The notes under the pieces are model-generated. The model made no database searches. It saw only the letters and a program-made list of their open reading frames with translations, and was not told where the DNA came from. From positions 13,219-77,218 of the forward strand of contig CAYRXH010000001.1 in NCBI GenBank assembly GCA_964428185.1: a stretch of 64,000 nt of DNA, in the 5' to 3' direction. How positions within the stretch are numbered: position 1 is the first letter of the stretch; each line of letters opens with the position of its first letter. Origin of the DNA: an uncultured Bacteroidales bacterium. Its GTDB lineage: Bacteria > Bacteroidota > Bacteroidia > Bacteroidales > DTU049. The translations under genes were made by a program, and so were the position numbers. Shown here piece after piece: positions 1-64,000 of the stretch.

Positions 1-5
1 ACTTT

Positions 6-1331
6 ATGAATTACTGCCTTTCAGAAGAGAAGCACAAACTCAGGAGTAGAGTCCTTGTGTTGTTGTTCTTCTGTTTTGCTTCAGTATTTGTGAAAGCTCA
101 GGATATTAGTATTGCTGCTGATAATGATAATGTTATTAATAACAGGCAGATTCCCAGTCAACCTGATTCGGGCGGAATTGTACAAAAGGCTGTTCAGCTT
201 GCTCAAAGTATGCATGAAAAGGCACGAAATTATTATGAAATCAGACAGCGCAATATGTTTATTCTGCCCATGGTATCCTGGAACAATTATGATCGCTGGT
301 ATCAGGGGATTTGTGTTTTTTCCAATCCTGTTGCAAAGAAAAGACTCAACTATACTTTCTGTCCATCCTGGTCATTTTCAACGTCTTCTTTTCTGATTTC
401 AGGAAAGATTTCTTATTTGGCACTAGGCAATGAAACGGGAAGATATATTAACCCTGAATTTTCATTCAGATCATATAGCTATGACCGGGCAACAGGCTTA
501 TCACCTGATTATTTGTCATTGCATCCGGGCACTGAATTTTTTTTCGGATATGGTGATTCTGTCAGAACCGGAATCAATGTTAAACTGAAATATCACCATG
601 TTTTTCAGAAACATCTGGTTTGGAATCCAACTCTTGGGCTATATCAGGCTGAGGATAGGAGTTATAATGTATTTCAGGTTCTTGTAAAAACACATTTGCT
701 CAGATTTGCTGATGAAAATAAGCAGACACTGAATCTGGAAATGAATAGGGTGATGGGAAAAATTTCACTAACGGAAGAACATGTTTTCAGAATGGTCAAT
801 CCAAAAAAAAGGCTCTATTTCAGGCTTTTTGCCGGGGCATTTCTTTATTCCCAGCTCCCCTCTGACATTGATTATAGGTTTAGATTGTCAGGGGTGAATG
901 GCAGTGATGATTATATGTATGAATTGCCTTTTTTTGGCAGAAGTGAACCAGATTTCAATATGCTTTCAGGCCAGATGTATCCTTTTGATGGGTATTTTAA
1001 AACACCCACACCCCTTGGTCAGACATGGAACTGGCTGATAGCTGTAAATCTACGGGCTGATCTTCCGGGAATTCTTCCTGTGCAGTTTTATTTTGATGCA
1101 GGGACTTACAGTGATGCCAAAGTTATAGTTCCATCATCCAGCGGTATTCCATGGAATGCAGGTCTTGTTGTGACAATTAGAAAAGATATTGCTGAAATTT
1201 ATATACCTTTGTTTTTTTCAAATGATATCCGGGATGTTTTTGAACTCAACAATGTAAATTTCCTCAGGAGGATAACATGGATGGTTCGCTTTGATAAACT
1301 TTCAATCACCGAATTGTTAAAGAAAAAATGA
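6..1331 (+). CDS. hypothetical secreted protein
   Basis: 441-aa ORF with a hydrophobic N-terminus (LVLLFFCFASVFVKAQ) typical of a signal peptide. Its stop overlaps the lpxH start (ATGA at 1328-1331). No family recognised. Confidence 0.5.
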   Translation: MNYCLSEEKHKLRSRVLVLLFFCFASVFVKAQDISIAADNDNVINNRQIPSQPDSGGIVQKAVQLAQSMHEKARNYYEIRQRNMFILPMVSWNNYDRWYQGICVFSNPVAKKRLNYTFCPSWSFSTSSFLISGKISYLALGNETGRYINPEFSFRSYSYDRATGLSPDYLSLHPGTEFFFGYGDSVRTGINVKLKYHHVFQKHLVWNPTLGLYQAEDRSYNVFQVLVKTHLLRFADENKQTLNLEMNRVMGKISLTEEHVFRMVNPKKRLYFRLFAGAFLYSQLPSDIDYRFRLSGVNGSDDYMYELPFFGRSEPDFNMLSGQMYPFDGYFKTPTPLGQTWNWLIAVNLRADLPGILPVQFYFDAGTYSDAKVIVPSSSGIPWNAGLVVTIRKDIAEIYIPLFFSNDIRDVFELNNVNFLRRITWMVRFDKLSITELLKKK

Positions 1332-2092
1332 GTACACTGAGAAATTCTGTTTATTTTGTGTCTGATATGCATTTTGGAATTCCTGACAGAATATCCTCCT
1401 CCATACGTGAAGCAAAGTTTGTCAGATGGCTTGAAATGATCAGAAGAGATGCATCCGATATTTACATAATGGGAGATCTTTTTGATTTCTGGTTTGAATG
1501 GAAACATGTTGTACCTAAAGGATATATCAGACTTCTGGGCAAAATTTCAGAATTGTCTCAGCAAGGGATCAGGTTTCATTTTTTTACAGGGAATCATGAT
1601 ATGTGGATGTTTTCATATTTTAAGGATGAGTTTGGAGCAACAATTTACCGGAATGATTTGAAAATAGAAATTCATGGGAAAAGATTATATCTTTCTCATG
1701 GTGATGGACTGGGACCAGGTGATAACGGATATAAACTGATCAGGAAAATATTCAGAAATACATTGGCCCAATGGATATATGCACGTTTACATCCAAATTT
1801 TGCTGTGTGGCTTGCTTTGTTTTTCAGCAGAAAAAGCCGTTATGCAAATCAGAAACGTAACAGTGTCAATGAAAGAAGGGAGAGAAAACTGACAGACAAT
1901 CAGATTGTTCATTCAAAAAAAGTGCTTTTATCAGAACACATTGATTTTTTCATTTTCGGCCATCAACACAGTCCTTTGTATGAAGAAATTTCAGAGGGCA
2001 GTATTCTGATCAATATCGGAAACTGGCTGCATGATTATACCTATCTCCGGATGAATGATGGAGTTGTAGAACAACTTGTTTTTAAGGAGTAA
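1328..2092 (+). CDS. lpxH: UDP-2,3-diacylglucosamine diphosphatase (calcineurin-like metallophosphoesterase)
   Basis: Metallophosphoesterase motifs SDMHFG, GDLFDFWFEW, GNHD, SHGD and GHQH. Sits next to lpxC/fabZ/lpxD. Confidence 0.8.
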   Translation: MSTLRNSVYFVSDMHFGIPDRISSSIREAKFVRWLEMIRRDASDIYIMGDLFDFWFEWKHVVPKGYIRLLGKISELSQQGIRFHFFTGNHDMWMFSYFKDEFGATIYRNDLKIEIHGKRLYLSHGDGLGPGDNGYKLIRKIFRNTLAQWIYARLHPNFAVWLALFFSRKSRYANQKRNSVNERRERKLTDNQIVHSKKVLLSEHIDFFIFGHQHSPLYEEISEGSILINIGNWLHDYTYLRMNDGVVEQLVFKE

Positions 2093-2114
2093 GATCAGAT
2101 AAAGAAAGCGGATA

Positions 2115-2600
2115 CTATTTCTCAGGCTTTCTTACAATAGATGCCAGCATCTCGGCTTCAACAGCTACTTCGCCAGCCACCCAGCCCTTGCCTTTCATAT
2201 GACACAGTCCTCTGCGGATTGGGGAAACAAGTTCAAGGTCAAAAATGATGGTGTCTCCGGGTACAATTTTTTTGCGAAATTTGACGCCATCAATTTTCAT
2301 AAAATAAGTGAGATAATTCTCGGGGTCCGGAACAGTACTCAGAATGAAAATTCCACCTGTCTGGGCCATGGCTTCAATCTGAATGACACCGGGAAAAACA
2401 GGTTCATCGGGGAAGTGTCCCACAAAGAACGACTCATTCATTGTTACATTTTTAATTCCGGTAACACCTGTTTCACGCAGTTCAGTGATTTTATCAACAA
2501 ATAAAAATGGAGGTCTGTGTGGCAGCAGCCTCATAATTCCATTTACATCATGGACTGGGGGGATTTCCGGATTATATACCGGAATTCTTTCTGTTGTCAT
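2115..2600 (-). CDS. fabZ: 3-hydroxyacyl-ACP dehydratase
   Basis: Hot-dog fold motifs LPHRPPFLFVDKI, FFVGHFP and PGVIQIEAMAQ. Its ATG overlaps the lpxC stop by 4 nt. Confidence 0.85.
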   Translation of the reverse strand: MTTERIPVYNPEIPPVHDVNGIMRLLPHRPPFLFVDKITELRETGVTGIKNVTMNESFFVGHFPDEPVFPGVIQIEAMAQTGGIFILSTVPDPENYLTYFMKIDGVKFRKKIVPGDTIIFDLELVSPIRRGLCHMKGKGWVAGEVAVEAEMLASIVRKPEK

Positions 2601-3514
2601 ATTCCGTTCATTAAATGTTTACGAATGATTTTGGCAAAATCAGTATTTGTTTTATGCCCCGGTCGATGGGCAATAACATGTCCATAAAACGGGATGCCTA
2701 CCAGGGTGAGATCACCCAGAATGTCTACAAGTTTATGTCTTGCAGGCTCATTTTCAAAGCGTAGATCTACATTGTTAAGAATTCCTTCTTTGAGAACCTT
2801 GATATCGGGCATATTAAAATACTGAATCAATCGTTGCTGTTCATCATCTGAGATGACATGATCTATGAAAATGATTGCATTCTGAAGATCGCCCCCTTTA
2901 ATAAGCCCGTGTTTCAACATTGGCTCAATTTCATGAAGAAAAGCAAAAGTACGGGCAGGGGCAAACTGATCAGCAAACTCATCAATATTGTTCATTGTTA
3001 CTTTTTGGGGCGGAATAATCTGGGATTTGTAATCAATGGTACATGAGATTTTAAATTCATTGCAAGGTTCAATTGAAATGTGAACATCTTTTTCAGCGTT
3101 GTAAATTTCAAACACTTTATTGATGTGAAAAACCTTTTTTTCATCTTCCAGTTCAATGATTCCGGCACTTTTTAAGAGTTCAACATATCCGCTTGCGCTG
3201 CCGTCAATGATGGGTATTTCCTCGCAATTGATTTCAATGCAAATATTATCAATATCCATTCCGGAGATTGCAGCAAGCAAATGTTCAATAGTCTTCACAG
3301 TGACATAGCCGTTGCTGATGGTAGTTCCGCGTGATGTGTCTGTTACAAAATCTGCGATCGCCTGAATTGTATTATCGCCTGCTAGGTCTGTTCTGATAAA
3401 GCGGATACCCTGCCCTGCTTTGGCAGGTAAAAACCTTAAATGAACCTCATTGCCGGTATGCAGACCTTTGCCATGCAGTTCCCTGACACAACCTATGGTT
3501 TTTTGTTTCTCCAT
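2597..3514 (-). CDS. lpxC: UDP-3-O-acyl-N-acetylglucosamine deacetylase
   Basis: 305 aa with LpxC-type motifs GLHTGNEV, TIEHLLAAISG and AHRPGHKTN. Confidence 0.85.
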   Translation of the reverse strand: MEKQKTIGCVRELHGKGLHTGNEVHLRFLPAKAGQGIRFIRTDLAGDNTIQAIADFVTDTSRGTTISNGYVTVKTIEHLLAAISGMDIDNICIEINCEEIPIIDGSASGYVELLKSAGIIELEDEKKVFHINKVFEIYNAEKDVHISIEPCNEFKISCTIDYKSQIIPPQKVTMNNIDEFADQFAPARTFAFLHEIEPMLKHGLIKGGDLQNAIIFIDHVISDDEQQRLIQYFNMPDIKVLKEGILNNVDLRFENEPARHKLVDILGDLTLVGIPFYGHVIAHRPGHKTNTDFAKIIRKHLMNGI

Positions 3515-3559
3515 GTCGGCTGCAAAAATACAATAATTGTTGAAACGAAAAGGAATTTT

Positions 3560-4597
3560 TTATTTCTGTGTTTTGAGTTTTTCTTCAAGATTCTTGATTC
3601 TGTTTTGCATATCTTCAAGGTTCTTAAAAAGTACAAAGGCTCGTTTGTATTTTGATGCGTCAATGGCCGGCGAGCCCATGACCATTGATTTATCTCTCAG
3701 ATTTGCAGCAATTCCTGACTGGGCCGCAATCATGACCTGGTTGCCAACGGTAATGTGTCCTGATAAACCAGCTTGTCCTCCGATCATGCAGTGATTGCCA
3801 ACTTTCGTTGAGCCCGAAAACCCTGCCTGTGATGCCACAACTGTATGCTTTCCGATTTCACAGTTATGTGCAACCATGATTAGATTGTCAAGTTTTGTCC
3901 CCTGTCTGATGATGGTTGATCCCATGGTCGCTCTGTCAATAGTAGTGTTGGCACCGATTTCAACCATATCTTCAATGATTACATTCCCAAGCTGTGGAAT
4001 TTTTGTATAAATGCCTTCATTTGAAGGTGCAAAACCAAATCCGTCAGAACCGATAACAACTCCTGAATGAATCATACAGCCATTGCCGATTTGAGTCTGG
4101 TTGTACAGTTTCACTCCTGAGTATAGTGTGGTTCCGTTTCCGATAATACAATGATCATCTACGAAGGTATGAGGATAAATACAAACTTCTTTGCCGATCT
4201 TAACATGTTCACCGATCACTACAAACTCTCCAATCCACACACTTTCCTTGTTTTCAAAACTCACTGATGGGTGAATTACTGCTGTGGATGCTATTCCGGT
4301 TTTTTTTGTGTTCAGGGTTTGCTGTATCATCTGAAGCAAACCTGTGAACGCAGCATAAGGATCTTCCACTCTTATCAGAGTAGATTGAACCGGCTGTGCA
4401 GGAACAAAGTCTGTTTTCACCAACACTATTGAAGCTTCAGTTGAATAAATAAATTTTGTATAAGCAGGATTTGCAAGAAAACTAAGAGTGCCTGGTTTGC
4501 CATCATCAATTTTGGATACAGAATACACTTCTGTATGGGGATTTCCTTCAATTGTACCATTGAGAAAATCGGATATTTGTTGCGCAGTAAATTTCAT
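3560..4597 (-). CDS. lpxD: UDP-3-O-acylglucosamine N-acyltransferase
   Basis: 345 aa with a long run of left-handed beta-helix hexapeptide repeats (IGxxxxIG pattern) and an LpxD-like N-terminus. Lies in the lipid A cluster. Confidence 0.9.
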
Positions 4598-4680
4598 AAA
4601 AAAAACTTTACTGCGAATTTAAATAAAATTTTTGCTGTATTCCTGATTTCTTCAAAAAAACAAATGGTCACACAAAGGAA

Positions 4681-5844
4681 TTAATAAAGAAAACTGAGCA
4701 GAACTCCGGCTGCAACAGCACTTCCGATAACACCGGCCACATTGGGCGCCATGGCATGCATCAGCAGATGATTGGTAGGGTCATAATGTAGACCTAGCTG
4801 TTGAGATACTCTTGCGCTGTCAGGAACAGCAGAAACCCCTGCACTTCCGATGAGCGGGTTGATTTTATTTCCTGTTTTTAGAAACAGGTTCATCAATTTG
4901 ACAAACAAAATGCCAGTAATTGTGGCAATTATAAATGATGCAGCGCCAAGTGCAAAGATGCCAATAGATTTAGTGTTCAGAAAGGTGGTTGCCTGTGTGG
5001 AAGCTCCAACGGTGAGACCAATGAGTATGGTGACAATGTTAATGAGAGGTCCGGCAGCAGTATCTGCAAGCCTGTTGGTAACTCCACTTTCTTTCAAAAG
5101 ATTCCCGAAGAATAGCATCCCGAGCAGAGGCAGCCCGCTGGGAACAAGAAAACAAGTGAGAAGGATACCAACAATTGGGAACAGAATCTTTTCACGTTTG
5201 CTCACTGCTCGTGGTGTTTTCATTCTTATCATTCTCTCCTTTGGGGTTGTCAGAAGTTTCATAATCGGAGCCTGAATAACCGGAACAAGAGCCATATAGG
5301 AATATGCAGAGATAGCAATGGCACCAATCAGTTCGGGTGCCAGCTTGGACGAGAGGAAAATGGCAGTGGGGCCATCAGCACCACCAATGATACCAATGGC
5401 ACCGGCTTCACTTGGAGAAAAACCAAGGGCAAGAGCAGAAATATAGGCACCAAAAATACCAAACTGGGTGGCAGCACCAATGAGTATGAGTCTTGGATTT
5501 GAAATGAGTGTTGAAAAATCAGTCATTGCACCAATACCAAGAAAAATCAATGGTGGATAAACACCCTGTATAACACCGAAATATAGATAATTCAGCACAC
5601 TTCCTTGTTCGTAAATTCCAATTTTTAGTCCCGGATAAAAGGGGATATTGCCCACAATAATCCCAAAGCCAATGGGGACAAGGAGCATGGGTTCATATTC
5701 TTTAGCAATTGCCAGATAAATAAAAATAAGCCCGATGGCAATCATGAACAGATGACCCCATGTTATATTCCCAAAAGCAGAATAATCAATAAACTGGATG
5801 ATATGGTCGATGACAAAACTGAAAAAACTACCTATTTCCTGCAT
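4681..5844 (-). CDS. mmdB: sodium ion-translocating decarboxylase, beta subunit
   Basis: 387-aa polytopic membrane protein with OadB/MmdB-like segments (GIGAMTDF, GGADGPTAIF). Last gene of the decarboxylase operon. Confidence 0.85.
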   Translation of the reverse strand: MQEIGSFFSFVIDHIIQFIDYSAFGNITWGHLFMIAIGLIFIYLAIAKEYEPMLLVPIGFGIIVGNIPFYPGLKIGIYEQGSVLNYLYFGVIQGVYPPLIFLGIGAMTDFSTLISNPRLILIGAATQFGIFGAYISALALGFSPSEAGAIGIIGGADGPTAIFLSSKLAPELIGAIAISAYSYMALVPVIQAPIMKLLTTPKERMIRMKTPRAVSKREKILFPIVGILLTCFLVPSGLPLLGMLFFGNLLKESGVTNRLADTAAGPLINIVTILIGLTVGASTQATTFLNTKSIGIFALGAASFIIATITGILFVKLMNLFLKTGNKINPLIGSAGVSAVPDSARVSQQLGLHYDPTNHLLMHAMAPNVAGVIGSAVAAGVLLSFLY

Positions 5845-5848
5845 AGTA

Positions 5849-6286
5849 CTAATCTCCTATGGTCATTAATGTGTCACCTTCTTTCACAGCATCTCCTTTT
5901 GAACAGTCAACTGATTGAATTGTTCCTTCGCGGTCAGCATACAGAACGTTCTCCATTTTCATTGCTTCAAGGGTTAGGATTTTTTGTCCCATGTTTACAT
6001 AATCACCTGTTTTTACATATATTTCCAGAATTGTTCCAGGAAGTGGTGATTTTATAGTGCTACTACTCTTAGGCGAATCGGAAGCATTTGTTTTGGCTTT
6101 TGCACTTTCAGAACCGTGTACAGCAGACGAATGGACAAGTTTCGGAGTTTTTTGTTGCTGAATACTCCTGTCTATCTGTACTTCGTATATGGTTCCGTTT
6201 ACATTGACCTGTGCAATGTTATCTTCGATAGTTCCAATTTCAACATCGTACTGATTTTCGTTGATAGTAAACTTGAATTTTTTCAT
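5849..6286 (-). CDS. mmdC: biotin carboxyl carrier subunit of the decarboxylase
   Basis: C-terminal biotinyl domain with the EAMKMEN biotin-lysine motif. Confidence 0.8.
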   Translation of the reverse strand: MKKFKFTINENQYDVEIGTIEDNIAQVNVNGTIYEVQIDRSIQQQKTPKLVHSSAVHGSESAKAKTNASDSPKSSSTIKSPLPGTILEIYVKTGDYVNMGQKILTLEAMKMENVLYADREGTIQSVDCSKGDAVKEGDTLMTIGD

Positions 6287-7197
6287 AATTTATTGCTGCT
6301 TGAGGGATTGTTTCTTAATCCGTAAATCTTTGAACTCCATGGAGAGTAAGGTCTGGATATTTTCTTGATGGTTATGGTGGTATGCTCAAAATCATGATTT
6401 TGAGCGACATACATGCTTAAGGCCATGGCTATGGCTGCATTCACTTCTCCTGAAAGAACCACTGTTTCAGTCTTTTGGGATAACTGATGCTTATCAGAAT
6501 GTTTCACTTTCACAGAAATCTTTTTCTGATTCAGGTAGCCTACTAACCGATAAATATAGTAGAGTAAAATAAGTGCTCCGAAGACAACAGACATTGAGAT
6601 AATTGTCAGGGCACCCCCCCATGGATCAAGACGACCAAACATTTCAGCAGTTGTTTCTCCAATCTCAGTAATATTGCTTGAGTTTGGAGTTGATTTATTC
6701 ATGAAACTCCATTCATCTCCACCATCAATGGTTCTACCATAAGTAATATCTGTTGTTTGTTTTGGGTAATGAATCTCATTGAGCAATGTTTTTCCATCAC
6801 TATCATAAATGCCAATATAACCAGATTCTGAAAGGAGAAAGTTAAGATGAAAAATGCCTCTTGTAGGCTTATTATCTGCATAAAAAATGACAAAGCTTCT
6901 TGGATTCAATACTGTTGCGTTTCCTGCATCAGGGATCCTGTATTTTGTTGTGTTTGCAGGATCATTAGTAATGTACATTTTTGCAATGTTCACTGGGTTA
7001 TAGGCAGGATTGAACAATTCTATCCATGCTGAATGACACCCAAAATCATCAATGTAGTTGGAATCATTAAAAACCAGAAATTCATTGATAAGGATCATTC
7101 TGTTTCCCTGTGCAGAAGTTATTCTGGCAGAAAAAACAACTATAATGATGGAAAGGATTACCAATCTGAAACCTTGTGTTCTCATTTCTGATATCAT
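6283..7197 (-). CDS. lamin-tail-like domain protein with a C-terminal OadG-like membrane anchor
   Basis: Signal or anchor at the N-terminus, a beta-rich domain, then a TM segment (LTIISMSVVFGALILLYYIY) resembling the small OadG/MmdD subunit. Sits between the carboxyltransferase and the biotin carrier. Confidence 0.5.
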   Translation of the reverse strand: MISEMRTQGFRLVILSIIIVVFSARITSAQGNRMILINEFLVFNDSNYIDDFGCHSAWIELFNPAYNPVNIAKMYITNDPANTTKYRIPDAGNATVLNPRSFVIFYADNKPTRGIFHLNFLLSESGYIGIYDSDGKTLLNEIHYPKQTTDITYGRTIDGGDEWSFMNKSTPNSSNITEIGETTAEMFGRLDPWGGALTIISMSVVFGALILLYYIYRLVGYLNQKKISVKVKHSDKHQLSQKTETVVLSGEVNAAIAMALSMYVAQNHDFEHTTITIKKISRPYSPWSSKIYGLRNNPSSSNKL

Positions 7198-8756
7198 TAA
7201 AGTGGGAGATTGGAATGTTTTTTCGGAGGATTAAGTTCCTTTTTGGTTGCAAATGCCTGAAGGGCCTTGATCACTCTGAAGCGGGTATTTCTGGGTTCAA
7301 TCACGTCGTCGATGAATCCGTATTTTGCAGCCTGATATGGTGATGCAAATTTTTCCATGTATTCTTTTTCCTTTTCAGCAATATATTTGGCCCGTTCTTC
7401 GGCATTATCAATGGATCTGATTTTTTTTCCTTCAAGGATTTCAATTGCTCCTTTTGCCCCCATAACAGCAATTTCAGCTGTTGGCCATGCATAATTAATA
7501 TCTGCTCTCAGCTGTTTTGATCCCATCACATCATGAGCTCCTCCGTATGATTTACGAAGTGTGATTGTAATTTTGGGAACGGTCGCTTCGCCATATGCAT
7601 ACAATAATTTTGCTCCGTTCAGGATTATACCTCCATATTCCTGTGCAGTTCCGGGGAGAAAACCGGGTACATCCACAAGAGTTACAATGGGAATATTGAA
7701 TGCATCGCAGAACCTCACAAATCGTGCTCCCTTTCTCGAGGCTTCAATATCCAGAACACCTGCAAGGTAGTTTGGCTGATTGGCAACGATACCAACGGGC
7801 ATCCCGTTAAACCTTGAAAATCCAACCACAATGTTGGGTGAATAATGTTTGTGGATTTCCAGAAACTCACTGTTATCTACAATGCTATGAATGATATCCT
7901 TCACATCATACGGTTTGTTGGGATTTTCAGGAATGATGTAGTTTAACGAATCTTCAAGTCTGTCAATTGGGTCATCACAACTGACAATAGGAGGATCTTC
8001 AAGATTATTTTGCGGAAGATAACTCAAAAGTTTTCGTATAAGTAGAATGCCCTCTTCTTCATTATCAGCAATCAGATGTGCTACACCGGATTTTGAGGCA
8101 TGAACCATCGCTCCTCCAAGTTCCTGATCGGTGACTACTTCACCTGTGACAGTTTTTACCACTTTCGGACCGGTAACAAACATATAACTGTTTTCTTTCG
8201 ACATTATAATGAAATCAGTAAGGGCAGGAGAGTAAACTGCACCGCCGGCACAGGGTCCAAATATTGCTGAAATCTGCGGAATGACACCGGAAGCAAGAAT
8301 ATTCCGCTGGAAAATATTTGCATATCCGCCAAGACTTTTAATTCCCTCCTGAATACGTGCACCACCACTATCATTGAACCCGATAACAGGCGCTCCCACT
8401 TTCATTGCCTGATCCATGATCTTACATATTTTGTTGGCAAATGTTTCTGAAAGAGAACCGCCAAAAACGGTAAAATCATGAGAGAACACAAAAACCAGAC
8501 GACCATCGATGGTGCCGTATCCAGTGACAACACCGTCTGAAAGAAAATGCTGCTTTTCAAGTCCAAAATCATAACAACGGTGAGAAACAAACATATCAAA
8601 TTCTTCAAAACTCCCTTCGTCAAGCAAAAGGTCAAGCCTTTCCCTAGCAGTGAGTTTTCCCTTTGAATGCTGGGCCTCAATACGTTCAAGACCACCACCC
8701 ATTCGCGCCATATCTCGCTTGTTTAGCAATTCGGCTATTTTATCTTCTTTCGGCAT
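7197..8756 (-). CDS. mmdA: methylmalonyl-CoA decarboxylase alpha subunit (acyl-CoA carboxyltransferase)
   Basis: 519 aa, with carboxyltransferase N and C domains recognisable over the full length ([27 protein letters not shown]). Confidence 0.85.
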
Positions 8757-8764
8757 ATGGATTT

Positions 8765-9172
8765 TTATTTTTTATGTTCACAAATTTCCATTAATACTCC
8801 ACCGGTTGAACGGGGATGCAAAAAAGCAATGTCCAAACCTTCGGCTCCGCGACGGGGTGTTTTATCAATAAGCTGTACATCTGAGGCTTCTAGTTCTGAA
8901 AGATCCTTAACGATGTCTTCGCTTGCAAAGGCAATATGATGAATCCCCTCGCCTTTCTTTTCAATGAACTTTCCTATGGGACCTTCAGTATCTGTGGATT
9001 CAAGCAACTCTATCTTAGTTTGACCAACCTGAAAAAAAGCAGTTTTTACCTTCTGGTCTTTCACTTCTTCAATGCCATAGCATTTCAGCCCCAACTTTTC
9101 CTCATAGAAACGGATGCTCTTCTCCAAGTCAGACACCGCAATTCCTATGTGCTCGATATGAGTAATTTTCAT
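8765..9172 (-). CDS. mce: methylmalonyl-CoA epimerase (VOC/glyoxalase fold)
   Basis: 135 aa starting HIEHIGIAV and carrying IHHIAF. First gene of the mmd operon. Confidence 0.8.
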
Positions 9173-9186
9173 ATTGCAGTTTTTTG

Positions 9187-9194
9187 CAAAAATA
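9187..9194 (-). promoter_or_regulatory. candidate Bacteroidota -7 promoter box (TATTTTTG) for the epimerase/mmd operon
   Basis: Matches TAnnTTTG on the minus strand, 15 nt upstream of the ATG at 9172. Confidence 0.35.
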
Positions 9195-9298
9195 ATGGAA
9201 TTTCAATAGTACTTATAAATAATGGTTCACTTTTTTTTCAAAATAGACAAATATCTTTCATTATAGGTTAAGATGTTGTTATGTTGGGATAGATTTTG

Positions 9299-10960
9299 TC
9301 AATACAAAGACCATGTAATTTCTAATTCCCAACCAGACTTGATTATTACTCTGCCTGAAGACTTATAACTCCGCTCAGGTTGCTTCCTTTCAGAAAAATT
9401 ACCGGTGTCCCATTTCTGATTACAATTCCGATCAGAGAAAATCTTCAGAAAATAATCGCCAGGTATGAGCCCTTGATAGGTTCTGATATGTTTGAATTCA
9501 TTTTCCCCATAACAGTGCTTGTAAACGACTTCTTTTCGGGCATTGAAAAATTCAATACAATGGCATTCGTTCAAACTGTCAGTAAATATTATGTTCAGGG
9601 TGCCGTAATAATCTTCAAAAGTACTGGTGATTTTGAATGAAACAGAGTCGTTGCTCAGACCAAAGCAATCACTGATTGCGCCTTTGTTAAAAATGATTTC
9701 ATATTCAGTGTTCTCTTTCTGGTTAAATACTACACCAATGTTATGTGGATCATTCGTTGAAAAAAACAATAGCTTATTCAGGGTATCATTTTTCGTGATG
9801 AGAAGTACTGAATCATTGTTTATAGAATAAAGCGGATTTGATGATCTGAAAAATACTGTATCACCCAAATGGAAATGATTATCATCAAATCCATTTTTCA
9901 ACGACAATTTCGGAGGAAGATAACTGTCCTGCACAACACTTCCCCTTCCGGTCAGTTTCAGTGAAAGATTCAGTGTGTCCAGTACTTGTCCGGAAGCAGA
10001 AATGACAACCCGGGCAAAATCTTTTTTCTGCCCTGCGAACCAGATATTCAGCGTGTCGGAGGTTTCATTGAGCAGCCAGAAAACACTGTCGGCTACATTG
10101 TCATCCAATACTTCTACATGAGGAAGTGTCACGGGCATATTCAGAGCAAGCTGATGTAGTCCCCTTCTTGTCCTTGAAAATTTCAGTATTTTCAGCACTG
10201 TATCCTGTTCAAAAAATAGTCTGACAGGCTGGTCGAGCACAACAGTATTTGATATTGTTGTGTCGTTGATCTGTAATTGTTTAACATGAACGGTTGCAGG
10301 GAAAAAACCAGCCATTTCTTCGTAACTGTTGAGGGTATGACTTTGATCCTTGTCGCTCAGTGCATACAGTGAATAATTTCCGGGGGGAAGCAGGTGAAAC
10401 ATAAAAACTCCCTGCACATCGCTGAATGCAATATAGGAAAACTGTTTTTTTAGCAGTGCTGAATCCGGATTTTCGGGGAAAAGATACACAACTGAGTTTT
10501 CAAGAGGCTCACCTGTGGCAGCATTGATTATACGTCCCTGAAGATTCAGACTGTCAAATGAGTTTCCTGTGGAGAATACAAACTGTAAAGTTTTAAGGAC
10601 ATTTCCCTCATGAAAATCGACAACAGCATTATTTAGAACAAGAGTATAAGACTGTTGATTTTTCAGTTCTTCAGGAAGCTTGATGATCAGGCGTTTTCCT
10701 TTGATCTTATATTCAATTTTGCCGTCATGAAGAGGGTTCAGAAAAATATTTGTTTCAGGTGATTTTAAAGTAAAAAATTCATCAAATGTAATTTCAATTG
10801 TTTCTGAAGAGAAATTTGTCAGACCACCCTCTGGTTCAAAAACCAGCACAAGGGGTGGTTCAGTATCTGCAGGTCCTCCTGTGGGGGCGACAACTTTTGC
10901 ACAAGTAGCAACCATCACTGCAACGAAAACTAAGATACCCAATTTACGAAGAAATACCAT
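9299..10960 (-). CDS. Ig-like domain lipoprotein, function unknown
   Basis: Signal peptide ending VATC (lipobox-like), followed by APTGGPADTEPPLVL, which is typical of Bacteroidota Ig-like lipoproteins. Confidence 0.5.
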   Translation of the reverse strand: MVFLRKLGILVFVAVMVATCAKVVAPTGGPADTEPPLVLVFEPEGGLTNFSSETIEITFDEFFTLKSPETNIFLNPLHDGKIEYKIKGKRLIIKLPEELKNQQSYTLVLNNAVVDFHEGNVLKTLQFVFSTGNSFDSLNLQGRIINAATGEPLENSVVYLFPENPDSALLKKQFSYIAFSDVQGVFMFHLLPPGNYSLYALSDKDQSHTLNSYEEMAGFFPATVHVKQLQINDTTISNTVVLDQPVRLFFEQDTVLKILKFSRTRRGLHQLALNMPVTLPHVEVLDDNVADSVFWLLNETSDTLNIWFAGQKKDFARVVISASGQVLDTLNLSLKLTGRGSVVQDSYLPPKLSLKNGFDDNHFHLGDTVFFRSSNPLYSINNDSVLLITKNDTLNKLLFFSTNDPHNIGVVFNQKENTEYEIIFNKGAISDCFGLSNDSVSFKITSTFEDYYGTLNIIFTDSLNECHCIEFFNARKEVVYKHCYGENEFKHIRTYQGLIPGDYFLKIFSDRNCNQKWDTGNFSERKQPERSYKSSGRVIIKSGWELEITWSLY

Positions 10961-10971
10961 CAGAAGTACAA

Positions 10972-12330
10972 TTATTGATGAGAACTCAGTGATTTGATTT
11001 TTTTCAAAAGGCTTGCTGTTTCTTTTTCCATGCCGGGCTTACCGAGAAGGGCAAACATATTTCTTTTATATGCTTCAACACCGGGCTGATCAAACGGGTT
11101 GATATCCATTAAGTATCCGCCGGCAGCACATGCAAATTCAAAAAAATACATCAGGGATCCCAGATTTTCAATGTTCAGTTCATTAATAGTGATTCCGATA
11201 ACAGGCACATCACCTTCATGATGTGCAATCATGGTAGCCTGCTCTGCTATGGTGTTGATTTCTGTCACATCTCTGCCTTTCAGGTATTCAAGGCCGTCCT
11301 CGTTTCCTGCTGAAGCAGGAAACTGCATTGTCCCCGGTTTCTTTTTTATGATTATGAAAGTTTCAAAAAGGGATCTCATTCCTTCCTGAATATATTGCCC
11401 CATTGAATGCAGATCAGTAGAAAATATACATGAGGCAGGAAAAATACCCGAGCGATCTTTTCCGTCACTTTCACCGAATAATTGTTTCCACCACTCAGCT
11501 AAATATTGAAGTTCAGGTTGAAAACTGGATAAAACTTCGATGGTTTTATGCTGACGGAACAGAGAAATCCTCATGGCTGCATACAATAATGAAGGATTGT
11601 TATCAGCAGTGCTTTTCGACAAACAGATTTGTTTCATTTTGTCAGCAGCACCAAGCATTGATTTTGTATCATAACCTGCAAGAGACAGAGGAACAATGCT
11701 AACTGGTGAAAATACAGAATAACGCCCTCCGACAGAATCATCAATGACAAAAGAAGTCCAGCCTGATTTATCGGTCATGTTTCTTAGTGCCCCTTTTGAC
11801 CGATCTGTAATCGTGATGATCCTTTTCTGTACTTCATCCTGTCCATAGGCCTGTTCAAGATGAGTTTTCAGGATCCTGAAGGCAAGTGCCGGTTCAAGTG
11901 TTGTCCCTGATTTTGAAACAACAATGACTCCGTAATTCCTTGTGTTCAGGTAGTTTATCAGACTGTCGAGATAGAAGGCACTCATGTGATGCCCTGCAAA
12001 AACAACTTCTGTCGTGGTATGGTCAGGGAATGGTGATCGAAGGGCTTCGCAAACTGCTTTTGTGCCGAGATAGGATCCTCCGATTCCAATCACAACAACT
12101 GTGTTAATCTGTAGTTTTACCCAGTCATTTTTTACAGATTCAACAGATGACCAGAATTGATCTTCCTTCAGCATTGTTTCAGTTAGCTTTAACCAGCCCA
12201 GAAATTCGTTGCCTTTTCCTGTCATAGTGGTGAGTTGATGATAAGCAGATTGGATTTTTTCTGCAAAATCATGGCTGATCCATTGCTTGTTCTGATGACA
12301 CAACTGAATATTGATTTCGGGAATCATTTC
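10972..12330 (-). CDS. pgi: glucose-6-phosphate isomerase
   Basis: PGI motifs IGIGGSYLG, VSKSGTTLEP, GGRYSV and GESDGK. The start was moved to the internal ATG (MIPEINIQ) because the first 27 codons of the tracked ORF look non-native. Confidence 0.85.
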   Translation of the reverse strand, partial: EMIPEINIQLCHQNKQWISHDFAEKIQSAYHQLTTMTGKGNEFLGWLKLTETMLKEDQFWSSVESVKNDWVKLQINTVVVIGIGGSYLGTKAVCEALRSPFPDHTTTEVVFAGHHMSAFYLDSLINYLNTRNYGVIVVSKSGTTLEPALAFRILKTHLEQAYGQDEVQKRIITITDRSKGALRNMTDKSGWTSFVIDDSVGGRYSVFSPVSIVPLSLAGYDTKSMLGAADKMKQICLSKSTADNNPSLLYAAMRISLFRQHKTIEVLSSFQPELQYLAEWWKQLFGESDGKDRSGIFPASCIFSTDLHSMGQYIQEGMRSLFETFIIIKKKPGTMQFPASAGNEDGLEYLKGRDVTEINTIAEQATMIAHHEGDVPVIGITINELNIENLGSLMYFFEFACAAGGYLMDINPFDQPGVEAYKRNMFALLGKPGMEKETASLLKKIKSLSSHQ

Positions 12331-12508
12331 AAATTTTTTCTGCGAATTTACAATAAAAAAAATTGTTATTGTGATACTCTCGTGCAGTACAGTTATAAAA
12401 AACAAAGACACCCTTTGTGAGGATGTCTCTGTTTGCTAACCAAATATATTAACCTAAAAAGGAATATCAATTTATTTTACAAAAATACAGCTTGCATTCG
12501 CTGTTTTA

Positions 12509-12545
12509 TGTTAATGCCTGTTAATTTTTGTTAATAATTGTTAAG
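12509..12545 (+). promoter_or_regulatory. four direct TGTTAA(T/G) repeats at exact 10-bp phasing
   Basis: TGTTAATGCC TGTTAATTTT TGTTAATAAT TGTTAAG, with repeat starts at 12509, 12519, 12529 and 12539. Located upstream of the HK/RR operon. Confidence 0.4.
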
Positions 12546-12604
12546 TAGCTCTCTTCATTGATGTAATAGAAAGAGAAATATTGAATTGTGAGTAAAAATT
12601 TCAA

Positions 12605-12612
12605 TACATTTG
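12605..12612 (+). promoter_or_regulatory. candidate -7 promoter box (TACATTTG) for the two-component operon
   Basis: TAnnTTTG match about 20 nt upstream of the ATG at 12633. Confidence 0.4.
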
Positions 12613-12632
12613 TAAAATAATACTGTTTGTCA

Positions 12633-14342
12633 ATGCAACTTGGAATCAGAAAAAATTTCTCTCTTATTCTTGTGATAATCAGTGCATTGTCAATGGTTGG
12701 TCTGATTTTGATTCAGTATTACTGGATCACAAATGCAATAGGATCAAGGGAAAGTAATTTTGAAAGAAGCGTTCAGGAGGCCATGTCGAAGGTGATTTAT
12801 CAGACTGAGAAAATAGAAATTGCTGAGAGAATTAAGGGCAGATATAAGTCAATCGGAAAGGGAACATCTCTGTTCAATACAGTGGATTCGATCAATCAAC
12901 TGCTTTTCAAGGAGTTTGATAAAATGTTTTCTGATTCTGTGATCAATGACAGTGTGATTAATATTACCAAGGAAAGGATCAGCATTGAGATTTCCCAGGA
13001 TAAATATGGGCATCCTGTGACTAAAATTGATACTAGTTATATTGTTTATCAGAAATCAGAAAAGGATAAGAATATCATTCCTGATATGGAAGATGGGACA
13101 TCAGCCGGAGCAGGTCTGCTACCTGATGCGAAGCAGAGCGAACAACTTGTAGATATGGACGTTGACAGTTTAATGCTGGAGTTCGACAAATTTCTGAAAC
13201 GAACTTTTATTGTAAGTGATATCTTTGAGGACATGTTCAATTTTACTCATTTTATTCCCATCGAGGAAAGAGTTGATGTGAACAGACTTGATTCAATGAT
13301 TCAGCAAGAGTTGGAAGCAAAGGGAATCAATATTGAGTTTGAAATTGGAATATACAGCTCACTGAAAAAGGAGATGGTTTATGAAAAAACCGGAAAATAC
13401 TCAGATGAACTCACAAAAGAAGGTCAGTCTTTTCAGTTGTTTCCAAGCGATTTTTTTTCTGTTCCCAATTATCTGTTTATTTATTTTCCCAATCGCACCG
13501 AATTCCTTATGAAGCAGATGAGGCAAACCCTTGTGCTGTCCTTTGTGCTTGTTGCCATGATTATTTTGATTTTTTCATACGTCCTGATTTCTTTCATAAG
13601 ACAGAAGCGACTCTCGGAGGAGAGAAATGATTTCATAAACAATATGACTCATGAATTTAAAACTCCGATTTCAACAATTTCACTGGCATGCGAAGCCATG
13701 AAAGATCCTTTGATCACCAATGATGAAGCCATGCGGGAAACATACATTGATATCATTCACAAGGAGAACATGAGACTATCAACTATGGCTGAAAAGATTC
13801 TTCAAACTGCAATGATCGATCACGGGCAGATAAAGATCTCCAAGGACGTGGTTGACTCAAAGAAAATAATTTCAGCTGTTATTGAAAATATTACACTTCA
13901 GCTTGAGCATCGTGAAGGTCGAATCCATACTTTTTTTCTGGCAATAAATCATACCATTGCTGCTGACAGAGTACATTTTACAAATATTATTTACAATCTT
14001 CTTGACAATGCGATAAAGTTTACAAAAAAGCAACCTGAGATTATTATTAAAACCTTCAATGAGCGTGATAATCTGATTATAGAAGTGATTGATAATGGAA
14101 TTGGGATTCCCAAGAACGATCAGAAAAAAGTGTTTGAAAAGCTTTACAGGGTTTCAAGTGGAAATGTTCATGATGTGAAGGGCTTTGGCTTAGGCTTAAG
14201 CTATGTGAAAGCGATTGTTGAATTGCACGAGGGAACAATAAGTCTTGAAAGCGAACCCGGGAAAGGATCTACATTCAAATTGAATTTTAAATGTATTGAA
14301 AACAATGGAGAATCAAAAGAAACAAAAGGTATTACTGGCTGA
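12633..14342 (+). CDS. sensor histidine kinase
   Basis: Two TM segments, H-box FINNMTHEFKTPIS, and ATPase boxes DNAIKF, DNGIGI and GFGLGLSYV. The tracked ORF starts at TTG 12627, but the ATG at 12633 is preferred. Confidence 0.8.
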   Translation: MQLGIRKNFSLILVIISALSMVGLILIQYYWITNAIGSRESNFERSVQEAMSKVIYQTEKIEIAERIKGRYKSIGKGTSLFNTVDSINQLLFKEFDKMFSDSVINDSVINITKERISIEISQDKYGHPVTKIDTSYIVYQKSEKDKNIIPDMEDGTSAGAGLLPDAKQSEQLVDMDVDSLMLEFDKFLKRTFIVSDIFEDMFNFTHFIPIEERVDVNRLDSMIQQELEAKGINIEFEIGIYSSLKKEMVYEKTGKYSDELTKEGQSFQLFPSDFFSVPNYLFIYFPNRTEFLMKQMRQTLVLSFVLVAMIILIFSYVLISFIRQKRLSEERNDFINNMTHEFKTPISTISLACEAMKDPLITNDEAMRETYIDIIHKENMRLSTMAEKILQTAMIDHGQIKISKDVVDSKKIISAVIENITLQLEHREGRIHTFFLAINHTIAADRVHFTNIIYNLLDNAIKFTKKQPEIIIKTFNERDNLIIEVIDNGIGIPKNDQKKVFEKLYRVSSGNVHDVKGFGLGLSYVKAIVELHEGTISLESEPGKGSTFKLNFKCIENNGESKETKGITG

Positions 14343-15018
14343 GGATGATCCTCATCTTGGTCAGATTCTGAAAATATACCTTGAAGCAAGAGGGTATTCA
14401 GTCATGCTTGCTCATGATGGAGATCAGGCACTTCAGATGATTTTGTCCAATGAAGACATCAGTATTATATTGCTTGATGTGATGATGCCCAAAAAAGACG
14501 GGTTTCAACTTGCACGTGAGATCAGAGACCGGAATATTTCAACACCGATTATCTTTACAACTGCCAAAACTATGCAGATTGATATACTCGAAGGCTTCAA
14601 ATTGGGTGCTGATGATTATCTGACAAAGCCATTCACCATGGAAGAACTTATGGCCAGAATTAATGCAGTTTTGCTCAGGGCATACAAGGGAGAAAGTAAA
14701 ACAGTAAGAGATAGTTCAAACTGTCGGATAGGCTTGTATCATTTTGATCATACAAGACAGGTGCTGAAGTTTGAATACGAAGAAATGAAACTTACTGCCC
14801 GTGAGGCCGATCTGCTAAAACTACTATGTAATTATTCAAATCAGATTCTCGACAGACGGGTCGCTCTTGAACTCATTTGGGGTGAAGATAACTACTTTCA
14901 TTCGAGAAGCATGGATGTGTATATCTCCAAGCTGAGAAAATATCTCAGGGAAGATCCACGAATTGAACTGATGAACATCCATGGGGTAGGCTTTAAATTT
15001 ATTGTGCCGGAAGAATGA
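14296..15018 (+). CDS. OmpR-family response regulator
   Basis: Receiver motifs LLAEDD, LLDVMMP and TAK, plus a C-terminal winged-helix (LTAREADLL, VYISKLRKYL). An alternative start lies at 14305. Overlaps the end of the kinase gene. Confidence 0.85.
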   Translation: MKTMENQKKQKVLLAEDDPHLGQILKIYLEARGYSVMLAHDGDQALQMILSNEDISIILLDVMMPKKDGFQLAREIRDRNISTPIIFTTAKTMQIDILEGFKLGADDYLTKPFTMEELMARINAVLLRAYKGESKTVRDSSNCRIGLYHFDHTRQVLKFEYEEMKLTAREADLLKLLCNYSNQILDRRVALELIWGEDNYFHSRSMDVYISKLRKYLREDPRIELMNIHGVGFKFIVPEE

Positions 15019-15075
15019 TATCAAATTTTTAATGACTTCAGTTTTTTTTTTGTCCCCTGACAATAAAAAAAGTAT

Positions 15076-15083
15076 TACTTTTG
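15076..15083 (+). promoter_or_regulatory. candidate -7 promoter box (TACTTTTG) driving the riboswitch leader
   Basis: TAnnTTTG match immediately upstream of the THI-box. Confidence 0.45.
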
Positions 15084-15089
15084 CAGAGT

Positions 15090-15175
15090 TACTCAACAAG
15101 GGGTGCCTAATCACAACAGGCTGAGATCATACCCATAGAACCTGATCCGGGTAATGCCGGCGTAGGGATAGGGTT
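15090..15175 (+). promoter_or_regulatory. TPP (THI-box) riboswitch
   Basis: Contains the conserved elements GGGGTGC, CTGAGA, ACCC and GAACCTGATCCGGGTAATGCCGGCGTAGGGA in the canonical order. Confidence 0.85.
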
Positions 15176-15242
15176 AAATAATAAAAAAGGGCGGTGTTGC
15201 CCCATTGCACTGCTTAATTGTTTAACCAAAACCAATAAAAAA

Positions 15243-17624
15243 ATGAAAAAATTATGTTTGATTGTCATCTATTTGACAACTTGTTCTGTGCTTACTGATG
15301 GACAGAACTTCATTTCCACAATTAGCGGACATGTTACCGAGTTTGGCTCAGATCTACCTCTGGCCGGTGCCAATGTGTGGATTGACGGAACTTTTTTAGC
15401 AACTACAACCAATGCTGAGGGGTATTTTGAGCTTAAAAATGTACAAATGCAAAGCGTCACTCTTGTGGTGAGTTTTGTAGGTTACTCAAGATTCAGTACT
15501 TCTGTCACTGCTGACAACAATGATTTGCTTGAAGTGAAACTAAAACCATCAGTTTATACAACCGAAGAAATTGTCATAACTGCCAGCAGGGCAGATGAAA
15601 TGACCCCAAGTACCCAACATACTGTCAGAGGGACTGAACTGATGGAACTGGGTTCAGGGCAGGATCTGCCTATTCTTTTAGAATTGACACCATCGGTGGT
15701 ATCCACCTCAGACGCTGGAGCAGGGATTGGATACACTGGTTTGAGAATACGAGGAACTGATATCAGCAGAATCAATGTTACAATCAATGGAGTGCCCCTC
15801 AATGATCCCGAATCGAATGGAGTTTTTTGGGTGAACATGCCTGATTTGGTGTCTTCTGTTGATAATATTCAAATACAACGCGGTGTTGGCACTTCATCAA
15901 ACGGAGCTGCTGCCTTTGGTGCAAGTGTAAACATTCAAACCATCAGATTTTCGGAGAAACCCTATGCTGAAACCAACTCCTTTGCAGGCTCGTTTAACAG
16001 TTTTTCAAATAATGTCAAGTTTGGAACCGGAATTTTGCAAGGAATGTGGGCTTTTGACGGAAGGTTGTCAAGAATCACTTCAGATGGATATATCGACAGG
16101 GCCTTCTCTGATCTGAAATCATATTTCTTCAATGCAGGATGTTATCGCGAAAAAACAATTTTTAGGTTTACCATGCTTGGCGGTTATGAAAAAACCTATC
16201 AGGCTTGGGGAGGTGTCCCGAAAGACAGCCTTGAAACCAACAGAACTTATAATCCCTATACCTATGAAAACGAAACCGACAACTACGGTCAGTATCATTT
16301 TCACTTCAATTTGATGCATCAGTTTAGTAAGAATGTGACTGTGAACTCAACCGCATTCCTTATCAAAGGTGCCGGATACTATGAACAGTATAAGGATGAC
16401 AGGGATTTGTCAGATTATGGACTTGAACCTTTTACAATCGGGACGGATACATTGACAGAGAGCGATCTCATACAACAGAAGCATCTTGATAATATCTTTT
16501 ACGGCCTAAATACATCTGTTCATTACAATTCATTGAAAAAAACAAAATTGTCAGCCGGATTTGCAGTGAACAGTTACACAAATGATCATTTCGGAAAAAT
16601 AATCTGGATGCAGTATGCCGGAAAAGTCCCTATAAATTATCAGTGGTATTTGAATACCGGAAATAAACGGGATTATTCGGCCTTTTTGAAAGGAACTTAT
16701 CTGATCAGCGACCGCTTGAGCTTGTATGGAGATTTGTTGTTTCGACATATTGACTATGAGATGAAGGGACTTCATGATGATCTTCGCGATCTGACACAAA
16801 CACATAATTTTGATTTCTTCAATCCAAAAGCAGGGATATTTTACCGGATTAACAGCAACAATGAATGTTATGCATCTTTTGCTACGGCAGGGCGGGAGCC
16901 GAGCCGCAATGACTTCAGGGATGCTGATCCCGGAGTTGAGATACGCGAGGAACGGCTTTGTGATTATGAGGCAGGATATCGTTTTAAAAGAAAAAACATT
17001 TTGCTGAATTTCAATCTTTTTTACATGGATTATAAAGACCAGTTGATTCTCACTGGAAAGATCAATAATGTGGGTGCTCCTGTGATGACCAATGTGCCAC
17101 GGAGCTACAGGGCAGGTATTGAAAGTGCGGCACTGTTGAAAGTGGGTAAAAATATTGAATTTGAAGGGAATATAGCCTTGAGCAGGAATAAAATCATTGA
17201 TTTTACAGAATATATTGACGACTGGGACACATGGAGCCAGGTATCCAGATATCTTGGTGAAACCGACATTTCATTTTCTCCTTCTGTGGTCAGTGGAGCC
17301 GTGATCAGCTATCTTGCACCAAAAAATCTGAAAGTATCTCTCACATCCAAGTATGTAGGAAGACAATACATTGACAATACATCATCAGCCGAGAGGTCTC
17401 TTAATCCGTGGCATTTTAACAATCTGAATATCTGTTATATTATAAACGAATTTCCATTTAATGAAATTGAGTTCAAGTTGTCAGTGATTAATCTTTTTAA
17501 TGTGCAATATGAATCAAATGCCTGGGTGTATAGATATATTTATGGAGGTGAGGAATATGCCATGGAAGGTTATTTTCCACAGGCAGGGCGGCACTTCATG
17601 GCAGGTGTGAGGATTGCGTTTTAG
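15243..17624 (+). CDS. TonB-dependent receptor, riboswitch-controlled (likely thiamine-related uptake)
   Basis: Signal peptide, CarboxypepD_reg-like N-domain, plug motif IQIQRGVGTSSNGAAAFGASVNI, a long beta-barrel and a terminal aromatic residue (RIAF). Confidence 0.85.
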   Translation: MKKLCLIVIYLTTCSVLTDGQNFISTISGHVTEFGSDLPLAGANVWIDGTFLATTTNAEGYFELKNVQMQSVTLVVSFVGYSRFSTSVTADNNDLLEVKLKPSVYTTEEIVITASRADEMTPSTQHTVRGTELMELGSGQDLPILLELTPSVVSTSDAGAGIGYTGLRIRGTDISRINVTINGVPLNDPESNGVFWVNMPDLVSSVDNIQIQRGVGTSSNGAAAFGASVNIQTIRFSEKPYAETNSFAGSFNSFSNNVKFGTGILQGMWAFDGRLSRITSDGYIDRAFSDLKSYFFNAGCYREKTIFRFTMLGGYEKTYQAWGGVPKDSLETNRTYNPYTYENETDNYGQYHFHFNLMHQFSKNVTVNSTAFLIKGAGYYEQYKDDRDLSDYGLEPFTIGTDTLTESDLIQQKHLDNIFYGLNTSVHYNSLKKTKLSAGFAVNSYTNDHFGKIIWMQYAGKVPINYQWYLNTGNKRDYSAFLKGTYLISDRLSLYGDLLFRHIDYEMKGLHDDLRDLTQTHNFDFFNPKAGIFYRINSNNECYASFATAGREPSRNDFRDADPGVEIREERLCDYEAGYRFKRKNILLNFNLFYMDYKDQLILTGKINNVGAPVMTNVPRSYRAGIESAALLKVGKNIEFEGNIALSRNKIIDFTEYIDDWDTWSQVSRYLGETDISFSPSVVSGAVISYLAPKNLKVSLTSKYVGRQYIDNTSSAERSLNPWHFNNLNICYIINEFPFNEIEFKLSVINLFNVQYESNAWVYRYIYGGEEYAMEGYFPQAGRHFMAGVRIAF

Positions 17625-17804
17625 ATTCCGGCCGACTCATCGCTCAGCAGGATGCTTCGGGCATGCAGAATTTTTTTATAAGCAAAACTCCAATAACCCA
17701 TAGGGCTATAATGTTAATAAAAAATGGTAAAAAAACCCATATTTTTGTCCGTCCCGAAGCCATCCCTATGGGATCAGGACATTAACAAACAACATCCAGG
17801 CTTT

Positions 17805-17896
17805 TTGTTGATCCACTACGTGGAAAACCATATCTTTTCATTTTGGTTTTATTGACATTGAAGCATGGAGTTTATCATGCAAAGGGTGAGGCTAGT
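17805..17896 (+). repeat. 92-bp direct repeat, left copy, bracketing the toxin islet
   Basis: Near-identical to 24081-24172. Core: AACCATATCTTTTCATTTTGGTTTTATTGACATTGAAGC(A/T)TGGAGTTTATCATGCAAAGGGTGAGGCTAGT. Confidence 0.85.
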
Positions 17897-17943
17897 TAAG
17901 GCAGATAAAAGAAATACATTCGATATTTAATGTAAATATTTTT

Positions 17944-17951
17944 TAAATTTG
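17944..17951 (+). promoter_or_regulatory. candidate -7 promoter box (TAAATTTG) in front of the first Rhs fragment
   Basis: TAnnTTTG match. It overlaps the TTG start used by the ORF track, which makes the ATG at 17973 the more likely start. Confidence 0.35.
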
Positions 17952-19310
17952 AAAAAAATTCCACGCATTAAGATGAATTCTTCTGTCTATTTCGACAAAA
18001 CCCTTTACAGCAGTCCGCTGATGGTGGTGACGGACAAGGAATACTCGAAACACTACTTTATTGAGGGAGAAAGAGTCTGTACGAAAACCTGTGCTGAGCG
18101 AAGTCGAAGCTTATGTGGCGGCTTTTGGGGGACAGCACCCTTTATGCCCAATGGCACTCCTGTGGACATGCTCTATGGCACCTTGCCCGAATTTACCTAT
18201 AATCTCAGCGTAATGACAGGCCGGCACATCAAATGCACAGGATATGACGAACAATGGGACATCAGCCCGTCGTTTGCGCATCTGCTCAACAAAACCAACA
18301 TGCCCGAAATTAACCAATACTTCTACCACCCCGATCACCTCGGCTCCGCATCCTTTGTGACCGATGCCACGGGTTATGTTGACCAGCACATCCAATACCT
18401 CCCATTTGGAGAGTTATTCATCAGCCAGAGAAACTCCACATTCGACAGCAGATATAAATTCACTGCAAAGGAACTGGATAATGAAACTCAATATACTTAC
18501 TTTGGTGCGAGGTATTTGGATTCGGAAGTGTCGATATGGTTGTCTGTTGACCCGTTAGCAAGCCAGTTTCTTTCACAAAGCCCATACAATTATTGTTTCA
18601 ATAATCCAGTTCGTTTAGTTGATCCTGATGGATTAGCACCAGATGAACCACAGGGAGCAGGTTATTATACGGATAGAATGAATTCAAGATATGTGGGTTT
18701 TGCCGTAAGAAACCCGATTGCTGCAGGTAGAATAGGGTTTGGTGTTACTCCTGGAGCAACAAACATTTCAACTAATTCGACGAGATTTTCTACTAGAGGT
18801 GAGGTGTTATACGGTTCGAAAAGAGGCCAAGAAGACAGAGGTAGTGAAAATGGAGCATTCAGACATGTATTGTGGCAAGCGTCTATTACTTCCGAGTTTG
18901 ATAGAAGTGTAGCTGCACAAGCAGGAAATGCACATGAAGAAAATCCATTTGCAGATTTAACTGTTAGAACTTTTAGTAATTTAGATGATGCTGATCAAAC
19001 GGTTGATTTGTTGAATAATATTATTGGTAGAAATATTGGAGATGCTAATAGTGGAGCAGGTATGGATAAGTTAGCTAATCTAATCCTTGATGAGTTTTAT
19101 ACTAATGGGTTATATACTGCTAGTCAAAATAAAGATGGGAATTGGACCATTTCAAAAACCAAACTATCGTCCGATAAATACAATCAACTGAAGAGCATAT
19201 ATAAAGGACTAAATGTAAATGGACGAACAGCATCTGAGCAAAATGCCGTTGATATTGAAGCCAAACAAAACTTAGAACAATTGCAATTAATATGGGGGAC
19301 AATGAAATAA
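17949..19310 (+). CDS. N-terminally truncated Rhs repeat-associated core protein with a variable C-terminal toxin domain (CT1)
   Basis: Rhs core hallmarks YHPDHLGSASF, QYLPFGE, YFGARYLDSEVSIWLSVDP and NPVRLVDPDGL. These are followed by about 225 aa unrelated to the other two modules, carrying AFRHVLWQA, NAHEENP and DLLNNIIGRNIG. The likely true start is ATG 17973. Confidence 0.8.
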   Translation: MKKIPRIKMNSSVYFDKTLYSSPLMVVTDKEYSKHYFIEGERVCTKTCAERSRSLCGGFWGTAPFMPNGTPVDMLYGTLPEFTYNLSVMTGRHIKCTGYDEQWDISPSFAHLLNKTNMPEINQYFYHPDHLGSASFVTDATGYVDQHIQYLPFGELFISQRNSTFDSRYKFTAKELDNETQYTYFGARYLDSEVSIWLSVDPLASQFLSQSPYNYCFNNPVRLVDPDGLAPDEPQGAGYYTDRMNSRYVGFAVRNPIAAGRIGFGVTPGATNISTNSTRFSTRGEVLYGSKRGQEDRGSENGAFRHVLWQASITSEFDRSVAAQAGNAHEENPFADLTVRTFSNLDDADQTVDLLNNIIGRNIGDANSGAGMDKLANLILDEFYTNGLYTASQNKDGNWTISKTKLSSDKYNQLKSIYKGLNVNGRTASEQNAVDIEAKQNLEQLQLIWGTMK

Positions 19311-19311
19311 T

Positions 19312-19740
19312 ATGAAAACAGCCGGTTTTTTTTTGGTAGCGTGTCTATTCTTTTATAGTTGTTCAGAAAGCAATGACTTCGATGATATTATTTCGAATGA
19401 ATGGGAAAAATGTCAAGAAGGAGGAAAAGACACCATAGATATCTCAAATGTAATGCAGTTTGATTGGGACACAATGTGTTTTTATTCTGGTGCGATTTCA
19501 TTAGAAGAAATCAATCAGGATTTAGGATTTTACTTGAAGGGGTTTACAGATAACGGAGATCGTGTAATCTTTTTACACAAAGGTAAAGTGGTTTACCATA
19601 AAGAATGGTTTAATAAACCTAGTGAACCTGATGAAGGGACTGTTTTTGAAACAGATTTAAAAATATTTAAAATAAGCAAACATGATTCAAAATTTAAAAT
19701 TAGGAAAGAAGGAAAAATGTTTTATTTGAAGAAAATTTAA
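19312..19740 (+). CDS. candidate immunity lipoprotein for CT1
   Basis: Starts 1 nt after the toxin stop. Has a lipoprotein signal (FFLVACLFFYSCS). 142 aa, no recognised family. Confidence 0.55.
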   Translation: MKTAGFFLVACLFFYSCSESNDFDDIISNEWEKCQEGGKDTIDISNVMQFDWDTMCFYSGAISLEEINQDLGFYLKGFTDNGDRVIFLHKGKVVYHKEWFNKPSEPDEGTVFETDLKIFKISKHDSKFKIRKEGKMFYLKKI

Positions 19741-19861
19741 TTAAAAATGACTGTCAATATAATACTCTCCAATTTTTAGACCACTGCTTAAGTGTTAAAA
19801 ACAAATTTACAACATGGGGTAAAAACTCAAGGGAGTACTTCTAATATTTGAATAAAGAATT

Positions 19862-20509
19862 ATGAAAAACAGAATAATTATTACTTGTATAGTAATGCTT
19901 TATTTAGCAAATAGTTTCCTATTCTCCCAAGAGATAGAATCTGCTCCCAATTTGAATCAAAATGCTTTTCTCAGAGAAGAGGCTTTTGATAATAAGTTTT
20001 CTGTTAAAGACACAATAGAGTTGTTTCTTGAAGATACTTCATTTTATATTATGATTGATTATGATCAATTAATTAATGAATTCAGAAACCAAAAAGATGT
20101 GTATAAATATTTTTCATCCTCGCTAGGTTTACAATTTCAATTTAGAGACAGTTTGCAGGATGGATTTTATTGTTTATACAATTTAACAAGAGAAAAAGCA
20201 AAAAAAATTAAAAACAAAGAGGAGTTTGTTTTAGCATCAGGAGAATTTAAAAACAAAATGAGAAAGGGTGCATTTACTTTCTATTACATTCCAGATAATC
20301 CGAAATGGACCAAAGCAGAAAAGACAATTTATTTTAAAGATGATGTAGTACACGGTGTAGTTATTGAAAAAGAAAATGATAGAATAGCATATTTGGGGGA
20401 ATATAAAATGGGTGTAATGCATGGGTTCTTCTATTATTACAATAATGGTGTTCCTGTAATTGTTTTATATGAAGATGGTGTGGTAATTAAGTCTTCTGAG
20501 TTTTGGTAA
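19862..20509 (+). CDS. MORN-variant/YwqK-like repeat protein (immunity-type) with a signal peptide
   Basis: Signal peptide followed by G-x-Y/F repeats (HGVVIEKENDRIAYLGEYKMGVMHGFFYYYNNGVPVIVLYEDGVV), as in the YwqK-family antitoxin/immunity proteins of polymorphic toxin loci. Confidence 0.5.
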   Translation: MKNRIIITCIVMLYLANSFLFSQEIESAPNLNQNAFLREEAFDNKFSVKDTIELFLEDTSFYIMIDYDQLINEFRNQKDVYKYFSSSLGLQFQFRDSLQDGFYCLYNLTREKAKKIKNKEEFVLASGEFKNKMRKGAFTFYYIPDNPKWTKAEKTIYFKDDVVHGVVIEKENDRIAYLGEYKMGVMHGFFYYYNNGVPVIVLYEDGVVIKSSEFW

Positions 20510-20521
20510 GATGATATAAAA

Positions 20522-21454
20522 ATGGAATTAATAATCAAACAACATAAAACTACAAAATTTAGTTTTTCTATTCTCAAGGAACTTGACAACGAAACTCAAT
20601 ACACCTATTTTGTTGAGCGATATTATGACAGCAATATCAGTATTTGGTTGAGTGCCAGCGTTGAGCGAAGTCGAAACGTTGACCCATTAGCACAAGAGCG
20701 CCCCTGGCTCTCTCCCTACAACTACTGCCAATGGAATCCGGTGGGGAGAGTGGATCCGACGGGGGCGTTGGATGGATGGGTTGAAGATGAGGCAAATCCC
20801 GATAAGGGAGTTTACTGGGATCCAAATATTAATTCACAAGCACAAGCCGATGCTGCAGGAGTTAAATATCACGGGCAGGAAGGCTGGGGATATAATGAGA
20901 ATACAGGCAACAGGATACATTACAAGACTGATGGCTTTTCAACCGAATCACTTACCACCTTGTCAACTCACAATGTGTATGGATTAAAAGGGTCAGGCAC
21001 TGTGACAAAAGCCATGGAGAAAAGCATGAATCAGGGTTATGATCCTGAATGGATTTCTGACTTTAATTATATGATGGAAACAATCATGTGGGCGATTACT
21101 ATCGAAATGGATATTATAATGCTTGGGGCATGGGCAACAGCAGTTGAGAGCCAATCAACAGTTGGGATGTTTTCTAAAACAACCATGAGGAAAACAACTG
21201 CTTTAGAAGGAGCAGTTAAAAATAATTATGGGCGTTTTGTTAAGGATATGCCTGTCAATGCTAAAGGTAATGCAAATTGGAGATTATTGGATGATGGATA
21301 TTATTTATTTGAAGCCACATCACCTGCTACTAAAATACCAGGTTCAAAAGCAGTATATCAAAAATGGGTAACTTCTCAAGGAGAAACTTTCAAAATGATT
21401 AAAACCACTTATGCCACTGATGGTAGTATTGTTCATGTTAAGCCAAAATTTTAA
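20522..21454 (+). CDS. orphan Rhs-core tip with a variable C-terminal toxin domain (CT2)
   Basis: Homology to the other modules starts at KELDNETQYTYF and runs to NPVGRVDPTGA, followed by a unique tail of about 228 aa. Contains a 7-codon insertion (SVERSRN) inside the conserved SIWLS-VDPL segment. Confidence 0.7.
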   Translation: MELIIKQHKTTKFSFSILKELDNETQYTYFVERYYDSNISIWLSASVERSRNVDPLAQERPWLSPYNYCQWNPVGRVDPTGALDGWVEDEANPDKGVYWDPNINSQAQADAAGVKYHGQEGWGYNENTGNRIHYKTDGFSTESLTTLSTHNVYGLKGSGTVTKAMEKSMNQGYDPEWISDFNYMMETIMWAITIEMDIIMLGAWATAVESQSTVGMFSKTTMRKTTALEGAVKNNYGRFVKDMPVNAKGNANWRLLDDGYYLFEATSPATKIPGSKAVYQKWVTSQGETFKMIKTTYATDGSIVHVKPKF

Positions 21455-21795
21455 TGAAAAAAAGAAAGCAAATACTTGTTGATCTGTTCAACTTAAAAGG
21501 CAACCTGAATGAGTTGCAATATGAATTATCCAAATATCCTTGGGATTCAGAAACTCCTTTAATTTTAGTAAAAAAAATTAATTTTGTGAATAGTCTATTA
21601 AAATTTCTAAATAACGATTTGCTCTTTTTAGAAGTTGAATTTTGGGCAAATATCATAGAATGTAGAGACGATATTGAATTTGAGTCTGAAGATATAAAAG
21701 AGTATATTTTTGAATTGGCAAATCCATATTTATATGGTGAAATAACTAAAGAGAAATTAATTGAAATTATTCAAAATATCCAATTAAAATTATAA
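21454..21795 (+). CDS. candidate cytoplasmic immunity protein for CT2
   Basis: Its ATG overlaps the toxin stop (TAATG). 113 aa, no signal peptide, no recognised family. Confidence 0.5.
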   Translation: MKKRKQILVDLFNLKGNLNELQYELSKYPWDSETPLILVKKINFVNSLLKFLNNDLLFLEVEFWANIIECRDDIEFESEDIKEYIFELANPYLYGEITKEKLIEIIQNIQLKL

Positions 21796-22803
21796 ATGTC
21801 TCCCATAAAACATATCTCTAATCTCGGCTCCGCCTCTTTCATCACCGATGCCACCGGCTATGCTGAACAGCATATACAATACCTGCCCTTTGGCGAATTG
21901 TTTATCAGCCAAAGAAACAGCACTTTTGATTCGAGATATAAATTCACCGCAAAGGAACTAGATAATGAAACGCAATATACTTACTTTGGTGCGAGGTATT
22001 TGGATTCGGAAGTGTCGATATGGTTGTCAATAGATCCCCTCAGCGACAAATACCCCAGCCTATCGCCCTATGCGTATTGTGCTAATAATCCAGTGATATT
22101 GGTGGATCCGGATGGGATGAGAATTAACAGGGCTAATAGTGTTGGTCTTAGAGATTATCGTAGGTCGTTAAAATCTACTAAAGAAGGTCGCGAAATTTGG
22201 AAAGGGATGAAAAGATCAAGCACTTTGATTTCTGTTATTTATTCAAATGACGTAATAGTTGATCAAACCCATAATGGACACTTTGTATTATCAGGTGCAT
22301 ATTTACATGATGCTAATACCACAACAAGAAACAGTGGAAGGAATTCAAGAGGGCAGACTAAAACTGAAACTTATTTTAGGGATGGTACTGTTTATGTTTC
22401 AATGGGAACATATCAGGCTCAACAGGAAATTATGCAGATTTATGGAGTGCATAATTGGGATGATTTAACTGATGGTCAAAAACAAGCTGGGCTACAGCAA
22501 GTATTATCTTCAGGGAATTACACTTTGCGAAATATTAACGATTGGTCAATCGTCAACCCAAATAATGTAAACATTGCAACAGGATCAAATCCCGATGCAG
22601 ATTATATTATTACTCCACCAATTGATGGGGAAACCAGACAACAGTATTCTGAGCGAGTTTCTGCACATGAGGGTCGTCATAGTGTTAATGCAAATTGGTT
22701 AACCAGTATTTACAATAGGAGTCGTTCAGAATATAGAGACAGACAAGAAAGAGCTGCATATAGAACTGAAAGTAAAGTTATTAATGAACAATTATCAAGA
22801 TGA
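21796..22803 (+). CDS. orphan Rhs-core fragment with a C-terminal toxin domain carrying an HExxH motif (CT3)
   Basis: LGSASFITDATGY, QYLPFGE, YFGARYLDSEVSIWLSIDP and NPVILVDPDGM, followed by a unique tail of about 228 aa with HEGRH at nt 22666-22680. Starts immediately after the preceding stop codon. Confidence 0.75.
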   Translation: MSPIKHISNLGSASFITDATGYAEQHIQYLPFGELFISQRNSTFDSRYKFTAKELDNETQYTYFGARYLDSEVSIWLSIDPLSDKYPSLSPYAYCANNPVILVDPDGMRINRANSVGLRDYRRSLKSTKEGREIWKGMKRSSTLISVIYSNDVIVDQTHNGHFVLSGAYLHDANTTTRNSGRNSRGQTKTETYFRDGTVYVSMGTYQAQQEIMQIYGVHNWDDLTDGQKQAGLQQVLSSGNYTLRNINDWSIVNPNNVNIATGSNPDADYIITPPIDGETRQQYSERVSAHEGRHSVNANWLTSIYNRSRSEYRDRQERAAYRTESKVINEQLSR

Positions 22804-23894
22804 AGAGGACAACACTACTGATTTCAGTGTGCTTGGTTTATTTTGTGGGTTTTTCTCAAAACACAAATTATAAGCTTAATATTCATAAAGACGATAGTAA
22901 TAATGGTTGTTTACGATATGACTTATCATTGAATGATGTGCAAATATCAAGCAGCACACAATCGGCTGAATTTAAGAGGTTTATATCTAGCAGCGAAAGC
23001 ATTAGCGTACATTTTCAAAATCTTAATAATGAAGAAATACATTTTGTAATAAATGAGTTTTCTGATGAAATGGTATTGAAAGTGAAAGAGCTTTGCATTG
23101 CTTTTTCGTCTTTAAATACTAGCATGGATGTTGCACCTATCTCAAAATTTAAGAATCTTGAATTATTGAGTTTTCAAAATCCTTCAAACATTGATGTGAA
23201 ACAAAAACTATTGTTGCATAATATAGAGGAGCTGTGTAAACTGAAAAATCTTGTGTATTTAAGTTTACCCAATACCAATGTAAATCAGTCATTCAAAATA
23301 TGTTGTTTTGAGAGCTTGAAGTTTCTTGATGTTTCTTTTTCAAATATTGATGTAGAATGGCAACTAATGAAGAATTGCTCTAGTCTGAAACACTTGATTT
23401 TTGGCAATATCAATAACAAAATTGTTTCAGAATTTATTTCTGAAATTGCTTGCAACAAAACTTTAAATGAGATTACTCTAATTATTCAAAACAGTAAACA
23501 AATGCAACTTCTTTCAAGTTTTTCAGGAATTGAAAAGATAAATCTTGTTTTTGGTTTTTCCATATCAGAGAAGAAGTTAGATGAAACTTTTGTAAGTCTT
23601 TCAAAAATTGATAATCTTAGATCATTGCATATTAAGGCAGATTCACAAAAAAGAGCAATAAGAAAAATTCCAGAATCAATTCAAATGTTGCAGGATATTG
23701 AAGAATTATCAATTGATTTTCCCTTATCGGAAATTGATAATCTTTCTATTAAAAAACTCAAGTTGTTAAGGCTTTACATAAGTAATTCTCATTATTTGCT
23801 AGATGGACAATCAGAGTCCTTTAAGAAAAGAAACCCTGAAGTTGAAATTATTTTTGAGAATGATGTTTTTAAATTATCAACAACAATAAACTAG
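22800..23894 (+). CDS. leucine-rich-repeat protein with a signal peptide (candidate immunity for CT3)
   Basis: ATGA overlap with the CT3 gene. Signal peptide LLISVCLVYFVGFSQ. Repeated LxxLxLxxN-like units (LKNLVYLSLPNTNV, LKFLDVSFSNI, LKHLIFGNI). Confidence 0.55.
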   Translation: MKRTTLLISVCLVYFVGFSQNTNYKLNIHKDDSNNGCLRYDLSLNDVQISSSTQSAEFKRFISSSESISVHFQNLNNEEIHFVINEFSDEMVLKVKELCIAFSSLNTSMDVAPISKFKNLELLSFQNPSNIDVKQKLLLHNIEELCKLKNLVYLSLPNTNVNQSFKICCFESLKFLDVSFSNIDVEWQLMKNCSSLKHLIFGNINNKIVSEFISEIACNKTLNEITLIIQNSKQMQLLSSFSGIEKINLVFGFSISEKKLDETFVSLSKIDNLRSLHIKADSQKRAIRKIPESIQMLQDIEELSIDFPLSEIDNLSIKKLKLLRLYISNSHYLLDGQSESFKKRNPEVEIIFENDVFKLSTTIN

Positions 23895-24080
23895 AAAATA
23901 ATGTAAGCTTCCCCAATTTTCGGTCCATTCAAAATTTGAGTTTCAAAGATGATCATTTTTTGATAGAATTGCTTCAGATGTTTTATAATTCAAGGATTTA
24001 GGAGACCTTTGATAAGTATGTAAATTTTAAAAAGTTCCGGCAACGGGGCTTTTTTATAAAATACCCTGCAACTTCGTTTC

Positions 24081-24172
24081 TTGTTTATCCACACTGTGGG
24101 TAACCATATCTTTTCATTTTGGTTTTATTGACATTGAAGCTTGGAGTTTATCATGCAAAGGGTGAGGCTAGT
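24081..24172 (+). repeat. 92-bp direct repeat, right copy, bracketing the toxin islet
   Basis: Aligns with 17805-17896 with a handful of mismatches. A partial third AAAGGGTGAGG motif lies at about 24378-24392. Confidence 0.85.
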
Positions 24173-24539
24173 GATGGGGTAACTTCTCCAAAATGCGACC
24201 ATTTAATAATGAAATTATTATTTCATTGTTCACAACATGTTTTTTCTGTGTCAACAACTGTCTCAACCATTTTTTTTTACTTTGCAGTTTGTAAAAAAAT
24301 CCCTTGCCACCATGTGGCAACATCAGTGTCCATGTCCGGAAGGCATGGTACAAAAAATCAGCCGACCTTTGAGCACTGAAAGGGTGAGGTCTTATTTTTC
24401 AAATCCTGATGTTTTTTGATAAGAAAACGCAGTGATGCAATTCTTTTAAAAAATACTCAGAGGATTTTTTACTTGTGCATATTGATGCAGTCAAAATTTC
24501 ACGAAAAAGCAGTAACTTTACGTCATAATACTTTTGTTT

Positions 24540-27314
24540 ATGAAAGCAAATGTGTGTTCCATTACAATATTCTTCTTGTTTTCAGTAATGACAGGACCTC
24601 TGGCACAGAATTCTTCTGAAATCGGCTATCTGTTCGATGGCACTCTTATTGTTAGGGTGAAGGATGAATATAGGGGGCTTTGCGGAGAAAGGTATATTTC
24701 CCATCCCATGTTTCAGGCTGTGTTTTCTGAAACGGGAGGAATAAAAGTTGAAAAAATGTTTCCTCTGCACAAACAACCGGTTGAAAAATATAATCAATAC
24801 GGAGATGAACTGGTGGATCTGAGTCTGATTTACGTTGTAGCCTTTTCCCCTGACATTTCTCTTTCATTAGCTTCACATTTGTATTTAACAACAGGAATTT
24901 TTGAGTATGTAGAACCATATGTGATTCCCGAATTGTTGTATACACCAAATGATCCTCTCATTGGCAATCAGTATTATTTGAACAATATCAAAGCGTATGA
25001 TGCCTGGGAAATATGGAAGGGAGATACCAACTATGTGGTCGGAATTACTGATACAGGCTATGATTTTAATCATCCCGACCTTATTAGTGCGGTGAAGTAT
25101 AACTATAATGATCCCATTGATGGAATTGACAATGACAATGACGGCTACACTGACAATTATAGAGGATGGAATCTGGGTGAAAACTCGAATAATCCACAAT
25201 ACGGTGCTCTTGGTCATGGAATTCATGTGTCGGGGATTGCAGGAGCTACAGTAGACAATACCTTTGGAATAGCAGGAGTGGGGTTTAAAACAAGAATTTT
25301 ACCGGTGAAGATAGACAACCAGATGGGAGCATTAACCATGTCGTATCAGGGAATTGTTTACGCGGCTGATCATGGGGCACACATAATAAACTGCAGTTGG
25401 GGAAGCACTTTTGGAATGGGACAGTTCGGACAGGATATCGTGAATTATGCTACCTATAATAAAAATGCCCTTGTTGTTGCAGCAGCAGGTAATTCAAACA
25501 ATGAACTGCTCTTCTATCCGTGTTCATATCAGAATGTGATGTGTGTTGCGGGTACAAAAGCAGATGATTCAAAGTGGGAAAATTCAAGTTATTACTATCG
25601 TGTTGATATCTCAGCCCCCGCTCATAATGTGTATTCAACTTGGGCTTCGGGCACTTTTGTGTATTCAGGGGGCACCTCTATGGCATCTCCTGCAGTTGCC
25701 GGTGCTGCTGCACTGGTGTGGTCATATTTTCCAGAGTTATCTCCCTTACAGGTGTTGCAACACTTGAAGAATACTGCCGATGTCATTGATACATTATCAC
25801 AGAATTTGGTTTATGCTGAAAAGCTGGGGTATGGACGCCTGAATATGTACAGGGCTCTCACCGATACCATGTTACCGGGTATCCAACTGAGATCACTTGA
25901 TGTTACGGATAACAACGATGATGTGTTTGTCATGAATGATACTTTGTACCTCACCGGTCATTTCATCAATTATCTTGCTCCAACCCAAAACCTTCAGATA
26001 CACCTGTGTTCTTCGTCTCCTTATATTCAGAGCATTGATACAGTATTTATTGCCGGTGTTCAGCCAAACATGGCTCAATTCTCAAATCCTCAACCATTCA
26101 AACTCAAACTGCTTCACGGCATCCCTTCAAGTCACAAAGTGCAACTAAAATTCTGTTATAATGATCCCGGATACACAGGACGTGATTATTATTATTTTAC
26201 TGTGAATATTGATTTTCTTGACCTTGATATCAATAAAATCACTACCACAGTCACCAGTAAAGGGACGCTCGGCTATAATGATAATGTCAATTTTCAGCAG
26301 GGCTCAGGATTTTCCTATGACAATTCTTCTTCCATTTCACAGTGCTCTGGTCTTATGTTTGGAGTTGCCAACAATCAGGTTTCTGATAATATTTATGGGT
26401 TTACTACTTCATTTGAAAGTGACTTAGTTCCGGTACAGACAGTTTCATATATTGATCCTCCTTTGAAGGGAGATCAACATATTTCGGGAGTTTTTAATGA
26501 TTCAGGTGCTGCGACAGGCACGATGAATGTTGAAGTGATACATGAAGAATACGCATGGAGCAATCCCGACAGAGAAGATTTTATTATACTTGAATATTAC
26601 CTCGTAAACAATGGAACTACTGACCTGAGTAATATGTATGTTGGATTTTTCAATAACTGGGAACTGAAAATTGCCAGCCAGAACAGAGCATCTACCAACG
26701 CAACCGAAAAATTTGGTTATGTGTACAGTCTTGACAGTTCTTTGTATGCTGCTGTTCAACTGCTAACTCTAGGCAATTTCACTCATTATGCTATTGATAA
26801 TGACGGACAGGATGGTAGTGTCAATCTGAATGACGGATTTTCTTCAACAGAGAAATTTATCTCACTCTCAAATACAAGAAATACAGCCGGAAACTATCAG
26901 TTCGGAAATAATATCTCCTCTGTTGTATCAACAGGCCCCTATCTTATACAGCCAGGTGATACGCTACATATTGCTTTTGCTATCCATGTGGAGAGCAGCT
27001 ATGTTGAACTGTTAGAAAGTGTTCAGGAAGCTTCTGATGCATGGGAAAGCATAGAGGAACAGAGTATTACAGAGTCAAATACAGAAATAATTTCTGTGTA
27101 TCCCAATCCATTTCAAGAGCAGCTTCATATTTGTCTGAACAATGACTTTTTCGGAGAAGTGACACTCACTGATATAACAGGAAGTGTTGTGATGGAATTG
27201 AAAACCGGCCCCGATCATTGCTATCTGCTTGAAACCGGAAAACTGCAACCAGGCATTTATATTTTGAACTGCAGAGGGCAGGATGCATCTGTAAAAAAAC
27301 TCATTAAACTCTGA
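24540..27314 (+). CDS. S8 (subtilisin-family) peptidase with a T9SS C-terminal sorting domain
   Basis: Catalytic triad contexts ITDTGYDFNHPDL, HGIHVSGIAGA and GGTSMASPAVAGAAAL. C-terminal VYPNPFQEQLHI...GIYILNC tail. Signal peptide runs from the ATG at 24540. Confidence 0.85.
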   Translation: MKANVCSITIFFLFSVMTGPLAQNSSEIGYLFDGTLIVRVKDEYRGLCGERYISHPMFQAVFSETGGIKVEKMFPLHKQPVEKYNQYGDELVDLSLIYVVAFSPDISLSLASHLYLTTGIFEYVEPYVIPELLYTPNDPLIGNQYYLNNIKAYDAWEIWKGDTNYVVGITDTGYDFNHPDLISAVKYNYNDPIDGIDNDNDGYTDNYRGWNLGENSNNPQYGALGHGIHVSGIAGATVDNTFGIAGVGFKTRILPVKIDNQMGALTMSYQGIVYAADHGAHIINCSWGSTFGMGQFGQDIVNYATYNKNALVVAAAGNSNNELLFYPCSYQNVMCVAGTKADDSKWENSSYYYRVDISAPAHNVYSTWASGTFVYSGGTSMASPAVAGAAALVWSYFPELSPLQVLQHLKNTADVIDTLSQNLVYAEKLGYGRLNMYRALTDTMLPGIQLRSLDVTDNNDDVFVMNDTLYLTGHFINYLAPTQNLQIHLCSSSPYIQSIDTVFIAGVQPNMAQFSNPQPFKLKLLHGIPSSHKVQLKFCYNDPGYTGRDYYYFTVNIDFLDLDINKITTTVTSKGTLGYNDNVNFQQGSGFSYDNSSSISQCSGLMFGVANNQVSDNIYGFTTSFESDLVPVQTVSYIDPPLKGDQHISGVFNDSGAATGTMNVEVIHEEYAWSNPDREDFIILEYYLVNNGTTDLSNMYVGFFNNWELKIASQNRASTNATEKFGYVYSLDSSLYAAVQLLTLGNFTHYAIDNDGQDGSVNLNDGFSSTEKFISLSNTRNTAGNYQFGNNISSVVSTGPYLIQPGDTLHIAFAIHVESSYVELLESVQEASDAWESIEEQSITESNTEIISVYPNPFQEQLHICLNNDFFGEVTLTDITGSVVMELKTGPDHCYLLETGKLQPGIYILNCRGQDASVKKLIKL

Positions 27315-27324
27315 AAAACTTCTT

Positions 27325-28173
27325 GTGAGCTCAACTCAGGAAAAGAAAATCAAAAGGCAGATACTGGTTCTGTATGATTTCAGCAGCACTTCTGAAAATG
27401 CACTCGCTCATGGAATATCCATGTGCAAAGCTCTGAAATCTTCATTGACAATAGTGTTTCCATTCATTAAATCGGACAGTCAGGATAGACGAAATGAACT
27501 GAAAAAGGCGCTGAGGGAAAAAATTACACAACTCATAGCACAGACTCAGCTGGAAATTCAGGCATTTGCTCCCGATAAACCAATTTATTCATTTTACAGA
27601 CCCCTGTATGAAAAAGTTGAGGGAATTATGTATGTGATTGGGATACAGGGAAAACATTTTGCCTGTGGTATTAGGATGAAAATGTTCCTGAAAATGGTGA
27701 GAAATTCCAGAATTCCATGGCTTACTGTCCCTGCCAGTGCTGCTGTCAATTCCTTTTCGCATGTGATATTGCCACTTTCATACAACCGGCAGGTCAAGGA
27801 AAAAATTGCATGGGCATCATACTTCCATCGCCTGAATCAGTCGGCAATTCATGCTATAGTTCCATCAGCAAAGGATGGGTTTATTAAAATCGGAATTTAT
27901 AAAAACACCGAATTTCTGAAGAAAATGTATGCCTCACTTGAAATCTACTACAAGCTGATTGTCACTGATAAAAATATTCATGATATCACAGGATATGCCT
28001 TGTCTTATGCTTCAGAACATAACGCAGCTCCTTTAATTACGCTGGTTACTCCCAGACCCGATCTGTTTGATGTATTGTTTGGAGCACCAGAAAGAAAAAC
28101 AATTATGAATCAACACAATATTCCTGTCTTGTGTATCAATCCTCTGGATGACATGTACGTTGTTTGTTCATGA
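27325..28173 (+). CDS. tandem universal stress protein (UspA)-like protein
   Basis: 282 aa with a GTG start and two alpha/beta USP-like halves (ILVLYDFSSTSENAL..., HVILPLSYNRQ...). The assignment is tentative. Confidence 0.45.
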   Translation: MSSTQEKKIKRQILVLYDFSSTSENALAHGISMCKALKSSLTIVFPFIKSDSQDRRNELKKALREKITQLIAQTQLEIQAFAPDKPIYSFYRPLYEKVEGIMYVIGIQGKHFACGIRMKMFLKMVRNSRIPWLTVPASAAVNSFSHVILPLSYNRQVKEKIAWASYFHRLNQSAIHAIVPSAKDGFIKIGIYKNTEFLKKMYASLEIYYKLIVTDKNIHDITGYALSYASEHNAAPLITLVTPRPDLFDVLFGAPERKTIMNQHNIPVLCINPLDDMYVVCS

Positions 28174-28250
28174 GTTTTTTATACCGCAATTTTTGAATGA
28201 TTGACGACATTGTTAATCATTATTGTCCGATAAAAATAAATATTATGTTT

Positions 28251-28400
28251 TTTCAAAACATAATATTTTGAATATGAGTATTTTATGTTTTACAAATTTG
28301 CCATTTTCAAAAGTAAGCCAGCTTGTAGAAGAATCTCAAAAACCCACAATATCTTTAAGGCTTTTCAAACTTTAAATGTTTTTTTCCCCGTACAATAGTG
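28251..28400 (+). repeat. 150-bp conserved noncoding element, copy 1
   Basis: Roughly 90 percent identical by eye to 58877-59025 in the same orientation. Its left edge is the right arm of a perfect 14-bp A/T-rich hairpin (28238-28268). Confidence 0.85.
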
Positions 28401-28504
28401 CTTATTTTGCAAAAATTTGAGTTGTCGGAGTGGGCTCAACATTTTAAAATTTTTAATTTATTAAGTTTGATTTTAACTACATTTGCAAAAATTTTCAATC
28501 TTCC

Positions 28505-29467
28505 ATGCTCAACCGACGTTTGCTGCGCATCAAAATATTTCAGGCTTTATATTCATACTATCAGAGCGATTCTGAGGACATAACCCCGGCACTGAAAAAT
28601 CTTATGAGGTCTTTGGTGAAGATGCACGAATTGTTTGTTCTCAATCTCTCCCTTTTGATGAAAATCTCTGAAATGATTGACGAACGTTTTGAAACTGGAA
28701 AACAGAAGTTTATTAAGACTGGTAAGGATTCTGAACAACTGAAACGCTTATCTCATAATAGTGCAATACAGAACCTATATCAAAATGATTCTCTTGCTTC
28801 ATTCATCAGAGAGTATAAGATTCAGTGGAGCGGTGATGATGATATGGTGAGACGAATTGCCAGATCTATTGAAGAAAGTTCTGAATATCAGGAATTCAGA
28901 AGTACTACTGATCAAGAAGGTGATCTGCAGTTTCTTAAGACTCTATACAAGAATCATGTGTATGGAGATGAACTCCTGAGTTCAAGACTGGAAGATATGA
29001 ATATTCACTGGGGACAGGATCAGTATTACATAGGCATTATTTTAATGTCTAATCTGAAGAGGGATTCGTTTTTCAGCGATCCTGCACTCAAAGTGCCTGA
29101 TGTCTTCAAACCAATTGAGTTTGAAGAAGCTGAAAGTGATGAAGATTTTGTAAAACAACTTTTCCGTGAAACCATTCTGAAGGCAAAAGACAGTGAACAG
29201 GTCATTCATCAGTATCTTGAAAACTGGGATACTGAGAGAATTGCTCTAAGTGATATCATTATTATGAGGATGGCATGCGCCGAAATACTTACTTTTGATC
29301 AGATTCCTATAAAAGTTTCACTGAACGAATATATTGATATGTCAAAGACTTTTTCAACGCCAAAAAGCAAAATTTTTGTCAATGGAGTCTTAGACAAGGT
29401 AATATCTCATTATAACAGGGAAGGAAAGATTGAGAAAACAGGAAGAGGTTTGCGGGAAAATTCGTAA
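28505..29467 (+). CDS. nusB: transcription antitermination factor NusB (long Bacteroidota form)
   Basis: N-terminal RRLLRIKIFQALYSY and C-terminal FVNGVLDKV NusB signatures. Confidence 0.8.
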   Translation: MLNRRLLRIKIFQALYSYYQSDSEDITPALKNLMRSLVKMHELFVLNLSLLMKISEMIDERFETGKQKFIKTGKDSEQLKRLSHNSAIQNLYQNDSLASFIREYKIQWSGDDDMVRRIARSIEESSEYQEFRSTTDQEGDLQFLKTLYKNHVYGDELLSSRLEDMNIHWGQDQYYIGIILMSNLKRDSFFSDPALKVPDVFKPIEFEEAESDEDFVKQLFRETILKAKDSEQVIHQYLENWDTERIALSDIIIMRMACAEILTFDQIPIKVSLNEYIDMSKTFSTPKSKIFVNGVLDKVISHYNREGKIEKTGRGLRENS

Positions 29468-29501
29468 ATTTGCAATCTGTTAAGCTATAAACTTTTAGAA
29501 A

Positions 29502-29957
29502 ATGAAATACTATGTTTTATTTATACTTCTGCCGGTAACTTTGATTCTTGGATCATGCAATTCAGACAAGCAGAATGAGCAACTTCCCGGAGAAATTGTG
29601 AATAATCCTCTGAGTGCTGAAAATCCGAGTGATCCTTCGAAAATGCCCTTCATCAGTTTTGAGAAAACAGTATATGATTTCGGACGTATTTATGAAGGTG
29701 AACGGGTGAAATGTACGTTTAAATTTAAAAATACTGGTCAGAGTGATCTGATCATTACAAGTGCAAAAGGATCATGTGGTTGTACTGTTCCCGAATACCC
29801 TGAGACACCTATTAAACCAGGTGAAGGCGGTTCAATTTCTGTTGAATTTAACAGCAGTGGACGAAAGGGACAACAAAATAAGGCCATAACAGTTACGACC
29901 AATGCTCAGCCACCTACTGTCGTTTTATCAGTCAAAGCAATGGTGGTGGAACCTTAA
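29502..29957 (+). CDS. DUF1573-family lipoprotein
   Basis: Lipobox LILGSC. Shows the DUF1573 pattern DFGRIYEGERVKCTFKFKNTG...SCGCTVPEYP. A TAAATTTG -7 box lies at 29465-29472. Confidence 0.75.
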   Translation: MKYYVLFILLPVTLILGSCNSDKQNEQLPGEIVNNPLSAENPSDPSKMPFISFEKTVYDFGRIYEGERVKCTFKFKNTGQSDLIITSAKGSCGCTVPEYPETPIKPGEGGSISVEFNSSGRKGQQNKAITVTTNAQPPTVVLSVKAMVVEP

Positions 29958-29985
29958 TTTTCAATTTTTAATACCATAGAATATC

Positions 29986-30315
29986 ATGATGAATCAGATT
30001 CTTTACATTTTAATGGCTCCTTCAAATGATGGTGGAGGTAGCGGCGCATCAACATTTATAATGATGCTTTTACTCATTGTTGTTTTTTGGCTGTTTTTTA
30101 TCAGACCACAGATGAAAAAAAATAAAGAACTTCAGAAGTTCAGAAAAAACCTTGATAAAGGCCAGAAAATTATCACCATTGGTGGGATCCATGGAAAAAT
30201 TATTGAAATGGGTGAGACTACTGTTACAATTGAAACAGAAGGTCAGGGGAGACTTAAAGTTGAAAAATCTGCCATTGCTGCAGAGTTTAACCCTGAGCAG
30301 ATGCAGCAGAAATAA
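29986..30315 (+). CDS. yajC: preprotein translocase subunit YajC
   Basis: 109 aa with a single TM followed by FFIRPQMKKNKE...GQKIITIGGIHGKI. Confidence 0.85.
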   Translation: MMNQILYILMAPSNDGGGSGASTFIMMLLLIVVFWLFFIRPQMKKNKELQKFRKNLDKGQKIITIGGIHGKIIEMGETTVTIETEGQGRLKVEKSAIAAEFNPEQMQQK

Positions 30316-30339
30316 TTTAATTCTTGCCACCAAATATTG

Positions 30340-30374
30340 AACTACCTGCATTTTGCATGTAGTTCTTTTTTTTT
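30340..30374 (+). terminator. rho-independent terminator after yajC
   Basis: Stem of 10 bp with one mismatch (AACTACCTGCA/TGCATGTAGTT) followed by a T9 run. Confidence 0.6.
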
Positions 30375-30425
30375 ATAATGAAGTCCATCGCAATCTGCGT
30401 TTTTTTTGCTCACCAACACTTCGAT

Positions 30426-30500
30426 ACTTTGTGCCATGACTTTGTGCTACATAGTGACCCAACTTTGAGAACTTTGTGACATTTCTTTGATGACTTTGTG
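30426..30500 (+). repeat. five copies of ACTTTG(T/A)G within 75 bp
   Basis: Copies at 30426, 30439, 30462, 30471 and 30493. Part of a repeat-rich intergenic block between convergent genes. Confidence 0.7.
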
Positions 30501-30638
30501 GTTAAGAGATAAATTAAGTAAAAACGCTCAACTCCATTTAGGCATGGAGAGAATTAATTTTCCCAATCACAGATCACTAATTACCAGTCACATGCAATCT
30601 TATCATATAGTAAAGCCTTTGGCTAAATCTTCCAATCC

Positions 30639-31667
30639 CTAATATTTTTTTCTATTTGCAAAAGTAACCAGTGAAAGCATTACAGGAACCTCAACGAGAA
30701 CGCCGACAACAGTGACAAGTGCTGCGGGAGATTCAAGACCGAAGAGGGAAATTGCCACTACAACAGCAAGTTCAAAAAAATTGCTGGCCCCGATGAGTGA
30801 AGCAGGCGCACACACAGTGAATGGTAATTTGATTTTTTTCCCTACAAACTAGGTGATAAAGAAAATAAAATAAGTTTGCAGTACAAGCGGAACAGCAGCC
30901 AGAAGGATGATCAAAGGATTATTGATAATATTTGTGCCCTGAAATGCAAACAGCAAAATCAGAGTTAACAAATGCGCAATAATGCTAAGCGGTTTGAATT
31001 TTGGCAGAAAAGTTTTTTTAAACCATTTCTCTCCTTTGCTTCTTATCATAGCCCGATTGGTGACATATCCTGTCAGCAGTGGAATAACCACAAAAATTAC
31101 AACACTAGCCACAAGGGTATCGTAAGGTATTGAAATGTCGGTAAATCCCAAAAGTAATCCAACAATCGGAACAAATGCCACAAGAATGATCAGGTCATTG
31201 ACAGAAACCTGAACAAGTGTGTAATTTGGGTCTCCGTTTGTAAGGTATGACCAAACAAAAACCATTGCTGTACATGGTGCTGCACCCAGAATTATTGCTC
31301 AGGCAATATATTCTCCGGCCATCTGCTGATCAATCCATGCCGCATAGAGTTTGGAAAAGAATATCCATGCAAAGAATGCCATGGTGAAGGGTTTTACAAG
31401 CCAGTTGATAATGACAGTGAGAATAACACCCTTTGGCTTCTTTCCTACATTTCTGATGCTTGTAAAATTAATCTGAAGCATCATGGGAAAAATCATCAGC
31501 CAGATGAAATTGGACACAGGGTTATTGATACGGGCAATCTCCAGATCACTGAGTTAATGCATTGACGATCCTGCAAAATGGCCGATGGCGATCCCGATAA
31601 TAATACATGCAGCAACCCACAGACTGAGGTACTTTTCGAAAAATCCGATTTTTTTCTCCTGACTCAT
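30639..31667 (-). pseudogene. acr3: ACR3-family arsenite efflux transporter interrupted by three in-frame stop codons
   Basis: A single 343-codon frame reads MSQEKKIGFFEKYLSLWV...[19 protein letters not shown]...VLVEVPVML. It has an in-frame TAA at 31554-31556, TGA at 31299-31301 and TAG at 30849-30851, and no frameshift. Confidence 0.8.
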
Positions 31668-31683
31668 AGGATGAACAATTTTT

Positions 31684-32100
31684 TTATATCAAATGTGACT
31701 GATAGAATTCAAAAAAATAATTTCTTATCTGGTCGCGGACATTTCGAAAAACAGCAAGAATTTCGTTGTCTGTTCCCGCAGCTTCGGCAGGATCAATAAA
31801 TCCAATATGAAGTCTCTTTTTGACTTTTCCGGTAAACATAGGACAAGATTCCTGAGCTCCTCCGCATACCGTAATTACATAATCAAATTCCTGATCAAGA
31901 AACTGTTGAACTGATTTTGGAATATGAGCAGAAATATCAATATTCACTTCTTTCATCACCTGAATGGCTTTGGGATGAACCTTTTCAGAGGGGTTAGTGC
32001 CTGCTGAAACGATTTCTGCTTCGGGAGCAAAAAAACGGAGAAAGCCTTCTGCCATCTGGCTTCGGCATGAATTTCCGGTGCATAAGATGAGTATTTTCAT
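31684..32100 (-). CDS. arsC: arsenate reductase (LMW-PTP/thioredoxin-coupled type)
   Basis: MKILILCTGNSCRSQMAEG P-loop, 138 aa. Confidence 0.85.
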   Translation of the reverse strand: MKILILCTGNSCRSQMAEGFLRFFAPEAEIVSAGTNPSEKVHPKAIQVMKEVNIDISAHIPKSVQQFLDQEFDYVITVCGGAQESCPMFTGKVKKRLHIGFIDPAEAAGTDNEILAVFRNVRDQIRNYFFEFYQSHLI

Positions 32101-32104
32101 TGGA

Positions 32105-32524
32105 CTATTTCTTTAAGTTTCTTTGTTTAAGCTGACAAACGCAGGAACCCGAAAATGCCTGATGTTTGTCGGTGAGCACTGGAAGTTCTGAGCGTTCCCA
32201 GGCCAAAAAGCCTCCTGAAAGCACCCAGACATCCTGAAACCCTTCATTGATCAGCTTTTGGCAATATTCAGGCGCCATGTTTCCTGAAACGTCGGATATA
32301 ATAACTGTCTGATCATTAGGTATTTCATGTCGTCTCTCTGATTCTTCAGACAATGGAATTAAAAGAAAAAAAGGTACATCAAATCGTTTATAATCTGTGT
32401 TGTATTTTTCTCTTATGTCAAGCATTATTGCCCCTGATAAGCATTTTTTTAATGCATCTGCAGGTGATAAGCCCCTGTGATTTTTATTCAATAAATTACC
32501 TCTTTCTGACCCAATGCAACTCAT
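32105..32524 (-). CDS. rhodanese-homology domain protein lacking the catalytic cysteine
   Basis: Rhodanese-like layout (...VIISDVSGNMAPEYCQKLINEGFQDVWVLSGGFLAWE) with Asp at the position where the active-site Cys is expected. Confidence 0.5.
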   Translation of the reverse strand: MSCIGSERGNLLNKNHRGLSPADALKKCLSGAIMLDIREKYNTDYKRFDVPFFLLIPLSEESERRHEIPNDQTVIISDVSGNMAPEYCQKLINEGFQDVWVLSGGFLAWERSELPVLTDKHQAFSGSCVCQLKQRNLKK

Positions 32525-32537
32525 AAACTATCAACTT

Positions 32538-33614
32538 TCATTTTGCATATAACTTATAACCTCTAAAAAAACTTCCATAAATTAATCCTGCCATTGTAGC
32601 CATCACAATGACCAGGCTAACATAAACTATTGTTTTCTGTGTTCCAGTAACACCCCTGATGACAAGCATATTGGGTAATGAAAGCAAAGGACATTCACGG
32701 TTGTCAGGGTCTTTTTTTTCATAAAATGTAATGATGCTTAGTGCAACAATTCCAACCATCACAAGGACAAGAGGACTGAGCTTTGCATTGTCAATGTATA
32801 GACTTGATAGCACTATAGTAACTGCAGTGGTTAATATTGCGAGCATGACTTTCCTCCATCTGATCTTTAGGATTTTTATAAGTGAATAAATAAGGAACAA
32901 CGAAAAGAATCCGGTGATATGCCATTTATATGAAAAGATGTAAAACCATGTGCTTGAAGTGTCGCCCTCAGCCGGACTACCCCAGTTTGCAAAGACCAGA
33001 ATCAATACAAGAGCGAAAAAATGAAAGGATGTTTGCCACATGGGTTTTTTCTCAGGCATGATAGGGAAGTTCATTTGTTCTTCTCGTTTGGACTGTTCTT
33101 CTCTTCTGTAAATCAGTGAAATAATAATGCCTATCAAAACAGCAAAACTGACAGCACCGATGATTCGGGTAACGCCTATTTCAAATCCCAGTATTCCGAA
33201 AGTAAGAATGATTGCAAGAATATTGATTGTTGGGCCGGAGTAAAGAAAGGCAAGAGCCGGACCTAAACCCGCTCCACGCTTGTGAATACTCGAAAACAAC
33301 GGAAGAATAGTGCAACTGCAAACAGCCAGAATTGTCCCTGAAACAGCTGCAACTGAAGAGGCAACCCACTTTTTTGCATTTGCACCGAAATATCTGAGAA
33401 CAGATCCATGGCTCACAAATACTGCAATCACTCCGGCGATGAAAAATGCTGGCAACAGACATAATATGGCATGTTCACGGGCATACCATTTGACAAAACC
33501 CAAAATTGCTGAAATTGCTGTGTTGAATTTTACACTCTCAAGTGGCAGATAAAATGCAGCAATAAATATTGTTGTAATCCACAGTAAGTATTTAAACTCT
33601 TTTTTTGTATCCAA
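32538..33614 (-). CDS. ArsP/DUF318-family permease
   Basis: Polytopic membrane protein with the vicinal Cys motif AVCSCTILPLF and the segment GLGPALAFLYSGPTINILAI. Confidence 0.6.
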   Translation of the reverse strand: MDTKKEFKYLLWITTIFIAAFYLPLESVKFNTAISAILGFVKWYAREHAILCLLPAFFIAGVIAVFVSHGSVLRYFGANAKKWVASSVAAVSGTILAVCSCTILPLFSSIHKRGAGLGPALAFLYSGPTINILAIILTFGILGFEIGVTRIIGAVSFAVLIGIIISLIYRREEQSKREEQMNFPIMPEKKPMWQTSFHFFALVLILVFANWGSPAEGDTSSTWFYIFSYKWHITGFFSLFLIYSLIKILKIRWRKVMLAILTTAVTIVLSSLYIDNAKLSPLVLVMVGIVALSIITFYEKKDPDNRECPLLSLPNMLVIRGVTGTQKTIVYVSLVIVMATMAGLIYGSFFRGYKLYAK

Positions 33615-33632
33615 GTGCTAGTTTGTTTTTCT

Positions 33633-34058
33633 TTAAGAATTCGTCAGATATGAATTGATAATTTCACGCATTTTAATTCTGAGTTGCTCCGGATCTGACA
33701 TCACAACCTGCAAGGCAAGTTTGGTGAGATCAGTACTTTCATTGCCCGAGGTGATAAGTAGGCTTGTCTGTCTTATGGAATACTTGCTGGAAATATCATG
33801 GTTTTCATCATTCTCATAGTCCACAGAAAAATATTTGACATCTTTCCCGGTATATTCTGTATTAATAAATTCTGTGACAACTTCTTCAACTGTCAGGCAT
33901 TGAGGGCAACGCCTTGTCCGGTGAAAGTAAAATACTTCAACCTTTGATTGACCATAGGTGACTTCATTGCTGTCTGCATTTTTGTCTCCCGTTGGGTTGC
34001 ATGCCTGAAAAAAGACAAAAATGTTCAGAATGAGAATTATTGAGATCAGTCGTTTCAT
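33633..34058 (-). CDS. thioredoxin-like lipoprotein (CxxC)
   Basis: Lipobox FFQAC, CPQC redox motif, 141 aa, located within the ars locus. Confidence 0.5.
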   Translation of the reverse strand: MKRLISIILILNIFVFFQACNPTGDKNADSNEVTYGQSKVEVFYFHRTRRCPQCLTVEEVVTEFINTEYTGKDVKYFSVDYENDENHDISSKYSIRQTSLLITSGNESTDLTKLALQVVMSDPEQLRIKMREIINSYLTNS

Positions 34059-34370
34059 AGTATTGAGCTTTTTTGAAATATTTCTGAAAAAAGTTTTTTC
34101 ACATTGTCAAAGTTTTCACGGTTAAGATAATATTTGATATATGGAGGCTCAATTTCACCCTGAATCAAACCTGCATTTTTAAGTTCCTTCAGATGTTGGG
34201 ATAAAGTGGATCTGCCTATTGAAAGTTCATCAACCAGATTTCCATTGTAACAACAGGCATTAAGCATGTGACAACTTATGGACGATATATACACGAACGG
34301 GATGACTTAAGGATTTGGCAAACAAAGCCAACTGAATATATTCAGGGTTAAATTCAGCTTTTTTGCTCAT
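34055..34370 (-). pseudogene. arsR: ArsR-family repressor with an apparent frameshift
   Basis: ATG 34370 opens MSKKAEFNPEYIQLALFAKSLSHPVRVYIVHKLS and then hits a TAA at 34260-34262. The rest (NACCYNGNLVDELSIGRSTLSQHLKELKNAGLIQGE...) is in another frame (ORF 34055-34294). The total of 316 nt is not a multiple of 3. Confidence 0.65.
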
Positions 34371-34479
34371 GATATCATTTTTTTATATTTCGCAAAGTAA
34401 CGAAATGTTTTTCAGATGAGCAAAATTATGTGTATGATTCAGCTTCCGGGAAGGACAGATAATTGTCAGAAGCAAGCAA

Positions 34480-37287
34480 TTATGATGGTTGGCTCAGATA
34501 CTTTTCAAAAATTGTTCTCAGTTTTTTTAGGCTGATTGGTTTGGCAAGAAACTCATCACAGCCGGCATCTCTTGCTCGTTGTTCATCCTCAGCTAGGGTA
34601 TAAGCAGTTTGCACAATAATAAAACTCTCAGGTGAAATGTCTTTGATAACCCTGGTTGCATCAATTCCTGATCCGTCTTCAAGTCTCACATCCATAAGAA
34701 TAATGTTAAACTTGTTAATCCGGCTCAGTTCAATTGCCTCAGATGCTTTTGAAGTAACGGTAATGTTCGCATTAAATTCAGCAAGTGCATTTTGCAGAAA
34801 CAGCACATTCAGTTCTTCATCATCAACAATCAAAATATTCAATGTGTCTGAGTGCTTGAGATTGATGTGGCTTCTATTGTCCGCAGAGCCGGAAACGGAT
34901 ACAGAATGATACAATGGAAAATAAAAATAAAACTTTGATCCCTTTCCTGGACTGGATTCCAGACCAACTTTTCCTCCAAGCATTTCAACATAGGCTTTCA
35001 TTATTGAAAGTCCGAGGCCTGACCCTTTTATTTCATGGGCACGCTTGTTTTCGCAGCGGTAGAATCTTTCAAAAACAAGTTCATGTTCAGAGGGATCAAT
35101 ACCAATCCCTGTGTCTGAAACTGAAAAAACAAGCAGTTCAGAACTCAGTTGATGGCAATCAACAAGAATGTGGCCTACATCAGTATATTTAAAGGCGTTG
35201 TTGATGAGGTTGATAAATATTTGTTCGAACTTTACCCGGTCAGTGTAAACTTTGATATTGCCGGATGGTTCAGGGACATTAAAGATTATTTTAATGTTTT
35301 TTTCATCAGGAATCTGATTGCTGTATATGGTATTCAGATGACTAAAAAAATCACTGATGTGTAATTCTTCATAACGTAAAGTCATCTGACCTGTTTCAAT
35401 AAGGGAGATTTCAATGATGTCATTGATGATTGTCAGGAGTTGATCTGTGCTTTGCTGAATGATTGTAGCAAATCTGGTGATATCTTTTCTACTGTATTCA
35501 GACTGGCTCAGAAGTGATGCAAATCCTGCAATTGAATTCATGGGAGTCCTGATTTCATGTGATAGATTGGCCAGAAATGATGATTTTAATCTGTTGCTTT
35601 CTTCTGCTTTTTCCTTAGCAGCTCTCAGATCTTCATTTGTTTTCTGTATCTGGATTTCAGCTTCCTTAAGTTCAGTAACATCGGTCATTGTGCCCACATA
35701 ACCGTTAAACTGATTTCCCATGAAATCGGGTACCGCATATCCCAATACCCAGACCAGAGACCCATCAGGCCTGACAATCCTGTATTCAGCCCTTGAAGGT
35801 ACACGTTGTTTTACCCGTTCTTTCCACTCACTGATAATTTTTTCTCTATCATCTGGGTGAATAATTTTCAGCCAGCCCGAACCAATTGCCTGCTCGGCGC
35901 TTAAAGAAGTCATTTTTGTCCATGCCGGATTCACAAAAATTGTGTCACCTGCTGTGTCAGTCCTGAAAATTCCCACCGGCGAATTCATTGCCATATTGTG
36001 GAATAATGCTGTCGCTTTTTCGGCTTCCTTCTCAATCCTTTTTTTGTCATCAATATCTCTTGCAAAAGCCAGAATTCTTATGCTTTCACCAATATGTGCC
36101 TTGTTGAGAGTCATTTCTATCCAGAAGACACTGCCGTCTTTTCGTTTTCCTCTCCACTCAAATGTAACCTGTCCTTTTTGACGGGCTTCAGCAAGTTTTT
36201 TCCGAACAAGATCGGGAGTAAAACCTCCTTCAATATCAAATATCTTATCTGGCGGGAGAGACCCTATAATCTCTTTTGAATCATATCCAAACATATCAAG
36301 AATAGTCTGATTCATATCAAGTATTTCACCAGTATCATAATCGTGAATAAAAATGCCGTCTCTTGAAGCATTGAAAATTTCCCTGTAATTCTTCTCCTCA
36401 ATTTCAAGATGTTCAGATGTTTCTTTGAGTTCAGCTATTTTTGCCTTGATTTTTCGTCTGAGGACAATCACATGGAATATTATCAGCAGTAGCGAAGTTA
36501 GAATAATAATAAGAAACAGGATAAATGAGTAAGGAAGTCGAAAATCTTCAGGTGAAGCCAGCCAGGTATTCAGTGATTCATAGTAAACTGAACCGGGTGT
36601 GTTTTTCATATCACAAAGGTGCCTGTCGATAATATTCAAAAGCTCCTGATTTTCCCCCTTCTTTGTTGCAAAGAACAAATCTCTCGTCTGAAAGACCAGT
36701 GCTGTTGGCACAATTTTGTCTTTTCTCAGATCTGAAAAATAGAAAAACCGACTTGCCAGAATGGCATCAATGCTTTCATCCTTTAGTGCATTGACAGATT
36801 CTTCATAGGTTTCAAATATAACAGGATTGATATTGACCGTATATGAAGCAGGAAACTCATGCAAAAGATACTTATGCTGAACAGATCCTTTTAAAACACC
36901 AATATCTTTGTTATCAAGATCGTTTATCTCCCGAATGATCTTGTCTTCTTTGCAGAATATTTGAATCCATGACTGAATAACCGGAATTTTGTTGAATGAA
37001 TACAGTGAGTCTCTCTCAGTGTTAAATGCCATAACGGGCAGCAGCTCAATATCTCCTTCTGAAAGATTGATCAGGTGATTGGACCAGCTGTCTTCAATAT
37101 ATTGAATCTCAATTTTCTCTATCCTTGCAATTTCATTGAGAATATCAATAAAAATCCCCTGTGGATTTCCTTTTGTATCAGTAAATACTTTTGGAGGGTT
37201 TTGATATACTCCTACTTTTACATGCTGTCCTTTCATGGAAATCTGCATGGAAAAGAGAATGATCATTAAGAGAAAGGATTTTCTCAT
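34480..37287 (-). CDS. hybrid sensor histidine kinase/response regulator with a periplasmic solute-binding-like domain and PAS domains
   Basis: Signal and SBP-like N-domain, TM segment, two PAS-like regions, H-box LANLSHEIRTPMN, ATPase boxes (DTGIGI, GSGLGLSI) and a C-terminal receiver (ILIVDDE...LMDVRLEDGSG). Confidence 0.85.
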   Translation of the reverse strand: MRKSFLLMIILFSMQISMKGQHVKVGVYQNPPKVFTDTKGNPQGIFIDILNEIARIEKIEIQYIEDSWSNHLINLSEGDIELLPVMAFNTERDSLYSFNKIPVIQSWIQIFCKEDKIIREINDLDNKDIGVLKGSVQHKYLLHEFPASYTVNINPVIFETYEESVNALKDESIDAILASRFFYFSDLRKDKIVPTALVFQTRDLFFATKKGENQELLNIIDRHLCDMKNTPGSVYYESLNTWLASPEDFRLPYSFILFLIIILTSLLLIIFHVIVLRRKIKAKIAELKETSEHLEIEEKNYREIFNASRDGIFIHDYDTGEILDMNQTILDMFGYDSKEIIGSLPPDKIFDIEGGFTPDLVRKKLAEARQKGQVTFEWRGKRKDGSVFWIEMTLNKAHIGESIRILAFARDIDDKKRIEKEAEKATALFHNMAMNSPVGIFRTDTAGDTIFVNPAWTKMTSLSAEQAIGSGWLKIIHPDDREKIISEWKERVKQRVPSRAEYRIVRPDGSLVWVLGYAVPDFMGNQFNGYVGTMTDVTELKEAEIQIQKTNEDLRAAKEKAEESNRLKSSFLANLSHEIRTPMNSIAGFASLLSQSEYSRKDITRFATIIQQSTDQLLTIINDIIEISLIETGQMTLRYEELHISDFFSHLNTIYSNQIPDEKNIKIIFNVPEPSGNIKVYTDRVKFEQIFINLINNAFKYTDVGHILVDCHQLSSELLVFSVSDTGIGIDPSEHELVFERFYRCENKRAHEIKGSGLGLSIMKAYVEMLGGKVGLESSPGKGSKFYFYFPLYHSVSVSGSADNRSHINLKHSDTLNILIVDDEELNVLFLQNALAEFNANITVTSKASEAIELSRINKFNIILMDVRLEDGSGIDATRVIKDISPESFIIVQTAYTLAEDEQRARDAGCDEFLAKPISLKKLRTIFEKYLSQPS

Positions 37288-37360
37288 AAGGGCAAAGAAT
37301 TGGATGCAAAATTAAATAAATTATTCAAATTCAATGAATTGAATAGATTTCTTAGAGGGT

Positions 37361-38740
37361 TTACTGAAAGCTTGTAGAAAGTACACGGAATACCTCTCCA
37401 CGCTCTTCAAAATTTTTAAACTGATCATAACTTGATGCGGCAGGGGAAAGCAGACATATTTGTCCAGAAAGCGTGCTTCTGAGAGCGTGCAATGCACATT
37501 CGCTGAAATCTGAATGGTAGAATATTTGTCTTGGAATTTTGTTTTTCAACACATCAAACATTTTTTGTCCTGCTTCTCCATAACAGAAAATATTGTTGAT
37601 TTTGTATTGAATGATTTTCTCATAAAAATCACTGTAGTCAAGCCCTCTGTCCTTTCCTCCCAGAATGAGTGATGCTACCGGTTGCAAAGTTTCAACTGTA
37701 AAAAGCGAAGCTTGGGGTATTGTGGCAATACTGTCATTGTAACATATAATTCCCGATGGGGTTTCAATCCTTTCCATTCTGTGTGGTAGTCCATGAAATG
37801 TACGTAACCCCTTATACATATTCTCTGTTGTCAGCCCAAGATGTGAACATGCGCAAATGGCTGCCAGACAATTTGAAATATTATGTAATCCACTGATATT
37901 CAGTTCGCTGAATTTTATAATCTGCTCTGTGCCGTGGTAATTGCAGTAAATAGAACCGTTTTCTGCCCAGGCACCTTTGTAAGCATGAGGATGAACAGAA
38001 TAAAAAAGTTTTTTGGCATTGATATGATGAGCTTCAGGATAAATATTTTTCTGATCCAGATTGATGATAATACAGTCATCATCCGAAGCTAATCTGAAAA
38101 GATTTCTTTTGGCATTGTAATATGTTTCTGTATCCGGATAATAGTCAAGATGTTCAGGGAACAGATTGAGAATAATGCCAATTCTGGGAGCTGCCGTTAT
38201 GTACTGAAGCTGATGGGATGAAACTTCAACCACTGCAGTTTCTGCAAGTACGATGTCATCAATGAGGTCAAAAGGAGGGATACCGATATTACCGGCAAGC
38301 GGTACATGGTCAAACTGAGTTCTCAAAATATGGGCAATCAGTGAGGATGTTGTGCTTTTCCCTTTGGTTCCGGTTACTGCAACGATTTTTTTTCCAAAAA
38401 ACCGGAAAAGAAAATCTGTTTGTGAAGTGAGATGGGTTTTTTCAGGTATTGTGGCCTGAAACAATGATATTCCGGGAGAAACAAAGACCAGTTCTGAATG
38501 TTTAAGGCAATCAAGATAATTGACTCCGCTGTGTTTTTCTGTATAATTGTCACTATAAGCAGGGTGTTCCGAAAAAGCTGTCTGGTTTTTGTCAGCAATG
38601 ATAAGCTTTTGCTCAGGCAGATATTTTCTTATCAGCGAATAGGTGGATTTCCCTTCACGCCCGAAACCCAAAATACAAATGCTGTTGTATTTAAGTATTT
38701 CAGATTTCAGTATTTCTGATAAATTGTCTGAGCTGTACAT
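37361..38740 (-). CDS. MurD-family ligase outside any dcw cluster (candidate MurD2)
   Basis: N-terminal Rossmann ICILGFGREGKS, P-loop VTGTKGKSTTSSL and C-terminal LLSPAASSYDQFKNFEERGEVF. Overlaps the upstream gene by 41 nt. Confidence 0.6.
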   Translation of the reverse strand: MYSSDNLSEILKSEILKYNSICILGFGREGKSTYSLIRKYLPEQKLIIADKNQTAFSEHPAYSDNYTEKHSGVNYLDCLKHSELVFVSPGISLFQATIPEKTHLTSQTDFLFRFFGKKIVAVTGTKGKSTTSSLIAHILRTQFDHVPLAGNIGIPPFDLIDDIVLAETAVVEVSSHQLQYITAAPRIGIILNLFPEHLDYYPDTETYYNAKRNLFRLASDDDCIIINLDQKNIYPEAHHINAKKLFYSVHPHAYKGAWAENGSIYCNYHGTEQIIKFSELNISGLHNISNCLAAICACSHLGLTTENMYKGLRTFHGLPHRMERIETPSGIICYNDSIATIPQASLFTVETLQPVASLILGGKDRGLDYSDFYEKIIQYKINNIFCYGEAGQKMFDVLKNKIPRQIFYHSDFSECALHALRSTLSGQICLLSPAASSYDQFKNFEERGEVFRVLSTSFQ

Positions 38741-40091
38741 ACAGTTTTTCTGTTAGAAAGTGATCCGGATTGAATTGTTGAAATATCGCATTCCTGAACT
38801 GAGTTTCAGATTTACTGATCATTAGATTGCTGTGTCTGAAGTAATCAAGAAGGTATGGTAGGGGCTTGTGTTCATACCATCTATCCAGAGAATAGCTGAG
38901 AGCCAAATTAATTTCGGAAGGAGTACCGACACATTCAAAAGGTTTGACTTTTTCTGACCCCGTCAGTTGACGGAAAATGGTAAGCAATTCCCGGTTGTCA
39001 AAAATATTATAGCCAAAGATTTGGGTGATTCCTGAGGGGCCAATAAATGGAAGCAGGATTATTGCTGTAAAAAGGCATTTCGGACATTTGCCACACCAGA
39101 TATTTTGTTTGCTTCCTGCATTGCAGCTTCTGAAAACTTCGTGATAATGTGTCATCCTGCTAAATGCGGCTGCAATCTGCAATTCTGAAAGGGGTCTGAG
39201 CAGGCTGAAATAATTATAGTGAGGACTGATCCATGTTTGTACATAGTATCTGAAATCCTTTTCAAATTCAACGGATTTTGAATACTGATGGTTTATTTTT
39301 GTTCCAAGAACGGTGGCTTCGTTGGCACTGGATTCATTACTGAGAGCAATGTCAGCAATACCTGAAACATAAGCGACAACAAGAGACTGAAAAGCAAGCA
39401 GAGATGAAAATGGAGTGTGTCCGTTGAGAAAGCCCTCAGTATTCAAACGGAGGAGTTCGGGATCAATTGTACGATGAATCACGAAAGTCAGATCATCTGA
39501 TATGCCGGCGGTCTTGACTGTTTCTGTCATCGCTTCTCTTGGGTTCACCAGCATTAGTCTTACGTTTGCACCTGTGTTCAGGAGGAACTCAAGGCTCACT
39601 GCCGAATCTTTCCCTCCACCAACCGGTACAATCACTTCATTGCTAAATTGTCGAAAATCCACTTTTGAAAAAGGAATATCACTTTTACATTCAATTTTCA
39701 GAAAATCTTCTTCAGAGGCATCAATTGAGTTGATCCAGAAAAATTCTCCAAGACCGTTAAACCAAAGTTTTTTCCACCATCTGATCTGATCCTGATTCAG
39801 CTGAAACGGTTTAATAATGACCCGTTTAGGGCATGCTGCTTTCCAGTAGCTGATCAGTTCAACCATCCCCAGATTAAACAGCAGAACATGTATATCATTC
39901 TGATTCAGATGTTCAGGTTGAGAGTTGAATATAAATTTTGTCTGTGGTTTAAAAATGAGTTGATTATCAAGTGAAAATTGATATTCCACAGACAGTTCAT
40001 GACCGTTTAATTGAAAATTATAGCCTTCAAATGAAAAAATTTGAAATTGTTTTCTCAGGTCTGTATATTTGTCAAAATTATTTTGCCGCAT
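38700..40091 (-). CDS. PP-loop-like protein of unknown function (candidate MurL-type epimerase)
   Basis: 463 aa with VPVGGGKDSAVS (a variant of the SGGxDS PP-loop) and a CGKCPKC cysteine cluster. Translationally coupled to the MurD-like gene. Confidence 0.4.
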   Translation of the reverse strand: MRQNNFDKYTDLRKQFQIFSFEGYNFQLNGHELSVEYQFSLDNQLIFKPQTKFIFNSQPEHLNQNDIHVLLFNLGMVELISYWKAACPKRVIIKPFQLNQDQIRWWKKLWFNGLGEFFWINSIDASEEDFLKIECKSDIPFSKVDFRQFSNEVIVPVGGGKDSAVSLEFLLNTGANVRLMLVNPREAMTETVKTAGISDDLTFVIHRTIDPELLRLNTEGFLNGHTPFSSLLAFQSLVVAYVSGIADIALSNESSANEATVLGTKINHQYSKSVEFEKDFRYYVQTWISPHYNYFSLLRPLSELQIAAAFSRMTHYHEVFRSCNAGSKQNIWCGKCPKCLFTAIILLPFIGPSGITQIFGYNIFDNRELLTIFRQLTGSEKVKPFECVGTPSEINLALSYSLDRWYEHKPLPYLLDYFRHSNLMISKSETQFRNAIFQQFNPDHFLTEKLYVQLRQFIRNTEI

Positions 40092-40145
40092 AATAAACGG
40101 TATAATATTTGAAGAAGGCTCAAAATTAATGAATAATCCGGAACT

Positions 40146-40730
40146 ATGGAAAAGAAGTTTGAGATCAGGGCAAATGCAGTAAAGCCTGCTTCAGGCCGCC
40201 TGCTTGTATCAGAGCCCTTGCTGCAGGATGTGTACTTCAGGCGTTCAGTTGTTCTGCTTATCGAGCATTCAAAGGATGAAGGTTCAGTAGGGGTTATTCT
40301 GAACAAACCCCTTGATGTAACCTTTAATCAGGTGGTGAAAAATTCACCTGCTCTCAATGCTGGAATGTTTCTGGGTGGGCCTGTGGCAACCGGTAATGTC
40401 TATTTTCTTCACACATTGGGGTATGACATTGAAAATGCTATTGAAATTGGCAAAGGCCTTTTCTGGGGAGGGAATATTGAACAGGTGAATGAACTGATTG
40501 CATTGCAGGTACTCAATCCCTCAAATATCCGCTTTTATATTGGCTATTCGGGTTGGGGGGCAATGCAGCTTGAAAATGAACTAAGTCTCAACAGTTGGGC
40601 AATTGTGAAAGCACAGACACATGAAATCTGGAAACTTCCTGCTTCTGCGATGTGGGAAACCATGGTTGAGAAACTGGGATCCGGATATGACTTTTGGAAA
40701 AAAATGCCCGAAGATCCGGGGATGAATTGA
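40146..40730 (+). CDS. yqgE: YqgE/AlgH-family protein (UPF0301)
   Basis: LVSEPLLQDVYFRRSVVLLIEHSKDEGSVGVILNKPL and GGPV signatures, 194 aa. Confidence 0.8.
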   Translation: MEKKFEIRANAVKPASGRLLVSEPLLQDVYFRRSVVLLIEHSKDEGSVGVILNKPLDVTFNQVVKNSPALNAGMFLGGPVATGNVYFLHTLGYDIENAIEIGKGLFWGGNIEQVNELIALQVLNPSNIRFYIGYSGWGAMQLENELSLNSWAIVKAQTHEIWKLPASAMWETMVEKLGSGYDFWKKMPEDPGMN

Positions 40731-40975
40731 TGGGACAACTAGAAGATTAAGCCAAAGGCTTCCCTTTGGGAGAGAAGATTGCTTGATGAGTTTGTGCATG
40801 TAATTGATTATTAGTGATTAGTGACTGGTAAAAAAATACTTCAACATTCAATACTCATGATCCTATACCCTTTTATACCCTTTACCTTAAACACAACCTC
40901 CTTCATAAGAATTGTTTTTATAAACATGCAGAAGTTTTGAACAGAATATGTTTTATATCGAAAAAATAGTTATAA

Positions 40976-41197
40976 ATGCCTTTAATTTTAATATACACAT
41001 CTATGAATAAATGGATTTATCTTGTTATCGCTTTGGCATCAATCGGAGCATCTGTTGCAATGTATATAATTGGAAGCAATTCAGTTCATTTGGATGAACT
41101 GTTACGGTTTTACTGGTATCCTCTGGGGCTTGCTGTTCTTTCACTGACTGGGTTTTATACTGCAGTGAAGAGGATAAAAAAAATTGCACAAATATAA
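40976..41197 (+). CDS. small two-TM hypothetical membrane protein
   Basis: 73 aa with two hydrophobic helices. No homology recognised. Confidence 0.3.
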   Translation: MPLILIYTSMNKWIYLVIALASIGASVAMYIIGSNSVHLDELLRFYWYPLGLAVLSLTGFYTAVKRIKKIAQI

Positions 41198-41244
41198 TTT
41201 GTGCAATTTTCTCTTGTTAATTTTTCTTATTTACTCCTTTCTTG

Positions 41245-41318
41245 TGACTCCGTAGGGATTCAAACCCCAAACCTTCTGATCCGTAGTCAGATGCTCTATT
41301 CAGTTGAGCTACGGAGCC
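41245..41318 (-). tRNA. tRNA-Arg (anticodon ACG)
   Basis: A 74-nt cloverleaf folds by hand: acceptor GGCTCCG/CGGAGTC, D-arm GCTC-AACTGAATA-GAGC, anticodon arm TCTGA-CTACGGA-TCAGA, T-arm TGGGG-TTTGAAT-CCCTA. No encoded CCA. Confidence 0.9.
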
Positions 41319-41330
41319 ATTTGTGAGGTG

Positions 41331-41338
41331 CAAAGTTA
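41331..41338 (-). promoter_or_regulatory. candidate -7 promoter box (TAACTTTG) for tRNA-Arg
   Basis: TAnnTTTG match 12 nt upstream of the tRNA 5' end. Confidence 0.45.
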
Positions 41339-41427
41339 CATTTTTTTTTGAAATGTGAATAAGATTTTATTTTTTTGGGATTTTACAATTGTTTGTGGTA
41401 TTTTTGTACTCAGTAAATCAAATAATC

Positions 41428-42663
41428 ATGAAAAAAGCGGTTGTATTTTTACCTGCCATATTTGCAATGTTTTCAGTGTTTGCTCAGCAAACCGATCAGT
41501 CATTGGTTTTAGCTCCCGATCAGAAAGTTTTTGTTAATCGTGAGCAGATGCGGGGATATGTTGAGCAGGGTTGGTTTATTCCCTCTTGGGATCTGTTTGA
41601 TAATTTCTGGGGAGGCGATTATTCAATGGTCACTCATTATGCAAACCTTGTGTTTCCTGACAGTATTGTTAAATATGAAGGAAGTACCGGTACAATTAGT
41701 TATAACTGGTTATGCGCAGTGGGGCAGGTGCTTGATCCCTATTCACAGGTGTTTTTCAATCCACTGACCACATTTCAGTCTTATCGTGTGGATTCAATGT
41801 TTGTGCTGGCATGGTATAATGTGGTTGATTCTTCAGTTCCTGATACTTTGGTTGCTGAGTTTGTCATTGGCACTCCCACCATGTCTCCCCAGTTTGCCCA
41901 TACCATCTTTATTTTCCAGCCTGATACCCTTGATGCATCTCCACCCCGAATGTTGGGTGATACAACACAACAGGGATATTATGCCAAACTCACAGCTCCT
42001 GATAAAATTATTGTGAAATATCCTCTCACCATGCAGGATTCCACTATGCTGTACGGAAAATATATTCAGTTCCCGGTTGGTATTGAAGTCCCGATGGGCA
42101 AGGTGATTGGTGTTTCTCTCAGTTTTGTTCCGGGTTATTCCTACAGTTTTGATGATGTGTTGTATTCCTATATGAGCGGAGGTTCACTTACCCAGGAGAT
42201 TAATGCTTTTCGAATGGGATTGTATGCAGTTGATGACACTCAGTCAAACCCCTCATTGTTTTATGACCCGTATGAACGCTATAATCTGAGCTATTATATC
42301 CATAAAAATGGCCGTTACGGACTGTATGTGGATCAGTGGCGCAACGAAAGAATGGCTTCGCTGATAACATGGGGCTTTGATTTTGGCTGGAAATTATCCG
42401 GTTCTGATAATGTGTCTGTTTATGAATCTGCCAATACTTCATTTTCTGTGTATCCAAATCCTGCAACTCAGGAGTTACAGATCAGGAACATCGGACATGG
42501 TGCATCACTGAATATTTATTCTTCTTTCGGACAGTTGATGTATTCAGAAAGCCTTGAAAATGATATTATCACAATAGATGTTTCACAGTGGGCACGGGGA
42601 ATGTATTTTGCTGAAATTATCAAAGAAGGAACAAAAGAGATGAAGAAATTTGTGCTTCAGTAA
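41428..42663 (+). CDS. secreted protein with a T9SS C-terminal sorting domain, function unknown
   Basis: Signal peptide MKKAVVFLPAIFAMFSVFAQQ and a C-terminal FSVYPNPATQELQI...GMYFAEI tail. The start was moved to the ATG at 41428. Confidence 0.7.
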   Translation: MKKAVVFLPAIFAMFSVFAQQTDQSLVLAPDQKVFVNREQMRGYVEQGWFIPSWDLFDNFWGGDYSMVTHYANLVFPDSIVKYEGSTGTISYNWLCAVGQVLDPYSQVFFNPLTTFQSYRVDSMFVLAWYNVVDSSVPDTLVAEFVIGTPTMSPQFAHTIFIFQPDTLDASPPRMLGDTTQQGYYAKLTAPDKIIVKYPLTMQDSTMLYGKYIQFPVGIEVPMGKVIGVSLSFVPGYSYSFDDVLYSYMSGGSLTQEINAFRMGLYAVDDTQSNPSLFYDPYERYNLSYYIHKNGRYGLYVDQWRNERMASLITWGFDFGWKLSGSDNVSVYESANTSFSVYPNPATQELQIRNIGHGASLNIYSSFGQLMYSESLENDIITIDVSQWARGMYFAEIIKEGTKEMKKFVLQ

Positions 42664-42732
42664 ACTGGATGTTCACAATAAAAAAAACAGGAAATTTCAA
42701 TTTCCGGTTTTTTAGTATAGATGAATGAAATA

Positions 42733-43776
42733 TTACATTTCCCAGGTATCACCGCTATTGAGGAGGTCATCCATGCACTTGATTTTGTTGACACGACGTT
42801 GTTCACTTATCTGTTCGATCATCATGTCATCATAGGTAGGAGCGAAAGCTGATCTGATCACACCAAGTGCAATGGGAAATTCAGGAGGATTCATCCTGAC
42901 AAGCATTCTGTGGATTCCGGGATCCTGAGAATATTTATCATGCACCAGAATATCACTTTCAGAAATGCCATTTTTGCCGATTTCAACCACTCTGAGCTGG
43001 GTTCCGTCAAGCTGAATGCCTTTATCATGATCTTTGCCGAACAGCATTGGTTTTCCATGTTCAAGAATCAGCTGGGTTTCATCACGGAATTCCTTGTCGG
43101 TGATTGCAGCATGGGCTTTGTCGTTGAAGACGATACAATTCTGCATAATCTCCATGACAGAGGTGCCGTCATGTTTGGCAGCCTGGAACATGATTTTTGT
43201 CATCATAGGGATATTGTTATCAACAGCTCTGGCAAAAAAAGTACCTCCGGAACCAAGGACCAGATTTCCTGTGTTGAATGAATTCTCGATGGTTCCGTAT
43301 GGAGATGTTTTTGTGACACTGCCAATAGGAGAAGTGGGTGAATATTGTCCTTTTGTGAGTCCATAGATCTGATTGTTGAAAAGGAGTATGTTCACATCAA
43401 TGTTTCTTCTGATAATATGAATAAAATGATTTCCACCAATTGCCATTGAGTCGCCGTCACCGGTTGCAATCCATACACTAAGGCCGGGATTTGCTAGCTT
43501 CACTCCTGAAGCGATGGCGTGGGCACGTCCGTGAATGCCATGAAAACCATAAACATTCACATAATATGGAAATCTTGATGAGCATCCGATACCTGAAACG
43601 ATGGTGAAGTTCTCAGGTTTGTATCCGATTTCCGGAAAAACCTTTTCAACCGCATTGAGAATAAAGTGTGCTCCGCATCCGGGGCACCATTTCACCATCT
43701 GATCACTGATAAAATCTTCTTTGTTCAGCTTTCCTGATGCCCTTCCGATTGTATTTTGAATAGGTCCCTGTATCAT
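42733..43776 (-). CDS. korB: 2-oxoglutarate/2-oxoacid:ferredoxin oxidoreductase, beta (TPP-binding) subunit
   Basis: WCPGCGAHFIL and GDGDSMAIGGNH TPP-binding motifs, 347 aa. Confidence 0.85.
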   Translation of the reverse strand: MIQGPIQNTIGRASGKLNKEDFISDQMVKWCPGCGAHFILNAVEKVFPEIGYKPENFTIVSGIGCSSRFPYYVNVYGFHGIHGRAHAIASGVKLANPGLSVWIATGDGDSMAIGGNHFIHIIRRNIDVNILLFNNQIYGLTKGQYSPTSPIGSVTKTSPYGTIENSFNTGNLVLGSGGTFFARAVDNNIPMMTKIMFQAAKHDGTSVMEIMQNCIVFNDKAHAAITDKEFRDETQLILEHGKPMLFGKDHDKGIQLDGTQLRVVEIGKNGISESDILVHDKYSQDPGIHRMLVRMNPPEFPIALGVIRSAFAPTYDDMMIEQISEQRRVNKIKCMDDLLNSGDTWEM

Positions 43777-43778
43777 AA

Positions 43779-45641
43779 CTATTTCTCCTTTATCAGTTGT
43801 GTAAACTGTTCTCTTAATTCTTTGATATTAAATGGTTGTCCCTGAACTTTGTTGTATTGACTGAGTTGAATTTGGGGATATGTTGATCTCAGATATTTGA
43901 CAAACTGTCCTCTGTTCAGTTCACATACGATGACTTTTTTAAATTTCCCCAAGAGTTCTTCTGTATTTTTCGGAAGAGGATATATATACCTGAAATGTGT
44001 ATGAGCAACTTTCTGACCTTCGGCACGGGCTTCTTCCACAGCCTTGCGGACAACACCAAGAGTGCTCCCCCAACTCACAACAAGGACTTCATCCTGATCG
44101 TCACCATATACTTCCTGTTGTGGTATAAAATCAGCAATTTTCATCACTTTTTCTTCTCTAAGCCTGACCATCAGTTCATGATTGAGAGGATCGGTTGAAA
44201 CGAAACCGTCAATATTGGTTTTCTCAAGTCCACCGATTCTGTGACGGAGACCGGGAGTTCCAGGAATAGCCCAATACCTTGCAAGAGTTTCAGGATTTCT
44301 TTCATAGGGTTTATATGGTTTTGAAGGATCGGCATAAGGTGGATTAATATCAGGCAGATCTTTCATGCTTGGAATTTTGAATAATTCGGAACCAAAACCA
44401 AGATACCCTTCAGTGAGAAGAATCGCAGGTGTCATATGCTCCATTGATAATTTGGAGATTTCAAATGCTGCATAAAAACAATCAACAGGAGTTGCTGCTG
44501 CCATGATTAGCATTGGTGCTTCTCCGTTACGTCCGTATAATGCCTGAAGCAGGTCTGATTGTTCAGACTTTGTTGGCATCCCTGTTGATGGTCCTCCTCT
44601 CTGAACATTGACAATTACTAGGGGTAATTCAGTAATTACTGCCAGACCCATGGCTTCAGTTTTTAATGAAAGTCCTGGTCCTGAGGTTGTTGTACAAGCA
44701 AAAGCACCTGCAAAACTGGCGCCAATGGCTGAACAGATACCTGCAATTTCATCCTCCGCCTGAAATGAACGGACTCCCAGACTTTTTTGTGTTGAAAGTT
44801 CCATTAAAATTTCAGTGGCAGGAGTGATGGGATATGATCCAAGAAATAAATGTTTTCCGGCTTTTTCAGCTGCTGCCATTAATCCCCAGGCAGTGGCAAC
44901 ATTACCAGTGATGTTCCTGTAACGACCCTTTTCCATTTTTGCCTTGGGAACTGTGATGATCTGATGAATGGCCTCAACAGTTTCAGCATAATCATACCCT
45001 GCTTTCAAAACAATTTTATTTGATTTGAGTGCATAGGGTTTCTTTTTGAATTTGATTTCAAAAAAATCATAAGTGTGCTTCATGTCTTTATTGAAAATGC
45101 AATAGAGCATGCCCAGCACAAACATATTGCGAGATCTTAAGGACTGTTTATTGTCAGCTCCTTCAACACCTTCAAGACTCTTTTTTGTCAATGTGGAGAT
45201 TGGTGCCTTGATAACATTGAATTTTTCAAGGCTTCCGTCTTCAAGAGGATTGGATGCATAGCCTGCTTTTTCAATAGTTTTTTCGTTGTAGGCATCAATA
45301 TCTGTAATAATCAGTGACCCATGCTTAGCCCATTTCAGATTTGCCTTCAGTGAAGCAGGATTCATGGCAACGAGAACATCGCACAAGTCTCCTACACTGT
45401 AAATCTTTTCATGTCCAAACTGAAGCTGAAAACCGGATACACCGGCAATAGTGTTCTGAGGTGCTCTCACCTCGGCAGGAAAGTCAGGAAAAGTAACAAG
45501 ATCATTACCCGAAAGTGCAACAGTCTCAGCAAAAAGCGTTCCTGTAAGCTGCATCCCGTCTCCTGAGTCACCTACAAATTTCACAACGATAGCTGATTTT
45601 TCAACCACCGGTTTTTCTTTTGTATGTTTTACATGTGTCAT
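43779..45641 (-). CDS. korA: 2-oxoglutarate/2-oxoacid:ferredoxin oxidoreductase, alpha subunit (gamma-alpha fused form)
   Basis: 620 aa with an N-terminal gamma-like domain and a pyrimidine-binding alpha domain (GSYPITPATEI). Adjacent to korB. Confidence 0.85.
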   Translation of the reverse strand: MTHVKHTKEKPVVEKSAIVVKFVGDSGDGMQLTGTLFAETVALSGNDLVTFPDFPAEVRAPQNTIAGVSGFQLQFGHEKIYSVGDLCDVLVAMNPASLKANLKWAKHGSLIITDIDAYNEKTIEKAGYASNPLEDGSLEKFNVIKAPISTLTKKSLEGVEGADNKQSLRSRNMFVLGMLYCIFNKDMKHTYDFFEIKFKKKPYALKSNKIVLKAGYDYAETVEAIHQIITVPKAKMEKGRYRNITGNVATAWGLMAAAEKAGKHLFLGSYPITPATEILMELSTQKSLGVRSFQAEDEIAGICSAIGASFAGAFACTTTSGPGLSLKTEAMGLAVITELPLVIVNVQRGGPSTGMPTKSEQSDLLQALYGRNGEAPMLIMAAATPVDCFYAAFEISKLSMEHMTPAILLTEGYLGFGSELFKIPSMKDLPDINPPYADPSKPYKPYERNPETLARYWAIPGTPGLRHRIGGLEKTNIDGFVSTDPLNHELMVRLREEKVMKIADFIPQQEVYGDDQDEVLVVSWGSTLGVVRKAVEEARAEGQKVAHTHFRYIYPLPKNTEELLGKFKKVIVCELNRGQFVKYLRSTYPQIQLSQYNKVQGQPFNIKELREQFTQLIKEK

Positions 45642-45665
45642 TGGAACAAGGGGTTAATTTTTTGG

Positions 45666-45673
45666 CAAAATTA
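45666..45673 (-). promoter_or_regulatory. candidate -7 promoter box (TAATTTTG) for korAB
   Basis: TAnnTTTG match 25 nt upstream of the korA ATG. Confidence 0.4.
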
Positions 45674-45907
45674 TACCTTTAAACAATATGAGACTGTTTA
45701 ATTTAATTTTTTTTCAAAATTTTATTAACTCAATGTTTATGAATTTTTGATAGTTTTTTGTCTTTTTATTGAGTACATTGCCATGAAAATGCAAATTATT
45801 GAAATTACATACTTGTTTTTCAATAAATTAGAGTTTGTAACATTATTTATACCAATAATAAATATCAAATAGATAAAAAAAAAGGGTTACTCTTATGAGT
45901 TTTTTTC

Positions 45908-45915
45908 TACTTTTG
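45908..45915 (+). promoter_or_regulatory. candidate -7 promoter box (TACTTTTG) for the ferredoxin gene
   Basis: TAnnTTTG match 27 nt upstream of the ATG at 45942. Confidence 0.4.
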
Positions 45916-45941
45916 CAACACAAACAAAAAATATTTAAGTC

Positions 45942-46109
45942 ATGGCTTATGTAATTACAGATGATTGTACCGCATGTGGTACTTGTATTGATGAATGTCC
46001 CGTAGAAGCAATTTCTGAAGGTCCCATTTACAAAATTGATCCCGATGTTTGCACAGACTGCGGTGCATGTGCTGATGTTTGTCCGGTTGAAGCAATTCAC
46101 CCCGAATAA
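45942..46109 (+). CDS. 2x[4Fe-4S] ferredoxin (55 aa)
   Basis: Not in the ORF track because it is under 60 aa. Translates to MAYVITDDCTACGTCIDECPVEAISEGPIYKIDPDVCTDCGACADVCPVEAIHPE, with two CxxCxxCxxxCP clusters. Divergent from korAB. Confidence 0.9.
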   Translation: MAYVITDDCTACGTCIDECPVEAISEGPIYKIDPDVCTDCGACADVCPVEAIHPE

Positions 46110-46132
46110 TATCGGACATCAACATTATAAAA

Positions 46133-46161
46133 AGCCCTGAGGTTGCCTGAGGGCTTTTTTT
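46133..46161 (+). terminator. rho-independent terminator after the ferredoxin gene
   Basis: AGCCCTGAGG-TTG-CCTGAGGGCT hairpin (one mismatch) followed by a T7 run. Confidence 0.6.
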
Positions 46162-46199
46162 GTTGCTGTTTTTTTCTATTTTCGTAAAAAATTAAGTGA

Positions 46200-49100
46200 A
46201 TGGACTCAAAAACCTTTGAAGTATACAGAACTTCAGCTGGTGCAGGCAAGACATTTGCAATCGTGAAGGAGTACATACTACTCTGTCTGCAAAAACGATC
46301 CCGTTTCGACCAGATTGTTGCACTGACATTCACCAACAAAGCCGCCAACGAAATGAAAGACAGGTTGCTCGAGTACCTGTTTTTTATCGCGCATCATCCT
46401 GATGCCAGGGAGGATGTGCGTGAAATGATTCTCCAGATTTCTGAAGAAACAGGAATGGATGCTTCTGCAATTTCTGCTTCTTCCCAACAGCTTTTGTCTG
46501 ACATCCTTCATCAGTATGCACGTTTTGCAATTTCCACCATTGACAGTTTTATTCATGATATTCTCAGGGTGTTCAGCAATGATCTAAGGTTGCCTAATAA
46601 CTTCAGGGTTGAAACCGATGTGTCGGCCGTGGCTGATGCTATTGTTGATGAACTGGTACATGAACTTGAGTTCTCAGATCAAGATCCTGAATTGTCTTTG
46701 CTTACAGCGTATATAGTTGAACTCAGTCTGCAGAATTTTGAAGAGAAAGATTCATGGGACATCACCCGTGAACTCAAAAAATATTCAAAGTTGCTGTTTA
46801 GTGAAGACTCAATAGAGGTTGTTGAAAACTTATCCAGATGTTCATTGACTGAAATCACTGAGATAGCAAGGCGCCTCACTAAGCTCGAGGATGATGTGTA
46901 TTCACGGATTCGTGTGTTCGCTTCTGAAGCCATGAATGTGATATCTGAAGCTTCATTGAGCACTGATGATTTTTTCAGAAAGAGAGATGGGATTGGTGTA
47001 TTTTTCAAGCGATTGTCAGATGCAAGCAGAGGAACCAGAATGAATTATAACAGCTATATACTTCAAACTGTGGAACAGGATAAATGGGAGTCCGGTAAGA
47101 AAAACAAAGTAAGCACAGCAGTCAGAAACAAGCTTCGGGAATTGTTTTTCAGGATCACTCAGGATCCGATGTATCACTATCTGGAAATGATTTCCCATAT
47201 AAAAACCCGGACAGTCCTTATGGCATTACTGGGCAAGCTCAGACGTGTGTTTGATCAGTACCAGAAGCAAAATCAGGTACTTGTCATTTCTGAATTCATT
47301 CGGCTAATAGCTGCAGTGGTCAGACAGGAATCGACGCCTTTTATTTACGAAAGACTGGGTCAGAGATTCAGACACTTTCTCATTGATGAATTTCAGGACA
47401 CCAGTGTTATGCAGTGGCAGAATTTCCTTCCGCTTATTGAAAATGCACTGTCCCAGAGAAACAAGGTTCTGGTTGTTGGTGATGTGAAACAATCAATCTA
47501 CAGGTTCAGAAACGGAGAGATGGAGCAGATGATGAAGCTCCCTCTCATCTATAATAAACCTGAGATGGTTGATCATTTTAATGACACCGAACGCGCTATG
47601 ATCGATCAGTTCTGTGATCGCACAAAGATGCCTGATTTCAGAAATACAAATTTCAGATCAGGCGAATTTATTGTACGTTTTAATAATTCTCATTTTTTCT
47701 GGATCAGGGATTATTATAAACTGAGTGGCAGAAATCAGTATGTCACAGAGGCATATAACGATTTGGATCAGGCATTTTCCGAACAAGCTGCTGAATCAGG
47801 TATGGTGTGTTTATACCCTGTGCCTGATCAGGAATATAGGGAACAAGCCCTGAAGAAGATTCTTCAGATTATTTCCTCTCATTCTAGGAAAAGTGATATT
47901 GCTATTCTGGTTCGTGGGAATAAAACCGCCCGTGAAATTGCTTCTTTTCTCATGCATCAGCAACCTCCAGTGAGTGTAATTAGCTCAGAATCATTAACAC
48001 TTGGCTTTTCTCCTCATGTTTGTTTCATTGTGGATATGTTGCGTTTTATCAGCGATACTTCGGATCAGAATGCCATGATTGCAGCCTGGACTTATCTATT
48101 CAATTTTTCTGAAAGCATAAAAAACAAGTTCCATTCTTATTCCGAATGGCTAAACGAAGTATTTCTGTCTGCACCCGATTCCCAACGCCCTGATTGTTTT
48201 ATATCACTTCTCAGAGATGCAGGAATTCATCTTGACATCCAGCATTTGAGCAGAAAACCGGTTGATGAACTGATTGCAGCAATCATAAAACTTGTATTTC
48301 CTAATGGTGATGCTGATACATATCTATTGTTTTTTCAGAATAAATGTATTGATTTTCTGAAATCAAGTAATGGAAGTCTCAGATCGCTCATTGAATGGTG
48401 GGATGATAAAGGGAATTCAGAATGTATTATAGTTCCTGAAGGTGCCGATGCTGTCAGAATTCTGTCTGTGCATAAGTCCAAGGGGCTGCAGTTTCCTGTT
48501 GTGATTTATCCTTTTGCTGATTTCAAACTCAAGGATAACAACAAGTCAGTTTGGTTGCCAGTTCACTTATTTCCTGATGAAATAAGGGATGCCATACAAA
48601 ACCCAAATATCAGAAAAATACAGATCAAACTTTCTATGTGTCAATTGCTTCCGGACAGTGAGCTGAAACAGATTCTTGAAAATGAGATATGGAAACAGGA
48701 ACTGGATTCTCTGAATATTCATTATGTTGCTATGACCCGGGCAAAGAATGAACTACATATCTTATACAAAGATATTGAAGATAAATCTGTTCCCAAAGAT
48801 AATTATTCACATATCAATGAGTTTCTTGACGGGTTTGTAAGATATTCAGAATCCATAATGTTTGATGAGGTTAAAGATGAGTCAGGAAATATTGTATATA
48901 AGTTCGGGAAGAAATCTTCTTATGAAAAAACACAAAAAGCCATTTCTGAAGATCTTGTGCTCGGGAAGTTGATTTCACGAGACAGAAGTTCAATTCCTAC
49001 ACGAGGCGGGACAGGTGAAAAAGTCAAAGAGAAGCTCACAGGTGATTTGTTTCATTTACTCATGTCTAAGTTTGATTTTAATGTTGATCCCTATATTCAG

Positions 49101-49454
49101 TTCAGACAATTTTGTGTCATTAATAATATTGAATCCGATCAGGAATATGTTCTTAGGAATATGCTGAACAGCATTTTGTCGCATCCGCAGATCAGCAATT
49201 TATTTCAGTCATCCGGAACATATCTGAACGAGGTTGCAATTATTGATAATCATCACACCTTCAGACCTGACAAGATTATTTTTACACAGGATACAACATG
49301 GGTAATAGATTTTAAAACAGGCTTGAAGCATTCATTTCACCGTGATCAGATTTTGCAATATAAACATCTGTTGCATCAGATGAATTATCCTGCAGTTAAG
49401 GCTTTGCTGGTTTATATAAAACAAAATGATGTGGACGTTGAAGAGATCAGTTGA
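46200..49454 (+). CDS. UvrD/AddA-like superfamily 1 helicase with a C-terminal PD-(D/E)XK nuclease domain
   Basis: Walker A SAGAGKTF, motif II LIDEFQDTS, motif III VGDVKQSIYRFRNG, LSVHKSKGLQFPVV, YVAMTRAKNEL, and a C-terminal FRPDKIIF...VIDFKTG nuclease motif. Confidence 0.8.
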   Translation: MDSKTFEVYRTSAGAGKTFAIVKEYILLCLQKRSRFDQIVALTFTNKAANEMKDRLLEYLFFIAHHPDAREDVREMILQISEETGMDASAISASSQQLLSDILHQYARFAISTIDSFIHDILRVFSNDLRLPNNFRVETDVSAVADAIVDELVHELEFSDQDPELSLLTAYIVELSLQNFEEKDSWDITRELKKYSKLLFSEDSIEVVENLSRCSLTEITEIARRLTKLEDDVYSRIRVFASEAMNVISEASLSTDDFFRKRDGIGVFFKRLSDASRGTRMNYNSYILQTVEQDKWESGKKNKVSTAVRNKLRELFFRITQDPMYHYLEMISHIKTRTVLMALLGKLRRVFDQYQKQNQVLVISEFIRLIAAVVRQESTPFIYERLGQRFRHFLIDEFQDTSVMQWQNFLPLIENALSQRNKVLVVGDVKQSIYRFRNGEMEQMMKLPLIYNKPEMVDHFNDTERAMIDQFCDRTKMPDFRNTNFRSGEFIVRFNNSHFFWIRDYYKLSGRNQYVTEAYNDLDQAFSEQAAESGMVCLYPVPDQEYREQALKKILQIISSHSRKSDIAILVRGNKTAREIASFLMHQQPPVSVISSESLTLGFSPHVCFIVDMLRFISDTSDQNAMIAAWTYLFNFSESIKNKFHSYSEWLNEVFLSAPDSQRPDCFISLLRDAGIHLDIQHLSRKPVDELIAAIIKLVFPNGDADTYLLFFQNKCIDFLKSSNGSLRSLIEWWDDKGNSECIIVPEGADAVRILSVHKSKGLQFPVVIYPFADFKLKDNNKSVWLPVHLFPDEIRDAIQNPNIRKIQIKLSMCQLLPDSELKQILENEIWKQELDSLNIHYVAMTRAKNELHILYKDIEDKSVPKDNYSHINEFLDGFVRYSESIMFDEVKDESGNIVYKFGKKSSYEKTQKAISEDLVLGKLISRDRSSIPTRGGTGEKVKEKLTGDLFHLLMSKFDFNVDPYIQFRQFCVINNIESDQEYVLRNMLNSILSHPQISNLFQSSGTYLNEVAIIDNHHTFRPDKIIFTQDTTWVIDFKTGLKHSFHRDQILQYKHLLHQMNYPAVKALLVYIKQNDVDVEEIS

Positions 49455-49889
49455 TTATATCTGTTCCAAACTGACTTCATCCGTTAGTTCGTTTCTGTCA
49501 TTAGGGTTGAACGGGAAAACTTCACCAAGTCTTTTACCAAGAAAATCAATAGTATCCATGATGCCGCATGCAATTTTCTGTTCACGGAGTCCATCCAGCA
49601 GTATTTGACCAGCATGCTCACGAATTTCGGGTTTAAGTTGCTCTGCAATACCCTTGTCGTAAATGATGCTGTATTTTAAGGATGCAAAAGCCACGTATAT
49701 AAGAACTGCATTTCTGAGTTTTGTTTTCTTAAGGTTCAGTTTGTTAAAAACATACTGAGCGCGGTCGTTTGGATCTCCAGGACAATGTTTTTCAATATGC
49801 ACCTTAAACTCAGCTGTTGTGTCCAGCTCTGCAAGCTTGATACTTTGTTCAATGACATCCAGGACACTGAAAATTTCATTCACTTCCAT
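49455..49889 (-). CDS. TPM-domain protein
   Basis: 144 aa with a TPM-like pattern (TTAEFKVHIEK...NAVLIYVAFASLKYSIIYDKGI). The adjacent LemA gene is the typical partner. Confidence 0.55.
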   Translation of the reverse strand: MEVNEIFSVLDVIEQSIKLAELDTTAEFKVHIEKHCPGDPNDRAQYVFNKLNLKKTKLRNAVLIYVAFASLKYSIIYDKGIAEQLKPEIREHAGQILLDGLREQKIACGIMDTIDFLGKRLGEVFPFNPNDRNELTDEVSLEQI

Positions 49890-49971
49890 GTTCAGAAAAA
49901 AAATAACAGAAATGTAAAAACCCCTGAACGCAAAAATTATTGTTCAGAAACAGTTTTGCGAATAAAAATAA

Positions 49972-50592
49972 TTAGTCAAAACTGACAACGGGAGCTTTGT
50001 CAGCTCCTTCTTCGGCTTTAAAATATGGTTTTTTCTCAAAACCGAAGATCATTGCTATTATATTGCCAGGGAATTTTCTGATAATAGTGTTGTAATCTCT
50101 TGCAATTTCATTGAACCTCTGCCGTTCAACAGTAATTCTGTTTTCAGTGCCTTCAAGCTGAGACTGCAGTTCCAGAAAACTCTTGTCTGCTTTCAGCTCG
50201 GGATAGGCTTCAACAATAACCATTAATCTGCTGAGCAATGAGCTGAGTTCTCCTTGTGATTGCTGAAACTGTTGCATGCTTTCTTCGTTCAGATCATCAA
50301 TGTTGATATTGGTTTGCATGGCTTCAGATCTGGCCTGAATCACAGCTTCAAAGGTTTCTTTTTCATGAGCTGCATAACCCTTGACCACATTGACAAGATT
50401 GGGAATAAGATCGTATCGGCGCTGATAGACATTTTCTACCTGTCCCCAGGCTCCTTTAACCAGTTCTTCATGTTTTACCATTTTGTTATATACTCCCATT
50501 GCCCACAGGACAAGAGCAATGAGGAATACTCCGACACCGGCACAACCGATAAGTTTTAAAGGATTTTTTGATGGGTTTGCGATCATTGACAT
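49972..50592 (-). CDS. lemA: LemA-family membrane protein
   Basis: N-terminal TM followed by YNKMVKHEELVKGAWGQVENVYQRRYDLIPNLV. The start was moved to the ATG at 50592 (MSMIANPS), and the upstream 71 codons of the tracked ORF were rejected. Confidence 0.8.
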   Translation of the reverse strand: MSMIANPSKNPLKLIGCAGVGVFLIALVLWAMGVYNKMVKHEELVKGAWGQVENVYQRRYDLIPNLVNVVKGYAAHEKETFEAVIQARSEAMQTNINIDDLNEESMQQFQQSQGELSSLLSRLMVIVEAYPELKADKSFLELQSQLEGTENRITVERQRFNEIARDYNTIIRKFPGNIIAMIFGFEKKPYFKAEEGADKAPVVSFD

Positions 50593-50836
50593 TTTGTTAT
50601 TGTTCTGTGCAAAAATAATGAATAAAACTTCAGAATTGAAAAAAAAGTGAGAATGTAACAAAAGTGAATGAAATATTGGAAAAAATTCTTTCAATTCACC
50701 TATATAAATAGTAATTTCAAATTTTAATGAAAAGGATGGAACGGTAAGATGCATATTTGGGAGTAGTGAATTTTCTAAGAAGTTTTGGTGTGAATAACTA
50801 TTCAAAAACTTCTGGCAGCAGGAAGAAAGTTTTTTC

Positions 50837-50844
50837 TAAATTTG
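50837..50844 (+). promoter_or_regulatory. candidate -7 promoter box (TAAATTTG) for purC
   Basis: TAnnTTTG match 20 nt upstream of the GTG start at 50864. Confidence 0.4.
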
Positions 50845-50863
50845 CCAAAAAATCAATTAAATT

Positions 50864-51823
50864 GTGAAAGCACTTGTAAGGACAGGTTTTCATTTTCATG
50901 GGCAGACATCAGTGTACTTTGGTAAAGTGAGAGATGTATATATTATTGATAACCAATTGCTTGTTATGATAGTAACAGACAGAATTTCAGCGTTTGACGT
51001 TGTACTGCCCAAGGGAATCCCCTACAAGGGACAGATATTGAATCAGATTGCTGAACGTTTTCTGGATGCAACTGTTGACATTCTTCCCAACTGGAAAATC
51101 GCCGTACCCGATTCAATGGTTATGATTGGTCATTATTGTGAACCATACAAAGTTGAGATGGTGATCAGAGCATATCTGACTGGGCATGCCTGGCGTGAGT
51201 ACAAATCCGGAAAAAGATCACTCTGTGGTGTTCCTCTTCCTGAGGGAATGAACGAAAATGACAGATTCCCTGAACCGATCATTACGCCAACAACCAAAGC
51301 AGCGGTAGGACATGACGAGGATATATCAAGAGAAGACATTATTAGACTCGGGCTTGTGAGTGCTGATGAATATGCTCAACTTGAAGATTATACAAGAAAA
51401 CTTTTTGCCAGAGGAACACAAATGGCCGAAAAGCAGGGGCTTATTCTTGTGGATACCAAATACGAATTTGGGAAGAAGGATGGACAGATCATGTTGATTG
51501 ATGAAGTTCATACTCCTGATTCATCCAGGTATTTCTATCTTCAGGGATATGAAGACAGACAAAAAAAAGGAGAGCAGCAAAAGCAGCTTTCAAAGGAGTT
51601 TGTTCGTGAATGGCTCATGGAAAATGGTTTTCAGGGAAAAGAGGGACAGCAGATTCCGGAGATGACCCCTGAAGTGGTGGGTTCAATTACCAAAAGGTAT
51701 TTAGAACTTTATGAAAAGATTACCGGAGAGAAAATTCAGCCGGTTTCAACAGAAACTGAAAATGTTTTAATGAGAATAGAAGGAAACATTGTAAAATTTC
51801 TTGAAATATATAATAAACGCTAA
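50864..51823 (+). CDS. purC: phosphoribosylaminoimidazole-succinocarboxamide (SAICAR) synthase
   Basis: 319 aa with [27 protein letters not shown] and [11 protein letters not shown] motifs. Confidence 0.85.
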
Positions 51824-51839
51824 AGAAAAAGGAGTAGTT

Positions 51840-53150
51840 ATGGCATCTTGTATAGGAATCAGACATGAGGATAAATATGTTATGGAGAGGCGAGTTCCCA
51901 TTGTACCAAATCACATGAAAAAGCTTATTGAAGAACATGATTTGTCATTTTGTGTACATTCATCACCCAAGAGAATATTTACAGATGAAGAATACAGAGC
52001 AGTTGGAGCCAACATTTGTGATAATCTGAATCATTGCTCCATTATTTTCGGAGTGAAGGAAATTCCTGAAATTTTTTTCGAAGAAGGGAAAACTTACATT
52101 TTTTTCTCGCATGTAATTAAGGGACAGCCATATAATATGCCTATGTTAAAGAAAATGATGGCTCTGAAGTGCAATTTGATAGACTATGAAAAAGTGGAAG
52201 ATGAAATGAACAGGCGGCTGATATTTTTTGGACGTTTTGCAGGACTGGCAGGTATGATCAACACACTATGGTCATTTGGTCAGAGATACAAAGAGCTTGG
52301 AATTCGAACACCTTTTGAAGGAATAAGACAATCACATACATACAATTCATTGGAGGAAGCAAGAAAAGACATCTCCGAAGCAGGGATGAAAATTGTTAAA
52401 AATGGGCTTCCTGAAGAGATTTCCCCCTTTATTGTAGCAGTGACAGGCTACGGGAATGTGTCTAATGGAGCACAGGAAATATTTAATCTTTTGCCTGTGA
52501 AGGAAATTTCACCCGAGCAGATTCCATTCATTGCACAGCAGAAAGACCTGCCCCGAAACCTATTATTCAGAGCTGTGTTCAAGGAGAAGGATCTGTCAGT
52601 ACGCAAGGATGGTTCTGAATTTGATTTGGAGCATTATTATACACATCCTGAAATGTACAAGGATCGTTTTTCTCAGTATATTCCACATCTTAATGGAATT
52701 GTGAACGGCATGTACTGGGATAAACGCTATCCACGGATTGTTACCAAAGAGTATTTGAAAAAACATTTTGCTGAGGGTACTCCACGCTTATCAGTTATTG
52801 GTGATATTACATGCGACCCTGACGGGTCAATTCAAATAACTCACAAAGGGACTGAAATAGAAAATCCGGTTTTTGTGTATCATCCTGATAGTGAGAAGTA
52901 TTCAATGGGGTTCGCAGGAAAAGGGGTTCTCGTTATGCCTGTTGATATTCTCCCAAGTGAATTGCCACGTGAATCTTCTGAAGCGTTTTCTGCTGCTTTG
53001 AGGGGGTTTATTCCTGCAATTGCAAATGCCGACTTCAATGTTTCATTTGAGACACTTGATTTGCCCGCTCCAATAAAAAAAGCTACAATTCTTCATAAAG
53101 GAAAACTTACCCCGAAATATTCTTACATTCAACAATATTTAAACCATTAA
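51840..53150 (+). CDS. lysine-ketoglutarate reductase-like (AlaDH/PNT-fold) saccharopine dehydrogenase
   Basis: Starts IGIRHEDKYVMERRVPIVP and has GYGNVSNGAQ (a Rossmann-like loop). Resembles the LKR half of bifunctional LKR/SDH enzymes. The start was moved to 51840 to avoid overlapping purC. Confidence 0.55.
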   Translation: MASCIGIRHEDKYVMERRVPIVPNHMKKLIEEHDLSFCVHSSPKRIFTDEEYRAVGANICDNLNHCSIIFGVKEIPEIFFEEGKTYIFFSHVIKGQPYNMPMLKKMMALKCNLIDYEKVEDEMNRRLIFFGRFAGLAGMINTLWSFGQRYKELGIRTPFEGIRQSHTYNSLEEARKDISEAGMKIVKNGLPEEISPFIVAVTGYGNVSNGAQEIFNLLPVKEISPEQIPFIAQQKDLPRNLLFRAVFKEKDLSVRKDGSEFDLEHYYTHPEMYKDRFSQYIPHLNGIVNGMYWDKRYPRIVTKEYLKKHFAEGTPRLSVIGDITCDPDGSIQITHKGTEIENPVFVYHPDSEKYSMGFAGKGVLVMPVDILPSELPRESSEAFSAALRGFIPAIANADFNVSFETLDLPAPIKKATILHKGKLTPKYSYIQQYLNH

Positions 53151-53162
53151 CATTTAATTCTT

Positions 53163-54500
53163 ATGAAAAAAAAGATTCTCGTTCTAGGAGCCGGTATGTC
53201 GGCCTCAAGTCTGATAAAGTATTTACTTGATCGGAGCTCCGAACTTAATTGGGAAGTTATTGTTACTGCTCGTAGTACCGAAAAAGCTCTAAGCAAACTA
53301 GATGGTAATCCAAATGGAACACCTAAGGCGTTTGATATCAATAATATTGATTCATTGCCCACTCTTGTTGCTGATAGTGACGTTGTTATTTCACTTCTTC
53401 CTGCCAAGTTTCATCCGGTTGTAGCCAAAGAGTGCCTCAAACAAAGCAAACATCTTTTTACAACCTCTTATGTTTCTCCCGAAATGAAAGCTTTTGATGC
53501 GGAAGCCAAATCAAAAGGTCTTTTGTTTTTAAACGAATGTGGAGTAGATCCTGGCATTGATCATATGTCAGCAATGAAGATTATTGATGAAATCAATCAC
53601 TCAGGCGGAAAACTAAAGAGTTTTGAGTCAAATACTGGTGGGCTTATTGCACCTGAATTTGATAACAATCCATGGAATTACAAATTTACATGGAATGCAC
53701 GCAATGTGATTCTTGCCGGACAGGCAGGTGCAAAATTCCTTCAGGATAAAAAATACAAGTATATTCCATATCAGCAACTGTTTAAGAGAACTTACACTGT
53801 TTCTGTTCTGGATTATGGCGAGTTTGATGTGTATGCAAATAGGGATTCACTATCATATCGTGAAGTATATGGACTCCAAAACATTGACACATTGTTCAGG
53901 GGAACCATGCGTCGTCCCGGATACTGTCAGGCTTATGATGTATTTATTCAACTAGGGATGACAGATGACACTTATGTGATGGAAAATTCAGATAAACTCA
54001 CATACAGAGACTTCATTGAAGCTTTTCTTCCATACAGGAAAGGAGTTTCAGTGGAGGATAATTTCTGCATGACAACCGGTGTTGAAAAGGGGTCAGAAAT
54101 GTACAATAAATTTGTATGGCTTGGTCTATTTGAAAATACTCAGATAAAACTTGCAAATGCAACTCCTGCTCAGGTGCTTCAGGAAATCATTGAGCCAAAA
54201 TGGGCATTGGGGCCTCAGGATCTGGATATGATTGTGATGCAGCACAGATTTGTTTATGAACTGAATGGTAAAACAATGGAACGCAAGTCTTCATTGGTTG
54301 TTATCGGAAAAGATCAAGTGCATACAGCCATGTCAATTACTGTAGGGACTCCTCTTGCCATTGCTGTGAAGCTATTCCTCACCGGTGAGATGAAAGCCTC
54401 AGGAGTTGTTATACCTGTCAGACCTGAAGTTTACAATCCTTTACTCAATGAACTTGAGAATTATGGGGTAAGGTTTGTGGAAGAGGAAAAGGAGCTGTAG
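53163..54500 (+). CDS. saccharopine dehydrogenase/reductase family protein
   Basis: KILVLGAGMSASSLIKYLL Rossmann N-terminus, CGVDPGIDHM, and a Sacchrp_dh C-terminal-like region. Confidence 0.7.
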   Translation: MKKKILVLGAGMSASSLIKYLLDRSSELNWEVIVTARSTEKALSKLDGNPNGTPKAFDINNIDSLPTLVADSDVVISLLPAKFHPVVAKECLKQSKHLFTTSYVSPEMKAFDAEAKSKGLLFLNECGVDPGIDHMSAMKIIDEINHSGGKLKSFESNTGGLIAPEFDNNPWNYKFTWNARNVILAGQAGAKFLQDKKYKYIPYQQLFKRTYTVSVLDYGEFDVYANRDSLSYREVYGLQNIDTLFRGTMRRPGYCQAYDVFIQLGMTDDTYVMENSDKLTYRDFIEAFLPYRKGVSVEDNFCMTTGVEKGSEMYNKFVWLGLFENTQIKLANATPAQVLQEIIEPKWALGPQDLDMIVMQHRFVYELNGKTMERKSSLVVIGKDQVHTAMSITVGTPLAIAVKLFLTGEMKASGVVIPVRPEVYNPLLNELENYGVRFVEEEKEL

Positions 54501-54523
54501 GATAAAATTGTTTCATTAAAAAA

Positions 54524-54555
54524 AGCAGATTTGAATGAAGAATCTGCTTTTTTTA
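54524..54555 (+). terminator. rho-independent terminator after the saccharopine dehydrogenase gene
   Basis: AGCAGATT...AATCTGCT stem followed by a T7 run. A second hairpin with a T-run for the convergent minus-strand gene lies at about 54561-54590. Confidence 0.6.
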
Positions 54556-54612
54556 TTCAAAAAAAAAAGCCGCAGGAAATCCCGCGGCCTGTTCTTAGGT
54601 TGAAAGGAGGGA

Positions 54613-55542
54613 TTACAATGAATCCATTATTGTTAAAATTTCGCTTTCGGTTGCTGTTGTCATTTCCAGAGCAATGTGAATCGGAGATCCTGTGGCATAA
54701 TTTTCTTTGAAATAATACATCTGATTTCCTGATTTTGCAATTGCAAAAACTGTAACAGGCTCACCATCAGGGATATTGAGGGCTTTCATATCGGAAACTT
54801 TCAGATGTGAATGCAGATTGTTAAAGATGATGTAGATATCTATCAGATTGGTGTTGGTTCCTTCTGCTTCAAATGTAATGGATGATTGTGCAGCTCCAGA
54901 GAATGGGTGAGCAATATTGACCCATCCTGTCTTGGCAGTTTTGGCTGTATAACCGTACAAACAGGTATTCAGTTCACTCACATCATCATTTGAGAAGAGA
55001 TATCCTGCCTGCAGCACATTGTTGTTCCAGTCGTCTGCAGTTCCTGTTGTAAATCCATAGTACATGTCCATTTGTGAATCAGGAGCAGAAGAAGGTGCCA
55101 TAAAGGGAAGTCCGCAGTGCTCTTTCAGCTCCAGTTCGTCAGAGTTTTTAAATGCCCTGAACCTCAGATTTCCAGATGAATACAACATATTGCCCTGTGC
55201 TTTCCCCTGATAGCGTGACAATATTTTGTTTTTGATGCTGTAGCATTCTGTCACTTTTAAAGTGTATGGATAAGTTATATCAGAATGATCGCTTTTCTTC
55301 ATGAAAATTTCTTTAGGAATGCCCCATATTTTTGTTCCTTCCATTGCTGTGATTGTATCTCCGTCAATAGAATCAATAACAAATTCCTGCTCCTCAGGTT
55401 CGTTCATGTCGTAAAAATCATCAAGACTTGAATATTCGGTGCTTTTATCCGGCTCATCATTCAATCTGTCTTTTGAACAGGAGCTGATTGTCAGCAGCAG
55501 GACTATTGCTGCCGGTATCATCATTTTCAGTTGTGTTTTCAT
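54613..55542 (-). CDS. hypothetical lipoprotein
   Basis: Signal peptide with lipobox (LLLTISSCSKD), 309 aa, no family recognised. Confidence 0.45.
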   Translation of the reverse strand: MKTQLKMMIPAAIVLLLTISSCSKDRLNDEPDKSTEYSSLDDFYDMNEPEEQEFVIDSIDGDTITAMEGTKIWGIPKEIFMKKSDHSDITYPYTLKVTECYSIKNKILSRYQGKAQGNMLYSSGNLRFRAFKNSDELELKEHCGLPFMAPSSAPDSQMDMYYGFTTGTADDWNNNVLQAGYLFSNDDVSELNTCLYGYTAKTAKTGWVNIAHPFSGAAQSSITFEAEGTNTNLIDIYIIFNNLHSHLKVSDMKALNIPDGEPVTVFAIAKSGNQMYYFKENYATGSPIHIALEMTTATESEILTIMDSL

Positions 55543-55582
55543 GGCTTTATGTTTTTTCTATGAGTAATTTGAATACAATAAG

Positions 55583-56149
55583 CTATTGATAAGCAGGACA
55601 TTTCTGATGCCTATTGCTTTTCGGACATTTTGAGAATGAAAGGAAAAGACCGGCGCCAATTGATCCTTCACGCCATCTGACATCATATCTGTATTCCAGA
55701 TATGGTTTCAGTCTGCAACTGATGTTGAAAACTATTCCGGCTCCGGCTTCGGGTGAGATGTTGTTTTTCTTAAGTATTGTAGCTCCCATTTCTTCATAGT
55801 TGATCCAGTTATTGTAATAAGCGCCAGCAAGAAGATAAGGCTGTATCCTGCGTCTGGTGTTCAGGTGCCAGTTCATATCAGCTCCTGCATAATATTCATG
55901 AATCTTATTTCCAGGAGCATAATAAGAAAACCTCGGTGTCAGAAATACATTTCTGTAAAGAGGCATTTTGAATCTTACTTCACCGGCGTTACTTTCAGTC
56001 TGAAAGTTATAAAATCCACCTGCCCCGATCAGAGGCTTTTGCTTTGGATTATACTGAGCCGATACAATGGATGATGTCAAGAGAAGTGCTACCATGAGAG
56101 ACAGTTGCCTGAGATGTGTAATTCGTGTTTTCATAGAGCGAATTTTCAA
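55583..56149 (-). CDS. small outer-membrane beta-barrel-like protein
   Basis: Signal peptide (ALLLTSSIVSAQ) and alternating aromatic/hydrophilic strands ending in a Gly/aromatic-rich C-terminal region. Tentative. Confidence 0.4.
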   Translation of the reverse strand: MKIRSMKTRITHLRQLSLMVALLLTSSIVSAQYNPKQKPLIGAGGFYNFQTESNAGEVRFKMPLYRNVFLTPRFSYYAPGNKIHEYYAGADMNWHLNTRRRIQPYLLAGAYYNNWINYEEMGATILKKNNISPEAGAGIVFNISCRLKPYLEYRYDVRWREGSIGAGLFLSFSKCPKSNRHQKCPAYQ

Positions 56150-56271
56150 TTGGTTCCCATTGTTAATACACTTCAGATTTATTTTACCCTAATGCAGATG
56201 CTTGTGAATTTTTTATTGAGCTTGTTTATAATTGATACTGGGAGCTTTTCATGTGTTCATAAAACATTTTT

Positions 56272-56279
56272 TATATTTG
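56272..56279 (+). promoter_or_regulatory. candidate -7 promoter box (TATATTTG) for the ABC-F gene
   Basis: TAnnTTTG match 17 nt upstream of the ATG at 56296. Confidence 0.4.
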
Positions 56280-56295
56280 CCGATTCATTCAGAAT

Positions 56296-58221
56296 ATGGT
56301 TTCTCTCAAAGGAATTTGTGTTGATTTTGGTGCATTCAGACTTCTGGATGATGTTTCCTTTCTTATTAACCGTGATGATAAACTGGGGTTGGTGGGAAGG
56401 AATGGAGCTGGGAAAACCACTTTACTCAGGCTTATGACAAATATTCAGTCACCAAGTGCGGGGCAGATTGAAATGCCAAAAGACCTGAAGATTGGCTATC
56501 TTCCTCAGGAAAAGAAATTTGATGATAAAGCAAGGGTGTTTGATGAAGCCATGCTTGCATTTAAGGAGGAAACAGGTATCAGGGCTGAAATGAACAACAT
56601 TCAGAAAACGCTGGAGAATCCTGATGGCTGTGGTGAAGATCATCTGATGAAGTTGTTTCAGAGGTTGAATGAACTCAATGAACGCTTTGCTTTTCTTGAT
56701 GGTGATGATATTGAAATGCGGGTTGAAAGAGTTTTGTCAGGTCTGGGCTTTGAACGACATGAGTTTCATAATCCTTTGGGAACTTTTAGCGAGGGATGGC
56801 AGATGAGGGTAGAACTTGCAAAAATTCTGCTGAAGCATACAGATATATTATTGCTTGATGAACCTACAAATCATCTTGATATTGAAAGTATTCAGTGGCT
56901 CGAAGATTATCTTATCTCATACAAAGGGGCCATTGTTCTTATTTCACATGATCGGATGTTCCTTGACAAAGTGACAAAAAGAACCATTGAAATCAATTAT
57001 GGAAGGATATATGATTATCCTGTTCCCTATTCAAAGTATGTTGAATTGAGGAATGAACGTATCGAACTTCAGAAGAAGCAGCTTAATGCTAGGCAGAAGG
57101 AAGTTGAACAGATTGAGAAGTTTATCAGAAGATTCAGATACAAAGCGACCAAGGCAAAGCAGGTGCAGTCAAGGATTAAAATGCTTGAGAAAATGGATGA
57201 TGAAGACGTTGATTCAATCAATGTTTCAGAAATCAGTTTTCGTTTTCCCGATTGCAGACCTTCCGGAAAAATTGTGATTGAATGCGAAGGATTGTCCAAA
57301 TCTTATGGTGAGAAACAAGTATTGTCAGACATCAGTTTTATTATTTCTTCAGGTCAGAAAGTAGCATTTGTTGGAAAAAACGGGCATGGGAAAACAACTC
57401 TGAGCCGTATTATCGCTGAAGGATTGGATTACACAGGGGTACTCAAATACGGTCATAATGTGACAATAGGATATTTTCCGCAAAATGCCGGAAAGTTTCT
57501 GAACCCCAGACTAAGCGTGCTTGAAACAGCTGAAACCTTGGCTCATGAAGATTTTCGTAGTAAAGTCCGTTCTGTTCTTGGCAACTTTCTCTTCAGCGGA
57601 GATGACGTGCAGAAAAAAGTATCAGTCCTGTCAGGAGGAGAAAAATCAAGACTTGCGCTGGCAATCCTCATGTGTCGCCCTTCAAATTTTCTGGTACTTG
57701 ATGAGCCTACCAATCATCTTGATATGATTTCAAGAGAAGTGCTGAAATATGCACTATTAAAATACAAGGGCACTTTGATTATTGTTTCTCATGACCGTGA
57801 TTTTCTCGACGGTCTCACTGATACTGTCTATTACTTTAATCATCATGCAATTAAACAGTATCCCGGAACCGTCAGTGATTTTCTTCATCTCAGAAAACTT
57901 GCTGATATGAAGGCTCTTGAAAGTTCAATAGCATCATCAGGAAAAAATCTGAAATCTTTTCAGAAATCTGAAAATAAAAATCTGTGGGAAGAAAAAAAAG
58001 ATGCTGTACGGAAAAGAAGAAAACTCGTAAGCCAGCTTGAAAAACTTGAAAAGGAAATAGATGAATATGAAAAACTCCTAGCTGAGCAGGAAGAGAAAAT
58101 GAACTCAGTTGAATCAACAGAGGATATGACAATATTTGATTATTATCAGAAGATCAGAAAAAGGCTTGACGAACTGATGTATGAATGGGTATTGTTACAT
58201 ACAGAACTGGAAGGATTGTAA
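56296..58221 (+). CDS. ABC-F family ATPase (two ABC domains, no TM domain)
   Basis: Walker A GRNGAGKTT and GKNGHGKTT, signatures FSEGWQMRV and LSGGEKSRL, Walker B LLLDEPTNHLD and LVLDEPTNHLD, and a C-terminal coiled-coil. Confidence 0.85.
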   Translation: MVSLKGICVDFGAFRLLDDVSFLINRDDKLGLVGRNGAGKTTLLRLMTNIQSPSAGQIEMPKDLKIGYLPQEKKFDDKARVFDEAMLAFKEETGIRAEMNNIQKTLENPDGCGEDHLMKLFQRLNELNERFAFLDGDDIEMRVERVLSGLGFERHEFHNPLGTFSEGWQMRVELAKILLKHTDILLLDEPTNHLDIESIQWLEDYLISYKGAIVLISHDRMFLDKVTKRTIEINYGRIYDYPVPYSKYVELRNERIELQKKQLNARQKEVEQIEKFIRRFRYKATKAKQVQSRIKMLEKMDDEDVDSINVSEISFRFPDCRPSGKIVIECEGLSKSYGEKQVLSDISFIISSGQKVAFVGKNGHGKTTLSRIIAEGLDYTGVLKYGHNVTIGYFPQNAGKFLNPRLSVLETAETLAHEDFRSKVRSVLGNFLFSGDDVQKKVSVLSGGEKSRLALAILMCRPSNFLVLDEPTNHLDMISREVLKYALLKYKGTLIIVSHDRDFLDGLTDTVYYFNHHAIKQYPGTVSDFLHLRKLADMKALESSIASSGKNLKSFQKSENKNLWEEKKDAVRKRRKLVSQLEKLEKEIDEYEKLLAEQEEKMNSVESTEDMTIFDYYQKIRKRLDELMYEWVLLHTELEGL

Positions 58222-58876
58222 ATAATTGCTTTTCTTCAGAGCTTGGTTTTTAAACTAATAAAGTCATTCTCAAGTGCAATGATCGAAATTCCGAACCTGA
58301 TGTCATCTGAATTGATTTTCCAGATATTGATTCCTTTTTTCAGCAGTGAACGGAGTAGAATAGTATATATGACCAATCACTTAAGACAGATTCAGGTGTT
58401 ATTGATCTGATGTACCGGTATTGAAATTTATTTTTTAAGTGCTCATTTTAACCTCTGTAGATCAAAATGAGAGTTCTCAGTCATGATGCAGAAAGTCAGG
58501 CACAACTGAAATGATCTAAGAAACAAAAAAAGTTACGTGAGAAAAAAGTTGATTGATATAAACTACTATAATAGTACATTTGACAGAAATAGTGCAGGGG
58601 CTGTGATGTTTAGCATCAATATTATCAGTTCTACCGTGAAACATGGTGTACTTTCCTCAATAACTTTGTCTGATCCTTCACCGCAAATGCTGCTGATTGA
58701 TGTCCACTGAAACTCCTATGTTGTATATTCTGATAAATTTCTGTGCTTTATTGTCAAGTTGTTCTACAATTGAGAGTGAGAGCAGATAATACTGAAGTGC
58801 TTTATCAAAAATTCACAGAGCCTGACAAACATTTCCGATATTAATTCTCTATTGTATGAAAAAAATTAAAAAAAAA

Positions 58877-59025
58877 TTTCAAAACATAATATTTCGAATA
58901 TGAGTATTTTATATTTTACAAATTTGCATTTTCAAAAGTAAGCCCAGCTTGCAAAAGAATCTCAAAAACACACTATATCTTTAGGGCTTTTCAAACTCTT
59001 AATGTTTTTTGTCCTAACAATAGTG
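58877..59025 (+). repeat. 150-bp conserved noncoding element, copy 2
   Basis: Aligns with 28251-28400 over the full length with a few substitutions and two 1-nt indels. Lies inside a 1.4-kb gene-free region. Confidence 0.85.
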
Positions 59026-59241
59026 AAATTAATTGTTACTTCTTTTTGTTTTTATTAGATTTTCAGTATCCTGTGCAATTTTTAGGGCTTCAAAACACAT
59101 ACACATACCAGTTAACCTGCCAAGAGCCTCGTATGCTAAAAACAACCATATCCTCAGCTACAAAGCTTTGGTTTCGCCATCAGAATACTGAAAATTGCGA
59201 CTCAAGTCGGTGTTCCATTCTGAGATTTCAAGTAATATAAA

Positions 59242-59452
59242 CCCAAATCCGTCATTAGACTCATTATTTCTAATGACCGTCATTAGAAAATAACATTTGT
59301 AACATTTTGATTGTCAATAGTTTTGATGCTATATGTCTATTAAAAAATTTTGTTTTTTTGCTGTAAGATTTTCTTACTAGTTATGAAAGCATTACATTTA
59401 GATTCTACCGACAAAGAAATAACTATCAAATAATTCCAATGACGGATTTGGG
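59242..59452. repeat. perfect 15-bp inverted repeats (CCCAAATCCGTCATT / AATGACGGATTTGGG) flanking 181 bp
   Basis: Left arm 59242-59256, right arm 59438-59452. The left end also carries GTCATTAGA / TCTAATGAC / GTCATTAGA sub-repeats. Internal TTTG-18 nt-TAGTTTTG promoter-like motif at 59296-59325. Confidence 0.8.
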
Positions 59453-59662
59453 ATAAATTAAGCTGGGTGTTTAGTAAGGTTGTGGCAGAATATGTAGTTT
59501 TGTAAATATCCTTGTACTCAATTTGATTCAACTGCTTAGCATTAAATGAGGTAAAACCAGAAATAGTATAAGTGAAATCAGAAGATGTCGATAACAGAAT
59601 AAATATATAGAATGGTGTTTTCTTACGAAACAAAATTAATGATTCTTATTCAATCGGTTCAC

Positions 59663-60682
59663 TCAATGTTTTTTAAAACTTTCTGTTTGATTAGCAGCAA
59701 ATAAAGTATCTTTATATTTGGATTCAATTTCATCAAGTACTTCAAATACTTCGGTTTGAGACAGTGCCAACATCAATTTGATTCTATAAGGTTTGAAGTT
59801 TGGAAAGCCTTTAAAATAACCCGCATAATGTTTTCTGATTTCATAAATTGTCCGGGTCATTCCTTTCCATTGTGCAGAAAGCATGAAATGTTGCTTAATG
59901 GTTTTTACCCTTTGTTGAATTGAAATTTCTTTTGGAAAGTGCCCGTTTCGTAAATCTATTATCTGTCTGAAAATAAATGGATTACCAAAAGTTGATCTTC
60001 CAATCATGACTCCGTCAAGTCCGTATTTGATTGGGAACTCTATAGCCTGTTGGGGACTCACAATGTCTCCGTTACCGATGATTGGGATATGCATCTGCTG
60101 ATGATTTTTTACCTCAGCAATAATATTCCAGTTTGCTTCACCGCTGTACATCTGACTTTTGGTTCTGCCATGGATAATCAGTGCAGAAATCCCTGTGTCC
60201 TGAAGTCGTAATGCTGTCTGATGAATTGATATATTGCTAAAGTCCCATCCGATTCTGGTTTTTACGGTCACAGGGATATTGGAAGATCGTACAGCCGTTT
60301 CAGCAAGAGTTGCCATAAGTTTTGGATCCTGAATTAAAGCTGCGCCCGCACCTTTGGAAACGATTTTTTTTACAGGGCAGCCCATATTCAGATCAATGAA
60401 ATCCGGCTGCAGAGGTTCTATCATACCGATGGCTTTCTGCAAATTCTTAGGATTATTTCCAAAGATCTGAATTGATAAGGGACGCTCCTGAGGTAAAAAA
60501 TTGAGTTTGTGGCCAAAATGACCTTCTTTGTTTAAAATACCTTCAACAGAAATGAATTCACTTACCACCCAGTCTGCACCCATGCCTTTACAGATACGAC
60601 GATATGATGAATCAGTCACGTCTTCCATGGGTGCAAGCAGCACAGGAGGATGATCAAAATGAATATTCCCAAAACGGTACAT
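59663..60682 (-). CDS. dusB: tRNA-dihydrouridine synthase
   Basis: LAPMEDVTDSSYRRICK, DLNMGCPVKK, VKTRIGWD and IHGRT motifs, 339 aa. Confidence 0.85.
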   Translation of the reverse strand: MYRFGNIHFDHPPVLLAPMEDVTDSSYRRICKGMGADWVVSEFISVEGILNKEGHFGHKLNFLPQERPLSIQIFGNNPKNLQKAIGMIEPLQPDFIDLNMGCPVKKIVSKGAGAALIQDPKLMATLAETAVRSSNIPVTVKTRIGWDFSNISIHQTALRLQDTGISALIIHGRTKSQMYSGEANWNIIAEVKNHQQMHIPIIGNGDIVSPQQAIEFPIKYGLDGVMIGRSTFGNPFIFRQIIDLRNGHFPKEISIQQRVKTIKQHFMLSAQWKGMTRTIYEIRKHYAGYFKGFPNFKPYRIKLMLALSQTEVFEVLDEIESKYKDTLFAANQTESFKKH

Positions 60683-60731
60683 TTGATGAATTGTTCGTAT
60701 TTTAGCCCTGCAAATTTAATAAAAACAGTTT

Positions 60732-61679
60732 ATGAGTTCAATGTTGAATCAATTCAGGAGTTTCTCACCTTTTCTGAAACTTGTTTTTCTTTTCATGATG
60801 ATTTTTATGGGTATGATCATCATCACGATTGTCGGACTTGCTCTGGCACTGCCATTTTATGGGTACGAAGCCTTTTCAATACTAATGGGAAATCATGATC
60901 TGAAAAATCCGCAACATCTGGCATTTCTACGGTATGTTCAGATTGTCAGTCATTTTGCAATGTTTATAATTCCGGCCTTGCTATATGCTAAGTTGTTTGA
61001 AAGCGGGAGCCTGCAATTTTTTGCACTGAGAAGAAAGCAATCCTGGTTGATTATTCTGATTGGCGGCTTTTCAATGATTGTATTGCTTCCTTTTGTCAAT
61101 TGGCTCGGAGATATCAATGCTGCAATGAAATTGCCTGATAGTATGAAAGAACTGGAAAAATGGATGCTGGAATCTGAAAATACTGCTGAGAAAATGATCA
61201 TGGCATTTGTGTCTGAAACTCAGTGGCATGTTTTACTTGTGAACTTATTTATGGTGGCCATAATACCTGCAATCGGAGAGGAGTTCATTTTCAGGGGAAT
61301 CATCATGCGGAAATTACGCGAGTGGTTCGGAAATATTCATATTGCGGTATTTGTTTCGGCTTTCATTTTCAGTGCTTTCCATGTGCAGTTTTATGGATTT
61401 CTACCAAGAATATTTCTTGGAATGCTGCTTGGATATATGTTTGTTTGGTCGGGATCGCTGTGGCTACCCATGTTTGCGCATTTCTTCAATAATGGTTTTG
61501 CCATCGTAATTGCTTGGATGCATCAGTCGGGATATATTACACAGGATATGGATTCTTTCGGAAATTTCAGTAATGAGCCCGGAATACTTCTGTTGACCAC
61601 TTCAATGGCCTTTACTGTGCTCGCAATTCTATGGTACCTTAACAAAAAGACAAACCCTTATTATTCAAAATACATATGA
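60732..61679 (+). CDS. CPBP-family intramembrane glutamic endopeptidase (CAAX protease-like)
   Basis: Multi-TM protein with EEFIFRG, FSAFH and HFFNN motifs. Confidence 0.8.
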   Translation: MSSMLNQFRSFSPFLKLVFLFMMIFMGMIIITIVGLALALPFYGYEAFSILMGNHDLKNPQHLAFLRYVQIVSHFAMFIIPALLYAKLFESGSLQFFALRRKQSWLIILIGGFSMIVLLPFVNWLGDINAAMKLPDSMKELEKWMLESENTAEKMIMAFVSETQWHVLLVNLFMVAIIPAIGEEFIFRGIIMRKLREWFGNIHIAVFVSAFIFSAFHVQFYGFLPRIFLGMLLGYMFVWSGSLWLPMFAHFFNNGFAIVIAWMHQSGYITQDMDSFGNFSNEPGILLLTTSMAFTVLAILWYLNKKTNPYYSKYI

Positions 61680-62137
61680 TAGAAAATAAAACCTCAGAGC
61701 GATACTCAAGGATATTCCAACAGCTCGAGCCTTTACTTATCAAAAGTCCAGACCATATTGCGGCTATGTCCACATGCTGTGCCCTTCTTCATGCAAAGAT
61801 GGAATACTTTTTCTGGTGCGGTTTTTATTTTGTGAACAAAGAAAAACTTATTGTTGGCCCATACCAAGGACCTCTTGCATGTCAGATATTACCGTATCCC
61901 AATGGAGTGTGCTGGGCTGCAGTGATGCAGAAAGAAACAGTTCTGGTGCCTGATGTACACGCATTTCCCGGTCATATTGCCTGTGATTCACGCTCTCAGA
62001 GTGAAATAGTGGTCCCCTTGTTTGATCAAAACATGAATGTATGGGCTGTACTGGATGTGGACAGTAGTCAGAAGAATTCATTTTCTGAAACCGATGCTCT
62101 CTGGCTTACCAATATTACTCAACTTATCAGGAAATAA
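61676..62137 (+). CDS. GAF-domain protein (free methionine-R-sulfoxide reductase-like)
   Basis: 153 aa with WCGFYF, GPYQGPLACQILPYPNGVCW, VPDVHAFPGHIACDSRSQSEIVVPL and VLDVDS. Confidence 0.75.
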   Translation: MIENKTSERYSRIFQQLEPLLIKSPDHIAAMSTCCALLHAKMEYFFWCGFYFVNKEKLIVGPYQGPLACQILPYPNGVCWAAVMQKETVLVPDVHAFPGHIACDSRSQSEIVVPLFDQNMNVWAVLDVDSSQKNSFSETDALWLTNITQLIRK

Positions 62138-62138
62138 T

Positions 62139-62702
62139 ATGTTATCTGTATTTATTCTCAGTAGTGTGGGTCTTGGTCTTTCAGTTTTTTATCTGATGTA
62201 CAGACAGGTCTATGCAGGAATTGTAAAGAGCCCATCTGTGCTTCTCAGACATATTCTTGTGCTTTCTGTTACATACACTTTGATGTTTGCCTTGGGTTAT
62301 GCACTCTCTGTTGTCATAATTCCTCTTCTGTTTTTTTCGGGTATGATCATCAGTTCTGTCCTTTTCTTTATTCTTGCACTGAAAATGTATTCCGGAATTA
62401 AAAAAGGGAGAAAGCACAATTGGACTTTTGACACTTCAGTATTGAAAGTGCTTTTACTGTTTGCAGCTTCAAATTCCTTTGATGCTTTTTTTGCCGGATT
62501 AGCCATTGGGTTTTTTACAGGACTTCAGTGGTTCTTTTTTGTAATTTTTTCTTCAATAGTGATACTGATGATCCTTCTAGCAAATGTGATGGCACGAAGG
62601 CAAAGTGCAAATCTTTCTGTCTGGATAATTGGCTTATTGGGTGCAATTCTTCTGGGTGCAAATATGATAATAAGTGTTCTCTTCTGGGTATTGGCTAAAT
62701 GA
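62139..62702 (+). CDS. MntP-like putative manganese efflux membrane protein
   Basis: About 187 aa with six hydrophobic segments and an SNSFDAFFAGLAIGF motif. The start was moved to the ATG at 62139, just after the GAF gene stop. Tentative. Confidence 0.4.
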   Translation: MLSVFILSSVGLGLSVFYLMYRQVYAGIVKSPSVLLRHILVLSVTYTLMFALGYALSVVIIPLLFFSGMIISSVLFFILALKMYSGIKKGRKHNWTFDTSVLKVLLLFAASNSFDAFFAGLAIGFFTGLQWFFFVIFSSIVILMILLANVMARRQSANLSVWIIGLLGAILLGANMIISVLFWVLAK

Positions 62703-62804
62703 GACATCTCAGGTCATGCATTGTAAATAAAACAGCTCATTGATGAGTTTTTTCAATGAATCTATTTGGAACCCCTGATGATAGGGGTACTTCAAAAGAA
62801 CTGA

Positions 62805-64000
62805 TTATCTGGCAATCACAAATTTATCATAGAACCTGTATTCTCCGGCAGTCACTGACAGATTGTAAATACCGGCAGGAATTGCAGAGATGTCAACTGT
62901 TTGATTATTCTTTGCTGTGGCAAAAGATGCGATTGTTTTTCCTGATAAATCAGAGATGACAATTATTGCGTCAGAAGCTAAGTTCTCAAGATACAGGAAA
63001 TCCTGAGCAGGATTGGGATAGATAATCACTGGAGTTAAAGAAAATTCATCAGTTGATGTGAGGTCAATACAGAAGTTGACACTTGCAGAATATCCCCAGT
63101 TACCGCTACCGCTTCCATAATTCTGAGATGTTGTTGCATTGTTCACTGCATAAGATCCATCTGTTGTATATCCGTCTTGCCCGTCACCCCATGAATCATT
63201 GATTGTAAATGTATAACAACCATGTCCGAGACAAACTTCTTCATTGTAAGATTGGGGATCCCAGTCTGAATAGGGGCCGCCAGAATATAATACAACTCCG
63301 CTTGTGTCATCCTTTATTTCCCAGGTTGTTTCACTTCCAAAATCATCTGTATTAATAGTAACTATAATCATTTGAGCATAGGCATATACCTCAAATGAAC
63401 TTTGCTTCGAGTCATTTGTAGGATTTTCATCGCTGCCACCATTGGGATTTGAAGTAAATGAAGTAAAAGTGTGATTCCCGGACAATAGAGTTATTGTAGG
63501 GAAGTTCACTGTAGCTTGCTCATTTGGAGCAAGATTTCCTGTCCAGGGAATTGTAACAGTAGCCTGAGAATCAATCTGATAATTGATATCAACACTGAGA
63601 AGGTTGACAGTTCCTTTGTTTGCAAAAGTAATTGAAGGAGTGATTGTGTCTGGGTTACAGTATATCTCCTGAAATGTATTGTGGCTCATCACTGCAGCAT
63701 CTCCTGCAGTAACATGGAAAGTTTTAACAATGGTATCGCCAGGATGATACTCATCATCCACACCGTTTGGCATGGACACAAAAGCTGTAAAAGTATGAGT
63801 TCCGGCGGGGAGTGTGATCTGTGGAAATGTGACCTGCTGGGTCTGATACTGAGCCAGATTCCCGTTCCATGCTTGGGTGACAGGTGTGCCGCTGTCAATA
63901 AAATATCCGGTTTGCGCAGAAGTGAGGTTGGCAGTTCCGAGGTTTCTTATCGTGAAACTTGGCATTACATCTGCATCCATGATACTAGTATAGGTTGCAG
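62805..64000 (-). CDS. large secreted protein with a T9SS C-terminal sorting domain (5' end beyond the window)
   Basis: The frame stays open to the window edge. Repeated about 100-aa beta-rich modules (NLGT...WNGNL/WTGNL...TFT) and a C-terminal VIIYPNPAQDFLYLENL...GIYNLSV tail. Confidence 0.7.
   Translation of the reverse strand, partial: ATYTSIMDADVMPSFTIRNLGTANLTSAQTGYFIDSGTPVTQAWNGNLAQYQTQQVTFPQITLPAGTHTFTAFVSMPNGVDDEYHPGDTIVKTFHVTAGDAAVMSHNTFQEIYCNPDTITPSITFANKGTVNLLSVDINYQIDSQATVTIPWTGNLAPNEQATVNFPTITLLSGNHTFTSFTSNPNGGSDENPTNDSKQSSFEVYAYAQMIIVTINTDDFGSETTWEIKDDTSGVVLYSGGPYSDWDPQSYNEEVCLGHGCYTFTINDSWGDGQDGYTTDGSYAVNNATTSQNYGSGSGNWGYSASVNFCIDLTSTDEFSLTPVIIYPNPAQDFLYLENLASDAIIVISDLSGKTIASFATAKNNQTVDISAIPAGIYNLSVTAGEYRFYDKFVIAR

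Follow-up and report, generated by a model that had tools for sequence, protein, structure and literature searches.

Contact-dependent inhibition loci carry orphan cdiA-CT/cdiI modules, which are tandem, promoter-less toxin-tip/immunity pairs with a VENN junction motif that are used as a reservoir; these modules were reportedly described by Poole in 2011. Orphan rhs-CT/rhsI modules have been described in Snodgrassella alvi, where some of them are transcribed, and both a C-terminal displacement model and expressed orphans have been documented (PMC5727410). Modules of this kind have also been reported in Enterobacteria (Jackson 2009; Koskiniemi 2014, as cited in PMC5727410). In the Bacteroidales, the immunity islands AID-1/-2 and the recombinase-associated rAID-1 have been described (Ross et al., 10.1101/471110). 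BteO-BtiO is a GA3 T6SS effector/immunity pair from Bacteroides fragilis (PMC12541434; PDB 9UU0, 9UU1), and the BteO family was characterised in 2025 (PMC12541434). The locus described here is an orphan array, a type that is already known, with members that are new. Three features make it notable: the loss of its parent gene, a toxin that matches the OmpA-binding effector BteO, and a second toxin that appears to be metalloprotease-like without a known fold.

The window (the whole 64-kb stretch of DNA that was analysed, from a Bacteroidales-like bacterium that is uncultured) contains a block of ~6.8 kb, at ~17625-24420, flanked on one side by the gene for a TonB receptor with a thiamine riboswitch and on the other by that for an S8 peptidase; all features described below lie on the forward strand. 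A reading made earlier from the sequence alone (the sequence-only reading) had placed a riboswitch-linked TonB receptor upstream of the array, and this is borne out by a TPP riboswitch at 15089-15185 and by the Pfam assignment of the upstream neighbour as a TonB-dependent receptor; Pfam identifies the downstream neighbour as an S8 peptidase bearing a T9SS sorting tail. In a syntenic relative (L064), the RR-TonB-S8-USP genes are present at 72-88% amino acid identity and the TonB and S8 genes are only ~130-150 nt apart. Therefore, the block at ~17625-24420 is an island inserted in the window relative to L064, and ancestral intergenic DNA picks up again at ~24420. The G+C content of the island is 34.7%, compared with 38.6% in the remaining window, and falls to 24-30% in the small downstream genes, confirming the A/T-richness that had been judged by eye.

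At its left edge, the island has what is left of a decayed Rhs YD-repeat body (17627-17755), starting 3 nt past the stop codon of the TonB receptor. The relic matches an 814-aa Rhs fragment from L059 (aa 68-101; blastx E 3.8e-7), and its portion at 17629-17674 shows 89-92% identity (blastn). The presence of this 130-nt relic suggests that a longer rhs gene formerly stood here or was truncated on arrival. Consequently, the earlier description of the array as headless stands in part: no full-length rhs was found within the 64-kb window and no rhs, T6SS or integrase genes were seen among its 10 largest other ORFs, but a piece of the body is still in place. The explanation that we favour, and consider probable, is that the array is a decayed Rhs locus of the SpvB/TcdB/RHS giant type of Bacteroidota, which has lost its shell body and is retained both as an operon for immunity and as a reservoir of toxins.

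The Rhs-core identity of three ORFs (module A, 17949-19310; module B, 20522-21454; module C, 21796-22803) had been proposed from motifs and is upheld by profile searches. All three score above the curated cut-off of TIGR03696 (Rhs_assc_core, 32.5 bits), with 60 bits over residues 150-229 of ORF A, 64.8 bits over residues 29-108 of ORF C, and 37.2 bits over residues 19-81 of ORF B, where the match is partial and begins at model position 22. A PDB profile search with the core region returned TcC/Rhs cores only (E 1e-8 to 1e-13). The hallmark motifs are shared in part, but not by all three ORFs as had been claimed, since alignment shows that B lacks YHPDHLGS and QYLPFGE and that C lacks YHPDH. 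The tails past DPxG(L/A/M) are mutually unrelated and 224-227 aa long, matching the ~225 aa given before. All seven ORFs of the sequence-only reading are present at its coordinates and intact, and the coupling junctions that it described are kept: the stop of A at 19310 precedes the partner start at 19312 (TAA-T-ATG), B shares one base with its partner gene (TAATG), the start codon of C lies directly 3' of the B-partner stop (TAA-ATG), and ORF C overlaps the partner ORF downstream of it by ATGA. The proposal of a polymorphic-toxin/immunity array built of 5'-truncated Rhs-core/toxin modules is supported by the curated HMM matches, by toxin-partner pairs conserved on other contigs, and by the lack of a full-length rhs in the window.

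Module A has a probable start at ATG 17973 and consists of the last ~120 aa of an Rhs shell, an Rhs-associated core (18396-18635) ending in DPDGL, and a tail (18636-19307). L002 encodes a 3255-aa protein with the architecture SpvB + FG-GAP + TcdB_midN + RHS repeats, whose C-terminal part shares 61% identity with residues 15-229 of ORF A. A GC-rich, in-frame micro-insertion of 24 nt (i1, 18087-18110; ACCTGTGCTGAGCGAAGTCGAAGC, peptide TCAERSRS) lies in the shell-coding part; it is absent in L002, L003 and L053, and is identical in two L059 modules despite flanks at only 65-72% identity. The TAnnTTTG-type box that had been ascribed to the first fragment (TAAATTTG, 17944-17951) is a consensus match to the Bacteroidota -7 type and lies ~22 nt upstream of ATG 17973. 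In L059, TATCTTTG is found at the aligned position upstream of the first orphan ATG, while the uninterrupted coding version in L059 lacks the box. The retention of box and ATG in a second lineage favours a real transcription unit.

Because two lineages with different tails keep the box, the ATG and the first 120 aa, the truncated ORFs might not be silent but instead autonomous short-form toxins with their own promoter, delivered by other means such as a T6SS or another Rhs cage. This would also suit the mobile-element copies of the A cassette, which have their own ATG start, and the occurrence of BteO and tail-B-type domains as T6SS cargo elsewhere. However, toxin ORFs A, B and C are devoid of trafficking domains (PAAR, Hcp or any other) and of signal peptides, the window showed no T6SS genes, and the core requires a shell for encapsulation, as in Tc/Rhs cocoons. 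Autonomous toxins are therefore highly improbable.

By sequence comparison, tail A is a BteO-family domain (DUF6973, 3.4e-11; PDB 9UU0, E 4e-46 over 195 residues), which retains S118, T126, R143, H144, Q148, H167, E168 and D191 of the published OmpA-binding groove (PMC12541434). Thus, the earlier statement that none of the tails could be assigned does not hold for A; structure prediction yielded no PDB match for B or C. The presumed immunity protein for tail A, A-imm1 (142 aa, 19312-19740), has a lipoprotein-like signal sequence, and its homologues (85-96% identity) have a DUF6973 toxin directly 5' in every case. A-imm2 (215 aa, 19862-20509) has a signal-peptide-like N-terminus and no adjoining toxin; no match was found in Pfam, NCBIfam or PDB, nor any relative among the fetched loci, and it is possibly a leftover or a second immunity gene. 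The lack of relatives and of a toxin partner for A-imm2, as well as the dissimilarity in sequence between A-imm1 and BtiO, count against the favoured explanation.

Module B comprises a degraded partial core ending in DPTGA, a variable linker, and a conserved, toxin-like C-terminal domain of ~80 aa (21209-21451); its 19 homologues are alike only over the last ~85 aa. The model of tail B (pLDDT 84) has a helix and a five-stranded sheet. Decay of the core is evident from YFVERY, DPTGA and an 8-aa insertion. The latter is encoded by an in-frame micro-insertion of 24 nt (i2, 20654-20677; GCCAGCGTTGAGCGAAGTCGAAAC, peptide ASVERSRN) that splits the SIWLS|VDP of module B, exactly at the start of a stretch 92% identical to L002. 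The partner B-imm (113 aa, 21454-21795) has no signal peptide and presumably gives immunity to tail B in the cytoplasm. Genes located directly 3' of tail-B-type toxins in L144, L147 and L148 are 45-58% identical to B-imm, and three architectures are seen there, with the B-type domain alone, on Hcp, or on Rhs.

In module C, a full Rhs-associated core (21880-22119) ends in DPDGM. The tail that follows is 228 aa long and has an invariant HExxH motif (22666-22680), with Glu residues further downstream; the invariant residues are H184, E185, E211 and E218. The tail C family is rare (23 clusters in 1.84 billion proteins) and has no Pfam match, and its confident model (pLDDT 92) matches no PDB fold; tail C is predicted to be a metalloprotease-like HExxH…E domain without a known fold. 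The presumed immunity protein, C-imm (364 aa, 22800-23894), has a signal-peptide-like N-terminus and leucine-rich repeats (LRR_14 4.7e-8, under the cut-off). In L059-L063, the tail-C gene is followed by a C-imm homologue with the same 4-nt overlap, at 65-75% identity. A leucine-rich-repeat protein accompanies tail C in every case. Both coding sequences are under purifying selection, which is stronger on tail C (dN/dS 0.19-0.23) than on C-imm (0.30-0.41). This order is easier to reconcile with a toxin in active use than with a silent one, and counts against the favoured explanation.

These values, well under 1, bear on whether the array is non-functional debris heading for deletion, as could be supposed from the lost head, the degraded core of module B and the AT-rich, foreign composition. 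The intact ORFs and preserved junctions argue otherwise, as do the conservation of partner pairs across contexts and the micro-insertions, which are of six kinds, all multiples of 3 nt, with the frame kept in every one. Debris is consequently very unlikely.

The selection on tail C would also suit a store of silent cassettes serving an active, full-length rhs elsewhere in the genome, into which they are copied by homologous recombination via shared core DNA to switch the toxin of the parent. Orphan Rhs modules of Salmonella and pilS cassettes offer a likeness. Modules A and C have 215 nt of core DNA in common (18339-18553 and 21823-22037, 85% identity), including a 56-nt exact run that stops right at the cassette boundary, the SIWLS|VDP junction, and full-length rhs relatives occur in related genomes (L002, L005). 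Nevertheless, there is no full-length rhs within 64 kb and the core of module B is degraded and interrupted. A silent store is possible, if somewhat doubtful, and it is compatible with an immunity role rather than an exclusive alternative.

Cassettes A, B and C circulate separately, and each toxin tail is found elsewhere with its partner gene conserved alongside. The C cassette (21956-23902) is 87% identical to L059-L062, another orphan array. The A cassette (18545-19745) has nucleotide identities of 92% to L150-L152 and 87% to L154-L156, where its neighbours include HU, HTH, primase and two Phage_integrase (tyrosine recombinase) genes. Headless orphan modules are also present in L059, L148 and L150-L156, and the headless state is thus less exceptional than the sequence-only reading supposed.

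Two copies of a 100-nt direct repeat, the only two within the window, flank the modules (DR-L, 17802-17901; DR-R, 24078-24177). DR-L contains a CCACnnnGTGG hairpin/palindrome, a second hairpin and AAAGGGTGAGG, and the copies are 90% identical overall and identical at 74/75 positions in the centre. The ends chosen in the sequence-only reading (17805-24172) coincide with these repeats, which it did not mention. A related element X (24300-24395), with a TTGCCACnnnGTGGCAA palindrome, a CCATGTCCG..GGCATGG hairpin and AAAGGGTGAGG, forms the final part of the inserted block ahead of the ancestral S8 promoter region. Its homologue in L059 (301-395) lies between the start of an IS200/RAYT-like gene and the first orphan, and a relative of the direct repeat is also found in L065; these other settings point to a dispersed REP-like family.

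The near-perfect 75-nt centre of the repeats, the recombinase genes adjoining the A cassette on other contigs, and the absence of the block from L064 raise the question of whether the block is a mobile island integrated at a specific site, or a cassette array resembling an integron, in which the repeats are attL/attR and a recombinase encoded elsewhere excises or exchanges the block. However, no recombinase gene is in or adjoining the island, no tRNA was found, and the inserted DNA runs past the repeats by ~180 nt on the left and ~240 nt on the right. Furthermore, the contigs on which the A cassette adjoins recombinase genes do not have the repeat, whose REP-like dispersal speaks against an attachment site. 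Such an island is unlikely. The favoured explanation, a decayed Rhs locus, assigns no role to the 100-nt repeats.

In the decayed locus, the three C-terminal toxin/immunity cassettes would have accumulated one after another, through repeated C-terminal displacement and the horizontal acquisition of cassettes. The conserved TAnnTTTG box ahead of ATG 17973 may drive their transcription as a single operon, and the 0-4-nt junctions may couple their translation. The present benefit would be mainly immunity, wherein exported A-imm1, A-imm2 and C-imm may neutralise envelope-acting toxins (an OmpA-C binder akin to BteO, and a peptidase resembling zincins) and B-imm, in the cytoplasm, may do the same for a toxin acting there. 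By themselves, the toxin ORFs are probably undelivered because they lack a shell and trafficking domain, and they could persist as a reservoir that is recombination-competent because of the 56-nt exact core tract common to A and C.

Comparison with known systems places the array among several relatives. Its cores resemble those of the TcB-TcC/Rhs cocoons (TcdB2-TccC3, YenC2, RhsA, teneurin-like), which they match at the E values given above; no more than the final ~200 residues are encoded in the window, and therefore no cocoon would form. As in the cdiA-CT/cdiI modules, toxin-tip/immunity pairs stand in tandem with a short conserved junction motif, here SIWLS|VDP…DPxGL, and would likewise serve as a reservoir, although the two kinds differ in protein family and in delivery system. 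Tail A keeps the experimentally important groove residues of BteO, and the export signal of A-imm1 fits the periplasmic action of that effector. In contrast, BteO is a stand-alone, T6SS-delivered protein with an N-terminal transmembrane helix, while the domain here is fused behind an Rhs core, and A-imm1 has no sequence similarity to BtiO (9UU1). Like AID-1/-2 and rAID-1, the array is low-GC, co-directional and horizontally acquired, with immunity genes that lack a delivery system; those islands sometimes hold toxin remnants, whereas full-length toxin tails are kept here, and the 5' XerD-like recombinase and repetitive intergenic motifs that define rAID-1 are both missing. A further likeness is to the orphan rhs-CT/rhsI modules. 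These, too, are genes truncated at the 5' end in which the Rhs core is retained together with an unrelated toxin tail, each next to an immunity gene, and they form tandem arrays whose common core DNA allows recombination. Those arrays lie downstream of a complete PAAR/RhsA gene by a T6SS, whereas here the parent is represented by the 130-nt relic only, the Rhs type is the SpvB/TcdB/RHS giant type of Bacteroidota, and the first fragment carries a conserved promoter-like box.

The region between 17949 and 23894 of the window belongs to a known kind of system: it is a genuine array of orphan Rhs toxin/immunity modules, and its parent gene has decayed. Database analysis recovered all seven ORFs described in the sequence-only reading: three toxin modules, A (17949-19310), B (20522-21454) and C (21796-22803), and four presumed immunity genes, A-imm1 (19312-19740), A-imm2 (19862-20509), B-imm (21454-21795) and C-imm (22800-23894). 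The nearly gapless junctions that had been reported (TAA-T-ATG, TAATG, TAA-ATG and ATGA) were likewise found. Each module scores above the 32.5-bit cut-off of TIGR03696, the curated Rhs repeat-associated core model (A, 60 bits; B, 37.2; C, 64.8), although the match of B is confined to model positions 22-75. The alignment shows that B lacks the YHPDHLGS and QYLPFGE motifs, and the claim that these motifs are shared by all three ORFs fails for this module. The core ends in a DPxGL-type motif, a predicted autoproteolysis site, which reads DPDGL in A, DPDGM in C and the variant DPTGA in B. Past this motif lie 224-227 residues that are mutually unrelated among the modules, in line with the tails of about 225 residues described before, and profiles that include the core match only TcdB2-TccC3, YenC2 and Rhs structures in the PDB.

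The three modules are 5'-truncated genes that keep core homology among themselves. Modules A and C have 215 nt in common at 85% identity, including a 56-nt exact run, and a 49-nt tract is common to A, B and C. The 56-nt tract stops exactly at the SIWLS/VDP junction, the expected signature of recombination inside the conserved core. The A/T-richness seen by eye is also real: the G+C content of the island (~17625-24420) is 34.7%, compared to 38.6% in the remaining window, with 24-30% in the small downstream genes and 45% in core DNA. A 1.3-kb Logan contig is identical to window 18515-19798.

The description of the array as headless holds in part. There is no full-length parent gene upstream, where the proposed riboswitch-controlled TonB receptor is indeed located; a TPP riboswitch (15089-15185, 70 bits) lies directly 5' of the TonB-dependent receptor gene, which implies thiamine-regulated uptake. 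The downstream neighbor of the island encodes an S8 peptidase that bears a T9SS sorting tail. Pfam searches found no RHS_repeat match in any ORF of the window, the large ORFs (up to 1084 aa) are unrelated to rhs, and PAAR, SpvB/TcdB and signal peptides are all missing from A, B and C in Pfam and NCBIfam searches. However, a relic of the Rhs shell of 130 nt remains at 17627-17755. It begins in frame 3, three bases past the receptor stop codon, and reads SGRLIAQQDASGMQ…IKNGKKTHIFVRP. The relic matches an Rhs fragment of 814 aa from L059, a comparison locus with a longer orphan array, at residues 68-101 (blastx E 3.8e-7; 89-92% nucleotide identity across 46 nt).

The extent of the insertion is indicated by a syntenic metagenomic contig that does not contain the island (L064). 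Its response regulator, TonB receptor, S8 peptidase and universal-stress-like genes correspond to those of the window (72-88% amino acid identity), and the spacing between its receptor and peptidase genes is only ~130-150 nt. In the intergenic alignment the ancestral sequence picks up again near 24420, indicating that ~17625-24420 is extra DNA. Together, the inserted block and the shell relic indicate that the array is what is left of the 3' part of a longer rhs gene after truncation and internal deletion. What the missing head would resemble can be pictured from a 3255-aa protein of a Bacteroidales MAG (L002), which contains SpvB, FG-GAP, TcdB_midN and RHS repeat domains and whose C-terminal region is 61% identical to ORF A residues 15-229. 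A scan of GTDB representatives did not turn up the same species (top match, 61% amino acid identity), and Rfam at a permissive threshold and ARAGORN identified no RNA family and no tRNA in the island. A 33-nt sequence, ATGTAAGCTTCCCCAATTTTCGGTCCATTCAAA, is located directly past the last immunity gene (23901-23933) and occurs again, with 4 mismatches, after the L002 array (12387-12419).

The ends first assigned to the region fall at a 100-nt direct repeat pair (17802-17901 and 24078-24177), which is 90% identical (74/75 in the centre) and has only these two copies within the window. A related element, X (24300-24395), has in common with the repeats a CCACnnnGTGG palindrome of variable centre, a second hairpin and AAAGGGTGAGG. 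These sites belong to a family of ~100-nt hairpin-rich intergenic elements that is also found at L059 84-395 and L065 1425-1454. The L059 copy of X has the beginning of an IS200/RAYT-like gene (MPQSLAYNYSHIIFSTKNRENF, minus strand) on one side and the first orphan on the other, while L065 holds a partial repeat copy in an unrelated intergenic region. Such repeats could be att sites or members of a dispersed REP-like family. As the inserted DNA reaches past both repeat copies and there is no recombinase nearby, the REP-like family is tentatively favored from the 64-kb view. An exact search of metagenome contigs with the direct-repeat core returned no match, and the predicted folding of the repeat is no better than that of shuffled sequence (z -1.5). 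Derivation of the repeat from rhs coding sequence was also considered, and the blastx match (E 0.054) was judged to be chance.

The first fragment does have its own TAnnTTTG box, as had been claimed. The box, TAAATTTG or TATCTTTG in the window and in the first L059 orphan, lies ~22 nt upstream of ATG 17973 and is kept in L059, where homology to the window begins ~30 nt upstream of this ATG. It is missing from the uninterrupted coding version of that region in L059, and the toxin tails behind this conserved 5' unit differ between the window and L059 lineages. Comparison of these sequences suggests that the 5' unit may include a real promoter that drives the array.

Alignment of the core-coding DNA with its homologues also reveals clean in-frame insertions of 18-30 nt, which fall into six kinds (i1-i6), all GC-rich. 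The window contains i1 (18087-18110) and i2 (20654-20677), while i3-i6 were found in L059-L062; the insertions in L059 are at 598-621, 850-873, 1006-1023, 2534-2557, 2690-2707, 2738-2761, 2807-2836, 6836-6859, 10085-10102, 12595-12624 and 14277-14294. The i1 copies of the window and L059 are identical at 24/24 positions while their flanks are just 65-72% identical, i3 approximates the reverse complement of i1, and i2 and i6 are inserted within the SIWLS/VDP cassette junction. Across the 1.8 Mb of DNA that was fetched, the inserted sequences are confined to the shell and core coding DNA of Rhs genes of this lineage; matches in viral contigs proved to be chance similarities to unrelated high-GC DNA. 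All six lengths are multiples of three, which speaks for selection on the reading frames. An alternative reading is that the headless state is a designed short form, not decay, that serves as a portable cassette acceptor, with the micro-insertions as sites or scars of a dedicated non-homologous cassette exchange. In such a form, the conserved transcription unit would consist of the promoter box, ATG, the last ~120 shell residues and the core, and the exchange mechanism might be tied to the neighboring REP-like elements and the IS200/RAYT-like gene. We regard this reading as improbable. The decayed remnant of an rhs locus is preferred, and we infer that its present role is most likely that of an immunity operon and toxin reservoir.

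The array is assembled from horizontally circulating cassettes. The segment 18545-19745, which extends from the core VDP codons to 5 nt beyond the A-imm1 stop, is 92% identical to loci L150-L152 and 87% identical to L154-L156. In these loci the A cassette adjoins genes for HU, an HTH regulator, a ~900-aa primase and two tandem tyrosine recombinases, and L154 (2910-15913) contains two such cassette/recombinase units in tandem. This arrangement resembles a family of integrative elements that carry toxin/immunity genes as cargo. Similarly, the longer L059 orphan array, which also carries Ntox44 and Toxin-JAB1 tips, includes a stretch with 87% identity to window 21956-23902. L059, L148 and the recombinase-bearing contigs likewise contain orphan modules that lack a parent immediately upstream. 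The co-occurrence of each tail with its directly downstream partner is conserved for A, B and C. In L059, a 5'-truncated AAA_14/DUF4143 ATPase gene (4488-5408) breaks up the array, which also contains a Schlafen AlbA_2 + HATPase_c_4 + HTH gene (12794-14185); unrelated, possibly defense-related genes thus accumulate in such arrays.

The statement that no tail could be assigned stands for B and C, which have no Pfam or PDB fold match, and does not stand for A, which belongs to the BteO family. Tail A matches DUF6973 (PF22322) at 3.4e-11 (43 bits; cut-off 27), and its residues 19-213 align over 195 residues with an MBP-BteO fusion (PDB 9UU0, E 4e-46). BteO is a GA3 T6SS effector of Bacteroides fragilis that binds the C-terminal domains of OmpA, is toxic only in the periplasm and acts non-enzymatically; its immunity protein, BtiO, mimics OmpA-C (PMC12541434). 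The chain-to-protein offset of 9UU0 (296) was set with seven residues named in the same study (PMC12541434). In BteO numbering, tail A retains S118, T126, R143, H144, Q148, H167, E168 and D191, while V122 is replaced by Thr; in the 9UU0 alignment, the retained positions include 5/5 of those on which OmpA binding and toxicity of BteO depend (R143/H144, H167/E168 and D191). A-imm1 has a lipoprotein-like signal, as read from its sequence, which fits a periplasmic toxin. Its homologues (85-96% identity) are always located directly behind a truncated DUF6973 Rhs tip, and the toxin-partner pairing is kept in L150-L156. Neither A-imm1 nor A-imm2 matches BtiO (9UU1) in sequence at E<=10. These comparisons indicate that the BteO-type tail, here joined to an Rhs core, has a partner that is not recognizably BtiO, suggesting that there may be a second mode of neutralizing the toxin.

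Tail C belongs to a rare family. A word-indexed search of 5.8 billion proteins returned only two close relatives, and an exhaustive HMMER search of 1.84 billion proteins returned 23 clusters. In an alignment of 21 sequences, four residues (H184, E185, E211 and E218) never vary and H188 rarely does, a HExxH…E pattern that resembles that of the gluzincins. The AlphaFold model, which is confident (pLDDT 92, pTM 0.89), places the HExxH motif within a helix (174-194). There was no Pfam match to the domain in any family member and no PDB sequence match, and a Foldseek search of the PDB yielded no matching fold, of a peptidase or otherwise (best E 0.47, TM below 0.2). The partner, C-imm (364 aa), has leucine-rich repeats and a signal-peptide-like N-terminus, and a partner of this type follows tail C with an identical ATGA overlap in five other contigs (L059-L063). 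Between-lineage dN/dS values of 0.19-0.23 for tail C and 0.30-0.41 for C-imm indicate that both are kept as coding sequences. Tail C is a candidate new toxin family with a HExxH motif and a predicted fold that has no solved relative, and the pair offers a concrete target in the search for a new envelope-acting toxin. Database members of the family (P0025-P0046) are mostly 200-420 aa and start within the Rhs core, with only two larger than 900 aa, which reflects either a predominance of orphan forms or the fragmentary state of the contigs.

Tail B has 19 homologues, and the part they have in common is limited to the last ~85 residues. This putative small toxin-like domain is uncharacterized, with no Pfam family and no significant match in a PDB fold search, and is modeled as one helix and a five-stranded antiparallel sheet (pLDDT 84). 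Some copies stand by themselves, while others follow Rhs cores or a LysM domain or are carried on a TssD/Hcp protein. Directly behind it, in three independent contexts (L144, L147 and L148), is a 111-115-aa protein 45-58% identical to B-imm. B-imm has no signal peptide, suggesting a cytoplasmic target. In L144 (3674-5273) and L147 (6001-7110), the tail-B-type domain and a 115-aa partner occur as a stand-alone pair by a ParE/RelB module or fused to TssD (Hcp). A lysozyme-like assignment for tail B (PDB 5i8l, whole-sequence E 6.9e-7) was rejected, as the score arises from one 40-aa segment matching three repeats, each at E 2-9. This segment (20942-21061, ORF B residues ~141-180) resembles the cell-wall-binding repeat of a phage lysozyme, and in one homologue the corresponding position is occupied by LysM, which hints at a possible peptidoglycan-binding linker in front of the toxin domain.

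Similar to Rhs/YD-repeat polymorphic toxins, the modules have the core and the DPxGL-type motif, but the shell and N-terminal trafficking domain are absent. Orphan rhs-CT arrays, which arise by C-terminal displacement, sit downstream of a full-length parent rhs, whereas this array follows a TonB receptor and a relic. In rAID-1 islands a XerD-like tyrosine recombinase is located at the array 5' end, followed by at least two co-directional downstream genes with a G+C content of 41% or less. The window has seven co-directional ORFs at about 34.6% G+C, but no such recombinase among the ORFs examined (TonB receptor/S8 peptidase flanks). The rAID-1 and integron readings were rejected, as neither a recombinase, among these ORFs, nor intergenic repeats were found. 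The array shows how toxin/immunity cassettes are retained and traded among environmental Bacteroidales once the delivery gene is lost, which bears on the origin of immunity islands. Tail C has the helical HExxH and a candidate downstream third ligand of zincin metallopeptidases, but not the likeness to a known family or fold. Finally, BteO is a T6SS effector of Bacteroides fragilis, whereas tail A is a BteO-type domain fused to an Rhs core, which shows the OmpA-targeting BteO domain as a polymorphic-toxin cassette that circulates beyond this species, on Rhs cores and beside recombinase genes.

What the first reader, a model, noticed from the sequence alone, without database searches (positions are those of the whole stretch)
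37361..40091. Stand-alone MurD-like ligase overlapping a PP-loop-like protein: candidate MurD2/MurL route for D-glutamate in peptidoglycan
The 459-aa protein has all the MurD hallmarks: an N-terminal Rossmann loop, GTKGKST, and a C-terminal SPAASSYDQFKNFEERG. However, it sits far from any mraY/ftsW/murG context.

It overlaps by 41 nt a 463-aa protein with a GGGKDS PP-loop-like motif and a CGKCPKC cluster. An alternative pathway is established in Xanthomonas: MurD2 adds L-Glu to UDP-MurNAc-L-Ala, and the ATP-dependent epimerase MurL converts it to D-Glu. As I recall, homologues have been reported outside that genus. This gene pair fits that arrangement, but I cannot confirm homology of the 463-aa protein to MurL from memory.
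Basis: inference. Interest (0 to 1): 0.6.

Follow-up and report, generated by a model that had tools for sequence, protein, structure and literature searches.

The report
MurL–MurD2 D-glutamate bypass operon
This uncultured Bacteroidales genome has no detectable glutamate racemase and instead carries the known two-gene "Xanthomonas" route, which attaches L-glutamate to the cell-wall precursor and then flips it to D-glutamate with ATP; it is an ordinary new member of a known pathway, but that pathway is far more widespread than the papers I could search say.

Summary

- **Gene pair:** 38700-40091(-) encodes a MurL homologue (NCBIfam MurL E 3.8e-72; 32% identical to a bona fide Xanthomonas MurL). 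37361-38740(-) overlaps it by 41 nt and encodes a MurD-family ligase.
- **L-Glu signature:** the ligase has the residues shown by mutagenesis to make MurD2 use L-Glu (E196 and R365, at E. coli D182 and K348), plus I338 at K319. In trees it groups with Xanthomonas MurD2, apart from canonical MurDs.
- **Genome context:** a separate canonical murD (D/K/K) lies in a complete dcw cluster on another contig. No murI or Asp/Glu-racemase domain was found (94.7% complete genome).
- **Distribution:** of 121 same-order genomes, 43 have MurL and none of those has murI; 74 have murI only; 4 have neither. A second murD copy occurs only in MurL-positive genomes.
- **Fold:** a confident AlphaFold model of MurL matches QueC and other PP-loop ATP pyrophosphatases. 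That fits the published ATP-to-AMP chemistry.

Activity is inferred, not assayed. This scan has already reported the same pair on more than 300 other genomes. Verdict: a new member of a known kind, of modest interest.

The parts
38700..40091 (-). [quoted passage not shown]
   Evidence: NF041275 MurL E 3.8e-72, 243 bits, model positions 4-392/447. 32% identity, E 2e-56, to X. sacchari MurL. More than 8000 homologues, with precomputed Pfam PF26298+PF26299 on the 120 listed. AF2 model pLDDT 91.1.
39603..39620 (-). PP-loop motif GGGKDS (MurL residues 158-163)
   Evidence: Invariant in 30 homologues and conserved in X. sacchari MurL as GGGKDS. The fold matches QueC and other PP-loop enzymes.
39075..39125 (-). 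Four-cysteine cluster C323, C333, C336, C339 (SCN...WCGKCPKC): putative QueC-like zinc site
   Evidence: All four Cys are invariant in 30 homologues and conserved in X. sacchari MurL. QueC is the top fold hit. Zinc binding is inferred.
37361..38740 (-). murD2: MurD-family ligase with the L-Glu-type signature (E196, I338, R365, Y438), 459 aa
   Evidence: TIGR01087 315.7 bits. Signature versus E. coli and dcw MurD. Groups with X. sacchari MurD2 and all MurL-linked ligases, apart from canonical MurD.
38700..38740 (-). 41-nt overlap of the murL 3' end and the murD2 5' end (probable translational coupling)
   Evidence: murL-then-murD2 adjacency or overlap in 77 of 80 loci. 20-nt overlap in X. sacchari. 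In-frame fusions in G243 and G236.
40121..40128 (-). TAATTTTG, a match to the Bacteroides -7 promoter consensus TAnnTTTG, about 30 nt upstream of the murL ATG
   Evidence: Read directly from the 54-nt murL/algH intergenic sequence. The consensus comes from my own knowledge of Bacteroides promoters, so this is an inference and was not tested.

Best explanation
The two genes form a bicistronic murL-murD2 operon that supplies the D-glutamate of the peptidoglycan stem peptide without free D-glutamate.

- MurL (38700-40091) uses its QueC-like PP-loop domain to adenylate the alpha-carboxylate of the new C-terminal L-Glu (ATP to AMP). That makes the alpha-proton labile. [quoted passage not shown]

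In this genome the route most likely replaces glutamate racemase MurI. The canonical dcw MurD is retained, probably to use scavenged or recycled D-Glu.

Shown here: homology, specificity residues, gene linkage, genome content, phyletic complementarity with murI, and fold. Inferred: the enzymatic activities, the adenylation chemistry in this protein, zinc binding, and the role of the retained MurD.
For: - **MurL homology:** NF041275 at E 3.8e-72. 32% identity to X. sacchari MurL with all core motifs shared (GGGKDS, NGH.P, SNE.SA, NHQ.SK, SLLRPLSEL, SCN, WCG.CPKC, KPFECVG). That reference scores 836 bits, over the equivalog cut-off.
- **Ligase signature:** the published chirality residues are Xoo MurD2 E197 and R358 against E. 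coli D182 and K348. The MurD2 double mutant switches to D-Glu, and E. coli K319T gains L-Glu use. The window ligase reads E/I/R at positions 182/319/348, as does X. sacchari MurD2. E. coli MurD, this genome's dcw MurD and 14 other Bacteroidales dcw MurDs read D/K/K.
- **Catalytic residues:** K115, N138, E157, H183, K198, R302, D317, T321 and S415 are all kept.
- **Trees:** MurL-linked ligases form one side of a branch (SH-aLRT 95). With X. sacchari MurD2 included the support is UFboot 90 / SH-aLRT 93. Canonical MurDs form the other side at 96 and 97/91.
- **Linkage:** a MurD-like gene lies directly downstream of MurL in 77 of 80 named genomes. X. sacchari has the same order and an overlap. Single open frames of 949 and 885 aa cover both genes in G243 and G236.
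- **Genome content:** canonical murD lies in a dcw cluster on C7. There is no murI and no Asp_Glu_race domain. C1 and C7 share GC content and tetranucleotide profile, r = 0.994.
- **Phyletic pattern in 121 same-order genomes, one per family:** MurL only 43, murI only 74, both 0, neither 4. A second murD occurs only in MurL-positive genomes (22/43 against 0/78). Eighteen MurL-positive genomes have only the MurD2 type.
- **Named carriers:** four named MurL-positive genomes also lack murI.
- **Fold:** AF2 pLDDT 91, pTM 0.91. Top PDB match is QueC 3bl5 (probability 1.0, E 5.4e-4, TM 0.66 on the target), followed by QatC, ThiI, TtuA, MnmA, ArgG and NAD synthetase. This agrees with the published ATP-to-AMP stoichiometry.
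Against: - No activity data exist for this protein or for any Bacteroidota or Lachnospiraceae orthologue.
- The MurL score (243 bits) is far below the 700-bit equivalog cut-off. Identity to Xanthomonas proteins is only 32% for MurL and 27% for MurD2.
- The X. sacchari MurD2 sits on a long branch (3.09), so its placement is less secure, and support for the D2 group is 90/93 rather than decisive.
- Positions 414 and 416 read S/Y here, not the P/F of Xanthomonas.
- The genome is a 203-contig MAG, 94.7% complete, so a missing murI cannot be excluded from this genome alone.
- A 276-aa class-IV aminotransferase of unassigned specificity (C58) could in principle make D-Glu.
- It is unexplained why a canonical D-Glu-type MurD is kept if no D-Glu is made.
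Confidence: 0.87

Rival explanations
1. The window ligase is just a redundant second D-Glu-adding MurD. D-Glu would come from an unassembled murI or from the class-IV aminotransferase on C58, and the MurL homologue would do something else.
For: The genome is 94.7% complete in 203 contigs. The C58 276-aa class-IV aminotransferase has weak D-amino-acid transaminase hits of 92-97 bits. The ligase passes the murD equivalog cut-off.
Against: - None of the 43 MurL-positive same-order genomes has murI over cut-off, against 74 of 78 MurL-negative ones.
- The aminotransferase occurs in 11 of 43 MurL-positive and 37 of 78 MurL-negative genomes, so it does not track the absence of murI. No transaminase model passes its cut-off.
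- The ligase has E/I/R, not D/K/K, at the chirality positions.
- Eighteen MurL-positive genomes have only this ligase type.
Confidence: 0.05
2. The pair acts on a different substrate or product. Examples are a modified stem peptide, a non-peptidoglycan UDP-sugar peptide, or carboxylate amidation (PP-loop enzymes often amidate) rather than epimerisation.
For: Identity to characterised-family proteins is low, at 27-32%. PP-loop relatives such as QueC, NAD synthetase and ArgG mostly perform adenylate-mediated N-transfer rather than epimerisation. Pseudonocardia plasmids carry lone MurL-like genes without a ligase.
Against: - Strict complementarity with murI points to D-Glu supply.
- The MurD residues I take, from the E. 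coli MurD structural literature, to bind UDP-MurNAc-L-Ala and ATP are conserved.
- All MurL core motifs are shared with Xanthomonas MurL.
- MurD2-only genomes still need an ordinary stem peptide for MurE.
Confidence: 0.05
3. The two murD genes are a binning artefact: contig C1 with the pair and contig C7 with the dcw cluster come from different organisms.
For: The assembly is a metagenome bin of 203 contigs.
Against: - C1 and C7 have GC of 38.2% and 38.3% and a tetranucleotide correlation of 0.994. Both correlate at 0.997 or better with the bin mean.
- Contamination is estimated at 0.95%.
- The same arrangement lies on a single 3.9-Mb contig in G222 (murL/murD2 at 3.885-3.888 Mb, canonical murD at 1.432 Mb) and occurs in 21 other genomes.
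Confidence: 0.02

Closest known systems
[quoted passage not shown] 2017, as reviewed in PMC8788868 and PMC5808125); NCBIfam NF041275
   Same: - Homologous over about 390 residues.
- Same motifs: GGGKDS, NHQ.SK, SLLRPLSEL, WCG.CPKC, KPFECVG.
- Same position immediately upstream of, and overlapping, a MurD2-type ligase.
- The host lacks murI.
   Different: - Only 32% identical to a Xanthomonas MurL, and well below the equivalog cut-off (243 against 700 bits).
- The N-terminal 75 and C-terminal 70 residues do not align in BLASTP.
- The host is a Bacteroidota, a phylum not listed in the published distribution.
[quoted passage not shown]
   Same: - MurD-family fold and catalytic residues.
- E, I and R at E. 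coli positions 182, 319 and 348, as in X. sacchari MurD2.
- Same clade in the tree.
- Encoded directly after murL.
   Different: - 27% identity.
- Positions 414 and 416 are S/Y instead of P/F. The review reports that P433A and F435L did not change stereospecificity.
Canonical MurD (E. coli b0088; this genome's C7:36003-37343)
   Same: Same family (TIGR01087 over cut-off), same three-domain architecture, and the same ATP, Mg and UDP-MurNAc-L-Ala residues.
   Different: - Canonical copies read D182, K319, K348 and F/L416 and lie between mraY and ftsW.
- They score 380-430 bits on TIGR01087, against 290-365 bits for the MurD2 type.
- They form a separate clade.
QueC (7-cyano-7-deazaguanine synthase, PDB 3bl5) and the PP-loop ATP pyrophosphatase superfamily (QatC, ThiI, TtuA, MnmA, ArgG, NadE)
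   Same: - The central MurL domain has the same fold (Foldseek probability 1.0).
- It has a PP-loop motif, here the variant GGGKDS.
- It has a C-terminal four-Cys cluster like the QueC zinc site.
- The chemistry begins with carboxylate adenylation that releases AMP.
   Different: - No sequence-level hit to any PDB entry.
- MurL has extra N- and C-terminal domains, and TM on the query is only 0.31.
- The outcome is epimerisation and hydrolysis rather than nitrogen or sulfur transfer.

Membership tests
[quoted passage not shown] | Sequence homology to Xanthomonadales MurL across the catalytic core | tested here: met
   E 3.8e-72 over model positions 4-392/447. 32% identity over 326 aa, E 2e-56, to X. 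sacchari MurL, which scores 836 bits.
[quoted passage not shown] | Score above the NCBIfam equivalog cut-off (700 bits) | tested here: not met
   243 bits. The model is built for Xanthomonadales only, so this shows divergence rather than non-orthology.
[quoted passage not shown] | Genetic linkage to a MurD2-type ligase | tested here: met
   41-nt overlap here. 77 of 80 loci are adjacent. X. sacchari has the same order. Fusions occur in G243 and G236.
[quoted passage not shown] | Host lacks other D-Glu sources (murI, D-amino-acid aminotransferase) | tested here: met
   No TIGR00067 and no PF01177 hit. No transaminase passes its cut-off. 0 of 43 MurL-positive relatives have murI. Caveats: the genome is 94.7% complete, and one class-IV aminotransferase remains unassigned.
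[quoted passage not shown] | ATP-dependent, unidirectional L-to-D epimerisation that releases AMP | not testable with these tools
   Needs an enzyme assay. The PP-loop fold is consistent with adenylation.
[quoted passage not shown] | Glu and Arg at the positions of Xoo MurD2 E197 and R358 (E. coli D182 and K348) | tested here: met
   E196 and R365 in the window ligase. The paralogous dcw MurD of the same genome has D and K. Residue roles are from PMC8788868.
[quoted passage not shown] | Groups phylogenetically with Xanthomonas MurD2 rather than canonical MurD | tested here: met
   The D2 group, including X. sacchari MurD2, forms one side of a branch with UFboot 90 / SH-aLRT 93, and it does so in 94% of bootstrap trees. 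The canonical group has 97/91. The Xanthomonas sequence is on a long branch.
[quoted passage not shown] | Preference for L-Glu over D-Glu | not testable with these tools
   Needs an enzyme assay.
PP-loop ATP pyrophosphatase superfamily (for MurL's central domain) | SGGxDS-type P-loop at the first strand-helix turn, and the alpha/beta fold | tested here: met
   GGGKDS lies at residues 158-163, after strand 150-156 and before helix 161-172. The top Foldseek hits are all PP-loop enzymes, with QueC at probability 1.0 and E 5.4e-4. There was no sequence-level Pfam or PDB hit.

The most novel reading that the evidence does not exclude
The MurD2/MurL route is not a rarity of a few proteobacterial and actinomycete genera. 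It is the sole D-glutamate source in roughly a third of Bacteroidales families and in gut and rumen Lachnospiraceae. It excludes murI strictly, has fully displaced canonical murD in about 40% of its carriers, and has moved between phyla, since the Lachnospiraceae ligases nest inside the Bacteroidota ones. If so, the published case for it as a pathogen-specific, narrow-spectrum drug target does not hold, because inhibitors would also hit abundant commensals.
Probability: 0.6. Interest if true: 0.5.

Novelty: new member of a known kind. Interest (0 to 1): 0.33.

Why it matters
For this genome it settles the annotation. The stand-alone "murD" is most likely an L-glutamate ligase, and the neighbouring gene is the epimerase. 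(NCBI names many of its close homologues "hypothetical protein".) Together they explain how a bacterium with no detectable glutamate racemase can build its wall.

More broadly, the reviews I could read describe the pathway as limited to a few genera rich in pathogens, and promote it as a narrow-spectrum antibiotic target. The data here show something different:
- It occurs in at least 592 species genomes.
- It occurs in 43 of 121 sampled Bacteroidales families, with perfect exclusion of murI.
- It occurs in cultured Lachnospiraceae such as Pseudobutyrivibrio xylanivorans.

That weakens the narrow-spectrum premise and offers tractable cultured hosts for testing. The QueC-like PP-loop fold also gives a concrete mechanistic frame for an enzyme the reviews describe as lacking known domains. 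The scan has already made this point on many other genomes, so this window adds a well-controlled instance rather than a discovery.

Tried and rejected
- **Local Pfam:** no MurL domain hit, only a sub-threshold DUF6395 match. The precomputed annotations list PF26298 and PF26299, which the local copy seems to lack.
- **PDB by sequence:** nothing for MurL. Only the fold search worked.
- **Phylum-wide sample:** 151 genomes at least 90% complete, searched with the Xanthomonadales HMM, gave MurL only in this genome. That sample held just 4 same-order genomes, so I repeated the search at order level with a lineage-matched profile.
- **Reaching Xanthomonadales:** A tblastn of the plasmid collection unexpectedly supplied a Xanthomonas sacchari pair instead.
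- **Dat-like hits:** one is IlvE. The other is an unassigned class-IV aminotransferase that does not track murI absence, so I rejected it as the racemase substitute.
- **Promoter and terminator scan:** the sigma-70 scan is not meaningful for Bacteroidota. No terminator-like site was found anywhere in 37000-40500.
- **Binning artefact:** rejected.
- **Statistics:** Fisher's test on the 2x2 table gives p of about 1e-28. The genomes are related, so I rely on the counts and not on the p-value.
Full report
**Observation.** Two ORFs lie on the minus strand exactly as described: 37361-38740 (459 aa) and 38700-40091 (463 aa), overlapping by 41 nt. The ATG at 38740 is the only credible start of the downstream gene. 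The next ATG/GTG/TTG is a TTG at codon 24, inside the GFGREG Rossmann loop. All quoted motifs are present: GFGREG, GTKGKST and SPAASSYDQFKNFEERG in the ligase, and VPVGGGKDS and CGKCPKC in the upstream protein.

**What the two proteins are.**
- The 459-aa protein scores 315.7 bits on TIGR01087 (murD, cut-off 212) and has the Mur ligase middle domain.
- The 463-aa protein has a single NCBIfam hit: NF041275, the Xanthomonadales MurL model, at E 3.8e-72 and 243 bits over model positions 4-392 of 447. That is below the 700-bit equivalog cut-off, which is tuned to Xanthomonadales.
- A tblastn of the plasmid collection found a Xanthomonas sacchari replicon with an annotated murL. That protein scores 836 bits on NF041275, so it is a valid reference.
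- The window protein is 32% identical to the reference over 326 residues (E 2e-56). They share GGGKDS, NGH.P, SNE.SA, NHQ.SK, SLLRPLSEL, SCN, WCG.CPKC and KPFECVG.
- In X. sacchari, murL is followed by a 'murD' that overlaps it by 20 nt. This is the same layout as in the window.

**Is the ligase a MurD2?** The review PMC8788868 reports three relevant results. X. oryzae MurD2 differs from E. coli MurD near the glutamate site at E197/R358/P433/F435 (E. coli D182/K348/A414/L416). The E197D/R358K double mutant switches MurD2 from L-Glu to D-Glu. E. coli K319T gains L-Glu use. Aligned to E. coli MurD (NC_000913.3), the sequences read as follows at E. coli positions 182, 319, 348, 414 and 416:

| Ligase | 182 | 319 | 348 | 414 | 416 |
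|---|---|---|---|---|---|
| Window ligase | E | I | R | S | Y |
| X. sacchari MurD2 | E | I | R | P | F |
| E. coli MurD | D | K | K | A | L |
| This genome's dcw MurD | D | K | K | A | F |

- Fourteen other Bacteroidales dcw MurDs also read D/K/K with F at 416, and A at 414 in all but one.
- Among the 72 MurL-adjacent ligases from named genomes, 69 have E, 70 have I and 70 have R; most of the rest are alignment gaps.
- The residues I take, from the E. coli MurD literature, to be the ligase's catalytic and ATP/UDP-substrate contacts are retained: K115, N138, E157, H183, K198, R302, D317, T321 and S415.
- In a 96-sequence tree, the MurL-linked ligases form one side of a branch (SH-aLRT 95). E. 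coli and the dcw MurDs form the other (96), with MurC and MurE outside.
- A more careful 63-sequence tree that includes X. sacchari MurD2 keeps it with the MurL-linked group (UFboot 90 / SH-aLRT 93). The canonical group has 97/91. The Xanthomonas sequence is on a long branch, so this is good but not decisive support.

**Genome-level predictions.** The assembly is 2.85 Mb in 203 contigs and 94.7% complete.
- A second murD scoring 398 bits sits on contig C7 inside murE-mraY-murD-ftsW-murG-murC, followed by ORFs that I take from position alone to be ftsQ, ftsA and ftsZ; the first of them hit no NCBIfam model.
- There is no hit to glutamate racemase (TIGR00067) or to the Asp/Glu racemase domain (PF01177). 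Both searches ring in the control genomes.
- Two class-IV aminotransferases exist. One is IlvE (419 bits, over cut-off). The other, C58:10747-11577, passes no model's cut-off. Its homologues occur in 11 of 43 MurL-positive and 37 of 78 MurL-negative relatives, so it does not substitute for murI.
- C1 and C7 have the same GC content and a tetranucleotide correlation of 0.994, so the two murD genes are not a binning artefact.

**Comparative test.** I sampled 121 genomes of the same order, one per family.

| Gene content | Genomes |
|---|---|
| MurL only | 43 |
| murI only (over cut-off) | 74 |
| Both | 0 |
| Neither | 4 |

- The genomes are related, so the counts matter more than any p-value, but the exclusion is complete.
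- TIGR01087 scores are bimodal: 380-430 bits for canonical copies and 290-365 bits for the MurD2 type.
- Two murD copies occur only in MurL-positive genomes (22 of 43 against 0 of 78).
- Eighteen MurL-positive genomes have only the MurD2 type. These include genomes estimated 99-100% complete, and G224 from the window's own family. In those genomes the MurD2-type ligase must carry the essential step.
- G222 has both loci on a single 3.9-Mb contig.
- Four named MurL-positive genomes also lack murI: Pseudobutyrivibrio xylanivorans DSM 14809, Draconibacterium orientale, Marinifilum sp. and Ca. Enterocloster faecavium.
- A MurD-like gene follows MurL directly in 77 of 80 named-genome loci.
- In G243 and G236 one open frame of 949 or 885 aa covers both genes.

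**Mechanism.** An AlphaFold2 model of MurL built on 30 homologues is confident (pLDDT 91.1, pTM 0.91).
- Foldseek against the PDB gives QueC (3bl5) first, at probability 1.0, E 5.4e-4 and TM 0.66 on the target. QatC, ThiI, TtuA, MnmA, argininosuccinate synthase and NAD synthetase follow. All are PP-loop ATP pyrophosphatases.
- GGGKDS sits between strand 150-156 and helix 161-172, as a PP-loop should.
- The four invariant cysteines (C323, C333, C336, C339) resemble the QueC zinc site.
- The reviews state that MurL consumes one ATP, releases AMP, is unidirectional and 'lacks known conserved domains', and they propose adenylation of the alpha-carboxylate. The fold result supports that proposal.
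- Whether inversion goes by direct deprotonation or through an oxazolone is my inference and is untested.

**Operon signals.**
- A TAATTTTG match to the Bacteroides TAnnTTTG -7 element lies about 30 nt upstream of murL, in the 54-nt gap shared with a divergent algH/yqgE gene.
- A second TAATTTTG lies in the 73-nt gap before the downstream sensor kinase. That suggests the pair is its own bicistronic unit. The consensus is from my own knowledge, so this is inference.
- No terminator-like site was found.

**Comparison with what is known, and novelty.**
- The pathway was discovered in X. oryzae, and orthologues were verified in Micromonospora and Salinispora.
- The reviews list only Xanthomonadales-type Gammaproteobacteria, a few Alphaproteobacteria and rare actinomycetes, plus 'low-similarity' hits in cyanobacteria, a fungus and an amoeba. 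They call the distribution limited.
- I found no open-access paper linking MurL to Bacteroidota, Lachnospiraceae, QueC or the PP-loop. The primary papers are not in the library.
- Databases are ahead of the literature. JGI already names many of these homologues as the epimerase, and Pfam domains exist for them.
- MurL relatives occur in at least 592 species genomes.
- The Lachnospiraceae ligases form a well-supported clade nested within the Bacteroidota ones, which suggests transfer between phyla.
- This scan's own notes hold 316 earlier findings with the same reading, in Bacteroidales, Clostridia and Patescibacteria.
- This window is therefore a well-supported new member of a known kind. Its interest is modest and lies mainly in the breadth of the pathway and in the clean murI exclusion.

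**Open points.**
- Why this genome keeps a canonical D-Glu-type MurD. I infer D-Glu salvage, which is untested.
- The function of the N- and C-terminal MurL domains.
- The absence of any biochemical data outside Proteobacteria and Actinobacteria.

Noticed in passing
G243:C329:4119-6875 (L097) and G236:C23:10595-13216: The MurL and MurD2 matches fall in one open frame of 949 aa (G243) and 885 aa (G236). These are apparent in-frame MurL-MurD2 fusion proteins in two families of the same order.
   Followed up: partly
L120 (G224:C79) 3190-6339 and L119 (G224:C82) 6725-8062: In the only other sampled genome of the window's family, the algH/murL divergent pair is conserved. However, a 377-aa ORF with no family hit follows murL in place of murD2. 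The sole MurD-family ligase (E/I/R/Y type) lies elsewhere, downstream of mlaE/mlaF-like genes, and no canonical murD was found (genome 97% complete).
   Followed up: partly
L090, L061, L052, L056, L068, L071, L078, L079, L084 (Lachnospiraceae and Bacillota loci): The MurD2-type ligases of Lachnospiraceae form one strongly supported clade nested among the Bacteroidota ligases. That suggests transfer of the pair between phyla. The direction was not tested with a rooted MurL tree.
   Followed up: partly
L122 (Pseudonocardia alni plasmid pPaSha1, 3764-5164) and two other Pseudonocardia plasmids: Mobilizable actinomycete plasmids carry a lone MurL-like 'hypothetical protein' (28-31% identity). On pPaSha1, the only one examined, no adjacent Mur ligase is annotated. 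It may have a different substrate or role.
   Followed up: no
G164, G231, G240, G253 (same order): Four genomes, 94-100% complete, showed neither MurL nor murI. G164 and G240 also lacked any strong murD hit. Their D-Glu source is unexplained.
   Followed up: no
G000:C58:10747-11577: A 276-aa class-IV (fold-type IV) aminotransferase passes no NCBIfam cut-off (D-amino-acid transaminase, BCAT and PabC models all at 67-97 bits). It is present in about 40% of same-order genomes regardless of murI status. PabC is my guess.
   Followed up: partly
window 34480-37287 (-): A 935-aa protein that looks, from its sequence alone, like a hybrid sensor histidine kinase (periplasmic binding domain, PAS repeats, HisKA/HATPase, receiver); no family search was run on it. 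It starts 73 nt downstream of murD2 on the same strand, with its own TAATTTTG element in the gap and no predicted terminator between the genes.
   Followed up: no
G000 contig C5 (77.8 kb): C5 is a tetranucleotide outlier in the bin (correlation 0.81 to the mean, against 0.965 or more for all other contigs of at least 20 kb). It may be the crAss-like phage contig noted by earlier reports on this genome; I did not check that link.
   Followed up: no
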